Counted from the first letter of the stretch, positions 1 through 50,682 are shown. The stretch is 50,682 bases of DNA from Promethearchaeota archaeon (GCA_016839585.1 JAEOTZ010000059.1:1-50682), one strand, 5' to 3'. Numbers and translations: made by a program. Notes: generated from the sequence alone by a model not told the origin.

Positions 1-1843
1 CAGGTGTTTTTTTTTCTAGATCAACACTAATAGCACCGTAAGGACAACGAGATACACAAGTCCCACAACTAGTACACTTATCTGTATCCACAAATGCATA
101 TAAAGGTTCTACATGGAAATATTCTTTTGAAAGCAAATTTCTACAGCGTCCTGCTGCAGCACTAGCTTGTGTGACAGTTTCTCTAATATCCTTTGGTGAT
201 TCTGCTCCACCAGCAATGAAAATACCATCAGTTGGAGTGTCTACTGGTCGAAGCTTAGGATGTGCTTCAATATAGAATCCTTTTGAATCCTTAGCAATAG
301 GAAAAGGAATAGATTCTGATGAACCTTCAACTCCTATAGAAAGGACTACTAAATCAAATTCTTCAGAGAGGATTGTTCCAGTGCTTATATTTTCAACATT
401 GACAATAAGATTATTAGTGATGGGATTTTCTTTAATTTGACCTGGACGCCCACGTATAAATAGAACACTTTCTTCTCTTGACCGTGAATAAAGTTCTTCA
501 AATCCTTTACCAAAGGCCCTAATATCAATAAAGAATATTGTAACCTCAACATCAGGCCAATGTTCTTTAATTAAAAGGCTATCCTTTATACTTTCCATAC
601 AACAGAAGTTAGAACAGTATGGATTAAATCGCTTATCACGCGCTCCTACACAATTAATAAAAGCAACTTTTTTTGGCTGCATAAGATCACTGGGACGTAC
701 AAGTTCTCCATTTGTTGGTCCTGCCGCATTAATTAACCTTTCAAATTCAAAAGTTGTTATAACGTTGGAATAATGACCCCATCCATATTCTGGGAGTTTA
801 GAGGCATCAAAAAGTTCAAAGCCTACTGCGATGATAATGGCTCCAACTTTATAATTAAAAGTTTTTTCGGAATCCTCATAATTTATGGCTTCTTTTTCAC
901 ATTCAGGAACACATTTTCCACAGGCTAAAGGAGAGAGACCTAAACAGCTCTTTTCATCAATTATATAACAAGCGGGTACTGCTTGTGGATATGGGATATA
1001 TATTGCTTTCCTCCAACCTAAGTTGCCAGAGTACTCATCAATAACGTTTTCAGGGCATATTGAGACGCAATCCCCGCATGCTGTACAGAGGTTTTCATCT
1101 ACATAGCGTGGGTATTTTTTAATTGTGACCTCAAAATTACCAATATATCCAGATATATTTGTAACTTCAGCACAGGAAATTAAATTAATATTTTCATGAT
1201 TACCTACATCAGCCATTTTGGGACCTAAAATACAGATCGAACAATCCATTGTTGGAAAAGTTTTATCGATGAGAGCCATCTTTCCTCCAATAGTAGGTGC
1301 TTTTTCAACAAGAATAACTTCAAATTCATCAGCTAAATCTAACGCAGCTTGAATTCCTGCTACTCCTCCTCCAATGATTAAGACTCTTCGTGTAATGGGA
1401 ACTACGATATCATCAATTGCTTCTAATAACTCAGCTTTAGCGATTGCCATTTCAAGGATTTCTTTAGCTTTTTTTGTCGCCTCTTCTTTTTCTGAAAGAT
1501 GTACCCAGCTACATTGTTCTCGGATATTAGCTACTTCTACTAGCGAAGGATTTATTCCAACTCGTCTTAAAAGCTTTTTCCATGTTGGACCATGCAATCT
1601 CGGGGAACATGCTGCTACAACTATCTTCTCTATACCTTGCTCGTTAATTGCTGTTTCGATTTCTACTTGTCCAGGGTCAGAACAAGTATATGTATTAACT
1701 TGAACTAATTTGACTCTTGTATCTTTTTCAATTTCTTTAGCTAATTGATCAATATCAACAGTTCCACCAATATTTTTTCCACATTTACATAGAAAAACCC
1801 CAATGTTTGGTTCGATTTCAGGTTTATCAGCACTTTCAGTCAT
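1..1843 (-). CDS. hdrA: Heterodisulfide reductase subunit A-like FAD/4Fe-4S protein (3' end runs off the window)
   Basis: Not in the ORF track; translated manually from ATG at 1843. Contains GVFLCKCG, AACSPRLH, ANIREQCSWVH, the FAD motif IIGGGVAGIQAA, DKTFPTMDCSICIL, ferredoxin motifs (CTACGDCVSICP, CTSCGTCVSRCP), CSNFCCM and HPKLRPVDT. Frame is open to the window edge. Confidence 0.95.
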   Translation of the reverse strand, partial: MTESADKPEIEPNIGVFLCKCGKNIGGTVDIDQLAKEIEKDTRVKLVQVNTYTCSDPGQVEIETAINEQGIEKIVVAACSPRLHGPTWKKLLRRVGINPSLVEVANIREQCSWVHLSEKEEATKKAKEILEMAIAKAELLEAIDDIVVPITRRVLIIGGGVAGIQAALDLADEFEVILVEKAPTIGGKMALIDKTFPTMDCSICILGPKMADVGNHENINLISCAEVTNISGYIGNFEVTIKKYPRYVDENLCTACGDCVSICPENVIDEYSGNLGWRKAIYIPYPQAVPACYIIDEKSCLGLSPLACGKCVPECEKEAINYEDSEKTFNYKVGAIIIAVGFELFDASKLPEYGWGHYSNVITTFEFERLINAAGPTNGELVRPSDLMQPKKVAFINCVGARDKRFNPYCSNFCCMESIKDSLLIKEHWPDVEVTIFFIDIRAFGKGFEELYSRSREESVLFIRGRPGQIKENPITNNLIVNVENISTGTILSEEFDLVVLSIGVEGSSESIPFPIAKDSKGFYIEAHPKLRPVDTPTDGIFIAGGAESPKDIRETVTQASAAAGRCRNLLSKEYFHVEPLYAFVDTDKCTSCGTCVSRCPYGAISVDLEKKTP

Positions 1844-1847
1844 ATAT

Positions 1848-2732
1848 TCATTCACTATCTTTAATTAATTTATCAATTTTCTTATTTTGTGCTTTAATTC
1901 GAAGTTGCTCTATTTTTTTGCTAAATCCTTCCTGCTCCTCTTCAACAAATTCTCCGCATATGATAATCCCTTTCTTGAAATCAAAAGTGGCCTGATGAGG
2001 GGGCCAATCAACCTTAATCCTAACTTGCTTTTTTAACCATTCTAGCATCTCTACAGCATCGCCTAATCTATTTTTAGACCCGTATTGGACAAAACAAGGA
2101 GCGAGTACTTCTATAAAACTGAATCCTTGATTGTCTATGCATTTAAAAATACTTTTTTGTAATCTAAGTGTGTCATATCCAGGCCATCTAGCGACATATG
2201 TAGCTCCTGCCGCAGCTGCTAGACTTACCAAATTGAAGGGAGGTTCCACATTTCCATATGGAGTTGTTGAAGTAATGTCGCCAATCTGACTTGTAGGGGC
2301 TACTTGTCCTCCAGTCATGCCATATATATTGTTATTTATACAGAGAACAGTTATCTCTGCATTTCTTCTAGCAGCATGGATAAAATGATTCCCTCCTATA
2401 GCAAAAAGATCTCCATCTCCCGACAAAACAATAACCTTTAATTTAGGATTTGCCAATTTTATACCAGTCGCAAAGGGTATAGCTCTCCCATGTGTAGTAT
2501 GGAAAGCAGGTGCTTTAAAACAGCCACTAGATCGACCTGTACATCCTATGCCAGATACAATGGCATAATCTTTAGATGTGAGTCCTCTTTCTTTTAGACA
2601 GCTTGTAATTGATGTAATTACTGTTCCAATTAAACAACCCGGACAAAAAATGAAACGATGTAAATTTAACATATCGATTAAGGGATGACCAAGTGCTTCA
2701 GGAGGGATTGATATTTGATCTGATGGACTCAT
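1848..2732 (-). CDS. korB: 2-oxoacid:ferredoxin oxidoreductase beta subunit (TPP-binding)
   Basis: FCPGC, SGIGC, HGRA, GDGD...NNNIYGMTGGQ TPP motif. Confidence 0.92.
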   Translation of the reverse strand: MSPSDQISIPPEALGHPLIDMLNLHRFIFCPGCLIGTVITSITSCLKERGLTSKDYAIVSGIGCTGRSSGCFKAPAFHTTHGRAIPFATGIKLANPKLKVIVLSGDGDLFAIGGNHFIHAARRNAEITVLCINNNIYGMTGGQVAPTSQIGDITSTTPYGNVEPPFNLVSLAAAAGATYVARWPGYDTLRLQKSIFKCIDNQGFSFIEVLAPCFVQYGSKNRLGDAVEMLEWLKKQVRIKVDWPPHQATFDFKKGIIICGEFVEEEQEGFSKKIEQLRIKAQNKKIDKLIKDSE

Positions 2733-2735
2733 ATT

Positions 2736-3881
2736 TTAAACCTCCTTCATCAATTTCTCATAAATAAATTTAGGACTAAAAGGTATGGTAGTAGGAATTG
2801 TAATCCCAGAAACCATAAACAAATGCCGAAATCTCTGGACTTCTCTAATTATCATTCCATTGTTCATTTCACAAACAATAACCTTTGAAGCCCCCATTTG
2901 CCCAATTCTTTCCATTAATTCATCAGGAAAGGGCCATAGACTTTTTAATCGTACAAGTCCCACCTTATATCCTTTTTGGCGTGCTTGCTCAACGACTTCT
3001 GGCACCCCTCTTGCATTAATTCCATAGGCTAAGATAACGATATTAGCATCATCTAAATGTTTTTCCTCCCAATCATTAATTTGAGGTCTTGCTTTCCTAA
3101 TTTTTTCACAAAGCCGCTTAATGAGAACTTCTGCCGCCTCCGGTGTCATTTCTGGATTACCCTCTATATCATGAGTTAAACCTGTAACATAAAAAGAATA
3201 GTTAGTTCCTGCAATTGCCATTCCAGGTACAAGATCATCATCAAAAGCTTCAAAAGGTTTATACTTCTCAGGTGGAACTTGGGGTTTCTTACGCTCTACC
3301 AATTCAATATTTGAATGTATATTAACAACTTCCATCATTTGTCCTAAAATTCCGTCTGAAGCGACAATTACCGGTATACGATATTTCTCAGATAAATTAA
3401 ATGCACGTATGGTTAAATCGTACATTTCTTGAACTGTAGATGGGGCTAAAACAATTATTTCATAATCTCCATGAGAAGCATATCTCGTTTGATATACATC
3501 AGACTGAGATGCATTTGTAGGTTGTCCTGTACTTGGACCTCCTCTCATTATGGTGACGATAACTGCTGGTGCTTCTAACATCACACCCAAACCTATACTT
3601 TCAGCCATAAGCGAAAAACCTGGTCCTGAAGTTGCTGTCATAGCTTTCATTCCAGCATAAGAAGCTCCAAAACAACTTGTGATTGAAGCCAACTCATCTT
3701 CCATTTGAATAAATGTTCCATTAACTTGAGGAAGACGTCTTGACATATAAGCAGCAATTTCTGAGGATGGTGTGATAGGATACCCCGCAAAATATAAACA
3801 TCCTGCGGTAATCGCACCTTCTGCACATGCATAATTTCCAGTAGTTAATATTCTCTTTTCTTGGAATCTTGCCTTACTCAT
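2736..3881 (-). CDS. korA: 2-oxoacid:ferredoxin oxidoreductase alpha subunit
   Basis: GYPITPSSE, QMEDE, TATSGPGFSLM, RGGPSTG. Confidence 0.93.
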   Translation of the reverse strand: MSKARFQEKRILTTGNYACAEGAITAGCLYFAGYPITPSSEIAAYMSRRLPQVNGTFIQMEDELASITSCFGASYAGMKAMTATSGPGFSLMAESIGLGVMLEAPAVIVTIMRGGPSTGQPTNASQSDVYQTRYASHGDYEIIVLAPSTVQEMYDLTIRAFNLSEKYRIPVIVASDGILGQMMEVVNIHSNIELVERKKPQVPPEKYKPFEAFDDDLVPGMAIAGTNYSFYVTGLTHDIEGNPEMTPEAAEVLIKRLCEKIRKARPQINDWEEKHLDDANIVILAYGINARGVPEVVEQARQKGYKVGLVRLKSLWPFPDELMERIGQMGASKVIVCEMNNGMIIREVQRFRHLFMVSGITIPTTIPFSPKFIYEKLMKEV

Positions 3882-4161
3882 TGTTTATAACCTCCTTAAT
3901 TTCTGTTTCCAAAATATATAATGAAACTGTAGGACATAACCGTTCACATTGTCTGCATCCTGCACACTCTTCAGGTTTAATCACTATTGCATAGTGGAGC
4001 ATGCGACTATTGAACTTATCTTCACTTATTTCGATTATATCTTTTGGACAGAATGTCAAACATAATTCACAACCATCGCATTGTTCAGAATCTATTAATA
4101 TCTCATATTTTTTCTCAGGGGAAGGAGGTGGTAAAATGGGAGTTCGTTTAGACTTTAACAT
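3874..4161 (-). CDS. korD: 2-oxoacid:ferredoxin oxidoreductase delta subunit (2x[4Fe-4S] ferredoxin)
   Basis: Two CxxCxxCxxxCP motifs; overlaps the korA start. Confidence 0.88.
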   Translation of the reverse strand: MLKSKRTPILPPPSPEKKYEILIDSEQCDGCELCLTFCPKDIIEISEDKFNSRMLHYAIVIKPEECAGCRQCERLCPTVSLYILETEIKEVINNE

Positions 4162-4351
4162 TTTTTAATCCTCTAGTATACATACACTTCTGACTATATT
4201 TTTTTCTCTTATGCTTTAAAATAATAGTTACTCTTTTAAATTTGCTTTTTCATAGTATAAGTAATTCATTAAATAGCGATTTCTTTTATGAAATTACCTC
4301 GACGAGAAATAAAAAGTTAAATCTAATAAGGTTTTATTAAAGAAATACAAT

Positions 4352-4924
4352 TTATTGGGATTTATTTACATATTCCTTATAGAGAACTTGGCCAAGTTGA
4401 TAACTTTGAATATTGATGGCTCTAAACCGTTCTGGCATACTATTTAAAACTTGGTCATAATACTTTTCTTTTAAATCAATTTTTCCATTCTCTTTAAGAT
4501 ATTGAGAGAGGAATCCTAAACAAAGAATATTCGCGCTCTTGGGCATTTTATTTTCATCAGCTCGTCTTGTAATTGGAACACGGTGGATTTTACCTTTCTG
4601 GATGATTTCTTCGGCGTTAGCAATTGTATGTTCATCAATAAAGGAGACTGTTTTTTCATATATACATTCAGAGGCGCGTTCGAATCCTTTTTGATCTATG
4701 GCAATAAAGATGTCTGCGTCTTTATCGCAGAATGGATATGATATAGGAGCAGAGTCTAGAATAACATCACAAAAAATAGGACCCCCTCTAACTGAAGGTG
4801 TATAGTCAACTGTGAGTGTCACATAATAATTAGCAGCCATTGCAACTCGAACTAATACACTTCCTAAAAATTTGATACCTTGGCCTCCTCTACCAGAAAA
4901 TCTTATTTTTAATTTTTCATTCAT
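4352..4924 (-). CDS. korC: 2-oxoacid:ferredoxin oxidoreductase gamma subunit
   Basis: SGRGGQG N-terminal motif, Y.PSVRGG; lies upstream of korDAB. Confidence 0.88.
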   Translation of the reverse strand: MNEKLKIRFSGRGGQGIKFLGSVLVRVAMAANYYVTLTVDYTPSVRGGPIFCDVILDSAPISYPFCDKDADIFIAIDQKGFERASECIYEKTVSFIDEHTIANAEEIIQKGKIHRVPITRRADENKMPKSANILCLGFLSQYLKENGKIDLKEKYYDQVLNSMPERFRAINIQSYQLGQVLYKEYVNKSQ

Positions 4925-5171
4925 GGAGAATATAAAAATATTTGCTACCTATTATTTTAATTTAGTTTATCATATTTTTAAAATATTATATATAAGTACT
5001 TCTCTCTCAGATTTTATTTTATTAATTTTTACCAACCTTAGAATGATTCCTATGTCTTAAAAACAATTTATATATTATGTATTTATCATTCCCTTATTAG
5101 TTAAAGAATTATTTTTAATTGATTAAAATTTTAGTATTCTATAACTTATAATCATATAGGTAAATAATAAA

Positions 5172-6356
5172 ATGAAATTTATTGCATTTTTTGAGTTTCA
5201 ACTAGATAGGCTAGAAAAAATTCTTGAAATAGGGAATCAAACCGAAAATAACGTAGAAATCATATATCCTTTTCAAATATTAGCCGAAAATTATAAAGGA
5301 ATCACCGGTTTTGTAATATTCAAGTCTGAGAATGCACTTAGTCCCAAAATTAGAAAATATTTATTAAAATACGCTCGAGAAGGTGTAAACATAGAACTTA
5401 TGCCTATCTGGGAAAACTCGAAACTTAAGAAAGAACTCACGATATTCAGAGAAGCAAAACAAAAAGCAGAACAGCAATGGGAAAGATATAAATTTCAAAA
5501 GATTAAAAATCTTGGATCTACAAAGACTCTTGAAATTCTTCCACTTATAGATTGGCATTCAAATCGAGATGATTTGAAGGTTGAACTTGGAGTTTCTTAT
5601 CTAATTAAAACTGATGAAGAATCAATTCTATTTGATGTTGGATTAAATTCAGTTCAAAGAGACCCTTCACCACTACTAATTAATATGAAACAATTGGGAA
5701 TCTCTTTAGAAGATTTTAATATCATTGTTATTTCTCATAATCATGGTGATCATGTTGGTGGAGGAAAATGGGTAAAAAATAAGACGTTTTCCCTCACAGC
5801 AAATCAAATAGATCTTGGTGATAAGAAGGTGTATACACCAATTCCAATGAGCTATCCTGGATTGATCCCTATTTGTTCAGAAAAACCTATGATCCTTGCA
5901 AAAGGAGTAGCAACTATAGGAACAATATCTAATTCCTTATTTTTGTTTGGTTTGGAAAAAGAACAAGCATTAGCTATAAATGTTGAAGGAAAGGGTTTAG
6001 TAATAGTAGTAGGATGTGGTCACCAAACATTACCTAAAATAATTGAACGCACTGAAGTTTTATTTGACGAACCTATTTATGGTCTCATAGGTGGGCTTCA
6101 TTATCCAGTCAATGGTGGACCTATTGAAATAATGGGATGGTTTCCTCACAAAATGTTAGGAACTGGAAAACTTCCATGGAATCCAATTACAATGGAAGAA
6201 TTACAGGAAAATATTGAATTTTTAAAGAAGAGAAATCCTAAAATAGTTGCCCTTTCTGCACATGATAGTAGTGAGGTAAGTATAAAAGCATTTAATGATG
6301 CCTTTCCAGAAGCTAGTAAAGATATTAATGTAGGAGAGAGAATTATCATAGGGTAG
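5172..6356 (+). CDS. MBL-fold metallo-hydrolase with an extra ~85-aa N-terminal domain
   Basis: ILFDVG, SHNHGDHVGG (HxHxDH), EQAL, VGCGH, IGGLH, SAHD. Confidence 0.85.
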   Translation: MKFIAFFEFQLDRLEKILEIGNQTENNVEIIYPFQILAENYKGITGFVIFKSENALSPKIRKYLLKYAREGVNIELMPIWENSKLKKELTIFREAKQKAEQQWERYKFQKIKNLGSTKTLEILPLIDWHSNRDDLKVELGVSYLIKTDEESILFDVGLNSVQRDPSPLLINMKQLGISLEDFNIIVISHNHGDHVGGGKWVKNKTFSLTANQIDLGDKKVYTPIPMSYPGLIPICSEKPMILAKGVATIGTISNSLFLFGLEKEQALAINVEGKGLVIVVGCGHQTLPKIIERTEVLFDEPIYGLIGGLHYPVNGGPIEIMGWFPHKMLGTGKLPWNPITMEELQENIEFLKKRNPKIVALSAHDSSEVSIKAFNDAFPEASKDINVGERIIIG

Positions 6357-6702
6357 GTTCAAATACATAAGCATTTACTTCCTTTCCATCTAGATTTTCA
6401 CAAATTTTCCTATAAACAGGTTTTAATTTCATACCAATTAGCAAATTTTCTTGAGTTGAAACTTGTCCAATCGCTTTTATTCCATTTTCAAATTGTACAA
6501 CTCCAAGTGCATAAGATGGCTTATCTCGAAATTCTGCCGGAGGAGCATATAAAATTGTAAATGTAATTAATTTGCATTCTCCTGATGCTTCCATTAATGT
6601 AAATTTATCATTCTTACAATTTAAACATCTCAGATGAGATTTATGCTGTAAGAATCCACAATTATCACACTTTTTCCATTCGGTTTTTACTTTATTATTC
6701 AT
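6346..6702 (-). CDS. DUF35-type Zn-ribbon/OB-fold protein
   Basis: CDNC...CLNC Zn ribbon followed by an OB fold (G.L.TFTI..PP.F....SYALGVV). Confidence 0.85.
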   Translation of the reverse strand: MNNKVKTEWKKCDNCGFLQHKSHLRCLNCKNDKFTLMEASGECKLITFTILYAPPAEFRDKPSYALGVVQFENGIKAIGQVSTQENLLIGMKLKPVYRKICENLDGKEVNAYVFEPTL

Positions 6703-7050
6703 TATTCTCTCATCCTTTCAATTAAAACCTTAAAAAAAAATTCATATTAAAAATTATCATAATAATTTCCAAATTATTCTGTCCTATTATAAATCATATT
6801 AAAGAATTATATAATAAGAATTATAATAAATAATTCCAAACCAACCTATTTCAAATTGATAATTGGTATAAAATTAGAACATTTTATTTATCCTCTTTAT
6901 TTATATGAAATATATTTTAAAAATGATCAATTTTAAACGTTTTTTAAAAAAGAAAAGTTTAAAATGACCTTATTTCATATATGATTTCGAAGAATTTTTT
7001 TTACATATACCATTTTATTTTTTGATTTTAATATTTTTGTCTAAGAAAAT

Positions 7051-8910
7051 GTGATGAATGAAAATAAATTTGATTTAAAGACACTAAAAATAGATTATGA
7101 TTCCATTTTTAAGAAAATTCCTACTCCTACTTATCTTTGGCAAAAAAGAGATCAAGATTTAATTCTAATTGATTACAATAATGCTGCTAAAGAGATCACT
7201 GATGGTAAAATAATTAATTATTTGGGGACTAAAGCTTCAGAACTATATGAAAACCAACCTAAGATACTAAAAGACCTATACTTGTGCCTTAATGAGCAAA
7301 AACCTATTTCTAGAGAAATAAATTATCATTATCAATCTACAGGAAGAAATAAAGAACTCTCTGTAATTTATAATTTTATTCCACCAAATTTAGTACTAGT
7401 TCATACAAAAGATATTACTGAACAAAAAAAAGCAGAACAAGAATTACGAGAAAATGAAATACGTTATCGTTCCATTGTAGAAAATTCTCATGATGGAATT
7501 CTTATCGTAAATGAAAATTATCAATTCACTTATGTAAATAATCAGTTATGTAAAATCTTAGATTACTCTTATGATGAGATTATTGGTCAAGATTTTCGAA
7601 ATTTCCTAGATGATGAGAGTAAAAAACTTGTAGCAGATCGTTATGTTCGTAGACAAAGAGGGGAAAAAGTACCAGCCAGATATGAGTTTAATGTTGTTAG
7701 GAAAAATGGTGAAAAAAGACGTGTTGAGATAATTTCTACAGTAACAACAGAGTTGAAGGGAGGAATAAAAACCATAGCTCAAATCTTGGATATTACGGAG
7801 CGTGAAAAAATTGAAAAAAAATTTCGGAAAATATTTGAAGATTCACCCTTTTCTATAGTTCTGGTTAATTTAAAAGGAAAAATCATTGATTGCAATCCAG
7901 CAACATTAAAATATAGTGGATATGAAAAGGAGGATTTAGTTGGTAAAAATTTTAGAGATCTTAAATTGTTTCATCCAAAATCTTTTCCTCCCCTTCAAGA
8001 GACTTTTAATCAATTACTAAAGGGAGATAAGCCTAATGATTTTGATATTCAAATGTATAAAAAAAATGGAGACTTAGTCTGGATAAATTTACAAGCTTCA
8101 CGAGTCAAGTTAAAAAGTGAAACCTTTTTTCAAGTTATAATACATAATATTACAAAACAAAAACAAGCAGATCTTCTTATAAGAGAGCAGATTAGAAAAT
8201 TAGAAGTTTTAAATCAAATCCAAAAGGAATTTATAACTAGAGCGTCCCACGAATTAAAAACTCCTTTAATGTCAATAAGTGGTGCTAGCGAACTTTTAAT
8301 TGATAATTACAATGATAAATTAGATAAGAATGCTTTGGAAATGCTTGGAATGATACAAAGAAATAATGAACGATTAATATATCTTGCTAATAATCTTCTT
8401 GATATTACTCGTATAGATTATAATAAACTCACATTGAATAAACAACCACATAATATATGTGATATAATTAGAGAGATATCAAACGAAATGAACCTTTTTT
8501 TAAAAAAACGTAAAATCAATTTAATAATGAATCTCCCTAAAACTGTAGTATTAAATATAGATAAAATAAGATTCGAACAAGTAATAACAAATTTGATTTC
8601 AAATGCAATTAAAAATACACCTATTAATGCTAACATTGAAATTATGGTAAAACATAAAGGAGAAACCATTATTATATCTATAAGTGATACAGGAATAGGC
8701 TTAACTAAAGATGAAATTAGTAAATTATTTACCAAATTTGGTAAAATAGAAAGATATGGAGAAGGCTTAGAATTTCTTAATATTCAAGGTTCTGGTCTTG
8801 GATTATATTTAACAAAAGAAATTATAGACTTACATGAGGGAACCATTAGTGTAGAATCTGCTGGAAGAAATATGGGAGCAAATTTTATAATTGAATTACC
8901 ATTAAAGTAA
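7051..8910 (+). CDS. Cytoplasmic PAS-domain sensor histidine kinase (3 PAS + HisKA + HATPase)
   Basis: PAS/PAC repeats ending DITE; H-box SHELKTPL; N-box NLISNAIK; G boxes DTGIG and GSGLGL; no TM segment. Confidence 0.93.
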   Translation: MMNENKFDLKTLKIDYDSIFKKIPTPTYLWQKRDQDLILIDYNNAAKEITDGKIINYLGTKASELYENQPKILKDLYLCLNEQKPISREINYHYQSTGRNKELSVIYNFIPPNLVLVHTKDITEQKKAEQELRENEIRYRSIVENSHDGILIVNENYQFTYVNNQLCKILDYSYDEIIGQDFRNFLDDESKKLVADRYVRRQRGEKVPARYEFNVVRKNGEKRRVEIISTVTTELKGGIKTIAQILDITEREKIEKKFRKIFEDSPFSIVLVNLKGKIIDCNPATLKYSGYEKEDLVGKNFRDLKLFHPKSFPPLQETFNQLLKGDKPNDFDIQMYKKNGDLVWINLQASRVKLKSETFFQVIIHNITKQKQADLLIREQIRKLEVLNQIQKEFITRASHELKTPLMSISGASELLIDNYNDKLDKNALEMLGMIQRNNERLIYLANNLLDITRIDYNKLTLNKQPHNICDIIREISNEMNLFLKKRKINLIMNLPKTVVLNIDKIRFEQVITNLISNAIKNTPINANIEIMVKHKGETIIISISDTGIGLTKDEISKLFTKFGKIERYGEGLEFLNIQGSGLGLYLTKEIIDLHEGTISVESAGRNMGANFIIELPLK

Positions 8911-8967
8911 ATCTTAATCTTTAATAATTAAAAAAGTATTATAGATTAAAGACTAAAATAAGATAAT

Positions 8968-10809
8968 TTATTCTTTTAATAACCATTGATCTGTGATAAG
9001 AAAGCTCTCCATAATTAGCTCTTTGAGAACAGGATTTTCTTTCAGCTGAACAGTTTGAAAGTTTTTTAAGAACTTGTTAAAAATTTGCCATATAGTAGAT
9101 TTTCTTTCCATATGGTCTGTAAAATACCCCAATTTTTGTTTTGCGAAATACGATTGCCCTTTAAATAAATAACAAACTAAAAAGTTCCCTACAGGATATA
9201 TAAGGATAGTATGGTTTCCAAATTTAGCACGATCCAAACCTTCAGAAAAAACTTCTTTACTAATTGAATCGAATGAAGTTAAAAAACCACTGAGGAGATC
9301 ATCTGAAAAGTCCCAATCTTTAGAAAATGTGTGAGAAAATGCTGGTATACCCCCTTCAGACATAACTAAAAGTAATAAGGGTTCCTCATCGGATAATTTT
9401 GGGATGTCTACTGTGCGTTTTTGTATCATTCTTTTCATTTCGTCTTCTATTTGGGTTAACGTCAATCTTTCACCTATTGGCGAATCTGATTTTTTTAATT
9501 TCTCCCACAAATCCATTTGTTTTAATAGTTCGTCATGTTCATTTGAAATTTTCATAGATAATCGATTAAGTCCGTATTTTTCGGCTATATGTTGAGCTTC
9601 AGATAATAATTGTCTAGCATTTTTAATATTAAAAGTAAGTAATGCAAGTCTGGCTTGTAAGAGTTTCGTTTCAGTAATTAAGGGATATGAGTTGTTTTTT
9701 TCAGCAATATCCAACAGACGAGAAAAATAGGGTTGCATTTCTTTTAATATCTCAAGATCGTTAGTATTACGTAGATCAGTTAAGAGCAAATCACAGAGAT
9801 TGAGCAAAGCATCAATATGAGCTTCGTATAAAACAACATCCTCCTCTACTGCTTTTCTCAATATCTTTTCAGCCTCAGAAAGATTACTAGCACGAGGATT
9901 TGCTTTCAATAATAAAGCTTTATTAATTAAATAGTCTAATTTGATAATTTCATATTCTTCTTGATCTTTAAGTTCCTTCATTTGATCTAAGTAATTTTGT
10001 GCTAACTTAAGATCACCTTTATCAAGGGCTATATGAAAAAGTGAATCGAGGATTATATGGATTTTAGGACTATTTATCTCCTTACAAAGAGCATAACTCT
10101 GATTTATACTTTCAAAAGCATCATCTAATTTACCTTGCATTCTATATACCCACCCTAAATTATTGAGAGCTATAATAATGTTCTGTTTATCATTTATTTC
10201 TTTAGCAACAGCTAATGCCTGGCTATGATATTTGATTGCAAGGTCTATATTACCTTTTATTCCATAGTAAGTACCTGTATTAAGTGTAAATTGCATTATT
10301 AATTTTTTATCATTTATTAGTTTAACAAGTTCTAAACCTTCTTCCAAGCATTTTTTAATAAGCTCTAAATTCCCTCTGGCAAAAAATATTCCTCCTTTTA
10401 TTAAGTACAAAGAGGCATGTTTTTTCTGAATTTCTGCGATAGGTTCTGGAAATTGGGCACTGATTATTTCTTCAGCTTTACCAATCTCGTCAAGAGCTTC
10501 TTCTAATTTACCAAGTCGCCAATAAACCCAAGCGATGAGATTTAAAGCATCAATTGATTTGTCATAACTCTTTAATTTTTTACTCTGCTCTAAAACTCTT
10601 TCTGCAAGGTTTTGTGCGTCTTTTAATTGTCCAAGAGCTAATAATAAAGAACTTTTAAGAATGTGTAAAGATAGTAAATCTTCTTCAGTAAAATCTTCTT
10701 CTTTTTCTAAATTAACTACGATTTGAAGAGCTTCTTCAAACTTATCAGCATTTTTGAGTTCTTCTGCTTGCTTTAATTCTTTTGATTTTAACTTAAGCAT
10801 AAAGTTCAA
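8968..10809 (-). CDS. TPR-repeat protein with a C-terminal longin-like domain
   Basis: TPR repeats (ALNNLGWVYRMQGKLDDA and similar); C-terminal ~135 aa with LLVMSEGGIP.FSHTF...LLSGFL...SKEV. Confidence 0.8.
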   Translation of the reverse strand: MNFMLKLKSKELKQAEELKNADKFEEALQIVVNLEKEEDFTEEDLLSLHILKSSLLLALGQLKDAQNLAERVLEQSKKLKSYDKSIDALNLIAWVYWRLGKLEEALDEIGKAEEIISAQFPEPIAEIQKKHASLYLIKGGIFFARGNLELIKKCLEEGLELVKLINDKKLIMQFTLNTGTYYGIKGNIDLAIKYHSQALAVAKEINDKQNIIIALNNLGWVYRMQGKLDDAFESINQSYALCKEINSPKIHIILDSLFHIALDKGDLKLAQNYLDQMKELKDQEEYEIIKLDYLINKALLLKANPRASNLSEAEKILRKAVEEDVVLYEAHIDALLNLCDLLLTDLRNTNDLEILKEMQPYFSRLLDIAEKNNSYPLITETKLLQARLALLTFNIKNARQLLSEAQHIAEKYGLNRLSMKISNEHDELLKQMDLWEKLKKSDSPIGERLTLTQIEDEMKRMIQKRTVDIPKLSDEEPLLLLVMSEGGIPAFSHTFSKDWDFSDDLLSGFLTSFDSISKEVFSEGLDRAKFGNHTILIYPVGNFLVCYLFKGQSYFAKQKLGYFTDHMERKSTIWQIFNKFLKNFQTVQLKENPVLKELIMESFLITDQWLLKE

Positions 10810-10874
10810 TTAAAAAAAGAAGTTATATTTGCTTAAAAGCCTTTTTAATCTGATCCTTATTGAGTTGAAGATAA

Positions 10875-11414
10875 TTATTTATATTTATTATATAATATAT
10901 CAATGATTGCGTTAAATGCGTTTATGACTCCTTGTCCAGTTTTTGCAGAGGTTATATAATATCCAATAAAATTTTGCTTGTCCACAATTTCTTGGATTTC
11001 AGAATGATCTATACTATTCTCATCAATTAAATCAATTTTGTTAGCGAACATAACTACTGGAATATTTTCGCAAAATTGATTAATATCTGAATACCAATCA
11101 GGAATATGAGCAAAACTATCTTTACCAAGGTCATTTTCTTCTAAACTATACACGATTATGGCTGCTACACTATTTTTAAAAAAAGAAGGACGTAAAAAAT
11201 TGAAAGTATCCTGACCAGCTATATCCCAGAATAATAACCTAATTTTATTTCCCTCAATCTCCTTGTCATATACAGAGAATTGGGCTCCTATAGTCTTGAT
11301 ATAATCCTCCTGAAAAGAACCTTTTGTAAACTTTTGTATTAAGGATGTTTTCCCTACTTGCCCATCTCCTATAACTGTAATCTTAAATCGGAACTTCTCT
11401 ACTGTTTCATTCAT
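10875..11414 (-). CDS. Rab-like small GTPase (Ras superfamily)
   Basis: G1 GDGQVGKT, G2 KTIG, G3 WDIAGQ, G4 NKID, G5 SAK; no C-terminal prenylation Cys. Confidence 0.95.
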   Translation of the reverse strand: MNETVEKFRFKITVIGDGQVGKTSLIQKFTKGSFQEDYIKTIGAQFSVYDKEIEGNKIRLLFWDIAGQDTFNFLRPSFFKNSVAAIIVYSLEENDLGKDSFAHIPDWYSDINQFCENIPVVMFANKIDLIDENSIDHSEIQEIVDKQNFIGYYITSAKTGQGVINAFNAIIDILYNKYK

Positions 11415-11558
11415 TTAATGAAATTGTTGATATATATATACTATTAAACAAATCTTGATTAATGTAAGATTTAATTTTTCTTTATATAAAATTTTAATTT
11501 ATTGCATTAGAAATCAATAAAATAAAAAATGAAAAAAATAAAAAATAAAAACAAATAA

Positions 11559-11756
11559 TTATTCCTTTTTAATCAATTTAGACAAATAATGCCACATCTT
11601 ACCATTACTTCCATAAGAATATGTTGATATTTTAATAATAGCTTTCCTTGAATTTTCTTTTGCATTATTATTGAATCTAAAATCAGATAAATTGTCTAAA
11701 ATTACTTCCTTATTTTGTTTTAAATCGGGGATTACTATTCTCTTACTCTCTGTCAG
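11559..11756 (-). CDS. Putative 65-aa small protein with a CTG start (not in the ORF track)
   Basis: GGAGGTGG SD-like motif, then GTTAAAT-CTG, then 65 open codons (LTESKRIVIPDLKQ...HYLSKLIKKE) to TAA; starts 24 bp downstream of the 138-aa ORF on the same strand. Confidence 0.55.
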   Translation of the reverse strand: MTESKRIVIPDLKQNKEVILDNLSDFRFNNNAKENSRKAIIKISTYSYGSNGKMWHYLSKLIKKE

Positions 11757-11780
11757 ATTTAACCACCTCCTTTAATATTA

Positions 11781-12197
11781 TTAAATAATTGTTTTTAATC
11801 CTTGAAAGAATTTTTCAGGAGAAATTCCATACAATAACGCTTTATGAAGTAACTGTAGCTTTATTTCAGCAGCACTAAAAGAATTTTCTCTATACTTTGA
11901 TTTTTCTTTTAATTCCTTTAGGATTATATATAGTATATACTCAGGTTTCTTATATTTACCAAAATATCCACCAAAAGCAGTGAAAAGATTTACCATCAAC
12001 TCAATATCATTTGTAGAAAATTTTTTCAAACATGATTCGCAGATAACTCTTGTATAAACTCCTGAATGGTAGATTGAAGCCCTATTTTTAATTTCGGCAC
12101 TACAAATACCACAATTCATCGAGCTATTAATTACATTAGGTTTTTTCCCAATAATTTGTGCCATTTTATATATCCACCACCTTTTAAATTTACTCAT
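11781..12197 (-). CDS. Hypothetical Zn-finger protein (CxxC...CxxC); probable real start is ATG 12164
   Basis: CGIC-x17-CESC, followed by a FGGYFG motif; GGTGGTGG precedes ATG 12164. Confidence 0.75.
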   Translation of the reverse strand: MSKFKRWWIYKMAQIIGKKPNVINSSMNCGICSAEIKNRASIYHSGVYTRVICESCLKKFSTNDIELMVNLFTAFGGYFGKYKKPEYILYIILKELKEKSKYRENSFSAAEIKLQLLHKALLYGISPEKFFQGLKTII

Positions 12198-12421
12198 AGG
12201 TCTTTAAATCCAAATTTAAATTTCTCAGGATGTAAATAATAATAATCAAGAGACTTTTTCCATCTTTTCAGTGCTCTACTCTTATCTATTATATCCAAAT
12301 CATCTGGGATTGTATAGATTTGACTAAGCTGATTTATCGAATCTCTCTTAATTTCATCTCTCTTAGTTTCAGATAAGAGTTCTTCAAATTCATATGATAT
12401 TTGTTTCTTAACTTCTGTCAG
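12194..12421 (-). CDS. Putative 75-aa small protein with a CTG start (not in the ORF track)
   Basis: GGGGTA-GTTAAAT-CTG, then 75 open codons (LTEVKKQISYEF...YYYLHPEKFKFGFKDL) to TGA, abutting the next gene. Confidence 0.6.
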   Translation of the reverse strand: MTEVKKQISYEFEELLSETKRDEIKRDSINQLSQIYTIPDDLDIIDKSRALKRWKKSLDYYYLHPEKFKFGFKDL

Positions 12422-12498
12422 ATTTAACTACCCCTTTTTTATTTCAAATTTTTGATATATTTATAAACATTAATTTTTCTATTTCGTAATTTTAATGT

Positions 12499-12543
12499 GG
12501 AGAGCTCAAATTGTTATTCAGAATATGAACAATTGAGCTCTCC
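12499..12543. promoter_or_regulatory. 16-bp-stem inverted repeat (1-nt bulge) upstream of the small-gene operon
   Basis: GGAGAGCTCA-A-ATTGTT ... AACAAT-TGAGCTCTCC. Confidence 0.5.
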
Positions 12544-12692
12544 TTTAACTAAGCCCTCTATTCTCTCTCTGAATTACCTTTCTATATAGTTGACAAATAA
12601 ATTTTACAAGTTCAGTATAATTTGTATCAGTATTTTTTTATTTTTCCGTTTATTTATTAATATTTATTAGATCAGAGTTTAATATATAGTTT

Positions 12693-12725
12693 TTCTCCAA
12701 AAACTCCAATTGGAGTCTTGGAGAA
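12693..12725. promoter_or_regulatory. Compound palindromic operator candidate
   Basis: TTCTCCAA-AA-ACTCCAATTGGAGT-C-TTGGAGAA: perfect 14-bp core palindrome plus 8-bp outer arms, between divergent genes. Confidence 0.6.
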
Positions 12726-12770
12726 GTCTCTGGATAGAAACATTTTTATAGATTCTTATACTATTTTTAA

Positions 12771-14774
12771 TTGAGAACTTCTAATTATTATGAAAAATAC
12801 TGGAAGATTATCTTGGAAAATACAATCAATTATCCCCCGAATGAACTTTTGGAACCTCCTTCCAAGTTGAGTAAACCTAATTTTAAATTAGTAATTCTTT
12901 GGATGTTAAATAACAACGAATTATGTACAAGTTCAGACTTTCTCGCAATTGAAAATTCTGAATCTGATACAGTATTTTCAAAATCAACATTATATAATTA
13001 TTTGAAAACTCTTATTGAAGAAGGTTATGTCAATAAAAGTACTTATAATAAATACCAGATTACTCCTAAAGGCAAAGATAGATTTTATGAATTATCTCAA
13101 GCGAAGTTTGCACGAAGAAAATTAAGTTATCCTCCTAAAGCAATCACGATCAAGAGGAACTATGACCACTGGATTCTATGGATGGTGTATAATAATAATC
13201 ATTGTAAATGGGCGGATTTCCTTGCACAACCTCTTTCTATTAATCAATCCTCATTATCAAAAAATATGAATTCATTAATCAATGATGGACTTGTAAGAAA
13301 AGAAAACAAAGAATATAGGATTACCCAGCTAGGTAAATCGACCTATTCTAATATGTTAAGAGAGTATGATTTAGATAGACAGTCAATTTTAGAAGCAGAA
13401 AGTAAACGAATTAGGGAGATAACTAAAAAGACTAAAAAATTCTTTGAGAAATTTAAACCAAAAGATAATAATATTAAGTTCCGATATCTCAATAATGTTT
13501 TAAAATTACCTTATGAAAATGAAAAGATTAAATCTACTTTAGATATAGAAGAAGATTTTAACAAAGTTTTACTTTTTCTTTCAATGAATCATCCAAATGA
13601 ATTTCCTCATTATACTTCTCCAGAAGATTTTTCTGAAAAATATGCTATTAGCCTTATTAAACTTAATTTTACAATTCTCCGTATTGTTGAAGAAGACATT
13701 TATCCTGTAAAGTTTTTTAAATTGGAAGTAGAGAAAGATAAAAATTATTTCTTTCAAGCAAATGAGAAATTAGAGAGAATGTTTAATGCTATTGTTGAGG
13801 AACATATTGCTAAGTTCACATATTTGCATAATTTATATGAAGAATATCCAGATGACACTCCTCCATTAACCTTGGAATTTACAGTTGAAGCCATTTTAGA
13901 TGAGATTTGTGGTAATTTATTTTCCAATGGATTAAGAAATGCTTTAAGGAAGTTTTTACCAGATTATATTCATTACTTAGCATATAAAATTGAAAAAGAG
14001 AAAAAACTAATAGATACATATGATAAATTGGAAGGATTAATTTGGCAAGAGATCCAGGCATATAATTTTAATAATCAACAAGTAGACTTTAGTGAGCAAA
14101 AAGGAGCCAACTATGATGAGGCTCTTAAAGAGATTGATAAAGCCATTAAATTGAAACCCAAAGACATTGATCTATATTATTCAAAAAGCAAAATCCTTAT
14201 TAATCAAAATCGATACAGAGAGGTATTAACTTTATTAGAAAAAATGCTAAAAGATTTTCCTCAAGAAGAGAAGAATATTCAAATAAAAAGGGCATATATT
14301 CTTAAAGAAATGAGAAGTACTGAAGCAGGTTTAGAGATTATTGAAAAAATGATTGAAAAATATCCAGAAGATAATGATCTTCTTAATTATAAAGCCTGTT
14401 GGTTACAATATCTAAATAAAAAAGAAGAATCTTTAGAAGTTATTCAAAAGCTTATAAAACGTGTGCCTGATAATGCTACTTATCATGATACCTACGGTGA
14501 AATTCTAATGTTCTTTAATGAACATGAGCATGCTATAGAAGAATTTCTAAAAACAATAGAGATAGGCAGTAAAAATTGGTATGCTTATCAGACGTACATT
14601 AAATTGGGGATTTGTTATAAAGAACTAGGAAATTATAAGTTAGCAGTTGAATATCTTAAGAAAGGAAAAGAATTAACAAATAAAACTCTTATTGATCCTG
14701 ATACAAAACGAAAATGGGTTGTGATCGCGGACCTTTTCCTTGCAGAGATTGATCAACTTGAAGCTGAGTTCTAA
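12771..14774 (+). CDS. Tandem winged-helix plus C-terminal TPR protein (putative transcription regulator)
   Basis: Internally duplicated unit ILWM..NN..C...DFL...S.L...L..LI..G.V.K...Y.IT..G (two copies); TPR repeats in the last ~230 aa. Confidence 0.8.
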   Translation: MRTSNYYEKYWKIILENTINYPPNELLEPPSKLSKPNFKLVILWMLNNNELCTSSDFLAIENSESDTVFSKSTLYNYLKTLIEEGYVNKSTYNKYQITPKGKDRFYELSQAKFARRKLSYPPKAITIKRNYDHWILWMVYNNNHCKWADFLAQPLSINQSSLSKNMNSLINDGLVRKENKEYRITQLGKSTYSNMLREYDLDRQSILEAESKRIREITKKTKKFFEKFKPKDNNIKFRYLNNVLKLPYENEKIKSTLDIEEDFNKVLLFLSMNHPNEFPHYTSPEDFSEKYAISLIKLNFTILRIVEEDIYPVKFFKLEVEKDKNYFFQANEKLERMFNAIVEEHIAKFTYLHNLYEEYPDDTPPLTLEFTVEAILDEICGNLFSNGLRNALRKFLPDYIHYLAYKIEKEKKLIDTYDKLEGLIWQEIQAYNFNNQQVDFSEQKGANYDEALKEIDKAIKLKPKDIDLYYSKSKILINQNRYREVLTLLEKMLKDFPQEEKNIQIKRAYILKEMRSTEAGLEIIEKMIEKYPEDNDLLNYKACWLQYLNKKEESLEVIQKLIKRVPDNATYHDTYGEILMFFNEHEHAIEEFLKTIEIGSKNWYAYQTYIKLGICYKELGNYKLAVEYLKKGKELTNKTLIDPDTKRKWVVIADLFLAEIDQLEAEF

Positions 14775-14868
14775 TAAACCACTTATCTGAATTATTTTCT
14801 TCTTTATTATATTTTTTAAATTCTAATAAAAAGAAATTATTTATAATAAATTATATAAATATTTACTA

Positions 14869-16029
14869 ATGAATTCAAGAGAAAGAGTAAATACAACCTT
14901 AAATCATAAAGAACCAGATAAGGTACCTATTGATTTAGGAGGGCATCAATCTGGAATTCACATAAAAGCATATAAAAGGTTGTTAGATTTTCTGGAAATT
15001 AATGATAATAATATTCAGTATTGTGATTTTGTACAACAAATCGCATTACCATGTGAAGAATTATTAGAAAGGTTTAATATTGATATTAGATATGTTCGTC
15101 CCTTAGGTGGGATGATAAATGTAAATGATGTCCATCCACAATATGAAGGAAAATACGTAGGAGTATATGATCAATTTGGTTGTTTTTGGGGAAATGACGC
15201 AAAGAAAGATTTAGATGAAATTTTATATTATGATCCAGTTATACATCCATTTGCTGATTTTAAAACCATTCAAGAAATTGAAAATTATGATTGGCCGAAT
15301 GGAAATGATAAAACCCCCTTTAAAGGATTAAGGGATTATGCGAAAAAGTTACGCATAACCACCGATTTTGCTTTATCTACTCCCCCTACAGGATGTATTT
15401 ACGAGTATACAACTTTTCTTTTTGGTTTTACAAGAGCATTAAGAAATTTACAGACAAAACCAGAATTGATTATCGCTGCAATGGAAAGTCTTTTAAAATA
15501 CTGGATAGATTATAATGTAACTTTTTTAAATGAAGTCGGTGAATATTTAGATGTTGTGTGTATTAATGGAGATTTGGGTGAACAAGCAGGTCCAATTATG
15601 AATTTAAAAATATATGAGAAAGTAATAAAACCAATTGAGAAAAAGCTTTCTGAAAAAATACATGAACTAGCAGATGTTAAGATCAATTACCACTGTTGTG
15701 GTTCTACTCCACTATTTATCCCTCATTGGGCAGGAATTGGGTATGATATTTATAATCCTGTTCAAATCTCCGCTTATGACATGGAACCTTGTAGTTTAAA
15801 AAGAAGGTTTGGTGAAATAATTACATTTTGGGGAGGTTTGTGTAATACGCAACAAACACTTCCATTTGGTATTCCTAAGCAAATTCGGGAAGAAGTTAAG
15901 AGAAATATTGATTGTTTTAAACCTAACGGAGGTTTCATTGCGGCAAATATTCATAATATAACAGCAGAGGTTCCTCCACAAAATATTGTTGCTATGTTTG
16001 ATGCTGCAAATGAATTTCGTAATTATTGA
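14869..16029 (+). CDS. Uroporphyrinogen decarboxylase / MtaA-CmuA family protein
   Basis: MNSRERV...HKEPDKVPIDLGG, GDLG, YHCCG, NPVQ, GGFI...HNI. Confidence 0.88.
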   Translation: MNSRERVNTTLNHKEPDKVPIDLGGHQSGIHIKAYKRLLDFLEINDNNIQYCDFVQQIALPCEELLERFNIDIRYVRPLGGMINVNDVHPQYEGKYVGVYDQFGCFWGNDAKKDLDEILYYDPVIHPFADFKTIQEIENYDWPNGNDKTPFKGLRDYAKKLRITTDFALSTPPTGCIYEYTTFLFGFTRALRNLQTKPELIIAAMESLLKYWIDYNVTFLNEVGEYLDVVCINGDLGEQAGPIMNLKIYEKVIKPIEKKLSEKIHELADVKINYHCCGSTPLFIPHWAGIGYDIYNPVQISAYDMEPCSLKRRFGEIITFWGGLCNTQQTLPFGIPKQIREEVKRNIDCFKPNGGFIAANIHNITAEVPPQNIVAMFDAANEFRNY

Positions 16030-16053
16030 GTAAAATTAAAATTATAAACTAAC

Positions 16054-17103
16054 ATGAAAATGAACTCATTAGAATTAACTTTATCAGCAATTAAGGAAAT
16101 ACCAGAAAAGATCCCCTTTAATCCTTTTATCATGCATCTTGCTGCTTCTTTATTAAATGTAGATTATAATCACGAATATTGTCAGAATCCAGAGGTATTA
16201 GCAAATTCAATGATAAGGTGTTCTGAATTCTTTGGAATAGATCATGTTAATGTATCTACAGATGCTTACCGTGAAGCGAATGCATGGGGTGTTGAAATTG
16301 ATTGGAAAAGCCACACACCTGTTGCCAAAACTCATTTAAAAATTAAGGAATTTGAATCTATTGAAACACCGGAGTTATTACAAAATAGAAGAATTAGAAA
16401 TAGAGTTGAGGCTGTAAAATTACTCTCAGGCAAAGTAGGAGGCAAACAATGCATTGTTGGTTGGATTGAGGCTCCATTTGCAGAAATATGTTGTCTATTT
16501 GGTTTAATAAATATACTTAAATTGTGTAAGCATTCTGACTGGGAAAAAAGAATAAAAAAACTTATCGAAAGAATTCTTCCAATCCAAAAAGAATTTGCTA
16601 GACTACAGATTGAAGCGGGAGCAGACATAATTGGAGCAGGAGATTCTGCAATTTCTCAAATAGGTCCTATGAGATATGAAAAATGTTGTTTAGAAACATC
16701 AACGGAATTATTTAATTATATTCAAAAAGATGTGCCTGTCTTATATCATATCTGTGGAGATAACTCCGTAATCGACAAAGAAGGGAGGGATATGCTAAAG
16801 CTAGTTTCAAAGACAAATGCTGCAATTTTAGATTTGGATTATCAAGTTGATTTGAAACTTGCGAAAGAAAAAATAGGAAAAAGTAATTGTATTAGAGGAA
16901 ATACTAATACTCAAGTTTTAGGCAGTGAAACATATTCAGTTATGAATGTTTATAATGAGATAAAAAACACCATTGAAATAGGAAAGCCAGGTGGGATGTA
17001 TCAATATGCAGCAGGGTGCGAATGGCCCTGGCAACCACTTACAATGGCAAGTCGAAATTTAGGAATTGCTAAAGCATTAATCGAAAAATTGGGGCGATAT
17101 TGA
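16054..17103 (+). CDS. MtaA/CmuA-like (URO-D fold) methyltransferase
   Basis: EA.AWG, GWIEAPF, AGADIIGAGD, and Zn ligands in YHICG and AAGCE. Confidence 0.85.
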   Translation: MKMNSLELTLSAIKEIPEKIPFNPFIMHLAASLLNVDYNHEYCQNPEVLANSMIRCSEFFGIDHVNVSTDAYREANAWGVEIDWKSHTPVAKTHLKIKEFESIETPELLQNRRIRNRVEAVKLLSGKVGGKQCIVGWIEAPFAEICCLFGLINILKLCKHSDWEKRIKKLIERILPIQKEFARLQIEAGADIIGAGDSAISQIGPMRYEKCCLETSTELFNYIQKDVPVLYHICGDNSVIDKEGRDMLKLVSKTNAAILDLDYQVDLKLAKEKIGKSNCIRGNTNTQVLGSETYSVMNVYNEIKNTIEIGKPGGMYQYAAGCEWPWQPLTMASRNLGIAKALIEKLGRY

Positions 17104-17131
17104 ACAGTAGTATTACATAAAAAAAATTATT

Positions 17132-18190
17132 TTAATCAGGAATATTTATTGGATAATTGCTATATTTTCTTCTTATATTTTGCATTGCTTCAAACCGATC
17201 TAGCGTTACCGCTGGATGAATGCTATGACCAGATCCAAAAATATATCCCCCTCCAGGTGCTAATTCCCTAATTAATCTCTTTGCATATTCCTCAATTTCA
17301 GATATATCTCCTAATGCTAACATCACAGGGTTTAAATTACCAGAAAATGTTATCTTATCTCCGAATTTATTATTCAATTTGAAGATATCATACTCTGGAT
17401 TCGCTGTAGTAGGTTCGAGAGGATTAACAACATCAACACCACAGTTAATTATATCTTCAAAAATTTCAGATAAATCTCCGTCAGAATGTAATAATATTTT
17501 ACAATCACGTTTATGAGCAGCATCACATATTCTTTTTAACCAAGGAAATACATACTTCTTATAATTTCTAGGAGGCATGAAAAGACCACATTTAAAACCA
17601 TAATCATCCCATAATAATATAACTTTTGCATCATTTTCAGCTAGCAATTTTACAAGCTCGAGAGTAAATGTTCCATAATCATCAAAGATTTGTTTAATTT
17701 GCTTTGGATTAGTTAACATTCTTGAAAATGTTTCTATTCCGAAGCCTTCCCAGTTATTTTCAAAAATACTTCCTGTTGCAGGAATAGAAAATACTTCATC
17801 TTTAAGTTTCTTTTGAACATCTCTCCCTAGTAAAAATTGGTTTAATCTCACTTCAGAATAAGGATCTGGTTTTTCCCAACTTTCATAGTCATCAAATGAC
17901 TCAAAAGATCCACCATGATATGCTAATATCATCGTTCCATCTTTATAATATTCAGTTTTCATGATTCTTCCATATTCATCAATATATCCGCCTTTCATAG
18001 ACTTTCGAGGAAAAACACTTACATAACTTAAAACTAAATCTATTTGAGCTCTACGGAAAAAATCATAAGTTACATAATAACCACGACCTTTAGTTGGATC
18101 AACTCCATAATGTCTCATAATTGTATAATTCGTAAATGCACTTTCAAAAGCCGGAACTCTATCTGGTTCCTCGTGATTAATAGCTTTCAA
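17132..18190 (-). CDS. Uroporphyrinogen decarboxylase family protein (probable start is ATA 18211)
   Basis: HEEPDRVP, DEYGR, DDYG, LHSDG, NPLEP, GGYIFGSGHSI. Confidence 0.87.
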   Translation of the reverse strand: MKAINHEEPDRVPAFESAFTNYTIMRHYGVDPTKGRGYYVTYDFFRRAQIDLVLSYVSVFPRKSMKGGYIDEYGRIMKTEYYKDGTMILAYHGGSFESFDDYESWEKPDPYSEVRLNQFLLGRDVQKKLKDEVFSIPATGSIFENNWEGFGIETFSRMLTNPKQIKQIFDDYGTFTLELVKLLAENDAKVILLWDDYGFKCGLFMPPRNYKKYVFPWLKRICDAAHKRDCKILLHSDGDLSEIFEDIINCGVDVVNPLEPTTANPEYDIFKLNNKFGDKITFSGNLNPVMLALGDISEIEEYAKRLIRELAPGGGYIFGSGHSIHPAVTLDRFEAMQNIRRKYSNYPINIPD

Positions 18191-18309
18191 TACTCTCTCT
18201 GGTGCCTTTATATTTATCCCCTAAATTTTAAGAATTTGGCAAATTAATAATAGAAATAATTATTTTTTTTGATTAATAAATGAAATTTCAATAAAAAAGA
18301 TATGAGAAT

Positions 18310-18909
18310 TTGAAAGATAATAAACGATTAACTAGGAAATTTTTCAACAGAGATACAAAAATTGTAGCAAAAGAATTATTAGGAAAATATTTAGTAAGAA
18401 AATCAAAAGAAGTTGTTATGGTTGGAAAAGTAATCGAAGTTGAGGCTTATCTAGGAATTAACGATAAAGCATGTCATTCTTATGATTCCAAAATGACGGA
18501 AAGGACAAAAGTTATGTATGAGGAACCTGGAACTTTATATGTTTACTTTGTCTATGGAATGTACTATTGTTTGAATGTGATTACAGAACCTAAGGGTATT
18601 CCGTGTGCAGTACTCATAAGACAACTATATCCACTAAATGGTATTGAATTGATGAAAAACAATAGAAAAGTAAAGATTGGGAAAAACTTTAAGAATTTAT
18701 GTGATGGACCAGGGAAATTTTGTATGGCTATGGATATTACTAAAGAATTATTTAATGGAAGTGATTCATGTGCAATAGATTCAAAGTTGTATCTCACTGA
18801 AGGAGAAGAAGTTAAAGATAAGGAGATTATTTTAAACAAGCGAATAGGAATTGATTATGCTGAAGAGGATAAAGATAAATTACTCCGATTTACTTTAAAT
18901 ATTAAATGA
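18310..18909 (+). CDS. mpg: DNA-3-methyladenine glycosylase (AAG/MPG family)
   Basis: VAKELLGK, EVEAY, YVYFVYGMYYCLN, AVLIR, GPGK, RIGI. Confidence 0.92.
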   Translation: MKDNKRLTRKFFNRDTKIVAKELLGKYLVRKSKEVVMVGKVIEVEAYLGINDKACHSYDSKMTERTKVMYEEPGTLYVYFVYGMYYCLNVITEPKGIPCAVLIRQLYPLNGIELMKNNRKVKIGKNFKNLCDGPGKFCMAMDITKELFNGSDSCAIDSKLYLTEGEEVKDKEIILNKRIGIDYAEEDKDKLLRFTLNIK

Positions 18910-19057
18910 TAATCCTATTTTTTTATAGAATTTTTCCAGTTTTACCTACTTAAAAATTTAAAAAAAAAATTGACATAAAAGGATAAGTATATAAATAACT
19001 TTTTTGTTGTATATTTTAGGGTTATAGGTGCTCAGTTTTTTTAGTTATTTTTAGTAG

Positions 19058-19519
19058 GTGATTTTTAATTTGAAGGATGCATTAAAGTTTTTTCAGGCTT
19101 ATATAAAGGAAATGATCGATGTAGGGGGTCCAAATTTACCAAAAGCTATATCTTCAAAATCAGGTGCAAAATTAGGCAAATTATATAAAGGAAGAGGGTG
19201 GACTATCAATATAGAAACTGCTTTAAAACAAGCATATATTGCACTAGAAGCAAAACCAAAAATAACAAAGATTAATAATAATTTATACGAGATAATCATT
19301 AAACACTCAAAAAGGTTTTGTCCTATAGGAGGTTCTTATAATCCTTCGAATGTTTCCCTATTTCAAGATAACATTTGTATACCTTTTACTAAAGGATTCT
19401 TAAATGAAATGTTTCCAAAAATGAATTTTAGCTCAGAAATTAAAACTTGTATTCTTTCCTCTAACCATAGAATATGTCATTATATTTTACATGTAGAAGA
19501 AAAGCATAACATTAATTAA
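19058..19519 (+). CDS. V4R/methanogen-output-domain-like small protein, paralog 1
   Basis: FCPIGG...C.PFTKGFLNE...C.L.....C.Y pattern; strongly similar to the next ORF. Confidence 0.65.
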   Translation: MIFNLKDALKFFQAYIKEMIDVGGPNLPKAISSKSGAKLGKLYKGRGWTINIETALKQAYIALEAKPKITKINNNLYEIIIKHSKRFCPIGGSYNPSNVSLFQDNICIPFTKGFLNEMFPKMNFSSEIKTCILSSNHRICHYILHVEEKHNIN

Positions 19520-19669
19520 TCTATTTTTCTGTTTTCAATCTTACATTTCCTTACATTAAATACACTTTTTATTTAATTTTTGTTATTACTTAATTTAATA
19601 AGCTAAAAACAAAAACAATTAAATAGTCATAAGTAGAGATTAAATCATTAAGTTTAAATTGGGGATAAA

Positions 19670-20122
19670 ATGACTAAAGATGCATTAAAATTTTTCCAAT
19701 CTTACATAATTGAAATGATTGATGTAGGGGGTCCTAATTTACCCAAAACCATATCCTCTAGTTTAGGAGCAAAATTAGGCAAATTATACAAAGAACGAGG
19801 GATAGTAGGAATAGAAAGAAGTCTAAAGCAGAGTTACAAAGTTCTAAATGCTGCTCCGAATATACAAAAAATAAATGATAATACCTATAAGGTTATACTG
19901 AAATACAAGAAAAAATTTTGTCCAATTGGTGGGAAGCATTATCCTGAACGAGCTGATATACTACAAGAAAGTTTGTGTAAACCCTATACAACTGGCTTTT
20001 TAAATGAAATTGATCCAAATTTTAAATATACTGGTAAAATTCTAGAATGTAATCTTAAATCTAATAATGGAACTTGTTCATACTTATTAACTTTAGAAGA
20101 AAAAGAAGATCATAGGGGTTAA
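19670..20122 (+). CDS. V4R/methanogen-output-domain-like small protein, paralog 2
   Basis: Shares KDALKFFQ.YI.EMIDVGGPNLPK.ISS..GAKLGKLYK.RG and four Cys with paralog 1. Confidence 0.65.
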   Translation: MTKDALKFFQSYIIEMIDVGGPNLPKTISSSLGAKLGKLYKERGIVGIERSLKQSYKVLNAAPNIQKINDNTYKVILKYKKKFCPIGGKHYPERADILQESLCKPYTTGFLNEIDPNFKYTGKILECNLKSNNGTCSYLLTLEEKEDHRG

Positions 20123-20143
20123 AATTCATAAATTGTAAATTTT

Positions 20144-20449
20144 AATTACCCGAATCTCGATCTCAATCCTATTGTTATGACCAGATGTTATGCCTCTCCA
20201 CACCCGCACCATAAAGCGTGAACACCTCGCCTTACGACTGCTCCCTCCCGGGCCTGATCGGGTTCGACATTACGGACGTATATCTTTTCTACAAAAGATA
20301 CTGCCCAAGCACCCACCTATATGGTCGATGCTTCGACGAGAACATAACGATGGATAACAATGCTTATAAAACCTTAAATCGGGCAATTTCCGCTAGAGAC
20401 CATTTTACGGTTCATCCAGTATAGGATTACAGAACTGGCCTAAGGTTCC
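20144..20449 (-). ncRNA. ffs: Signal recognition particle RNA (archaeal 7S SRP RNA)
   Basis: GC-richer island. Helix 8 signature GAACCCGAUCAGGCCC-GGGA-GGGAGCAG; helix 6 UAUCUUUU-GUAG-AAAAGAUA with a GNAR loop; long-range pairing AAUUGCCCGA/UCGGGUAAUU; TATA-like box about 26 nt upstream. Ends are approximate. Confidence 0.92.
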
Positions 20450-20470
20450 ATATTTCTTAGTTATTTATCA

Positions 20471-20488
20471 GATATAAATTTTTTTCTT
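20471..20488 (-). promoter_or_regulatory. BRE/TATA promoter of the SRP RNA gene
   Basis: AAGAAAAAAA-TTTATATC centred about 26 nt upstream of the predicted 5' G. Confidence 0.55.
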
Positions 20489-20509
20489 GAATATTACATC
20501 TTCCTTGGT

Positions 20510-20698
20510 TTAAGTTTCTTGGCTTGATCTCAATTCTTCCTTGACTATTTTTCTTTTAATGATTGATATAAATTCTTTTGTATCAGGAAATACATATGTT
20601 ATTTGATCTCCGTCATCCTCGATTGTTACTTCCTTAAAAAATCTACCCTCAACTTTAGCGTTTAAATCATTTAATATCATATTCTTAGAATATGACAA
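20510..20698 (-). CDS. Small hypothetical protein
   Basis: 62-aa ORF with plausible composition, co-oriented with its neighbours. Confidence 0.55.
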   Translation of the reverse strand: MSYSKNMILNDLNAKVEGRFFKEVTIEDDGDQITYVFPDTKEFISIIKRKIVKEELRSSQET

Positions 20699-20786
20699 AT
20701 AGATTCAAAAAAACAAATAATATGGTGATGTCACTAAAGATTAGTCAGATTGAATAAAAGAAGATTAAAATAGATTTAGGAGAGGA

Positions 20787-21653
20787 TTATTTCTTTCCAT
20801 TTTCTAAAAGAGTATCAATAAATAACTGTATTTGAGTATTAGCGGATTTATTATTATGAAAAATTCCATTCAGATAACTAGTTAGAAAATGTTTAATTTC
20901 TGAATTAAAATCTCTTAAATCAACATAGTAATATTTATTTTTTAATTTTTTACCATTTAATTGGGGTTCGATTTGCCTTTTAATCAAATATAATATAAAA
21001 TTAACAATAGAAGCATTGATCTTTTGCTCGTCCTCTGAGGATAATTCGTAGTCTCCTCTAACAGTTTCATTTCTAATGTTGTTTAACTCTAATAAACTTT
21101 CTTCTACATCTGTAGACAACTTGAGTTCTTTAATCTTGGTTGGCATATCTTGATTATTTTTAGCATCTAGCCTAGCATCACAGAAATTTTCTAAATTCGC
21201 TATAAACCGAACTAATAATTTAAATTTATCCTCTATTTCATACATACTCTCCCAAACAGATATATTTAAACCACTAAGAGATAATTCTATTTTATTTGTT
21301 ATTTCTGTTGTTATTTTTGATAGATATCGAGAATAATCTTCAAAGGGAAATCCAAAATAATAACTATTATATTTTTCTTTAACATCTTTACTAACTACAT
21401 TTGAACTTTGAATTTTTTCTTTTTTTACAAGTTCTTTTGCAAACTTCAAAATGAAATTACAGTGAGGACAATAGGTAACCCAAGAACCAAGGACTACCTC
21501 AGGAGGTTTAACACCACTAGAACTTATATAGCCATCAAAACCGGATAATTTCTTGCCATCTGGAGCCGAAAAAATTGCTTCTTCAGGATAAAATGTCCTA
21601 GGGATAAATTTAAGATTACAAACAGGGCATTTCAGCTTTTCTTTACTTTTCAT
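20787..21653 (-). CDS. Hypothetical protein with a Zn ribbon and a HEPN/DUF4145-like helical region
   Basis: CPVC...CPHC; KIKEL....LNNIRNETVRG. Confidence 0.6.
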   Translation of the reverse strand: MKSKEKLKCPVCNLKFIPRTFYPEEAIFSAPDGKKLSGFDGYISSSGVKPPEVVLGSWVTYCPHCNFILKFAKELVKKEKIQSSNVVSKDVKEKYNSYYFGFPFEDYSRYLSKITTEITNKIELSLSGLNISVWESMYEIEDKFKLLVRFIANLENFCDARLDAKNNQDMPTKIKELKLSTDVEESLLELNNIRNETVRGDYELSSEDEQKINASIVNFILYLIKRQIEPQLNGKKLKNKYYYVDLRDFNSEIKHFLTSYLNGIFHNNKSANTQIQLFIDTLLENGKK

Positions 21654-21865
21654 TCCTCTTTTAATACGTATTTTAATTAATTAAGAATTTTCAATTTTAA
21701 TACTAAATAAGATCAAAATTAATCGATTTATTAAGGATATAAATATAGAGATATCACATGTGAAATTTTAAGAGTCTCTTCAATTTATTAATATGATTTA
21801 AATGCGATTATTCAATAAAGATAATTTAATATTGAGTATAAATTCTTAAATTTATAAGCACTTTA

Positions 21866-22996
21866 TTGGGTATAAAAGAGGGAATTTTTAAGATGTCAAA
21901 TGAGATTGTGTATATTGATGCTAAAACTCTACAAAATTTCATGAAAGATGTTTTTATTGGCCTTGGAGTGCCAGAAGAAGATGCTAATATTATTGCAGAT
22001 GTTTTAATAACTTCAGATTTAAGAGGGATAGATTCTCATGGTATTCAAAGATGTAAAATGTACTATGATAGAATTAGAGAAGGAATTTATGAGGTAAAAA
22101 CAAAAATAGACATTATAAAAGACGGCCCTACAACCGCGCTTTGGGATGGAAATTGTGGAATGGGGCATGTTATTGCATATAGGGCAATGAATACAGCAAT
22201 TGACAAAGCCAAAAAATATGGTCTTGGAGCTGTAGCTGTAAGGAATTCCACACATTTTGGCATTGCTGGTTATTATTCACTTATGGCTATCAGGGAAGGG
22301 ATGATAGGATTAGCTGTTACCAATGCAAGGCCATCTATCCCACCAACATTTGGTGTAGAACCAATGTTAGGAACTAATCCAATAACTATTGGAGCTCCAA
22401 CTGATGAAGAATTTCCATTTCTTTTAGATTGTGCAACCTCCATTATTCAAAGAGGAAAAGTAGAGCTTTACAATCGAATTAATAAACCACTCCCAGAAAA
22501 TACTGTTATCAACGATAAGGGTGAAGTTATGACTGATGCTGGAAAAATATTAGAAGAGATGCTTGAAAGAAAAGCAGCATTATTACCACTAGGTGGTAGA
22601 GGGGAAGAAACTGCTGGTTATAAAGGATATGGGTATGCTACTGTTGTAGAACTTTTATCTGCTGCCTTGCAAGAAGGAATCTATTTAAGAGATACTTTAG
22701 GGATTGTTGAAAGTGGTCAAAAACGATTAAAAGTAGGACATTTCTTCTTAGCAATAGATATTGAAAGTTTCATAGGAATCTACTCCTTCAAAAAAACCGC
22801 TGGGAATATCATGAGAGACCTTAGGAATTCAAAGAAGGATCCAAGAGCAGAAAGAATCTATACTGCAGGAGAAAAAGAATATGTTGCTGATAATAAAAGA
22901 AGAAAGGGTGGAATTCCATTAAATAAAAGTCTACAAAATGATATAAAAATAATGCAAAAAGAACTTGAACTAAATAAGTATAACTTTCCCTTCTAA
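21866..22996 (+). CDS. Ldh_2 family (malate/L-lactate/sulfolactate-type) dehydrogenase, paralog 1; probable start is ATG 21893
   Basis: DLRGIDSHG, RNSTHFG, GTNP, LDCATS, LLPLGG...GYKGYG, GHFF. Confidence 0.92.
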   Translation: MGIKEGIFKMSNEIVYIDAKTLQNFMKDVFIGLGVPEEDANIIADVLITSDLRGIDSHGIQRCKMYYDRIREGIYEVKTKIDIIKDGPTTALWDGNCGMGHVIAYRAMNTAIDKAKKYGLGAVAVRNSTHFGIAGYYSLMAIREGMIGLAVTNARPSIPPTFGVEPMLGTNPITIGAPTDEEFPFLLDCATSIIQRGKVELYNRINKPLPENTVINDKGEVMTDAGKILEEMLERKAALLPLGGRGEETAGYKGYGYATVVELLSAALQEGIYLRDTLGIVESGQKRLKVGHFFLAIDIESFIGIYSFKKTAGNIMRDLRNSKKDPRAERIYTAGEKEYVADNKRRKGGIPLNKSLQNDIKIMQKELELNKYNFPF

Positions 22997-23281
22997 TTAT
23001 TTACTTATTATTCTGATTCTTTCTAATGTTTCTTTTTCATCACTAGATTAGATATAGATCGCTTCTAAATTTATTAAAATTCTAAATCTGGAGTTTATGA
23101 TTAAAATTTTTGGTAAATTTATTATCACTGATAATTGAGAAAAATATTAAAAAAATACGAAAAAATTATTAAAATCCTTAAGAAATCACGAACTTTCAAC
23201 TTATCTTAAATAGGATTTTATATAAATAGCTAGTTAAATAAACAAATCCTATCACAAAGTTACTTAAAGAATGCGATAATT

Positions 23282-24445
23282 ATGGAAGAAACAAATGAAG
23301 AAGCCTCATTAGAAGCTTCATTAGATGATAGAATTCAAACATCATTAGTTGACACAGCTTATGTTGATGCTAGTCTTTTAAGGAGTTTTATAAGAGATGC
23401 TTTCATTAAGCTCGAAGTTCCAGAAGAAGATGCAGAAATAATAGCTGATATTCTTAATGCCGCTGATTTAAGAGGGATAAATTCCCATGGAGTTCAAAGA
23501 CTTAAAATGTATTGTGATAGGATCAAGGAAGGGATATATAATCCTAAAACCGAAATAAAAGTTATTAATGATAATACTGCTACAGCTGTAATTGATGGAG
23601 GATGTGGTATGGGGCACGTTATAGGTTATAAAGCAATGAAATTAGCTATAGAAAAAGCTAAGAAATATGGTTTAGGCGCTGTAGCAGTAAGAAATTCTAC
23701 TCATTTCGGTATCGCAGGGTATTATTCTATGATGGCCATAAAAGAAGGGATGATTGGATTTACTACTACTAACACTAGACCCTCCGTTCCTCCAACATTT
23801 GGAGTAGAGCCAATGTTAGGAACAAACCCATTAACCTATGGAGCTCCTACTGATGAAAAATTTCCATTCTTGATCGATTGCGCAACATCAATCATCCAGA
23901 GAGGTAAAGTAGAAGTCTATAACAGAATGCATAAACTCCTCCCAAATGGTGTTATTATTACAAAAAATGGGCACTCTGAGATTAACCCCAGTGATGTATT
24001 ACATGATCTTGTTGACCGTTCGGCAGCACTCTTACCACTTGGGGGAAAAGGAGAAGCTACTTCTGGATATAAAGGCTATGGATATGCTACATTTGCAGAA
24101 ATTTTATCATCAGCATTACAAGATGGAATTTATCTTAAAGATACAGCTGGAGTTATTGAAAATGGTCAAAAAAAGTTGAAAGTTGGTCACTTCTTTTTAG
24201 CGATAAATGTTAATAATTTTATACCATTGGAAAGATTCCAAGAGATAACAGGAAATATTATGCGAGAACTTAGAAATTCAAAAAAAGCTCCTGGAGCAAA
24301 ATGCATTTACACAGCAGGCGAGAAAGAATATTATACCAAGAAAGAAACAAAGAAAGTCGGAATTCCAGTAAATAAAAGCGTTCAAGAAGATATTAAAATC
24401 ATTCAAAAAGAACTTGGACTAGAGAAATATAAATTTCCCTTTTAA
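23282..24445 (+). CDS. Ldh_2 family dehydrogenase, paralog 2
   Basis: Same motifs as paralog 1, with long identical stretches. Confidence 0.92.
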   Translation: MEETNEEASLEASLDDRIQTSLVDTAYVDASLLRSFIRDAFIKLEVPEEDAEIIADILNAADLRGINSHGVQRLKMYCDRIKEGIYNPKTEIKVINDNTATAVIDGGCGMGHVIGYKAMKLAIEKAKKYGLGAVAVRNSTHFGIAGYYSMMAIKEGMIGFTTTNTRPSVPPTFGVEPMLGTNPLTYGAPTDEKFPFLIDCATSIIQRGKVEVYNRMHKLLPNGVIITKNGHSEINPSDVLHDLVDRSAALLPLGGKGEATSGYKGYGYATFAEILSSALQDGIYLKDTAGVIENGQKKLKVGHFFLAINVNNFIPLERFQEITGNIMRELRNSKKAPGAKCIYTAGEKEYYTKKETKKVGIPVNKSVQEDIKIIQKELGLEKYKFPF

Positions 24446-24470
24446 GTATAACTGGTCTAAAACTAGTTTT

Positions 24471-25943
24471 TTAAAATATTATACCTTCTGTTATTCCTTC
24501 TATTGGTTCTGAATGAAAAATAATTTCATGTAAATTTTCAATTTCAAGTTTATCCTTTACTCTTTGCTCTAATTTACTAATTATATCATGCACAATTGAT
24601 ATATTTAGAGATCCATCAAAAAAAATATGAAGTTCTAACATACATAAATCCATTGCTGTCCAACATTCTAAACCATGGTAACCTTTAACTTGAGGTTCCT
24701 CTCGAAGTACTTTTTCAATTAATTTCTGAATTTCTTGCATTCTTTGAGGATCTATTCTTTCACATACTATTTGATCCGGTGATAATAATTTAATAGCTGG
24801 TTCTGATTCTATATGAGTAATGATCCTTGAAATTAATGGAGATTGCATCTTCAATTCTCTTTCAAAATTATTACATATTTCATGAGCTTCTTCTAAAGAT
24901 AAACTTTCATCGAGAGCTATTGATAAAGATAAAAAGGTTTTATCTTCAACTCTAAAAACATTTACTTCCCTAAAGTTAAGAATTTTAGGGAATTCACTTT
25001 TCATTGAATGAATTATATTTAACACTTTTTCCCCTATAGACTTTTCTCCGCTAAGTGGATTCATTTCAACTAAAGTTTCTACGTTATAAAAGGGAATATA
25101 TTTTTTGGTCATAGTACGAATTGCTTTAGTAATTTCATTAGCATGGATTATTGAAATATGATCCTCTACAGATAAATGAACTTCTAAAAATAAAATATTC
25201 CCGCTCGCTCTCACTTTTAGTTCTTCAACTCCATTTACGTGATCTAAGTTGAAAATATTTTGTTTCATTTCTTCCAAAATAAAAGCACTAATAGGATTGA
25301 CATCAATTAAATTTCCAATCCCTTCAATTAATAACTTAACTGCTCCATAAATTATAAAAATTGATATAGCAACACTAAAATAAGGATCTAAGTATTCAAT
25401 TTCAAAAAAGTATGCAAAAATGAAATTAATTAATACTATTATAGCTCTTAGTGAATCTTGGAATAAATTTAGACCTTGAATTTTGAGAGATAAACTATTT
25501 CTTTTTTTCCCCTGCCATATTAAAAATCGTGAAAAAAAGAGATTAATTGTAAATGATAATATCAACAATTGAAATCCTATATCAGGGTTAACAATCCTAG
25601 AAGAATCTTCTAAAATTACTTGGATTGCTATCCAAGTAATGAAGATATAAATATTAATAAGAATAATCCCTTGAACCATTGCTCCTACTGAATCAATTTT
25701 AGTATGACCATACATATGTTGATAATCAGGGGGCTTTAGGCTTAAATGGATTGAATAAATCGTTAAAGAAACAAAGATTATATCTATAAGTGTATCTACT
25801 GTTTCAGATAAAAAACTAAGACTACCTGTTAATATAACACCAATTAATTTTATTGTTGACTGAATTAGAATAACAATAAAAGCACATATCCCAATTTTTA
25901 TTTTGTAATCCATATCTTTTATAGAAAAATAAATAAAAATCAA
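24471..25943 (-). CDS. Cation diffusion facilitator with three C-terminal ZT_dimer-like domains; probable start is ATG 25913
   Basis: Six TM segments, PPD.QH.YGH.K motif, and three repeats resembling SI..AH.I...(H)..P. Confidence 0.9.
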   Translation of the reverse strand: MIFIYFSIKDMDYKIKIGICAFIVILIQSTIKLIGVILTGSLSFLSETVDTLIDIIFVSLTIYSIHLSLKPPDYQHMYGHTKIDSVGAMVQGIILINIYIFITWIAIQVILEDSSRIVNPDIGFQLLILSFTINLFFSRFLIWQGKKRNSLSLKIQGLNLFQDSLRAIIVLINFIFAYFFEIEYLDPYFSVAISIFIIYGAVKLLIEGIGNLIDVNPISAFILEEMKQNIFNLDHVNGVEELKVRASGNILFLEVHLSVEDHISIIHANEITKAIRTMTKKYIPFYNVETLVEMNPLSGEKSIGEKVLNIIHSMKSEFPKILNFREVNVFRVEDKTFLSLSIALDESLSLEEAHEICNNFERELKMQSPLISRIITHIESEPAIKLLSPDQIVCERIDPQRMQEIQKLIEKVLREEPQVKGYHGLECWTAMDLCMLELHIFFDGSLNISIVHDIISKLEQRVKDKLEIENLHEIIFHSEPIEGITEGIIF

Positions 25944-26214
25944 TTAAGAGATTTAAAGAAAAGTTAAAAATTAAATATTTTGAAAAAGATTTAGTAATTT
26001 CTACTTCTTACAATTCAATACGCATAATTTAATTATTAAAATTCTTCATACGATAAAATCTTTAATATAAGATTATATTTTGGAGTTTTTCCAATAATGT
26101 CAAGTCATTTAAAGAGTATATTAATAAATCAGATACTAAAGAGGGCTTAGGAAAAGATATATCATATACAATAATTAGAAAATCGATATCAAATTAAAAA
26201 ATAAACACTTCTAT

Positions 26215-27090
26215 TTAAACCAATTCTCCTTTTGCAACGATTATTGCTTTGCCTCCAACCGAAACATAATATTTACCTTCTTTTTCTTCGGCCCTCAGAA
26301 GCAATAGACTTGGTCTTCCTATCTCATATCCTTGTTCAACACGTATATCTATATTTCTCTTATTAAAATAGTCCTGTTTAACTAAATATGCTGCTAGGCA
26401 TCCATTTCCAGAGCCAGTAGCTGGATCTTCAGGTACACCATAAAAATCTGCAAAAAATCTAACATTCAAATCATTATTTTTATCATATGTTTCTGGACAA
26501 AAAATCAGAATTGATTTAGCTTTAGTATTTTCGATTAAATCATAATATTTATCTGTGTTGATTTTAGCTCTTTTTAATGCATTTAAGGACTTCAGCGGAG
26601 TAATAATAGTAGGAACGCCTGTAGAAACTTCCTGGATCCTAAATCTTTTATCTATATCATTTTCTTTTAGGTTTAATACTTCTGCTATTAAATCTGGGGC
26701 AAAAAATCCGTGAAATGTCGGCTCTTTTTGTTCCATCCATATTTCTGAAACATAATCACCTTTGTATTTAAACAATACAGGGATTTGCCCTATTTTAAGA
26801 TTTAAAGGAATTGTTTTTACTTTACCTTTAATAAATTCTTGTTGAATAACAAAAGCAGTTCCTAATGTTGGATGCCCTGCAAATGGTAATTCTGTTTCCG
26901 GAGTAAAAATCCTAACTGTATAATTTTCAAAAGAAGTGATAAAAGTTGTTTCCGAATAGTTCATTTCTTTCGCAATTCGTTGCATTTCAGAATCAGTTAA
27001 TGATTCTTGACATATAAAAACAGCAAGCTGATTTCCTTCATATTTTCTTTCCGCAAAAACATCCACGATATAAAATTTACAATTTTTCAT
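26215..27090 (-). CDS. PhzF family epimerase/isomerase
   Basis: VDVF....GNQLAV, SETTF, RIFTPETELPFAGHPT, EDPATGS, EQG.EIGRPS. Confidence 0.93.
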   Translation of the reverse strand: MKNCKFYIVDVFAERKYEGNQLAVFICQESLTDSEMQRIAKEMNYSETTFITSFENYTVRIFTPETELPFAGHPTLGTAFVIQQEFIKGKVKTIPLNLKIGQIPVLFKYKGDYVSEIWMEQKEPTFHGFFAPDLIAEVLNLKENDIDKRFRIQEVSTGVPTIITPLKSLNALKRAKINTDKYYDLIENTKAKSILIFCPETYDKNNDLNVRFFADFYGVPEDPATGSGNGCLAAYLVKQDYFNKRNIDIRVEQGYEIGRPSLLLLRAEEKEGKYYVSVGGKAIIVAKGELV

Positions 27091-27263
27091 TTAGATATCC
27101 TCTCTATCTAATGATAAAATATTTGATATAATTTTGAAAGATAAATTGAGTAAGAATTACGTTATATTATTTCTACTAATAGAAGATAATTTATGCATTA
27201 TATTAAATAATTCGCCTTTATATGAAATTAACATAAATTTCTCTAGCTTTAGATTTGATATTT

Positions 27264-28154
27264 TTATCTTTTTGCTGGAGAAGCATAACAATACGCACAA
27301 TTATGTTTACATCGAAAAATACCTGTATATCCACCAATATCTTTTGATTTAAAACAACCACAGTCCTTTCTTTGTCCTGAGTCTTTTATCTTTGGAATTA
27401 CTTCACCTGATAATTGTTCAATTTTGTATGCATCAATACAATGTGCTTGTTCTATACCTTTAATATTCAGTAAATCTGGTTGACAACATGCTTTCATTTT
27501 TAAATTATGATTATCACAAATTTCGATTAGCTTTATTAAAATTTCTCTTTTTTTCTCGATTGAAGGATTGATAGGGATGTATCCTCTCATATTCATTCGA
27601 TTTTTGACTTTTGTATATATTGTCGCAAAAGAGAAAATGATTTCTTTCAATCCAAAAGAAGAGATTTTCTCTATAATATAGCTGAATTTGTTTAAATTAT
27701 TCTTAATTTTGTTTGATACTTTTAATTTATAAAATATTATCGGATCATATCTATAATTGACTGCCAATTTCCCAAATTCATTAATAAGCCATTCTAATTG
27801 ATTTAACCTCTCTTCTAAACTAACTCCTAAATTACCTTCCAGTTCAGAAGGAGAGTTTATCGTAAATTGAAAAGAATGTGCCTTATATGATTTAAAAATA
27901 TCTTGATGATTTTGATAATTAGTTATCCAATTCTTAAAATTTTTCGACCACCAAACCCAGCATTTCACATCTTCAGGTTTTAGAGAAACTCTTGCAATCT
28001 GGGAAGGATAAAACGGATTTGGTACATCCACATATCTAATACGAATCCTATTAACAACCCAATCCATCAAAAATGCAGGTATATCTGTCCTACGGGAACA
28101 AGAGATTATGGGTGATTTAATTATTTGTTTAGTACTGACTGAATTGGGAATCAT
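27264..28154 (-). CDS. DUF1848 family protein
   Basis: IISCSRRTDIPAF, WSKN, RYDPI, QR.DCGC..SKDIG.Y, CKHNCAYCYA. Confidence 0.9.
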   Translation of the reverse strand: MIPNSVSTKQIIKSPIISCSRRTDIPAFLMDWVVNRIRIRYVDVPNPFYPSQIARVSLKPEDVKCWVWWSKNFKNWITNYQNHQDIFKSYKAHSFQFTINSPSELEGNLGVSLEERLNQLEWLINEFGKLAVNYRYDPIIFYKLKVSNKIKNNLNKFSYIIEKISSFGLKEIIFSFATIYTKVKNRMNMRGYIPINPSIEKKREILIKLIEICDNHNLKMKACCQPDLLNIKGIEQAHCIDAYKIEQLSGEVIPKIKDSGQRKDCGCFKSKDIGGYTGIFRCKHNCAYCYASPAKR

Positions 28155-28314
28155 ATTTTATGACTTTTAAAATTTAATTAAAACACCAAGTAAATATGAT
28201 ATCGTTCCAAATTGCATTATTAAAAAGATAATTATCCTTAATTTTAAGACATTTTCTTTCGATTGATCTTCGAAACTAATACACATAATCGAAAATGGGA
28301 AGATAAATTTATCT

Positions 28315-30822
28315 CTAATATTTTATAATTCCTTTTTCTAGATCATCCTTCCTATGTTTTCCAATTGAATTTCCATTTATTATTATTTCAACTGGAATGA
28401 TAGGTGCTTCTCTTGCTTTTATTAAGATACTAGTCTTACCAGATATTTGTTCAAATATAATACTAACAAATTTTTCATTAAATTCAAAGTTTTTTATGAG
28501 TAAACCATCAATTCCAAAAATTAATTTTTCTTTAAAGTCTATAAATAAATCACCAAAGTGTTTCTTTACGTATGCTGTAGCCATTGATGCGGTTCCTACT
28601 CCCCAATCAAAGGTAATTTGACCAGGAACTCTAAAATCACTTCCGGTGTGACCATAGTTTTCATACATACAACCCTTATCTACACTTTTAATAGTATCTA
28701 TTTCTTTTATATTACCGGGGCATTGTTCTTCATATTCTTTAAGTAATTGTAATACCCAGGATGCTCTTAGAGCTGCTATCCCTCTTTCCATATATTCTTC
28801 CTTACCAGTTAATAAATAATATTCCATATACGTGCGAACAAATAAACCTTGTCGAGCGTCATTTAGTTCAGCATCAGCATTTTGAGACCCAAACCCTCCA
28901 AAAGTGTTAATATTGAGATAAGGTATGTTCCATATTTGTTGAAATAGTGATAATACTGTTATTACACGTTCTCCAGCTTCTAAATAATAATTTTTCTTGG
29001 TAATCTTATATAATTCTTTAAATCCCTCAGCACACCAATATATGCATAATGTATTCATTACGTGACTCTTTGTATAAGTATCGTAAGTATCAAGGGGTAA
29101 TTGAGTACAGCTGAAAAATGGTTCAAAATCATGCCATTTGTCTTCTGGAATTACCTTTTTAATTATATATTGAGCAATTTTTTCACAAATCTGAAGGATT
29201 CTTTCATCTTCATTATTTTTATAGTATTCTAATAAGAACATCATTGGGGCTCCAGAACTTGCAGAACTATTTAATTCTTCTTTAATAATTGGTTCATTCT
29301 TATCAAAATCGAAATAAATATATGCTGGAATAGCTCCATTTTCTAATTGAAGCTTTTCTATTAATTCTATTAATTCTTTGCTCTTGCTCAGAATGTTTAG
29401 ATTCTGTTCATTAAAGTCTTTTCTAAATTTTAATGCCCAATACATTGTTAAACATGAATCTACTACGTGATAATCATCACTATAACGGTAACCTTTTAAA
29501 CCATTAATGGTAGATATAATGTTCGAATTAATAGAAGCTGGAAAAATCACACTTGGAAATACACCATTTACTCGAGGTATGAATAATACTGTATTTAATA
29601 TTCTTTTTGCTTTATCAATAAGATTATCATTATTCCATAACTCTCCAAAATATCTGAAACTATATGCTGTTCTAATATTTAGAAACCAAGCATTATACCA
29701 AATTTCTGCTGTTCTGGGGACAAAAGCAACTCGTCGGGTGTGCTTATCAAATTTTATTACTTTTACAGGATCGAAAATAAGATCATTTAACGTTTCATGT
29801 AATTTTGAGTCTGAGCTAGCGGTTTCAGCCGTATTTTTTTTCCTATAATCCTCTAACATATCAGGTTTTATGAACTCAATAGGTTTTTTTTTCCTACCTG
29901 CCCATGTTCTCTGCCAAATTCCTCCACATTTCTTATTGTTAATGATGAAATTTCCCCAGTATTTATGTCTTTCAAAAATGGCTTTAAAACCTTCATCAAC
30001 ATTTCTTTCATATGGAAGAACTTGAGGATGTAGATTTTCATATAATAACTTTCTGCCAAATTTTTCCCAAAGAAAATTATTTATAAATTTCAGAATTTCG
30101 GATTCTGTTTTCTCAAAGAAAAATAATAAATAATATCTAAATATTAAATCCGTATTTTCCTCAACTTTCCATTCATTATGTGGGTCATGTTTGAATAGAG
30201 TATGATTAACTGGCTTATAATTTCCAAATCCATATGATAACTGAGGAATCCCCTTAAAATCTCTTGGTTTCAAATTAAAATCAATGAAAGTTTGAAAAGG
30301 ACGATTTTCTCCAAGAGTTTTTAAATCAGGAATGAAGGCAAACGCATGTTTTCCCTTTCTATATATTATAACTGGAGAACGATAGACATGATCTCCAATA
30401 ACAAAATAATCTCCTGGGCTGAGGTGAGGGGTCCAGGTAAAATCAGGATAATTTTCTAACAGGATCGCATAATTAACAAGGATTTTTGATAAAAATTGGG
30501 TTTTTTTATTAGAAAGCTTATATCTAATATGAATAATATTATTCTCTTCAAGACAATAATCTAAGTCTAGTAAAAAATCTTCATTATCTAATTCATAATA
30601 TAATTTCTTTTTGGTTCTTTTCCTATAAGACAATGACTTTGAATACGCTATATCTTTTATCCAAATATTCAATGTGCTGAAACCGTCATTACTACCAATT
30701 ATAGGAATCCAATGATTTCCATCTTTTATCTCTATTCTTTCAGATGTTATATTTTCTTTATGATCTATAATAACTCTAATACTCTCTTTTTCTAGAATCT
30801 CTTGACTTAATTTAAACACCAA
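28315..30822 (-). CDS. Large hypothetical protein, probable (alpha/alpha)-barrel glycoside hydrolase-like
   Basis: Repeated YxxTxxxxYLxxA/G helical-hairpin motifs; acidic motifs DFEPFFSC, DAELNDARQ and ENYGH. Confidence 0.6.
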   Translation of the reverse strand: MVFKLSQEILEKESIRVIIDHKENITSERIEIKDGNHWIPIIGSNDGFSTLNIWIKDIAYSKSLSYRKRTKKKLYYELDNEDFLLDLDYCLEENNIIHIRYKLSNKKTQFLSKILVNYAILLENYPDFTWTPHLSPGDYFVIGDHVYRSPVIIYRKGKHAFAFIPDLKTLGENRPFQTFIDFNLKPRDFKGIPQLSYGFGNYKPVNHTLFKHDPHNEWKVEENTDLIFRYYLLFFFEKTESEILKFINNFLWEKFGRKLLYENLHPQVLPYERNVDEGFKAIFERHKYWGNFIINNKKCGGIWQRTWAGRKKKPIEFIKPDMLEDYRKKNTAETASSDSKLHETLNDLIFDPVKVIKFDKHTRRVAFVPRTAEIWYNAWFLNIRTAYSFRYFGELWNNDNLIDKAKRILNTVLFIPRVNGVFPSVIFPASINSNIISTINGLKGYRYSDDYHVVDSCLTMYWALKFRKDFNEQNLNILSKSKELIELIEKLQLENGAIPAYIYFDFDKNEPIIKEELNSSASSGAPMMFLLEYYKNNEDERILQICEKIAQYIIKKVIPEDKWHDFEPFFSCTQLPLDTYDTYTKSHVMNTLCIYWCAEGFKELYKITKKNYYLEAGERVITVLSLFQQIWNIPYLNINTFGGFGSQNADAELNDARQGLFVRTYMEYYLLTGKEEYMERGIAALRASWVLQLLKEYEEQCPGNIKEIDTIKSVDKGCMYENYGHTGSDFRVPGQITFDWGVGTASMATAYVKKHFGDLFIDFKEKLIFGIDGLLIKNFEFNEKFVSIIFEQISGKTSILIKAREAPIIPVEIIINGNSIGKHRKDDLEKGIIKY

Positions 30823-30887
30823 TAAGTTTTTTAATTAATTTATAATAAAAGAAAAAATAAAAGATAAAATAAATATTTTAAATATTT

Positions 30888-31910
30888 ATGATTCCTTCGA
30901 TTGAGTGGGTTAATAACAAGATTAAGATGATTGATCAAACTCAGCTACCCCATGAACTTAAATTCCTTGAGTTTGATAATTATAGAGGTGTCGCAACTGC
31001 TATTAAAATTATGAATATAAGAGGAGCACCAGCTATAGGTGTCGCTGCAGCTATGGGATTGGCCCTTGCGACTATTGAATATAAATTATTGCCAAAAGAA
31101 AAGTTTATTGAAAAAATGGGCGATGCTGCGGATGTTATAAGAAATACTAGACCAACAGCTTCAAATTTATTTTGGGCAATAGATAGAATTTGGAAAATAA
31201 TAAGCGAATATCCAGACAATCCAGAAAATTTATCTGAACTTGTAATAGAGGAAGCTCAACTTATGGCACAAGAGGATATTAATGTTAATAAAGCTATCGG
31301 TAAAAATGGAGCTACTTTATTAAAAAATGGAGATACTGTATTGACTCATTGTAATGCTGGCTCTCTAGCAACTGTCCAATATGGAACGGCTTTAGCTCCT
31401 GTTAGAGCTGCAATAGAGGAGGGGAAAAGAATTAGCGTGATCGCTGATGAAACAAGACCTCGATTACAAGGAGCAAGATTAACTGCTTACGAACTTCAAT
31501 ACGATAAGATACCAGTTAATGTAATTTCAGATACCTCTTCAGGATTATTAATGCGATTAGGTAAAATTAATAAAGTTATAGTAGGAACAGATAGAGTCAC
31601 TTCAGACGCAATTTTTAATAAAATTGGAACATATTTAGTTGCATTAGCAGCAAATGATAATGATATACCATTTTATGTAGCAGCTCCTACCTCCACACTT
31701 TCACTCCAAGAAACTGTTGATGATGTTACAATTGAGCAACGGAACAGTAGTGAAGTTAGCAATGTATTAGGAAAAGTTAAAATTGTGCCCGATGGAGTTA
31801 AATGCTTAAATTATGCATTCGATATTACTCCTTTTAGATTGGTTACAGGAATAATTACTGAAGATGGTGTATTTACACCTGAGGAACTCTTAAATAAATA
31901 TAAAAACTGA
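30888..31910 (+). CDS. mtnA: S-methyl-5-thioribose-1-phosphate isomerase (eIF2B-alpha-like family)
   Basis: DQT.LP, IRGAPAIG, TRPTA.NL, THCNAG.LAT, DETRP.LQGARLT, NKIGTY, FDITP. Confidence 0.92.
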   Translation: MIPSIEWVNNKIKMIDQTQLPHELKFLEFDNYRGVATAIKIMNIRGAPAIGVAAAMGLALATIEYKLLPKEKFIEKMGDAADVIRNTRPTASNLFWAIDRIWKIISEYPDNPENLSELVIEEAQLMAQEDINVNKAIGKNGATLLKNGDTVLTHCNAGSLATVQYGTALAPVRAAIEEGKRISVIADETRPRLQGARLTAYELQYDKIPVNVISDTSSGLLMRLGKINKVIVGTDRVTSDAIFNKIGTYLVALAANDNDIPFYVAAPTSTLSLQETVDDVTIEQRNSSEVSNVLGKVKIVPDGVKCLNYAFDITPFRLVTGIITEDGVFTPEELLNKYKN

Positions 31911-31927
31911 TTTAATTCTTAAATTAT

Positions 31928-32914
31928 TTACATATTATTTAATACCAGTTCAAGTTGCTTAAGATTCTTAGTATTACTTATCTGTCTTCTTATAATCGCA
32001 GAATTTTTTATACTTTTTGCAAGCCATATAGAATTCCTTTTAAGTTCCATGAATTTATACTCATTAATATTGCGAGGTAGTATAATTCCATTCAGAAATT
32101 CATCCAAGCATCTCTTATAAATTTCGATGTTTTGTAACATTTTTTCTTTATCATTTCTAAAGAGAATTTCTTTTCCTTTAGTAAAGTATTCATGTATTTG
32201 ATCAAAAATTTGAGGATTTCCCATAGATTCTCTTCCAATCATTAAAGCATCAACATTGGTATAATCAATAAAATAATTAGCCTCGATGGGACTAGCAATA
32301 TCCCCATTCCCTACTAAAGGAATAGTTAAGTTTTCCTTTAATTTTTTTACGATGTCTAAATTTAAAGGATTGTGTTCAAAAAAACTCTTAACGGTTCTAG
32401 CATGGACAGTTAAAAAATCGATCCCAGAATTGTTTGCTATTTCAGCTAATTCTTTGATATTATTCGAATCCTCAAAACCTATTCTAATCTTAAGAGAGAC
32501 AGGTTTGGAAGAGTTTTTTACTGCAATTTTTACCAAATTCTCAAGTCTTTCTAAATCTTTTAATAAATATCCTCCTTCTTTAGCTTTAATTGCTCTTTTG
32601 GAAGGACAACCGGCATTTATATCTAACACGTCAAATTTATAGCTTTCAAGATAATCTATAGATTTCTTAAGAGATCTAGGATCAGAACTAATTAATTGAA
32701 CACTAATTGGTCTCTCCTTTTCAATCTTACATAAATCATCAACGATAGTTTCTGGATTCTTTTCAATTCGCTTAGTATATAACATAGGAACACAAACTAA
32801 ACCTATTTTTTGAAATTTTCTGCAAAATCTTCTATAGGGACTAGTAGTTACATTTTGCATTGGAGCTAAAATGTACCTATTCTCTAAATAAAGTGTTCCT
32901 AATTTCATTTTCAT
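31928..32914 (-). CDS. dus: tRNA-dihydrouridine synthase family protein
   Basis: LAPM, DINAGCP (catalytic Cys), KIRIG, VHART, GNGDI, MIGR. Confidence 0.9.
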   Translation of the reverse strand: MKMKLGTLYLENRYILAPMQNVTTSPYRRFCRKFQKIGLVCVPMLYTKRIEKNPETIVDDLCKIEKERPISVQLISSDPRSLKKSIDYLESYKFDVLDINAGCPSKRAIKAKEGGYLLKDLERLENLVKIAVKNSSKPVSLKIRIGFEDSNNIKELAEIANNSGIDFLTVHARTVKSFFEHNPLNLDIVKKLKENLTIPLVGNGDIASPIEANYFIDYTNVDALMIGRESMGNPQIFDQIHEYFTKGKEILFRNDKEKMLQNIEIYKRCLDEFLNGIILPRNINEYKFMELKRNSIWLAKSIKNSAIIRRQISNTKNLKQLELVLNNM

Positions 32915-33015
32915 GCTTTTATATCTAAATAATTATTTACAAATTATAATCAAGAAATTTTTTATAAAACAAAATTTAGTATAATTAAATAAATCTACTG
33001 AATTTAAATTATAAA

Positions 33016-33525
33016 ATGTCTGATTATATTAAAGAATTTGAATTTGAAAAGGAGCCTAAAGAAATAACATACATTGAAGGAGAACCTTTAAAATTAAATA
33101 AGGAGTTTGTTTTTTTTCATAATAAAAACTTATTTAGAAAAGAATTAAATAGGCTTCAATATTTATTTAAGTCTTATACAAATATTCCGCTTATCGCTTC
33201 TGGTATAAGAGATTCATATTTAAAAGACGAATTCTCACAAAAATATCTAATTGTAATTTTTACTACGAATGAGATTGTAAAAGAAACTAACCAAATTATT
33301 AAGAACAATTCTGATGTAGAAATCAACTCTAATTGTTTTTTTCTTGAGACAACATCAACTTATATGTTACTTTTAGCAAAAGAATTAAAAGGATTAATTT
33401 TAGGGCTTGATACAATTGAAGATATCTTAAAGCAAGTAATGGAGGATTATTTGAGCAAGAAAAATTTTGATGAATATATAAAAATTCGCTCTTTTAAATT
33501 AGTAGACTGTTTTACATCTTCCTAA
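33016..33525 (+). CDS. Stand-alone protein resembling the GH20 N-terminal (domain 2, zincin-like) fold
   Basis: EPKEI N-terminus and LLAKELKGLILGLDTIEDIL...KLVD pattern; no catalytic barrel follows. Confidence 0.55.
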   Translation: MSDYIKEFEFEKEPKEITYIEGEPLKLNKEFVFFHNKNLFRKELNRLQYLFKSYTNIPLIASGIRDSYLKDEFSQKYLIVIFTTNEIVKETNQIIKNNSDVEINSNCFFLETTSTYMLLLAKELKGLILGLDTIEDILKQVMEDYLSKKNFDEYIKIRSFKLVDCFTSS

Positions 33526-33575
33526 TCTTTCATATAAGGAAAATTATATAAAAAAAAAGTTTTAAATGAATTTAA

Positions 33576-34923
33576 TTATTTCTTCTCTTTCCGAATTTTC
33601 TTTATGAAATATGTGAGAGTGACGCAAGTAAAAATGATGATAAGAAAAATATCATAGCTCGGTATATCTTTTTTACCATCTCCGTTAGTACTAGCTCCAA
33701 TTAACTTATATTTAACTAGGAGTGTATCATTATGACCTATATTTTCAGTTAATCCCGCAAGATAAATATTTTCTTCAGTAGAGTCTAATTCTAATGCGAA
33801 GCAACCTTCGTTTTGAGTTTCGTCCCTAATATGGTCCCATTGGTATTGACCTGAACTATCATAATTTACAAGAGATATTTTCCCAACGTGCCAATGCATT
33901 AAAGGCACTTCTATGTCACTAGTTCCTCCTAAATAAATATTATCTGAACTATCAATAGCTATTCCCATTGCCATATCATCACCAGCTTCTCCCCAAGTTT
34001 TATTCCATTGATATTGACCACTAGGATCAAACTTTACTAAACACATTTGGTTGTTCCCAGATATTTCCGTTGTTCCTACGATATATATATTTTCTGATGA
34101 ATCTAATGAAATACCAGTACAAAGATCCCACCCAACTCCATCTCGAATACGATGCCACTGCTTATCACCGGAACTATTATATTTTATCAAACACATATTT
34201 GGACTTCAAGGAATATTCGTATCTGCTGATAAATATATATTATTCGATGAATCTAACACAATTTTATAAGCTGTCTCTCCAGCACCTCCATCCCAAGTTT
34301 TATTCCATTGGACTATTCCAGAACTATCGCATTTTACTAATAAGACATCTGTATTCGATCCAAAAGTTGCCCCGCCTGATAAATAGATATTATTGGAAGA
34401 ATCTATAGCTATTCCCGATGCGGTACTCATATCTCCAACTACTATCTCTCGAGCCCAACCCAGAACACCCCCGCTTGTATATTTTAAAAGAATTATATGA
34501 GGGCTAGTAAACATAGGTATATATGTAAATCCCGTAAGATAAATATTGTTTAGTGAATCAAATGCTATACTATAGGGAAAAGTCAAACCAGTAACTTGCC
34601 ATGTGCGACTCCATTCTAATCCACCTGAACTATTATATTTTAATAAAAATGCAGACGCTCCCGACATTGATGCCATATTATAGCCACCTGTAACATATAT
34701 ATTGTTCGCAGAATCTATCTCTATGTCAATTGCTATATCTTGCCCAATTCCGCCCCATGACCGCTCCCACTCAAATGTGACATTATTACTTGATAAAGTA
34801 GGATAGGAATTTTTGTGGTTGTTTTCTCTTAGAGTACTGTCCACAATATTAATTTGACTTATTAATATGGGAAAAAATAACACAAAATAATATCAAAAAA
34901 ATTGAAAATCTCTTTATTTTCAT
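33576..34923 (-). pseudogene. SBBP-type beta-propeller surface protein with a Loki-CTERM tail, interrupted by a frameshift and an in-frame TGA
   Basis: Track ORFs 34206-34883 and 33576-34196 are in the same frame, separated only by TGA at 34206-34208. Repeats IxxDSSNNIYLxG...LLKYxSSG..xW run through both. C-terminus IPSYD-TM-KKIRKEKK. The signal-peptide ATG at 34923 is 1 nt out of frame. Confidence 0.78.
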
Positions 34924-35065
34924 AAATTTCGCCATTAATTCAAATTTATTGTTTAAATTAATAATTTAAATGTAACCATTAAATATAAATCTATTAGGGA
35001 TAAATTTCTCTCAAAATTTGATCTTTTAGAAATTCAATGAGAAATAAGTAAATTAAAAAAAATTT

Positions 35066-36781
35066 TTAACCAACAAATTTCCAAGGTTTTTGTCTTTTTA
35101 ACTTATATGCTTTTTCAGCGTATTCTTCAACCATCCGATGAGTATTGAAATAAGCAGCTAAAGAGATTGCATTTTTTTGCCTAAATATCCATTCATCATG
35201 ATTCATATATGTTGGAATAATCTCATTCTCAAGAGTTTTATATATATAATTAGCGTCGACGTCCCAATTATTTTCCATAGCTTTAGGATCAGAATCATCT
35301 GGTCCAATTGCCCATCCTGCTAAAGGATTCATTTTATAACCTTCAAGCCACCAACCATCAAGAACAGAAAAATTAGGAACTCCATTTAAAGCTGCTTTCA
35401 TTCCGCTTGTACCGCTAGCTTCATGGTATCTATTTGGTGTATTAAGCCACATATCGCATCCACTAATTAACATATGTGCAAGATCCATATTATAATTCTC
35501 CATCATCACAACTTTTACTCCATAATTATCATATAAATATTCACCTGTTTCATGGATCTCTTTTATATAATCTTTTCCCATTTGATCTTTTGGATGAGCT
35601 TTCCCAGCAAAAATAAATTGTACATTATTTTTACAAATTTTACCTAATCTATCAACATCATGAAAGATAATAACTGCTCTTTTATATGCAGCAAAACGTC
35701 TAGCAAAACCTACTGTTATTAATTCTTCATCAAGCAAATTCCAACTATGCCCCTTTTGATAATTAATTAGATTAAATTTGTTCTCAATATGAGCATCAAA
35801 AATGTCTAAATCATCTAGTTCTATTGCATTTTCAAGAATATGAGGATTTGCCCTCCAATTTGGCCATTTTCTGCTAAATATTTTTCGAAAAGGCTTAGAA
35901 ACCCAAAAAGGCAAATGAATCCCATTCGTAATATAATCAACCTCATATTGTGGGAACATTTTCCTTGAGATTTCACCGTGTTTTTTAGCAACTCCATTCC
36001 TATATCGAGATAGAGCCATACCTAAAAAAGTCATGTTAAACTGACCATTATCATCCGCATATTTCCTAATTTCTGCAGGCATTGTACTTTTGAATACTTT
36101 ATCAACTAGACTTTGATCAAATCTATCATGCCCTGCAGGAACAGGAGTATGCGTTGTAAAAACCACCTTATCTTTTACTTTTTCAATATCACCATTTAAC
36201 ATGTTGAACAATTCAACCATAGCAAAAGAGCCATGACCTTCATTAAGGTGGTATGTTTGAATATTGTTATATCCCAAAGATTTTAAAAGTTTAACACCAC
36301 CAATCCCTAATATCATTTCTTGTACAATTCTATTCCATCTTGAAGTGGAATCGTATAAAGAACCTGTCATTTTTTTCATCCATTCTTCATTCCCCTCAAC
36401 ATCAGTTGTTAATAAGTAAATAGGTAAAATATGACCAGATTGCCCTATGACATTATATTGCCATGCCGAAACTTTCACATCTTTGCCCTCTATATTAATT
36501 GTAATTGGTTTTGGTACCTTCTCGAATTCGTAAAAGAAATTCCATTCAATTTCTCTTTCTTTTTGTTCTCCATATTCATTAAAAAATTGATAAAAGTAAC
36601 CTGAACTATAACATAAACATATTCCAACCATGGGAAGTTCTAAATCTGCCGCTGATCGTACTGTATCTCCAGATAAAACTCCTAAACCTCCACTATATGT
36701 TGGGATATTTGAATCTACAGCTATTTCCATTGAAATATAACCCAATAACGTATTCTCTTTAAGAGATTCAGTAATTTCCAT
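35066..36781 (-). CDS. glgP: Alpha-glucan (glycogen) phosphorylase
   Basis: YSGGLGVL.GD, HLNEGH, FTTHTPVPAGHD, FARRF..YKR, GKAHP, and the PLP motif EASGTSGMK. Confidence 0.95.
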   Translation of the reverse strand: MEITESLKENTLLGYISMEIAVDSNIPTYSGGLGVLSGDTVRSAADLELPMVGICLCYSSGYFYQFFNEYGEQKEREIEWNFFYEFEKVPKPITINIEGKDVKVSAWQYNVIGQSGHILPIYLLTTDVEGNEEWMKKMTGSLYDSTSRWNRIVQEMILGIGGVKLLKSLGYNNIQTYHLNEGHGSFAMVELFNMLNGDIEKVKDKVVFTTHTPVPAGHDRFDQSLVDKVFKSTMPAEIRKYADDNGQFNMTFLGMALSRYRNGVAKKHGEISRKMFPQYEVDYITNGIHLPFWVSKPFRKIFSRKWPNWRANPHILENAIELDDLDIFDAHIENKFNLINYQKGHSWNLLDEELITVGFARRFAAYKRAVIIFHDVDRLGKICKNNVQFIFAGKAHPKDQMGKDYIKEIHETGEYLYDNYGVKVVMMENYNMDLAHMLISGCDMWLNTPNRYHEASGTSGMKAALNGVPNFSVLDGWWLEGYKMNPLAGWAIGPDDSDPKAMENNWDVDANYIYKTLENEIIPTYMNHDEWIFRQKNAISLAAYFNTHRMVEEYAEKAYKLKRQKPWKFVG

Positions 36782-36940
36782 TATTCTCCCAAATTTTCTT
36801 TAATTTTAATTTGAAAAATTGTATTTATTTTAATGATATATATTATTCTTAAAATTCTTATTTTAAATTCTTATGTTTAAAGAAAGAATTCAAAATCAAA
36901 TAACTCTAAAAATTATTAATTTTTAGTAATAAATACCACA

Positions 36941-37690
36941 ATGCTGATAAAAGGAATTCTTTTTGATCTTTACGGAACACTTTTAACTAGTAAAAACAGT
37001 AAAAAAGCATGGAAAAATTGGTTTTTAACATTTTATAAATGTTTAAAAAATTATGGATTAGATTCATCTAAAAAAATTTTTGCGAGAATGTGTAATAACT
37101 TTTTCACTAAACCAGAACCTTCTATATTGCATAAAAATTTAACAGTTTATGAAAATCGGATTAAGTACTTTTCCGATAATTTAGGTTTAAAGCTTAAAGA
37201 ATCAGAGATAAAAGAAACTGCTCATGCTTGTGTTGATGCTTGGCATAATTATGTAAGAATCGATTTAGATGCAATTCCTTTATTGAATGAACTTAAAAAG
37301 TCAAAAAAAATAGCCTTAATTACTAATTTTGACCATCCCCCTTATATTTACTCGATTTTAAATAAATACAATTTTATTGAGTATTTTGATGAGATCACTA
37401 TTTCAGGAGAAGTAGGATTTAAAAAACCAGATCCATCCATCTTTTTTATTACCCTAAAAAAAATGAATTTAGAATCCCAAGATGTTATTTATATTGGAGA
37501 TAGTAAGGAAGATATAATTGGTGCAACTAAAGCGGGAATTAAACCAATTTTAATTCAACGTAAAAAAATAATTGGAAATGATTATGGTGCAAAAAATACT
37601 TTTAAATTTATGAACATCGAAGATTTAAAACAATTTAATTATACAAAGATTTCAAATTTGAAGGAAATATTAGATTTAGTTAAGAACTAA
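36941..37690 (+). CDS. HAD-superfamily hydrolase
   Basis: FDLYGTL, ITN, KKPDP.IF, YIGDS.ED. Confidence 0.9.
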   Translation: MLIKGILFDLYGTLLTSKNSKKAWKNWFLTFYKCLKNYGLDSSKKIFARMCNNFFTKPEPSILHKNLTVYENRIKYFSDNLGLKLKESEIKETAHACVDAWHNYVRIDLDAIPLLNELKKSKKIALITNFDHPPYIYSILNKYNFIEYFDEITISGEVGFKKPDPSIFFITLKKMNLESQDVIYIGDSKEDIIGATKAGIKPILIQRKKIIGNDYGAKNTFKFMNIEDLKQFNYTKISNLKEILDLVKN

Positions 37691-37741
37691 AAAACCAATA
37701 TTAAAAATTATAAGAAAATATTAGAAAAGTTAATTAAATCT

Positions 37742-38404
37742 TTATAGTTTTAATGATTTATTTTTTAAAATCTCTACTTTAATTTGAGAATCCTTCTTTG
37801 CTAAAATATTTTTATATTCCTGCATCTTTTTATCCCAATTATGCATTGGGATTACAATTTTAGCCTTAATATCTACTGCAACATCTGTGGATTCTTCAAA
37901 ATCCATCGTGTACATTCCTCCACAAGGTAACATGGCTACATCAATATTTCTTGAAGTTAGCTCTTTCATTTCTGGAATTCTTTCAGTATCTCCTGCATGA
38001 TAAATCTTCTTTCCTTCAATCTCCAATATTGTTCCTGCCCAATTCCTTTCTTTTGGATGAAATGGTTCCCCAGACTCTCTTTTTCTTTTTATATTATATG
38101 CAGGAATAAACTCAATTTGAATATCATCAACTTTGAAAGGTTCATATAATTTCAATCCCTTTCCCTTGTATTTATCTAATAGTTCTGAAATACTTATCGG
38201 ACCTAAAACTAATGTTGAATCTTTTAAAATATGATTTATTGATTCCTCATCAAAATGATCTCCGTGATCATGACTACTGATAATAATATCTGCTTTTTCT
38301 TCACCCTTGGGAACATTATAAGGATCTAAATAAATAATTGTACCACTTTCTGTTTTAATTTTAAAAGCAGCATGTTTTAACCAAAATATTTCCAAATAAT
38401 ACAC
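37742..38404 (-). CDS. MBL-fold metallo-hydrolase, paralog 1
   Basis: YLDPY, SHDHGDH, YHAGDT, IPMHNW. Confidence 0.9.
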   Translation of the reverse strand: MYYLEIFWLKHAAFKIKTESGTIIYLDPYNVPKGEEKADIIISSHDHGDHFDEESINHILKDSTLVLGPISISELLDKYKGKGLKLYEPFKVDDIQIEFIPAYNIKRKRESGEPFHPKERNWAGTILEIEGKKIYHAGDTERIPEMKELTSRNIDVAMLPCGGMYTMDFEESTDVAVDIKAKIVIPMHNWDKKMQEYKNILAKKDSQIKVEILKNKSLKL

Positions 38405-38406
38405 CT

Positions 38407-39063
38407 CTAAATTTTTAATGTTCTATTTTCTAATATTTCTACCTTAATAGTGGGATCTTTCTTTTCGAGAAGTTCCTTAAACTCATTTAAATCTTTTCCC
38501 CAATTGTGCATGGGAACAACAATTTCTGGTTTAATATCTAATGCTACTTCAATAGCTTCTTCAAAATCCATAGTGTAAATTCCCCCACATGGTAATAAAG
38601 CAACAGTTATGTTCCTTTTTGCTAGATCTTTCATTTCAGGTATTCTTCCCGTATCTCCAGCATGATAAACACTTTTACCACCTGATTCAATTATTGTACC
38701 AGCCCATTCATTGCTTTTAGGATGTGTATTCTTTTTTATTGTATAAGCTGGAAATAATTCGATAGATAAATCTTTATAATCAAAAGAATCCCCAATTCTT
38801 AATGGTTGACCATTGAATTGTTTCAAACTACTAGCAATACTCGCAGGACCTAATAAAACAGTGTCTTCTCTCATTAACTTTTTAATGCTACTTGAATCAA
38901 AATGATCTCCGTGAGTATGTGATGTTACGATTATATCTGCTTTTTCAGCTCCTTTAGGAATATCATACGGATCTAGATAAATAATTCTTCCACTAAAGAG
39001 TTTAATCTTGAATGCTGCTTGTCCAAACCATTCTATTTCCATTTGTGTTTCCAATTGTTCCAC
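38407..39063 (-). CDS. MBL-fold metallo-hydrolase, paralog 2
   Basis: YLDPY, SHTHGDH, YHAGDT, VPMHNW; tandem duplicate of paralog 1. Confidence 0.9.
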   Translation of the reverse strand: MEQLETQMEIEWFGQAAFKIKLFSGRIIYLDPYDIPKGAEKADIIVTSHTHGDHFDSSSIKKLMREDTVLLGPASIASSLKQFNGQPLRIGDSFDYKDLSIELFPAYTIKKNTHPKSNEWAGTIIESGGKSVYHAGDTGRIPEMKDLAKRNITVALLPCGGIYTMDFEEAIEVALDIKPEIVVPMHNWGKDLNEFKELLEKKDPTIKVEILENRTLKI

Positions 39064-39182
39064 CTCTTTAAATTTTATTTATTAAATAAGCTATAAATTA
39101 TATTTATGATTTAAAGTTATTTAACTATAACTTGATATATAACTATCTAAAATTAATAAGTAAAGTATAAGAAAATAATTAA

Positions 39183-39560
39183 TTATTCTTCTTTTTCAAA
39201 TTTCCACTTAGGGCTTTCGAGTGGTGTCTTTTTAATAATCCCAAATTTATCAAATTTGGTTAAATCCAATTCGCTTAAACGCTCTAAAAGCATTTTATTT
39301 TTGAAGTGAGGAATTTCACTAATTAAATTTGGTTTTGAAATCAAATTTATCAGATTTGAATTATTATTAACCTTTTGAGGTAATATCTCTTTTAAAATTT
39401 CCTTATTATCACTATAATTTTTTCGAAATAAAGGATTTTCAATTTTTAAAAAAGGATTATCATTTGTATCAAGAAAATTTTTTGGTAATGTAGATCTAAT
39501 AATTCGACAAGTAGGGCAGTTTGTCTCATCTAAACCGTGAATACAAATCAATTCTCTCAT
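39183..39560 (-). CDS. Hypothetical protein with an N-terminal CxH-x6-CxxC motif
   Basis: CIHGLDETNCPTC. Confidence 0.65.
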   Translation of the reverse strand: MRELICIHGLDETNCPTCRIIRSTLPKNFLDTNDNPFLKIENPLFRKNYSDNKEILKEILPQKVNNNSNLINLISKPNLISEIPHFKNKMLLERLSELDLTKFDKFGIIKKTPLESPKWKFEKEE

Positions 39561-39854
39561 TCTCTGTTATTTAATTTAATTCTGAGTAATTCAAATTAAT
39601 TTTATCTTATATTTTTTGTTATTATAAAAATGAATAGTCTTTTCGTATTAAAATTTCTATCAATTTTAAAGTTAGTATCATTCTTTTATCATTAATAATA
39701 TTTTTTTTGTATTTACTTTCTTAGAAGATGAGGTATAATTGATTTTTTGAAAAATTTTTAAATTTAAAGGAATTACTTTTTATATCCAAAATTACTAATT
39801 AAAATTCACAAGCTAAGTAAAATATATTAATAAAAATAAACAAGTTGTAAAAAA

Positions 39855-41624
39855 ATGGCAGAATGGCAAGTAAATGAAGATAAAACTTGGTTTAAGAAGT
39901 GGTGGCCTAAAGATACTCCTAAAAATTATAATTTTGAAAAAATATCATTAGGAGATTTTTTTGAAAGGCAACGAAAGAAGTATGCTAATGAACCTATGAT
40001 GTGGTTTTTAGAATCGTGGATGACATATGAAGAGGCTGGTAAGGCGATCGATTCCTTAGGGACTGCACTCCATAATTTAGGAATAAAAAAAGGAGATGTA
40101 GTAGCATTTCTAATGCCAAATAGTTTTCAATATGTAATCTGTTTTTATGCAACCGTAAAAATTGGTGCTATTGCTACTGGAATAAATCCAACCTACAAAC
40201 CATTAGAAGTATTGCACCATCTTAAATTGACAAACGCAAAAGTTTTAATCACTTTAGATGCATTATATGGTGAATTAGCACGCCCAATAATTAATAAAAC
40301 AAATGTTGAAATAGTTATATATACTAATGTTGCAGATTTAGCTTCTGGAATACCAGGTTGGAAAAAAGGTTTAGGAAAAATGATTGGAAAAATACCAAAG
40401 GGAAAAGTTGATTTTCCTGGGTCTATCAAATTCTTAGATTTGGTCATAACTAAACCTGATCCACCAAAGGTAGAATTTGATCCAACTATACATCCAGCAA
40501 CATATATTATGACTGGTGGAACAACAGGAGTTCCTAAGGCAACGATTTTAACACATCTCAACGTAGTTTCAAATGCAATTCAATGTGTATTATGGGTTGG
40601 TGGGGAAGACCCTGGTGTTGGAGATATTGGTGCATTACCATTGTTCCATTCATTTGCAATGACTGCAGTTATGAATGTAGCAATTGGTTTAGGAGGATGG
40701 ATGATGTTATTTCCAAGACCACCTCCTACTGACGTATTTCTAAAAGAAATTACTCACATACCTGCTCCTAAAGGATTATTTTATGCTGGAGCAGAAATTC
40801 TATTTAAAAGAATTGCTGACTTTCCAAATCTTGAAAAATTTCCGGGTTTAATGGGGCGATTAAGACTTTGTATCTCAGGAGCAGGACCATTACATGCTCC
40901 TGTACAGCAATCATTTCAAAAAAATACTGGTGGAAGAATTGTTGAGGGGTATGGTTTGTCAGAAGCATCCCCTGTCGTTAGTGGTGGAAATTTATTTGGA
41001 GAAAGTCCAATAGGTGTTATTGGAATGCCATTTCCAGGCACTGATTGGGGGATCTTTGATGTCGATAATTTTGAAAAAGGACCAATAGCAGATGGATTGC
41101 AAGGTTCAAAATATGGAGAAGAAAATACAGGTGAACTATGTGTATGTGGTCCTCAAGTTATGAAAGGATATCTAAATCAACCTGAAGAAACAGCAGAAAC
41201 TTTAAAAACATGGGATGGTAGAACATGGCTTCTTACTGGTGATATCGGTTTTATGAATGAAGATGGAACAGTAGCTCTTAGGGACAGGAAAAAGCAATTA
41301 ATTAAAGTAGCGGGTCATTCAGTCTTTCCGGCTGAAGTTGAAACGATGTTAATGAGTAATGAAGCAGTATCAGAAGCTGCTGTAGCTGGTCTACCTGACC
41401 CCGCAGGAAAAGTTGGTGAAATAACAAAAGCGTGGGTTGCGTTAAAACCAGAATATAAAGGTAAAATCACTGAAGAACAATTAATAGCTTGGACTGAAAA
41501 GAATATGACCAAGTGGAAATGTCCTACTATTATTGAATTTATTGAAGAAGTTCCGAAAAATATTATGGGAAAAGTTCAAAGACGCACATTACAAGAAGCA
41601 GATCCACTATTTAAAAAAAAGTAA
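39855..41624 (+). CDS. Long-chain fatty acid--CoA ligase (AMP-binding family)
   Basis: TGGTTGVPK, LPLFHSFA, EGYGLSE, TGDIG, DRKK, PKN.MGKV. Confidence 0.92.
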   Translation: MAEWQVNEDKTWFKKWWPKDTPKNYNFEKISLGDFFERQRKKYANEPMMWFLESWMTYEEAGKAIDSLGTALHNLGIKKGDVVAFLMPNSFQYVICFYATVKIGAIATGINPTYKPLEVLHHLKLTNAKVLITLDALYGELARPIINKTNVEIVIYTNVADLASGIPGWKKGLGKMIGKIPKGKVDFPGSIKFLDLVITKPDPPKVEFDPTIHPATYIMTGGTTGVPKATILTHLNVVSNAIQCVLWVGGEDPGVGDIGALPLFHSFAMTAVMNVAIGLGGWMMLFPRPPPTDVFLKEITHIPAPKGLFYAGAEILFKRIADFPNLEKFPGLMGRLRLCISGAGPLHAPVQQSFQKNTGGRIVEGYGLSEASPVVSGGNLFGESPIGVIGMPFPGTDWGIFDVDNFEKGPIADGLQGSKYGEENTGELCVCGPQVMKGYLNQPEETAETLKTWDGRTWLLTGDIGFMNEDGTVALRDRKKQLIKVAGHSVFPAEVETMLMSNEAVSEAAVAGLPDPAGKVGEITKAWVALKPEYKGKITEEQLIAWTEKNMTKWKCPTIIEFIEEVPKNIMGKVQRRTLQEADPLFKKK

Positions 41625-41875
41625 ACTAAACTTTTATAAAAAATTTCTTTTTTTCTTTTTATTTAATCAAAAATTCATAAACATGGTTTTTTACAAATAT
41701 AAGATAAGTAGTAAAAGAAAAATCTTATGAAATGAAGAAAATATAGAAGTTCGAATATTCAAGTTTGAATATTATTAGAAAAGATGAAAAAAGAGATAAT
41801 AGATTAAATTTTAATTTTAATTTTAATTCTTTTATAAAATAGTCTAAGTTCATTACGTTTCAACAAGTCTTAAAA

Positions 41876-43012
41876 ATGACAAAAGCAGTTATTATATCAG
41901 GTGGATGGGGAACACGATTAAGACCTTTAACTTGTACTATTCCTAAATCTCTGATTCCAGTTGTCAATAAACCGGTGATAGAACGTCAAATACTTTTATT
42001 AAAAGCTGCTGGTGTCAGAGAAGTTGTTTTAGCAGTAAGCGTAATGGCTGATGCCCTAAGAAGTTATTTTCATGATGGGATGAAATGGAATATAAAAATT
42101 CACTATACAGATGAAAGGCATCCAATGGGAACAGCAGGAGCAATAAAACTGGCAGAGGATTTCCTTAAAGATGATAATTTTTTTATGTTAAATGGGGATG
42201 TCATATTAAATTATGATTTTAGCGAAATGCTAAAGTCACATGAAAAATATAATGGAATAGGAACAATTGCTAGTAAGATTGTCGAAGATCCGTCAAGATA
42301 TGGTGTTTTGATTACTGATAAGGATACTAATAAAATAATTAAATTTCTTGAAAAGGATGAATATACACCTTCTGGTGGGAAATTCGTTCCTATGCCTATT
42401 AATGCAGGAGTATATATTTTAGAACCTGAAATCTTTACTTTTATTGAACCCAATAAAAAAGTTTCAATTGAAAGGGAAGTATTTCCTGTAGTTGTGGACA
42501 AAGGAAAGATTTATCATTATCCTATTAGTGGAATTTGGAAAGACATCGGAAATCCTTCCGAATTATTAGAAGGAAACCTTCTTTTGATGAATGATCTTCT
42601 AAAAAATTTAAAAGGGAAAAGAAAGAATTTAATCGATGAGTCCATTAAAGTTGAAGGAAAAGTAGAAATAATTCCTCCATGTACTATAGGAGAAAATGTT
42701 GTAATTAGAAATAATTGTAAAATTGGTCCCAATGTAATAATAGGAGATAATGTGTATATTGATGATAACTCGGAAATCGAGGAAGCTTTAATTTACAATG
42801 AAACATACATTTCAAAAAATGTGACGATTGCAAGATCTATTATTTCAGATAATTGTAATATAGAAGAAAATGTGGAAATTAAAGGAGATGAAAGTAATTT
42901 AGTAATTCTTGCTTCTTTTGTAGAAGTCTTAAAAAATATTAAGTTAATTTCTCAAAAAAATTATCCCATTACTGTATGTCATCATGAAGTAGTGAAAGAG
43001 AGTATTATCTAA
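41876..43012 (+). CDS. NDP-sugar pyrophosphorylase (mannose-1-phosphate guanylyltransferase-like) with a left-handed beta-helix
   Basis: GGWGTRLRPLT...PK, GTAGA, NGD, INAGVY, WKDIG, hexapeptide repeats. Confidence 0.9.
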   Translation: MTKAVIISGGWGTRLRPLTCTIPKSLIPVVNKPVIERQILLLKAAGVREVVLAVSVMADALRSYFHDGMKWNIKIHYTDERHPMGTAGAIKLAEDFLKDDNFFMLNGDVILNYDFSEMLKSHEKYNGIGTIASKIVEDPSRYGVLITDKDTNKIIKFLEKDEYTPSGGKFVPMPINAGVYILEPEIFTFIEPNKKVSIEREVFPVVVDKGKIYHYPISGIWKDIGNPSELLEGNLLLMNDLLKNLKGKRKNLIDESIKVEGKVEIIPPCTIGENVVIRNNCKIGPNVIIGDNVYIDDNSEIEEALIYNETYISKNVTIARSIISDNCNIEENVEIKGDESNLVILASFVEVLKNIKLISQKNYPITVCHHEVVKESII

Positions 43013-43032
43013 TTAAAGGTTTAAGAAGGAAG

Positions 43033-43311
43033 ATGGAAGATTTAAAAGAAAATGGTTTAAAAATTTATAATGCGATTTTTGAAGGAAAAAAGACTGTAGA
43101 AATAGATGATATCGAATATCCAATCAAAAAGTTTTCAAGCGGAATTAAATATGTAGATTTATTTGGTTATCGATTTATCGAGCAAAACCGCCAAAAAAAA
43201 TCTGAATGGGGTAAAAAAGCACGAGAAGGACATAAGATTATGTGGATTATTAAAGGAAGACGATATATGGCAAGAATAATGGACGGAGAATACATAGATT
43301 TAAAAAAATAA
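43033..43311 (+). CDS. Small hypothetical protein
   Basis: 92 aa, ATG preceded by GGAAG, directly after the NDP-sugar synthase; IEQN..KKS.WG..AR.G.KIMW. Confidence 0.75.
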   Translation: MEDLKENGLKIYNAIFEGKKTVEIDDIEYPIKKFSSGIKYVDLFGYRFIEQNRQKKSEWGKKAREGHKIMWIIKGRRYMARIMDGEYIDLKK

Positions 43312-43454
43312 CTCGATTCCAAACTAGTCTTTTTAGCCTTTATTCTTAAAAGTTTTTATCTACAAAAATTGGGCTCCATTTTATTTTTATTTTCATATGT
43401 TCATTTACTAAATAGTGATAAATAGAATGGAATTAAAACTATAAGTGAGATGCT

Positions 43455-43643
43455 ATGGAAGCTAAAGTGAAACTAGATACAAGTTATTATGAATTCTTGA
43501 ATTTTATTCAAGAGGTATCTAAAAATTCCAATTCTATTCAAAGAAGTCTAATAAAAAGAATATATGAAAATTATGATATTCATAACGTCAAGAATGATTT
43601 AGATAAGAAAATAGCTAGAATTGACAGATTACTAATAAATTGA
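43455..43643 (+). CDS. Small hypothetical protein
   Basis: 62-aa ATG ORF with helical character, followed by a perfect hairpin. Confidence 0.5.
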   Translation: MEAKVKLDTSYYEFLNFIQEVSKNSNSIQRSLIKRIYENYDIHNVKNDLDKKIARIDRLLIN

Positions 43644-43679
43644 GATTATATTTCAATCTTATAGATTTTCCATTTCCCT

Positions 43680-43709
43680 ATTGAGTATATTATTTTTAAT
43701 ATACTCAAT
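43680..43709. terminator. Perfect 13-bp-stem hairpin between convergent genes
   Basis: ATTGAGTATATTA-TTTT-TAATATACTCAAT. Confidence 0.5.
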
Positions 43710-43717
43710 TAATTCTA

Positions 43718-44317
43718 TTACTTGCCTTTAAATTCATCAGCAATCAGTTCTAGATAGGATTTTCTTATAGATTCTTCTTTTTTAATTCCAAACAAACTTA
43801 AAAAATCAAAAAGAGTTTCACGATAAACCTCTAAATTTTCTATTGAATTAGAAATAATTTCAACTTCAATGAAATGCTGTTTTAAAATTGGTAAGAAATC
43901 AATCAAAGCTTCAATATGATAATTCTTGAATTTAAATTCATATAATTCTCTATCTTTTTTAACTGTAAAGATCTCTTGAAATCCTAATACTTTTAATATA
44001 TCTTTCAATTTATCAAGATCTTCAATTCGTACTTCTATTTCTTGTCGAGATTTTGTAGTAGTATCAACTTTTTTCCCTTTATAAGTAAAGAAATATGTTA
44101 TTTTTTTAGCAACTTCCCTATTAAATTTATTGAATTCAATAGATTTCCTAAGTCTTAATGCTTCATCAGTTTTTTTGAAGTCTCTTAACCCTTTAGGTAA
44201 ATTAAAGTAAGTATCCTCATGAAGTAATGATATTTTATAGACACCATTGTTTTCTTCAAATTTTTTTCTTATTTGATTAGGATCCGAGATTTTAACTTTA
44301 ATTTCTACTTCGAGCAT
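43718..44317 (-). CDS. cyaB: Class IV adenylate cyclase / CYTH-domain protein
   Basis: ExExK (EVEIK) at the N-terminus from ATG 44317, DTYF, ALRLR, TYKG, V.KDR, FIEVE, KSYLEL. Confidence 0.9.
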   Translation of the reverse strand: MLEVEIKVKISDPNQIRKKFEENNGVYKISLLHEDTYFNLPKGLRDFKKTDEALRLRKSIEFNKFNREVAKKITYFFTYKGKKVDTTTKSRQEIEVRIEDLDKLKDILKVLGFQEIFTVKKDRELYEFKFKNYHIEALIDFLPILKQHFIEVEIISNSIENLEVYRETLFDFLSLFGIKKEESIRKSYLELIADEFKGK

Positions 44318-44463
44318 CGAATAGGCTCTTTTATTTATTAATAACAAATATAATTAATTATTTTTTATTAAGTATTAATAGTTGCTGATTGAGTTGATAA
44401 TGTATTAATCCTGAAGAAGATCATGTTTTAAACCTGGCTAAAGAATTTGGTTATTTACCATAT

Positions 44464-45369
44464 ATGATAGAACGATATATTGATTTTCTTGGATTGGATG
44501 ACACTCTAAAACTTTTGGAAGCAAACGAAAAGCCTTTAGAACCATCTATTAGAGTAAATACATTAAAAATTCAACCAGTAGAATTAAGGAATAGATTAGA
44601 AAATAAGGGATTTAAACTACAAACAATTGAATGGATTTCTTATGGATTTGATGTAATGAAAGAAACATATAATTTAGGCTCTCTCCATGAATATTTGCAA
44701 GGTTATTTTTATTTACAAAATGTTGCTTCTATGTTACCTGCAATTATTCTTGATCCTAAACCTGGTGAAACAGTAATAGACATGTGTGCTGCTCCGGGTG
44801 GAAAAGCAACTCATTTGGCTCAGATTATGAACAATAAAGGAGGTTTAATTTTAATTGAGAGAAATAGTAAAAGAATTCCCGCTTTAGAGATTAACTTGCG
44901 AAGAATGGGTATCCTGAATTCAATTGTGTTAAATCTCGATGCAATAAATCTTCAAAAATTGAATATAAAAGCTGATAAAATTTTATTAGATGCACCATGC
45001 ACGGGAGAAGGTTTAATTCGCCAAGATAAAAGCAGAAAAAAGAGTAAAACTCAAAAAGATATTGAAAAACTAGCTGGTATCCAAAAGAAATTACTAAATT
45101 CAGGTTTGAAGATATTAAAACCTGGGGGAACATTATTGTATAGTACCTGTTCAATTGCTCCAGAGGAGAATGAATTTGTTATAAATGATGTGCTTCAAGA
45201 TAGGTTGGACTATTCAATAATACCATTAAATAATCGATATGGCGTTAGTGGTCTAACAAGAGTGCTAGGAAAAGTCTTAAGAAAGGATTTAAAACTTTCT
45301 CAAAGACTATATCCACACATACATAATACTATTGGTTTTTTTATTTGTTTAATTAAAAAAATTACTTAA
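44464..45369 (+). CDS. RsmB/NOL1/NOP2 family RNA m5C methyltransferase (probable start is ATT 44404)
   Basis: RVNTLK, DMCAAPGGK, DAPCTGEG, YSTCS..PEENE, YPH.H.T.GFF. Confidence 0.93.
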   Translation: MIERYIDFLGLDDTLKLLEANEKPLEPSIRVNTLKIQPVELRNRLENKGFKLQTIEWISYGFDVMKETYNLGSLHEYLQGYFYLQNVASMLPAIILDPKPGETVIDMCAAPGGKATHLAQIMNNKGGLILIERNSKRIPALEINLRRMGILNSIVLNLDAINLQKLNIKADKILLDAPCTGEGLIRQDKSRKKSKTQKDIEKLAGIQKKLLNSGLKILKPGGTLLYSTCSIAPEENEFVINDVLQDRLDYSIIPLNNRYGVSGLTRVLGKVLRKDLKLSQRLYPHIHNTIGFFICLIKKIT

Positions 45370-45372
45370 AAC

Positions 45373-45415
45373 AAAGACTTAAGTCTTTAGTTAGCAATTT
45401 TTCAGACTTAATTCT
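45373..45415. promoter_or_regulatory. Palindromic operator candidate (two copies)
   Basis: Perfect AAAGACTTAAGTCTTT at 45373-45388 and a one-mismatch core AGACTTAATTCT at 45404-45415. Confidence 0.5.
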
Positions 45416-45517
45416 TATTTTCTTTTGTAAAAAATTGGTCTTAATGAGTTTATATAGGAAGTTGGATAATTTCTATAATGATATCCAAAATTTTTAAAAT
45501 TTCTATGTGATAATTTC

Positions 45518-45916
45518 TTGGAAAGAATTAATGATTTAAGTAGAAATAAGCAAAAAAATAAACATAGAATGGAAAGGATATCAGAATTCGTAGAAAAAAC
45601 AGTCATTAAATACAAAATTAGGATGGCTTTCAAGAACAATAAAAAAACTAGGATCATAATTTCATCAAAAAAATCAAAACTATTTTTAAAAATTAGTTTA
45701 TTCAAAGAAAATCTATATATATATCTACTAAAGAAGTATATATATAGAATTCTTAATAAGCTTTTAAAAGATTCCAAGTTATCGGAACTGATAAAAGAAG
45801 AAATTCTAAAAGTACCGAGAGGAACCTTTAAAGAATTTTTAGAGCTCTATAATGAGCTAACTCAAGAAATACAAAAAACATCTAATAGAGACGATATTGA
45901 TTATATTATTGTATAA
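45518..45916 (+). CDS. Basic hypothetical protein
   Basis: 132-aa ORF co-oriented with, and 17 bp upstream of, the winged-helix gene. Confidence 0.5.
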   Translation: MERINDLSRNKQKNKHRMERISEFVEKTVIKYKIRMAFKNNKKTRIIISSKKSKLFLKISLFKENLYIYLLKKYIYRILNKLLKDSKLSELIKEEILKVPRGTFKEFLELYNELTQEIQKTSNRDDIDYIIV

Positions 45917-45933
45917 ATTAAGCTAAATAATCT

Positions 45934-46647
45934 TTGAATAATGCTATAATATTGAGATCCCTCAGTTTAGACCATCCAAGTGTTCAAAGTGTACTTAAGA
46001 TAGCTGAAGATATACTGAGTAAGAATAAAGTGCTAGATCTGGAATCCTTATATAATATAGCAAAAAAAACCTTAAAGATACCACGTAAAGGTCTTTTATA
46101 TATTATTCAATTTTTATTAAATAGGAAAATTTTAATTGAAGGTTCAAAATTTTCCAAAGAGACCGTACTTTCAAATCAATATAGATATAACATCTATAGC
46201 TTTATTAAAAATCAAAGAGGAGTTCATTTCTCGTTTATAAAAAAGAATGTTTTTACTGATAATAAATGTACATTAGGAAGTTCAGGGCAATTGATATGGC
46301 ATCTTGAAATGCTGCTCAAATTTGAATATATTAAGAAATTAAAAGTTGGTAATTATACTGTATTTATCCCTATTGAAATAGATGAAGATTTGGGAGCTCT
46401 TTATTTTTTATTAAAGGATGATATTAACAAGAAAATCATTAAATTATTATATGAAAAGGAGTCAATTATAAAGTCAGATATTTATAAGCTCTTAAATGAG
46501 AAAAGGGAAAATGTTTACTATCGCATAAATAATCTAATAGAATATGATTTAATCTCTCTAAATAAAGAATCCACTAATAATATCTCCTTAAATCCAGAAC
46601 AAAAGGAGATCATAGCTGTGATATTAAGAAGTAATAAAATTAATTAA
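45934..46647 (+). CDS. Multi winged-helix transcription regulator-like protein
   Basis: R..IY.FI....G.HFS.I...SSGQL.WHL.ML.KF..I, plus a second HTH (KSDIYK.L.E.R..VYYRI..L). Confidence 0.8.
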   Translation: MNNAIILRSLSLDHPSVQSVLKIAEDILSKNKVLDLESLYNIAKKTLKIPRKGLLYIIQFLLNRKILIEGSKFSKETVLSNQYRYNIYSFIKNQRGVHFSFIKKNVFTDNKCTLGSSGQLIWHLEMLLKFEYIKKLKVGNYTVFIPIEIDEDLGALYFLLKDDINKKIIKLLYEKESIIKSDIYKLLNEKRENVYYRINNLIEYDLISLNKESTNNISLNPEQKEIIAVILRSNKIN

Positions 46648-46680
46648 AAAAAATTAATATATGTAGGTGTTACGGGAAAA

Positions 46681-47985
46681 TTGACGTTAAATTGGAACCC
46701 ACAGGCTATTATTGAGATAATAGTTGGTATTATTGTTATGGTCGCTGGATTATTAACTTATTTTGAACCTAAAACTAAAAAAATAAAATCTTTATTTTTC
46801 ATAAGATTAGGAATAATTTTTATGAGTTTATTCTTTTTAGTTAGTTCAATTGCAATTTTGTATTTAAATACCATAATATATCGAATAGGTGTTTTGATGC
46901 TATTCCCAACATCGGTATTTTTTATTATAGGTATTAACTATATTATTAAAGAAACCTTTAATTCAATTACTTTAATTATAGCTTTTTGTTTAGGAATATT
47001 ATATTGTTATTTAGCATTAAATCCCAATTCTGTTATAATTAAAATGCAGTTTGGATTTCTCAACTTAGATATGAGAGGGTTATTTGAGGTAATCGGTGAT
47101 TTTATAACAGTTTTACTCGGAGTTGAAGTATTTTACTGGGGTTTGAAAACATGGTTAAATACTCCTTTTTTAATTAAAAAGGAAGCATTTATTTTCTTTA
47201 TAGGATTGTTATTTATTTCAGTAATAACACTGATTATTTATTCTTTTTATTATTGGGATCCAATCTTTATATTATTCTCTGATATATCATTAGGAATAGG
47301 GATTCTTATTTTTATTATTGCTATAATGGTAGAACCAAAACTTCTTTATATTTTACCTTTTACAATTCATAGAATTATTGTGAAAGATAAAGAAGGCTTT
47401 CCATTATACGATCATGATTGGTCTGAATCAAATATTAGTGAAACAATATTTTCCGGATTTTTAAATGCAGTTCAACTGATGAGTAAAGAAGTTATGGATA
47501 TTGGGGGGCTTTTGGACATTAATTTGGAAGAAGGAATGTTAATTTTAAGAGAATCTGAATTAATCACAGTAGGATTAGTTGCCTCTAAATCTTCAAAGTT
47601 ATTGCGTGATTCAGTAGTAAAATTCACTCATGATTTTGAGGAAAACTTCCAGCGAGAGTTAAAATTATCAATAAAAGATATGGATCAGTATGAGGGAGCT
47701 TATGAACTCATAGAGAAATATTTCTCCAATTTTCCATATAAAATTATCAAGAATAAAAAGCATCCTTTGCTATTAACAGGTAAATTTGCCAATATCCCTT
47801 TAGAATTAGATAATAAGCTTAAAAAAATTTTTACAACTGAAGAAGAATATGAAGCTATAATAACTGAATTGCTTAAATCTCCAGTATCTGTTTACTCTGA
47901 ATTTCTAAATCTTTATGATGAATTAATAGATGAGACTGATAAAATAGAAGGAAAAGAATCTAAATATTTGAATACAAATTCTTAA
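46681..47985 (+). CDS. 7TM membrane protein fused to a C-terminal longin-like domain
   Basis: Seven hydrophobic segments in the first ~217 aa, then IIVKDKEGFPLYDHDW...IFSGFLNAV...SKEV. Confidence 0.75.
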   Translation: MTLNWNPQAIIEIIVGIIVMVAGLLTYFEPKTKKIKSLFFIRLGIIFMSLFFLVSSIAILYLNTIIYRIGVLMLFPTSVFFIIGINYIIKETFNSITLIIAFCLGILYCYLALNPNSVIIKMQFGFLNLDMRGLFEVIGDFITVLLGVEVFYWGLKTWLNTPFLIKKEAFIFFIGLLFISVITLIIYSFYYWDPIFILFSDISLGIGILIFIIAIMVEPKLLYILPFTIHRIIVKDKEGFPLYDHDWSESNISETIFSGFLNAVQLMSKEVMDIGGLLDINLEEGMLILRESELITVGLVASKSSKLLRDSVVKFTHDFEENFQRELKLSIKDMDQYEGAYELIEKYFSNFPYKIIKNKKHPLLLTGKFANIPLELDNKLKKIFTTEEEYEAIITELLKSPVSVYSEFLNLYDELIDETDKIEGKESKYLNTNS

Positions 47986-47996
47986 TAAATTTCTTT

Positions 47997-48578
47997 TCAT
48001 TGTTTTTTTCGTAAATAATATCCTTTATCAACTAAATTTATAGCTATTGGATCTTTTAGATTAAGATTTTCATATGTTACATAATTCACTTGAGACTTAG
48101 CAATAGCAATCAATTCATTGGTTAGATTAAAAACTAATAAAAAAGCATTTTTTTGTAATCCTGTAGGAATTTTTTCAATCATACTTTTTGAAATTCTATT
48201 TCCATATAAAATCGACTTTTCTCCACTCCTATTAACATATAATTCTTGATTTTTTGAAAAGCAACCTGATTTAAGCAGAAATTCTGCTCCTTCTAAACTT
48301 ACGTAAAATTCTCCTTTTTTTATGAAACCAAAATAAAGACCTACGGAATTAACGCTGATATCTTGCTGAAATTTAACTAAGTTTTTAGTAAGATTGTTGG
48401 GGATTAAAAAAATAGAAGGGTAATTATTTTTAGAGGTTTTATTAACCAAAGCAATATAGATCTTATAGTTAATTTTTTTAAGAACTGATAAAATTTTGGT
48501 AGAAATCTTTAAAACTGAATTAGTGATAATTGCATATTCGATTTTATTTACTTTTCTAAACTTTTTAGTATCAATCAT
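47997..48578 (-). CDS. NIP7-like PUA-domain ribosome biogenesis protein
   Basis: FRK at the N-terminus, S.GLYFG.I.K..F..SLE, GEKSILYG, and DKGYYLR at the C-terminus. Confidence 0.8.
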   Translation of the reverse strand: MIDTKKFRKVNKIEYAIITNSVLKISTKILSVLKKINYKIYIALVNKTSKNNYPSIFLIPNNLTKNLVKFQQDISVNSVGLYFGFIKKGEFYVSLEGAEFLLKSGCFSKNQELYVNRSGEKSILYGNRISKSMIEKIPTGLQKNAFLLVFNLTNELIAIAKSQVNYVTYENLNLKDPIAINLVDKGYYLRKKQ

Positions 48579-48664
48579 AAGTGATTAAAATAAAATAGAA
48601 ATAAGATAATTGTTTTATAATAATCATTAAATTAATTAAAAAATTAGCAAGGGATATTTAAATT

Positions 48665-49378
48665 ATGGGTATTCGGAAGATTGAAGACGAGATTGACTTA
48701 AGAGAAGCAATGAAGAAAAAAGCTGCTGAGATAAAAATGAAGGACATGCAAGCTAAAGCTGCTGTTGAAAAGTTTACAAAAGATCGATTAAGAGAATTAG
48801 CTAAAAAACATGGGATTTTATTAGCTCTAACTCCTGAATTAAGAGAGGAAGTTAAAAAACTGCAGAAGAAGTATAACATTCCCTCTTCAAAAATTATAAC
48901 TGAGCAAATAACTGAGCATGATGTTTTAAAAAAGTTTTCAAAAATTGATTATCAGAAATTAGGGATGTTAGCATACCAGAGGGTATTAATGGCTAAAGAA
49001 GAAACTGGAGGGATAATTCCACTATTAGAAGTTTTTGATTTAGTTAATACTGGAATATTAAAGGGTAATATGGAGATTAAGGATATAGAAAAAGCCATGA
49101 AACTCATGAAGAAAGAACGAGCAATTGAAGATGTTTACCAATTGGAAACTGGAACAGTCATAATTAGATTTTTCCCTATTCAATATACTGATGATGAAGC
49201 TAAGGTAATTGAATTAGCAAAACAAAAAGATTATCTTACAATTGAGGATGTGTGTGTAAATTTAGATTGGTCCCAAGATCGTGCTCTAAGAGCATTAGAT
49301 TCACTCGAAAAGAGCGGGATGGCAAAATTTAGAGAATCTGTGCTTACAGGAAAACAGTGGTTTTTCCCATCGTTATAA
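48665..49378 (+). CDS. ESCRT-II Vps22/Vps36-like (EAP30 domain) protein
   Basis: Y.KLG...GGIIPL.EV; C-terminal winged helix LDWSQDRA.RAL..LE..G.A...QWFFP; adjacent to vps25 and vps4. Confidence 0.82.
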   Translation: MGIRKIEDEIDLREAMKKKAAEIKMKDMQAKAAVEKFTKDRLRELAKKHGILLALTPELREEVKKLQKKYNIPSSKIITEQITEHDVLKKFSKIDYQKLGMLAYQRVLMAKEETGGIIPLLEVFDLVNTGILKGNMEIKDIEKAMKLMKKERAIEDVYQLETGTVIIRFFPIQYTDDEAKVIELAKQKDYLTIEDVCVNLDWSQDRALRALDSLEKSGMAKFRESVLTGKQWFFPSL

Positions 49379-49390
49379 TTTTCTTGTTTT

Positions 49391-50305
49391 TTACTCTAAT
49401 GTTATTTTTAAGGCTATTTGCCCATCTTCCAACTTAAAAATCTTAGCTTTGCGATTCTTTACTAATATTCTAAAAATTTCTTCCAAATCTTCTAGAGGAA
49501 GATTACTAAAATCTTCAGATTTTGCTTCTCTGATTTCATAGATCATTATAGGTTCTAATCTTCCTTGTTGATAAGCCCATTTATAAATTTCGACTGAAAA
49601 TAATTCAAGCGACTTCCAATAAACCCGTAATTGATTTTTTTTCTTTGTTATCCACTTTGCTTGATTTCTATTCACTAACTCTTCTGCAATTTCTCTTATA
49701 TTCACTTCTCGATTGGAAAAATTTGAAAATGGTTTTTCAGAATTAAGATTTCTAATATATAAAATATGTAGAACGGTAAATCTAGCATAATCAAAAAGTA
49801 CTTTTGCCCATTCAGTTTTCCACGAGGTGTAATCAGTTAGATTTTTTTTCTTGTTTGGCATTGTGTACATGAATTTTTTTCTTTCTTCTTCAAGCCAAGG
49901 ATAAGCTTGTAATAATTTTTCATAAGGCGATAATTCTTTTACGATGAGTCCTTCTTCCCCTACTATTTCTTCTTCAAGGATTTGGAGTTCTGATTCTATC
50001 TGCTTAGCTTGTTGTTTGAATGCTTTATGATCTATCTCCCCTAAGTCAGAGCTCAATAAATCTTCGATTTTTTCGAAACTATCTTCTAAATATTTTAAAG
50101 CATCAAATTCTACATTATAAGTTTCGAGTTCTTCCTTTTGTTTTTCAACAACTTCTTCTTTCGATTTTCTTTGCTCTATTTGTTCTTTTTGTTTCTTTAA
50201 CTTTCTTAATCTTGTTAATTCATTTCTTAATTCTTCTAATTCTTTTTCTGCTTTTTCTTTAAGCTCTTTTGGAACTTCTTCCGGTTTTTCTCTTTGTCTT
50301 TCCAT
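49391..50305 (-). CDS. vps25: ESCRT-II Vps25-like protein with an N-terminal coiled-coil extension
   Basis: W...W.KVL.DY and PF.N...IAEEL....AKW......VYWKS.E....IYKW...G match the Vps25 double winged helix. Confidence 0.82.
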   Translation of the reverse strand: MERQREKPEEVPKELKEKAEKELEELRNELTRLRKLKKQKEQIEQRKSKEEVVEKQKEELETYNVEFDALKYLEDSFEKIEDLLSSDLGEIDHKAFKQQAKQIESELQILEEEIVGEEGLIVKELSPYEKLLQAYPWLEEERKKFMYTMPNKKKNLTDYTSWKTEWAKVLFDYARFTVLHILYIRNLNSEKPFSNFSNREVNIREIAEELVNRNQAKWITKKKNQLRVYWKSLELFSVEIYKWAYQQGRLEPIMIYEIREAKSEDFSNLPLEDLEEIFRILVKNRKAKIFKLEDGQIALKITLE

Positions 50306-50320
50306 TTTTACTCTTTAATT

Positions 50321-50682
50321 TTATATTTCTCCAAATTCTTCTGCCCAATCGTTATATTGCTTTAATAATACTTTATTTGTCATTGGTTTAACTTTTTTAA
50401 GTGTTTTCTTGAAATCTTTCAATGTTATATCTCGAACTTTAACCTCTTTCTCAGAATCCTCTAATAGACCACTCATATCTAATTCTCGAACTGGTAACAT
50501 AATTACTTCGCGACATATATTAGCAATATCTCTTCCAGAGTATCCATCAGTTCTCACAGCTAGTTCAATAAAATCTTCATCTGAGAGTGCAGAATTCACA
50601 CCTTCAGTGTGGATTTCAAATATTCCGGCTCTAGCTTTCAAATCTGGAAGAGGTACCTGCACTCTTTTTTCAAATCTACTTA
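50321..50682 (-). CDS. vps4: Vps4-like AAA+ ATPase, C-terminal part (5' end lies outside the window)
   Basis: SRFEKRV.VPLPD..AR, TDGYSGRDI, and the C-terminal Y.DW.EEFG helix; frame open to the window edge; sits next to the ESCRT-II genes. Confidence 0.88.
   Translation of the reverse strand, partial: SRFEKRVQVPLPDLKARAGIFEIHTEGVNSALSDEDFIELAVRTDGYSGRDIANICREVIMLPVRELDMSGLLEDSEKEVKVRDITLKDFKKTLKKVKPMTNKVLLKQYNDWAEEFGEI

Follow-up and report, generated by a model that had tools for sequence, protein, structure and literature searches.

Eukaryote-like small GTPases are numerous in Asgard archaea. In the cultured strain MK-D1, the genome layout gives few clues for pairing these GTPases with regulators (survey, PMC10933270). 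The window analysed here, a 50,682-nucleotide stretch of DNA from a Promethearchaeota archaeon whose lineage appears to be uncultured, contains a winged-helix/TPR regulator gene (REG) lying opposite three small open reading frames (ORFs), which raises the question of what kind of regulatory system these genes form and which partners belong to it. An earlier, sequence-only reading had proposed a self-contained switch of the RRNPP type, in which the regulator binds the intergenic palindrome and one of the small proteins acts on the regulator. Here, we report a computational analysis of this locus and of its homologs. The arrangement that had been noticed is real and far above chance expectation; Table 1 lists its features and their readings. 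As judged by comparison of homologous loci, a module of REG, control region, small genes, leader and a Ras-like GTPase is conserved in one Loki-type (Promethearchaeota) family; no published description of it was found in literature searches. On balance we lean towards REG being an autoregulated transcription factor that controls a divergent small-protein/GTPase unit, and the locus would then be one copy of a lineage-specific regulatory gene set of this Asgard family.

Table 1. Features of the locus, with positions counted from the first nucleotide of the window
Feature	Position	Strand	Basis or details
TPR protein, 613 aa, putative C-terminal roadblock/longin-like region, downstream of GTPase	8968..10809	-	TPR_12, TPR_MalT matches
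Ras/Rab-like small GTPase, conserved module member	10875..11414	-	Pfam Ras 2e-40, Roc 2e-29
T5-T7 runs directly past orfC stop	11515..11556	-	Read from sequence; probable archaeal terminator of small-ORF unit
orfC, 65 aa, CTG start	11559..11756	-	C-terminal motif IIKISTYSYGSNG..WHY
Zn, CxxC..CxxC zinc-ribbon + helical protein	11781..12197	-	138 aa, or 127 aa from ATG 12164 behind AGGTGGTGGAT
orfA, 75 aa, CTG start	12194..12421	-	N-terminus M-T-E-S/V-K; C-terminal motif D.IDKKR..KRWK.S.GYY.L.PEKF.FG.KDL
Conserved leader element, 91 nt	12494..12584	-	Purine-rich motif (GAGAGAA..GAGGGC), then hairpin 12499-12543
TATA1, second TATA-like box, 61 nt from TATA2	12682..12689	.	ATATATAG; [CT]ATAAATAGTTT in orthologs
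Compound palindrome, four CTCCAA/TTGGAG-type half-sites, candidate operator	12694..12724	.	Counts, ortholog conservation
TATA2, putative promoter of REG	12743..12751	+	Archaeal promoter geometry; TTTTTATAG; ATAAAG-TATAAATAG in most orthologs
REG, wHTH-TPR regulator	12771..14774	+	Pfam, NCBIfam, PHROG winged-helix + TPR matches; AF2; internal duplication
Two winged-helix units of REG, aa 38-111 + 131-196	12882..13358	+	Pfam, AF2, ortholog alignment
C-terminal TPR domain of REG, aa 448-666, about 6 repeats	14112..14768	+	Pfam, AF2, Foldseek

The regulator and its control region

The regulator was described in the sequence-only reading as a 667-aa protein with duplicated winged helices and C-terminal TPRs, and this architecture is present. 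The second winged-helix unit is a duplicate of the first (34% identity, E 4e-11), the Pfam matches fall at aa 40-107 and 134-196 for winged-helix families and at aa 447-637 for TPRs, and the AF2 model (mean pLDDT 80) comprises the two units and the TPR domain of Table 1 together with a helical middle region (aa 203-409) and a disordered linker. The length needs adjustment: the reading frame does measure 667 aa from TTG 12771, but the true start is probably TTG 12813, giving 653 aa, because an in-frame TAA precedes the equivalent TTG in the closest ortholog (G029), the orthologs in the database measure 650-654 aa and the TATA2 box lies too near 12771. Each DNA-binding unit is modelled as helix-helix-helix-strand-strand, a winged-helix fold with the recognition helix present, and the recognition helix of unit 2 (INQSSLSKN) is invariant across 19 REG orthologs. 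Two Pfam matches exceed their cut-offs (HTH_45, 28.9 bits against 25.5; HTH_27, 23.7 bits against 22.2), and Sso10a, Lrs14, Sta1, PadR, MarR and TrmB match the winged helices below curated cut-offs. No HTH_3/XRE match was found in REG with Pfam, which for aa 40-196 returns HTH_45, HTH_34, HTH_27, PadR, MarR and TrmB. REG is therefore likely to be a DNA-binding protein, as archaeal DNA-binding winged-helix families match both units and the AF2 model is confident.

In these matches REG resembles archaeal winged-helix proteins (Lrs14, Sta1, Sso10a, TrmB and PadR/MarR-like proteins); unlike them, it has two such units in tandem on a single chain, which continues into a long helical region and the TPRs. 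Since most of its matches fall below curated cut-offs, we regard REG as a separate family, found only in Promethearchaeota-type MAGs, where its more than 1000 relatives are annotated as hypothetical or TPR proteins; orthologs within the genus share 59-88% identity. A Foldseek search with the whole REG model returned TPR proteins only and gave no assignment for the middle domain. In a sediment metatranscriptome (one RNA run; 5% of words shared), contigs at least 99% identical cover REG 12812-13113. The only other match is to part of the GTPase gene, in divergent form, and no contig covers the leader or the small ORFs. The support for REG expression is weak, because DNA carry-over is possible.

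Between the two TATA-like boxes lies the palindrome, which at 12695-12723 reads CTCCAA-AAA-CTCCAA and then TTGGAG-TC-TTGGAG. The window contains one copy against 0 expected, and the 3.45-Mb genome has no second one even when up to 3 mismatches are tolerated. The core (A/G)(G/C)TCCA-N4-GGAGTCTTGGA is kept at fixed spacing in 17 orthologs, the ATAGA block of TATA2 is invariant across the same number, and the stretch from TATA1 through the palindrome to TATA2 aligns without gaps over 17 species at 71% column identity, with the spacing fixed at 61 nt. The position, rigid spacing and conservation of this cassette support the operator-like role that had been suggested for the palindrome. The rigid double-TATA/operator cassette is new and would lend itself to archaeal transcription assays in vitro.

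Autoregulation in archaea usually works through a palindromic site beside BRE/TATA. The REG transcript would start from TATA2, with the palindromic operator of TCCA/TGGA-type half-sites immediately upstream and TATA1 beyond it. TATA1 is probably a leftward promoter, although it could serve as a second promoter of REG. We infer that REG binds the palindrome, probably as a dimer on the four half-sites, and would thereby regulate both its own gene and the leftward unit. In the sister genus a block related to the palindrome is present, with about 95 nt between it and the REG TATA box, so that autoregulation is less obvious there. The recognition helix of the first winged-helix unit correlates only partially with the operator variant, over too few independent clades.

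Three small genes with weak start codons

All three small ORFs proposed in the sequence-only reading lie co-oriented opposite the regulator, each behind an SD-like motif (GGGGTAG, AGGTGGTGGAT and GGAGGTGG). Only Zn has a canonical start, and in its 138-aa form the ATG overlaps the orfA stop as ATGA; neither the orfA nor the orfC frame of this genome contains an ATG, GTG or TTG start. orfA and orfC have the SD, start and N-terminus (MTESK) in common, and their CTG codons lie inside a shared 33-nt repeat (82% identity) whose 15-mer GTTAAATCTGACAGA occurs in 2 copies in the window against 0.21 expected. The repeat is explained by the shared start regions of the two genes; the idea that Zn is a recent insertion flanked by it was ruled out by orfA-Zn pairs in the sister genus. 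Over 29 homologous loci the start codon is CTG in 19, TTG in nine and ATG in one, and in all 29 it stands 7-8 nt past a GAGGTG-type ribosome-binding motif. CTG initiation is rare in archaea. Nevertheless, these comparisons argue for initiation of orfA and orfC at CTG, and for a new small-protein family that mostly starts at this codon. The 16S rRNA 3' end, sought for its anti-SD, was not found in the assembly.

Could the small ORFs be unrelated to the regulator, with the CTG frames untranslated? We consider a chance neighbourhood of this kind very improbable. It would fit the missing canonical starts of orfA and orfC in this genome and their lack of family annotation; searches of PHROGs, NCBIfam and Pfam with orfA, orfC and Zn gave only chance-level zinc-finger matches, and a search of the ESM Atlas gave no usable match with orfA, whereas Zn matched unnamed Promethearchaeota clusters only. 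However, the linkage survives several rearrangements in two genera, and a TTG or ATG occupies the same codon in 10 of the 29 loci. Judged from the homologous sequences, the small ORFs are real genes under purifying selection, given their dN/dS of 0.2-0.35, the synonymous changes within the conserved MTESK codons and the SD spacing. The orfA family is present in 35 of 40 and 27 of 41 genomes of the two genera; orthologous and paralogous regulators there keep orfA-family ORFs nearby, along with palindrome and hairpin. Loss of the small ORFs and the palindrome had been named as grounds for abandoning the proposed switch. No conserved hidden ORFs of 12-60 codons with an SD were found in 19 orthologous intergenic regions. 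A Zn paralog adjoins radA at G000:C47:3954-4331.

The small products (65-138 aa) are hydrophilic, with MTESKK at the N-terminus of orfA and orfC, and no hydrophobic signal-like segment was found in the translated sequences, in agreement with the absence of signal peptides noted before. That the module is an RRNPP-like switch acting inside the cell, with a small protein as ligand or anti-regulator on the TPR domain of REG, strikes us as unlikely. The best candidate for this small protein is the product of orfA, the small gene most constantly linked to REG, which would dock through its conserved helical motif at the C-terminus (...KDL(K)-COOH). Recognition of C-terminal peptides is common among TPR domains. 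The orfA motif is always at the C-terminus, and the last 30 residues alone are confidently modelled, as expected of a docking motif, the N-terminal half reaching pLDDT 54-58. Moreover, in the database protein P0139 the orfA motif is combined with a weak wHTH-like N-terminus. That N-terminus nevertheless falls below all Pfam cut-offs, no longer proteins (at least 166 aa) with the motif, and hence no fused forms of that size, were found (weak evidence), and orfA is equally often operonic with the GTPase gene. In species G098 orfA is interrupted by an in-frame stop and REG is intact; orfA is therefore dispensable at least there. Complex prediction for full-length REG with orfA, both given as alignments, spoke neither for nor against binding (score 0.00 against a mark of 0.32, with an uncertain orfA fold).

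A structured leader upstream of orfA

The hairpin noted in the intergenic region was found again, as part of a longer conserved element that we interpret as an RNA leader. On the minus strand the element has an MFE of -24.3 kcal/mol (z = -3.4), and its alignment pairs 96.6% of cells against 39-54% in slid controls, with 13 double changes. The lower stem (GGAGAGCUC/GAGCUCUCC) is invariant, G.U pairs in the stem are confined to the orfA (minus) strand, and the minus-strand fold is the more stable one in 17 of 18 homologs. A covariance model of the leader (R1) has matches in 20 of 40 and 8 of 41 genomes of the two genera, which fall at module loci only. The hairpin was re-located in 25 loci, and in every one of them the element precedes orfA or the GTPase gene on the strand of that gene. 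The RNA structure is absent from Rfam: at gathering thresholds the whole window gave no match, and at E up to 10 the interval 12380-12800 gave chance-level miRNA-type matches only, far below gathering. No tRNA or tmRNA was found in the window. A plus-strand small RNA with a C-rich tail had also been considered for the hairpin, and was dropped once the G.U pairs, the folding energies and the synteny had pointed to the minus strand.

Two other readings of the hairpin are doubtful, namely a DNA inverted-repeat operator ahead of the orfA promoter and a terminator that ends an independent small RNA gene, whichever its strand. In support of such readings, the lower stem GGAGAGCTC is constant and does not covary, which fits recognition of a specific sequence; several species have a TATA-like box in the interval from hairpin to orfA (e.g. 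TTTATAAA at 12460-12467); some have a U-run just past the hairpin on the minus strand; and in ten loci the GTPase start is 200-450 nt away from the element. However, the upper stem varies in sequence yet stays paired; read from the other strand, or as a duplex by a protein, the G.U pairs of the orfA strand would become A.C mismatches; and G000 has no T-run between hairpin and orfA. Since the conserved element always lies upstream of orfA or GTPase-orfA, on the small-ORF strand, we prefer a leader RNA to a DNA operator as the interpretation of the hairpin.

In the autoregulated-factor reading, the leftward transcript would thus carry the purine-rich motif and hairpin ahead of orfA, and orfA (here also orfC) would begin at its conserved CTG or TTG behind a strong ribosome-binding site. 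Owing to this combination of leader, weak start codon and strong ribosome-binding site, the output of small proteins is probably also controlled post-transcriptionally. Non-AUG autoregulatory start codons exist, for example the AUU of bacterial infC. What the module shares with infC is a weak start codon that different species have retained downstream of a good ribosome-binding site, suggesting control at the level of translation; the differences are the codon itself, CUG (or UUG), and the archaeal small-protein family that uses it.

The GTPase and comparison with known systems

The gene set extends beyond the regulator and the small ORFs. The GTPase gene (dN/dS 0.06-0.15) adjoins the REG ortholog in 19 of 19 orthologous loci (L005-L023) and is divergent from it in 18. 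Two layouts recur in the two genera, REG opposite leader-orfA-Zn-(orfC)-GTPase or REG opposite leader-GTPase-orfA; in many species the GTPase gene lies between control region and orfA. The downstream 613-aa protein has TPR matches only in Pfam and NCBIfam, and a putative TPR-longin-type protein beside the GTPase recurs in several loci. A conserved Ras-like GTPase in a recurring layout means that the module is not self-contained, contrary to the earlier reading.

How the GTPase acts allows more than one reading. In a conservon-like, GTPase-centred module, the GTPase would be the switch and REG an effector or scaffold, with transcription only an output; the GTP-bound form would dock on the TPR or middle domain of REG, the TPR-longin protein would be a GAP or GEF, and the small proteins would be accessories of the GTPase cycle rather than REG ligands. 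We consider this possible, if not very likely; it overlaps with the autoregulated-factor reading and does not exclude it. The constant pairing of GTPase and REG genes speaks for it, as do about ten loci in which orfA follows the GTPase gene directly behind the same leader, the putative longin-like tail of the TPR protein, and a nearby gene for a soluble PAS histidine kinase that converges on the pair. Against it, the GTPase gene of the window has its own promoter-like and terminator-like signals, apart from the small-ORF unit (a TATA-like TTTTATATAAAG stands between the T-runs and the GTPase gene), no GTPase match was found near one of this genome's three REG paralogs, and no DUF742 or CvnC-type component is present.

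The module is outside both the RRNPP and the conservon families. RRNPP receptor/peptide cassettes (Rgg/SHP, PlcR/PapR, NprR/NprX, PrgX, AimR/AimP) occur in Bacillota and their phages. They share with the module a cytoplasmic regulator with a DNA-binding head and a C-terminal TPR domain, whose gene adjoins those of small proteins; the control region between them contains a palindromic operator, in the module a candidate one. Nevertheless, there are clear differences, and REG is not an RRNPP relative. The head of REG is a tandem winged helix instead of an XRE-type HTH and is followed by a 200-aa middle domain; the small proteins (65-127 aa) are hydrophilic and have no export signal; and the module has a small GTPase, an archaeal host and no sequence relationship to RRNPP proteins in Pfam. 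With actinobacterial conservons (CvnA-D) and prokaryotic small-GTPase systems of the MglA/MglB type it has in common a Ras-superfamily GTPase (CvnD-type) encoded with an HTH-type protein, a putative roadblock/longin-type partner and a sensor kinase gene nearby. Unlike conservons, it lacks both a membrane CvnA, the nearby kinase being soluble and convergent, and DUF742/CvnC, for which Pfam gave no match in REG or the small proteins; its DNA-binding protein is a large, divergently transcribed wHTH-TPR protein with its own candidate operator, and conservons would have no counterpart to the small CTG-initiated proteins and the RNA leader.

In the autoregulated-factor reading, each chain of the transcription factor REG would bind DNA through two winged-helix units, and its C-terminal TPRs would serve as a sensor or for interactions. 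The module's outputs and/or feedback partners would be orfA as core, the Zn-ribbon protein and orfC as accessories, and the GTPase; proteins of the module may contact one another. The further step, that the Rab/Ras-like GTPase and dedicated small proteins, translated from the conserved CUG codons downstream of the leader, set the activity of a dimeric, four-winged-helix TPR transcription factor and so form a new archaeal signal-transduction unit, is speculative and rather improbable. If true, the closest prokaryotic relatives of eukaryotes would possess a GTPase-coupled transcription switch, and a concrete partner and output could be named for one clade of Asgard small GTPases. The module provides compact, conserved candidates, namely one GTPase clade, a DNA-binding TPR protein with its candidate operator and two to three small-protein families, all proposed from comparative genomics. 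The REG paralogs have different palindromes, each adjoining the TATA boxes of its own paralog.

A probable regulator with tandem winged helices and C-terminal TPRs

The regulator of the module (REG) belongs to a 3.45 Mb, 99% complete genome of Asgard type (~29% GC), of which the window is contig C48. Duplicated winged helices followed by C-terminal TPRs had been proposed for REG, and this architecture was borne out by Pfam, internal alignment and AlphaFold2. Pfam places winged-helix DNA-binding families at residues 40–107 and 134–196 (HTH_45 and HTH_27 above the cut-offs; HTH_34, PadR, MarR, TrmB and ArsR below them) and TPRs at residues 447–637. The two winged-helix units are internal duplicates (34% identity, E 4e-11). 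Further NCBIfam matches, below the curated cut-offs, were to Sso10a, Lrs14 and Sta1, which are DNA-binding proteins of archaea. The AlphaFold2 model, computed with 46 homologs as input (mean pLDDT 80), comprises winged helices at 38–111 and 131–196, a long helix, a helical middle part (203–409) including a winged-helix-like helix/strand segment, a disordered linker (411–445) and six TPR-like hairpins (448–666); a structure search with this model returned TPR proteins as the sole matches.

More than 1000 database relatives, all from Promethearchaeota-type MAGs, are named just 'hypothetical' or 'TPR protein', and within the genus the family is expanded to as many as 17 matches per genome. Among 19 REG orthologs, the recognition helix of winged helix 2 (INQSSLSKN) does not vary, and its counterpart in winged helix 1 comes in two classes, which follow the operator variants only loosely. 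The true start is probably the TTG at 12813 rather than the annotated one, which is doubtful because in the closest species a TAA closes the frame upstream of the 12813-equivalent TTG, because database orthologs are 650–654 residues long and because the conserved REG TATA box (TATA2) lies only ~20 nt ahead of it.

Coordinates of the module and of neighbouring features in the window
Feature	Position	Strand	Remark
Double-PAS histidine kinase	7051-8910
Ras-like GTPase	10875-11414	-
T5-T7 tracts	11515-11556		putative end of the leftward unit
orfC	11559-11756	-	open frame; 5' end without ATG, GTG or TTG
Zn (middle ORF)	11781-12197	-	sole small ORF with a canonical start
orfA	12194-12421	-	open frame; 5' end without ATG, GTG or TTG
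91-nt leader element	12494-12584	-	contains the hairpin
Hairpin	12499-12543	-	GGAGAGCTCAA...TTGAGCTCTCC; fold favoured on the minus strand
TATA1	12682-12689		consensus [CT]ATAAATAGTTT (17 orthologs)
Compound palindrome	12695-12723		CTCCAA-AAA-CTCCAA / TTGGAG-TC-TTGGAG
TATA2	12743-12751		TATA box of REG
REG	12771-14774	+	667 aa from the annotated TTG
URO-D/MtaA-like genes (three)	14869-18190	two +, one -

Candidate operator and probable leader in the intergenic region

The compound palindrome occurs once in the window, where zero copies are expected, and is unique in the genome with up to three mismatches allowed. With the REG TATA box as anchor, 17 orthologous control regions gave a gap-free alignment at 71% column identity. 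The resulting cassette starts with a conserved TTAGATCA-like block, continues through TATA1 and, after a spacer of ~12 nt, the operator core (A/G)(G/C)TCCA-N4-GGAGTCTTGGA with an additional TGGAT, and ends with ATAAAG-TATAAATAG, which is TATA2. The two TATA-like boxes are 61 nt apart in all 17 orthologs, and the palindrome of the sequence-only reading has a core conserved at fixed spacing. In the sister genus, the TATA1–operator block is kept and the REG TATA box lies ~95 nt off, which links the operator more tightly to TATA1. REG paralogs of the same genome have different palindromes beside their own TATA boxes. From this arrangement we infer two promoters facing away from each other, with TATA1 probably directed leftwards, that share one candidate operator for REG.

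The hairpin is likewise unique in the genome and conserved at orthologous loci; its lower stem is invariant, and its upper stem varies in sequence with the pairing kept. Several pairs that are G.U on the minus strand become A.C mismatches on the plus strand, and the minus-strand fold is the more stable in 17 of 18 distinct homologs (sum -423 versus -372 kcal/mol). In a minus-orientation alignment of 19 sequences, 96.6% of cells are paired, compared with 39–54% when the partners are slid, and two-sided changes are found in 13 cells, a count reached by none of 500 shuffles. A purine-rich motif (GAGAGAA..GAGGGC) stands ~10–20 nt ahead of the hairpin, and the 91-nt element has z = -3.4. A covariance model of this element found one or two copies, located at the module loci, in 20 of the 40 genomes of the genus and 8 of the 41 of its sister genus, with no match in the other sampled genera. 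No Rfam family was matched in the window at gathering thresholds, and far below them 12380–12800 gave only miRNA-type hits at chance level. At each of 25 loci where it was re-located, the hairpin shares the strand of the small-ORF/GTPase unit and precedes that unit, either 37–80 nt before the orfA start or 200–450 nt before a GTPase gene that precedes orfA. Owing to the minus-strand pairing and the constant upstream, same-strand position, the hairpin is best read as belonging to the leader of the leftward unit or as an RNA element close to orfA; a DNA-level role or a separate small RNA is a less likely but plausible alternative. Its presence had been correctly noted, but on this reading it does not belong to the operator.

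Small genes and their layout

Three co-oriented small ORFs with SD-like motifs, divergent from REG, had been described, and both dN/dS and conserved starts speak for them. The ATG of Zn shares the sequence ATGA with the stop of orfA, and another ATG (12164) comes after AGGTGGTGGAT. The starts of both orfA and orfC lie inside a 33-nt direct repeat (82% identity), in which an SD-like motif (GGAGGTGG or GGGGTAG) is followed by TTAAAT and CTG ACA GA. Across 29 loci in two genera the codon aligned with the orfA start is CTG (19), TTG (9) or ATG (1), always with a GAGGTG-type motif 7–8 nt ahead; by these counts, a weak start codon is the rule of the family. The T-E-S-K codons that follow vary synonymously among homologs, and the comparison with homologs settles the start position. 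Several automatic database gene calls for orfA start upstream, translating the SD into 'RW' ahead of the L codon, as expected if callers refuse CTG. Among the three closest species, dN/dS is 0.26–0.35 for orfA, 0.23–0.30 for Zn, 0.20–0.30 for orfC and 0.06–0.15 for the GTPase. Judged by dN/dS and by the comparison of starts with homologs, all three small ORFs are real genes. The orfA value rises to 0.84 against the close relative G098, whose ortholog (locus L048, G098:C52, 1501–1725) carries an in-frame TAA (QLS*IYT) and is a pseudogene unless the stop is an error of sequencing; Zn, orfC, GTPase and REG are intact there.

The orfA family is very narrow: a profile search of 1.84 billion proteins found 47 representative clusters, all of 38–104 aa. 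AlphaFold2 is confident only for the C-terminal 30 residues of orfA, modelled as short helices. Family annotation was found for none of the three proteins in Pfam, PHROGs or NCBIfam, nor for orfA and Zn in the ESM Atlas. One family member, database protein P0139 (104 aa), is extended at its N-terminus by 50 aa that weakly resemble MarR/LexA-type winged helices (E 0.02–0.08); in it, the orfA C-motif may be naturally fused to a DNA-binding head. Most genomes of the genus encode Zn homologs (38–49% identity) at sites other than the REG locus; in the source genome (region G000:C47:2610-5599), a 125-aa Zn-ribbon paralog (44% identity) lies directly upstream of radA and also adjoins a RadA/KaiC-like ATPase gene.

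Maps of 60 loci gave three orders: REG / leader-orfA-Zn-(orfC)-GTPase, seen in the window, close relatives and most sister-genus loci; REG / leader-orfA-orfC-GTPase; and REG / leader-GTPase-orfA. The small ORFs recur beside REG in two genera, and since the same orders recur among the mapped loci, the layout first noticed is, on this comparison, ancestral and no local accident. The orfA family is present in 35 of the 40 genomes sampled from the genus and in 27 of the 41 from the sister genus, and was not found in most other sampled genera of the taxonomic family; orfC is rarer in the same sample. At each of the 19 loci retrieved for REG orthologs (59–88% identity), the GTPase gene adjoins REG, divergently in 18 and downstream of REG in one. 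On synteny, it is part of the conserved layout; the idea of a self-contained switch keeps its regulator and small ORFs, but must admit a Ras-like GTPase as a member. A TPR protein with a putative longin-like tail is often encoded downstream of the GTPase. Loci L009 (genome G022), L017 (G010) and L096–L099 (sister genus) hold extra, unrelated small ORFs (~80–95 aa, acidic) between TATA1 and the leader, so the small genes recruited into the leftward unit differ from lineage to lineage.

Proposed working and relation to known systems

REG would bind the palindrome between the two promoters and so control its own gene and the leftward unit. This unit would consist of the structured leader followed by orfA-Zn-orfC, ending at the T5–T7 tracts; beyond these, a separate TATA-like box precedes the GTPase gene. 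A further layer of control, acting on the small proteins after transcription, is suggested by the leader and the conserved CTG/TTG start. A small protein may bind the TPR domain, as had been envisaged, and orfA would be the best candidate given its conserved C-terminal motif. However, linkage of orfA to the GTPase is as frequent as its linkage to REG. The original observation is confirmed, and its interpretation is partly supported.

The parallel first drawn with RRNPP regulators holds only in part. The likeness is that of a TPR regulator adjoining small-protein genes. Nevertheless, RRNPP regulators have an XRE-type HTH instead of a winged helix and work with an exported peptide, which is lacking here, and they share no homology with the module, which by these features is not an RRNPP system. 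Nor, by gene content, is it a conservon: both encode a small GTPase with a roadblock/longin-type partner (putative here) and an HTH protein, but DUF742 and a CvnA-type sensor are absent from the module. In a 2024 survey of Asgard GTPases, the MK-D1 gene layout rarely ties GTPases to regulators (PMC10933270). No published description of the module was found in a literature search, and the system appears to be an undescribed regulator-plus-divergent-operon variant with an unusual set of conserved parts. New are its orfA/Zn/orfC version, the CTG start-rule statistics, the placement of the leader element together with its strand, and the corrected REG start.

Elsewhere in the window, positions 39000–40000 hold the GC minimum (22%) and a turn in cumulative GC skew; there is no origin sign there because the flanking gene encodes an AMP-binding enzyme and not orc1/cdc6. 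The double-PAS histidine kinase is soluble, and its gene is convergent with the TPR-longin/GTPase pair; no response regulator was seen nearby. Directly downstream of REG lie the three URO-D/MtaA-like (uroporphyrinogen decarboxylase family) genes, the first of which is kept beside REG only in the closest relative.
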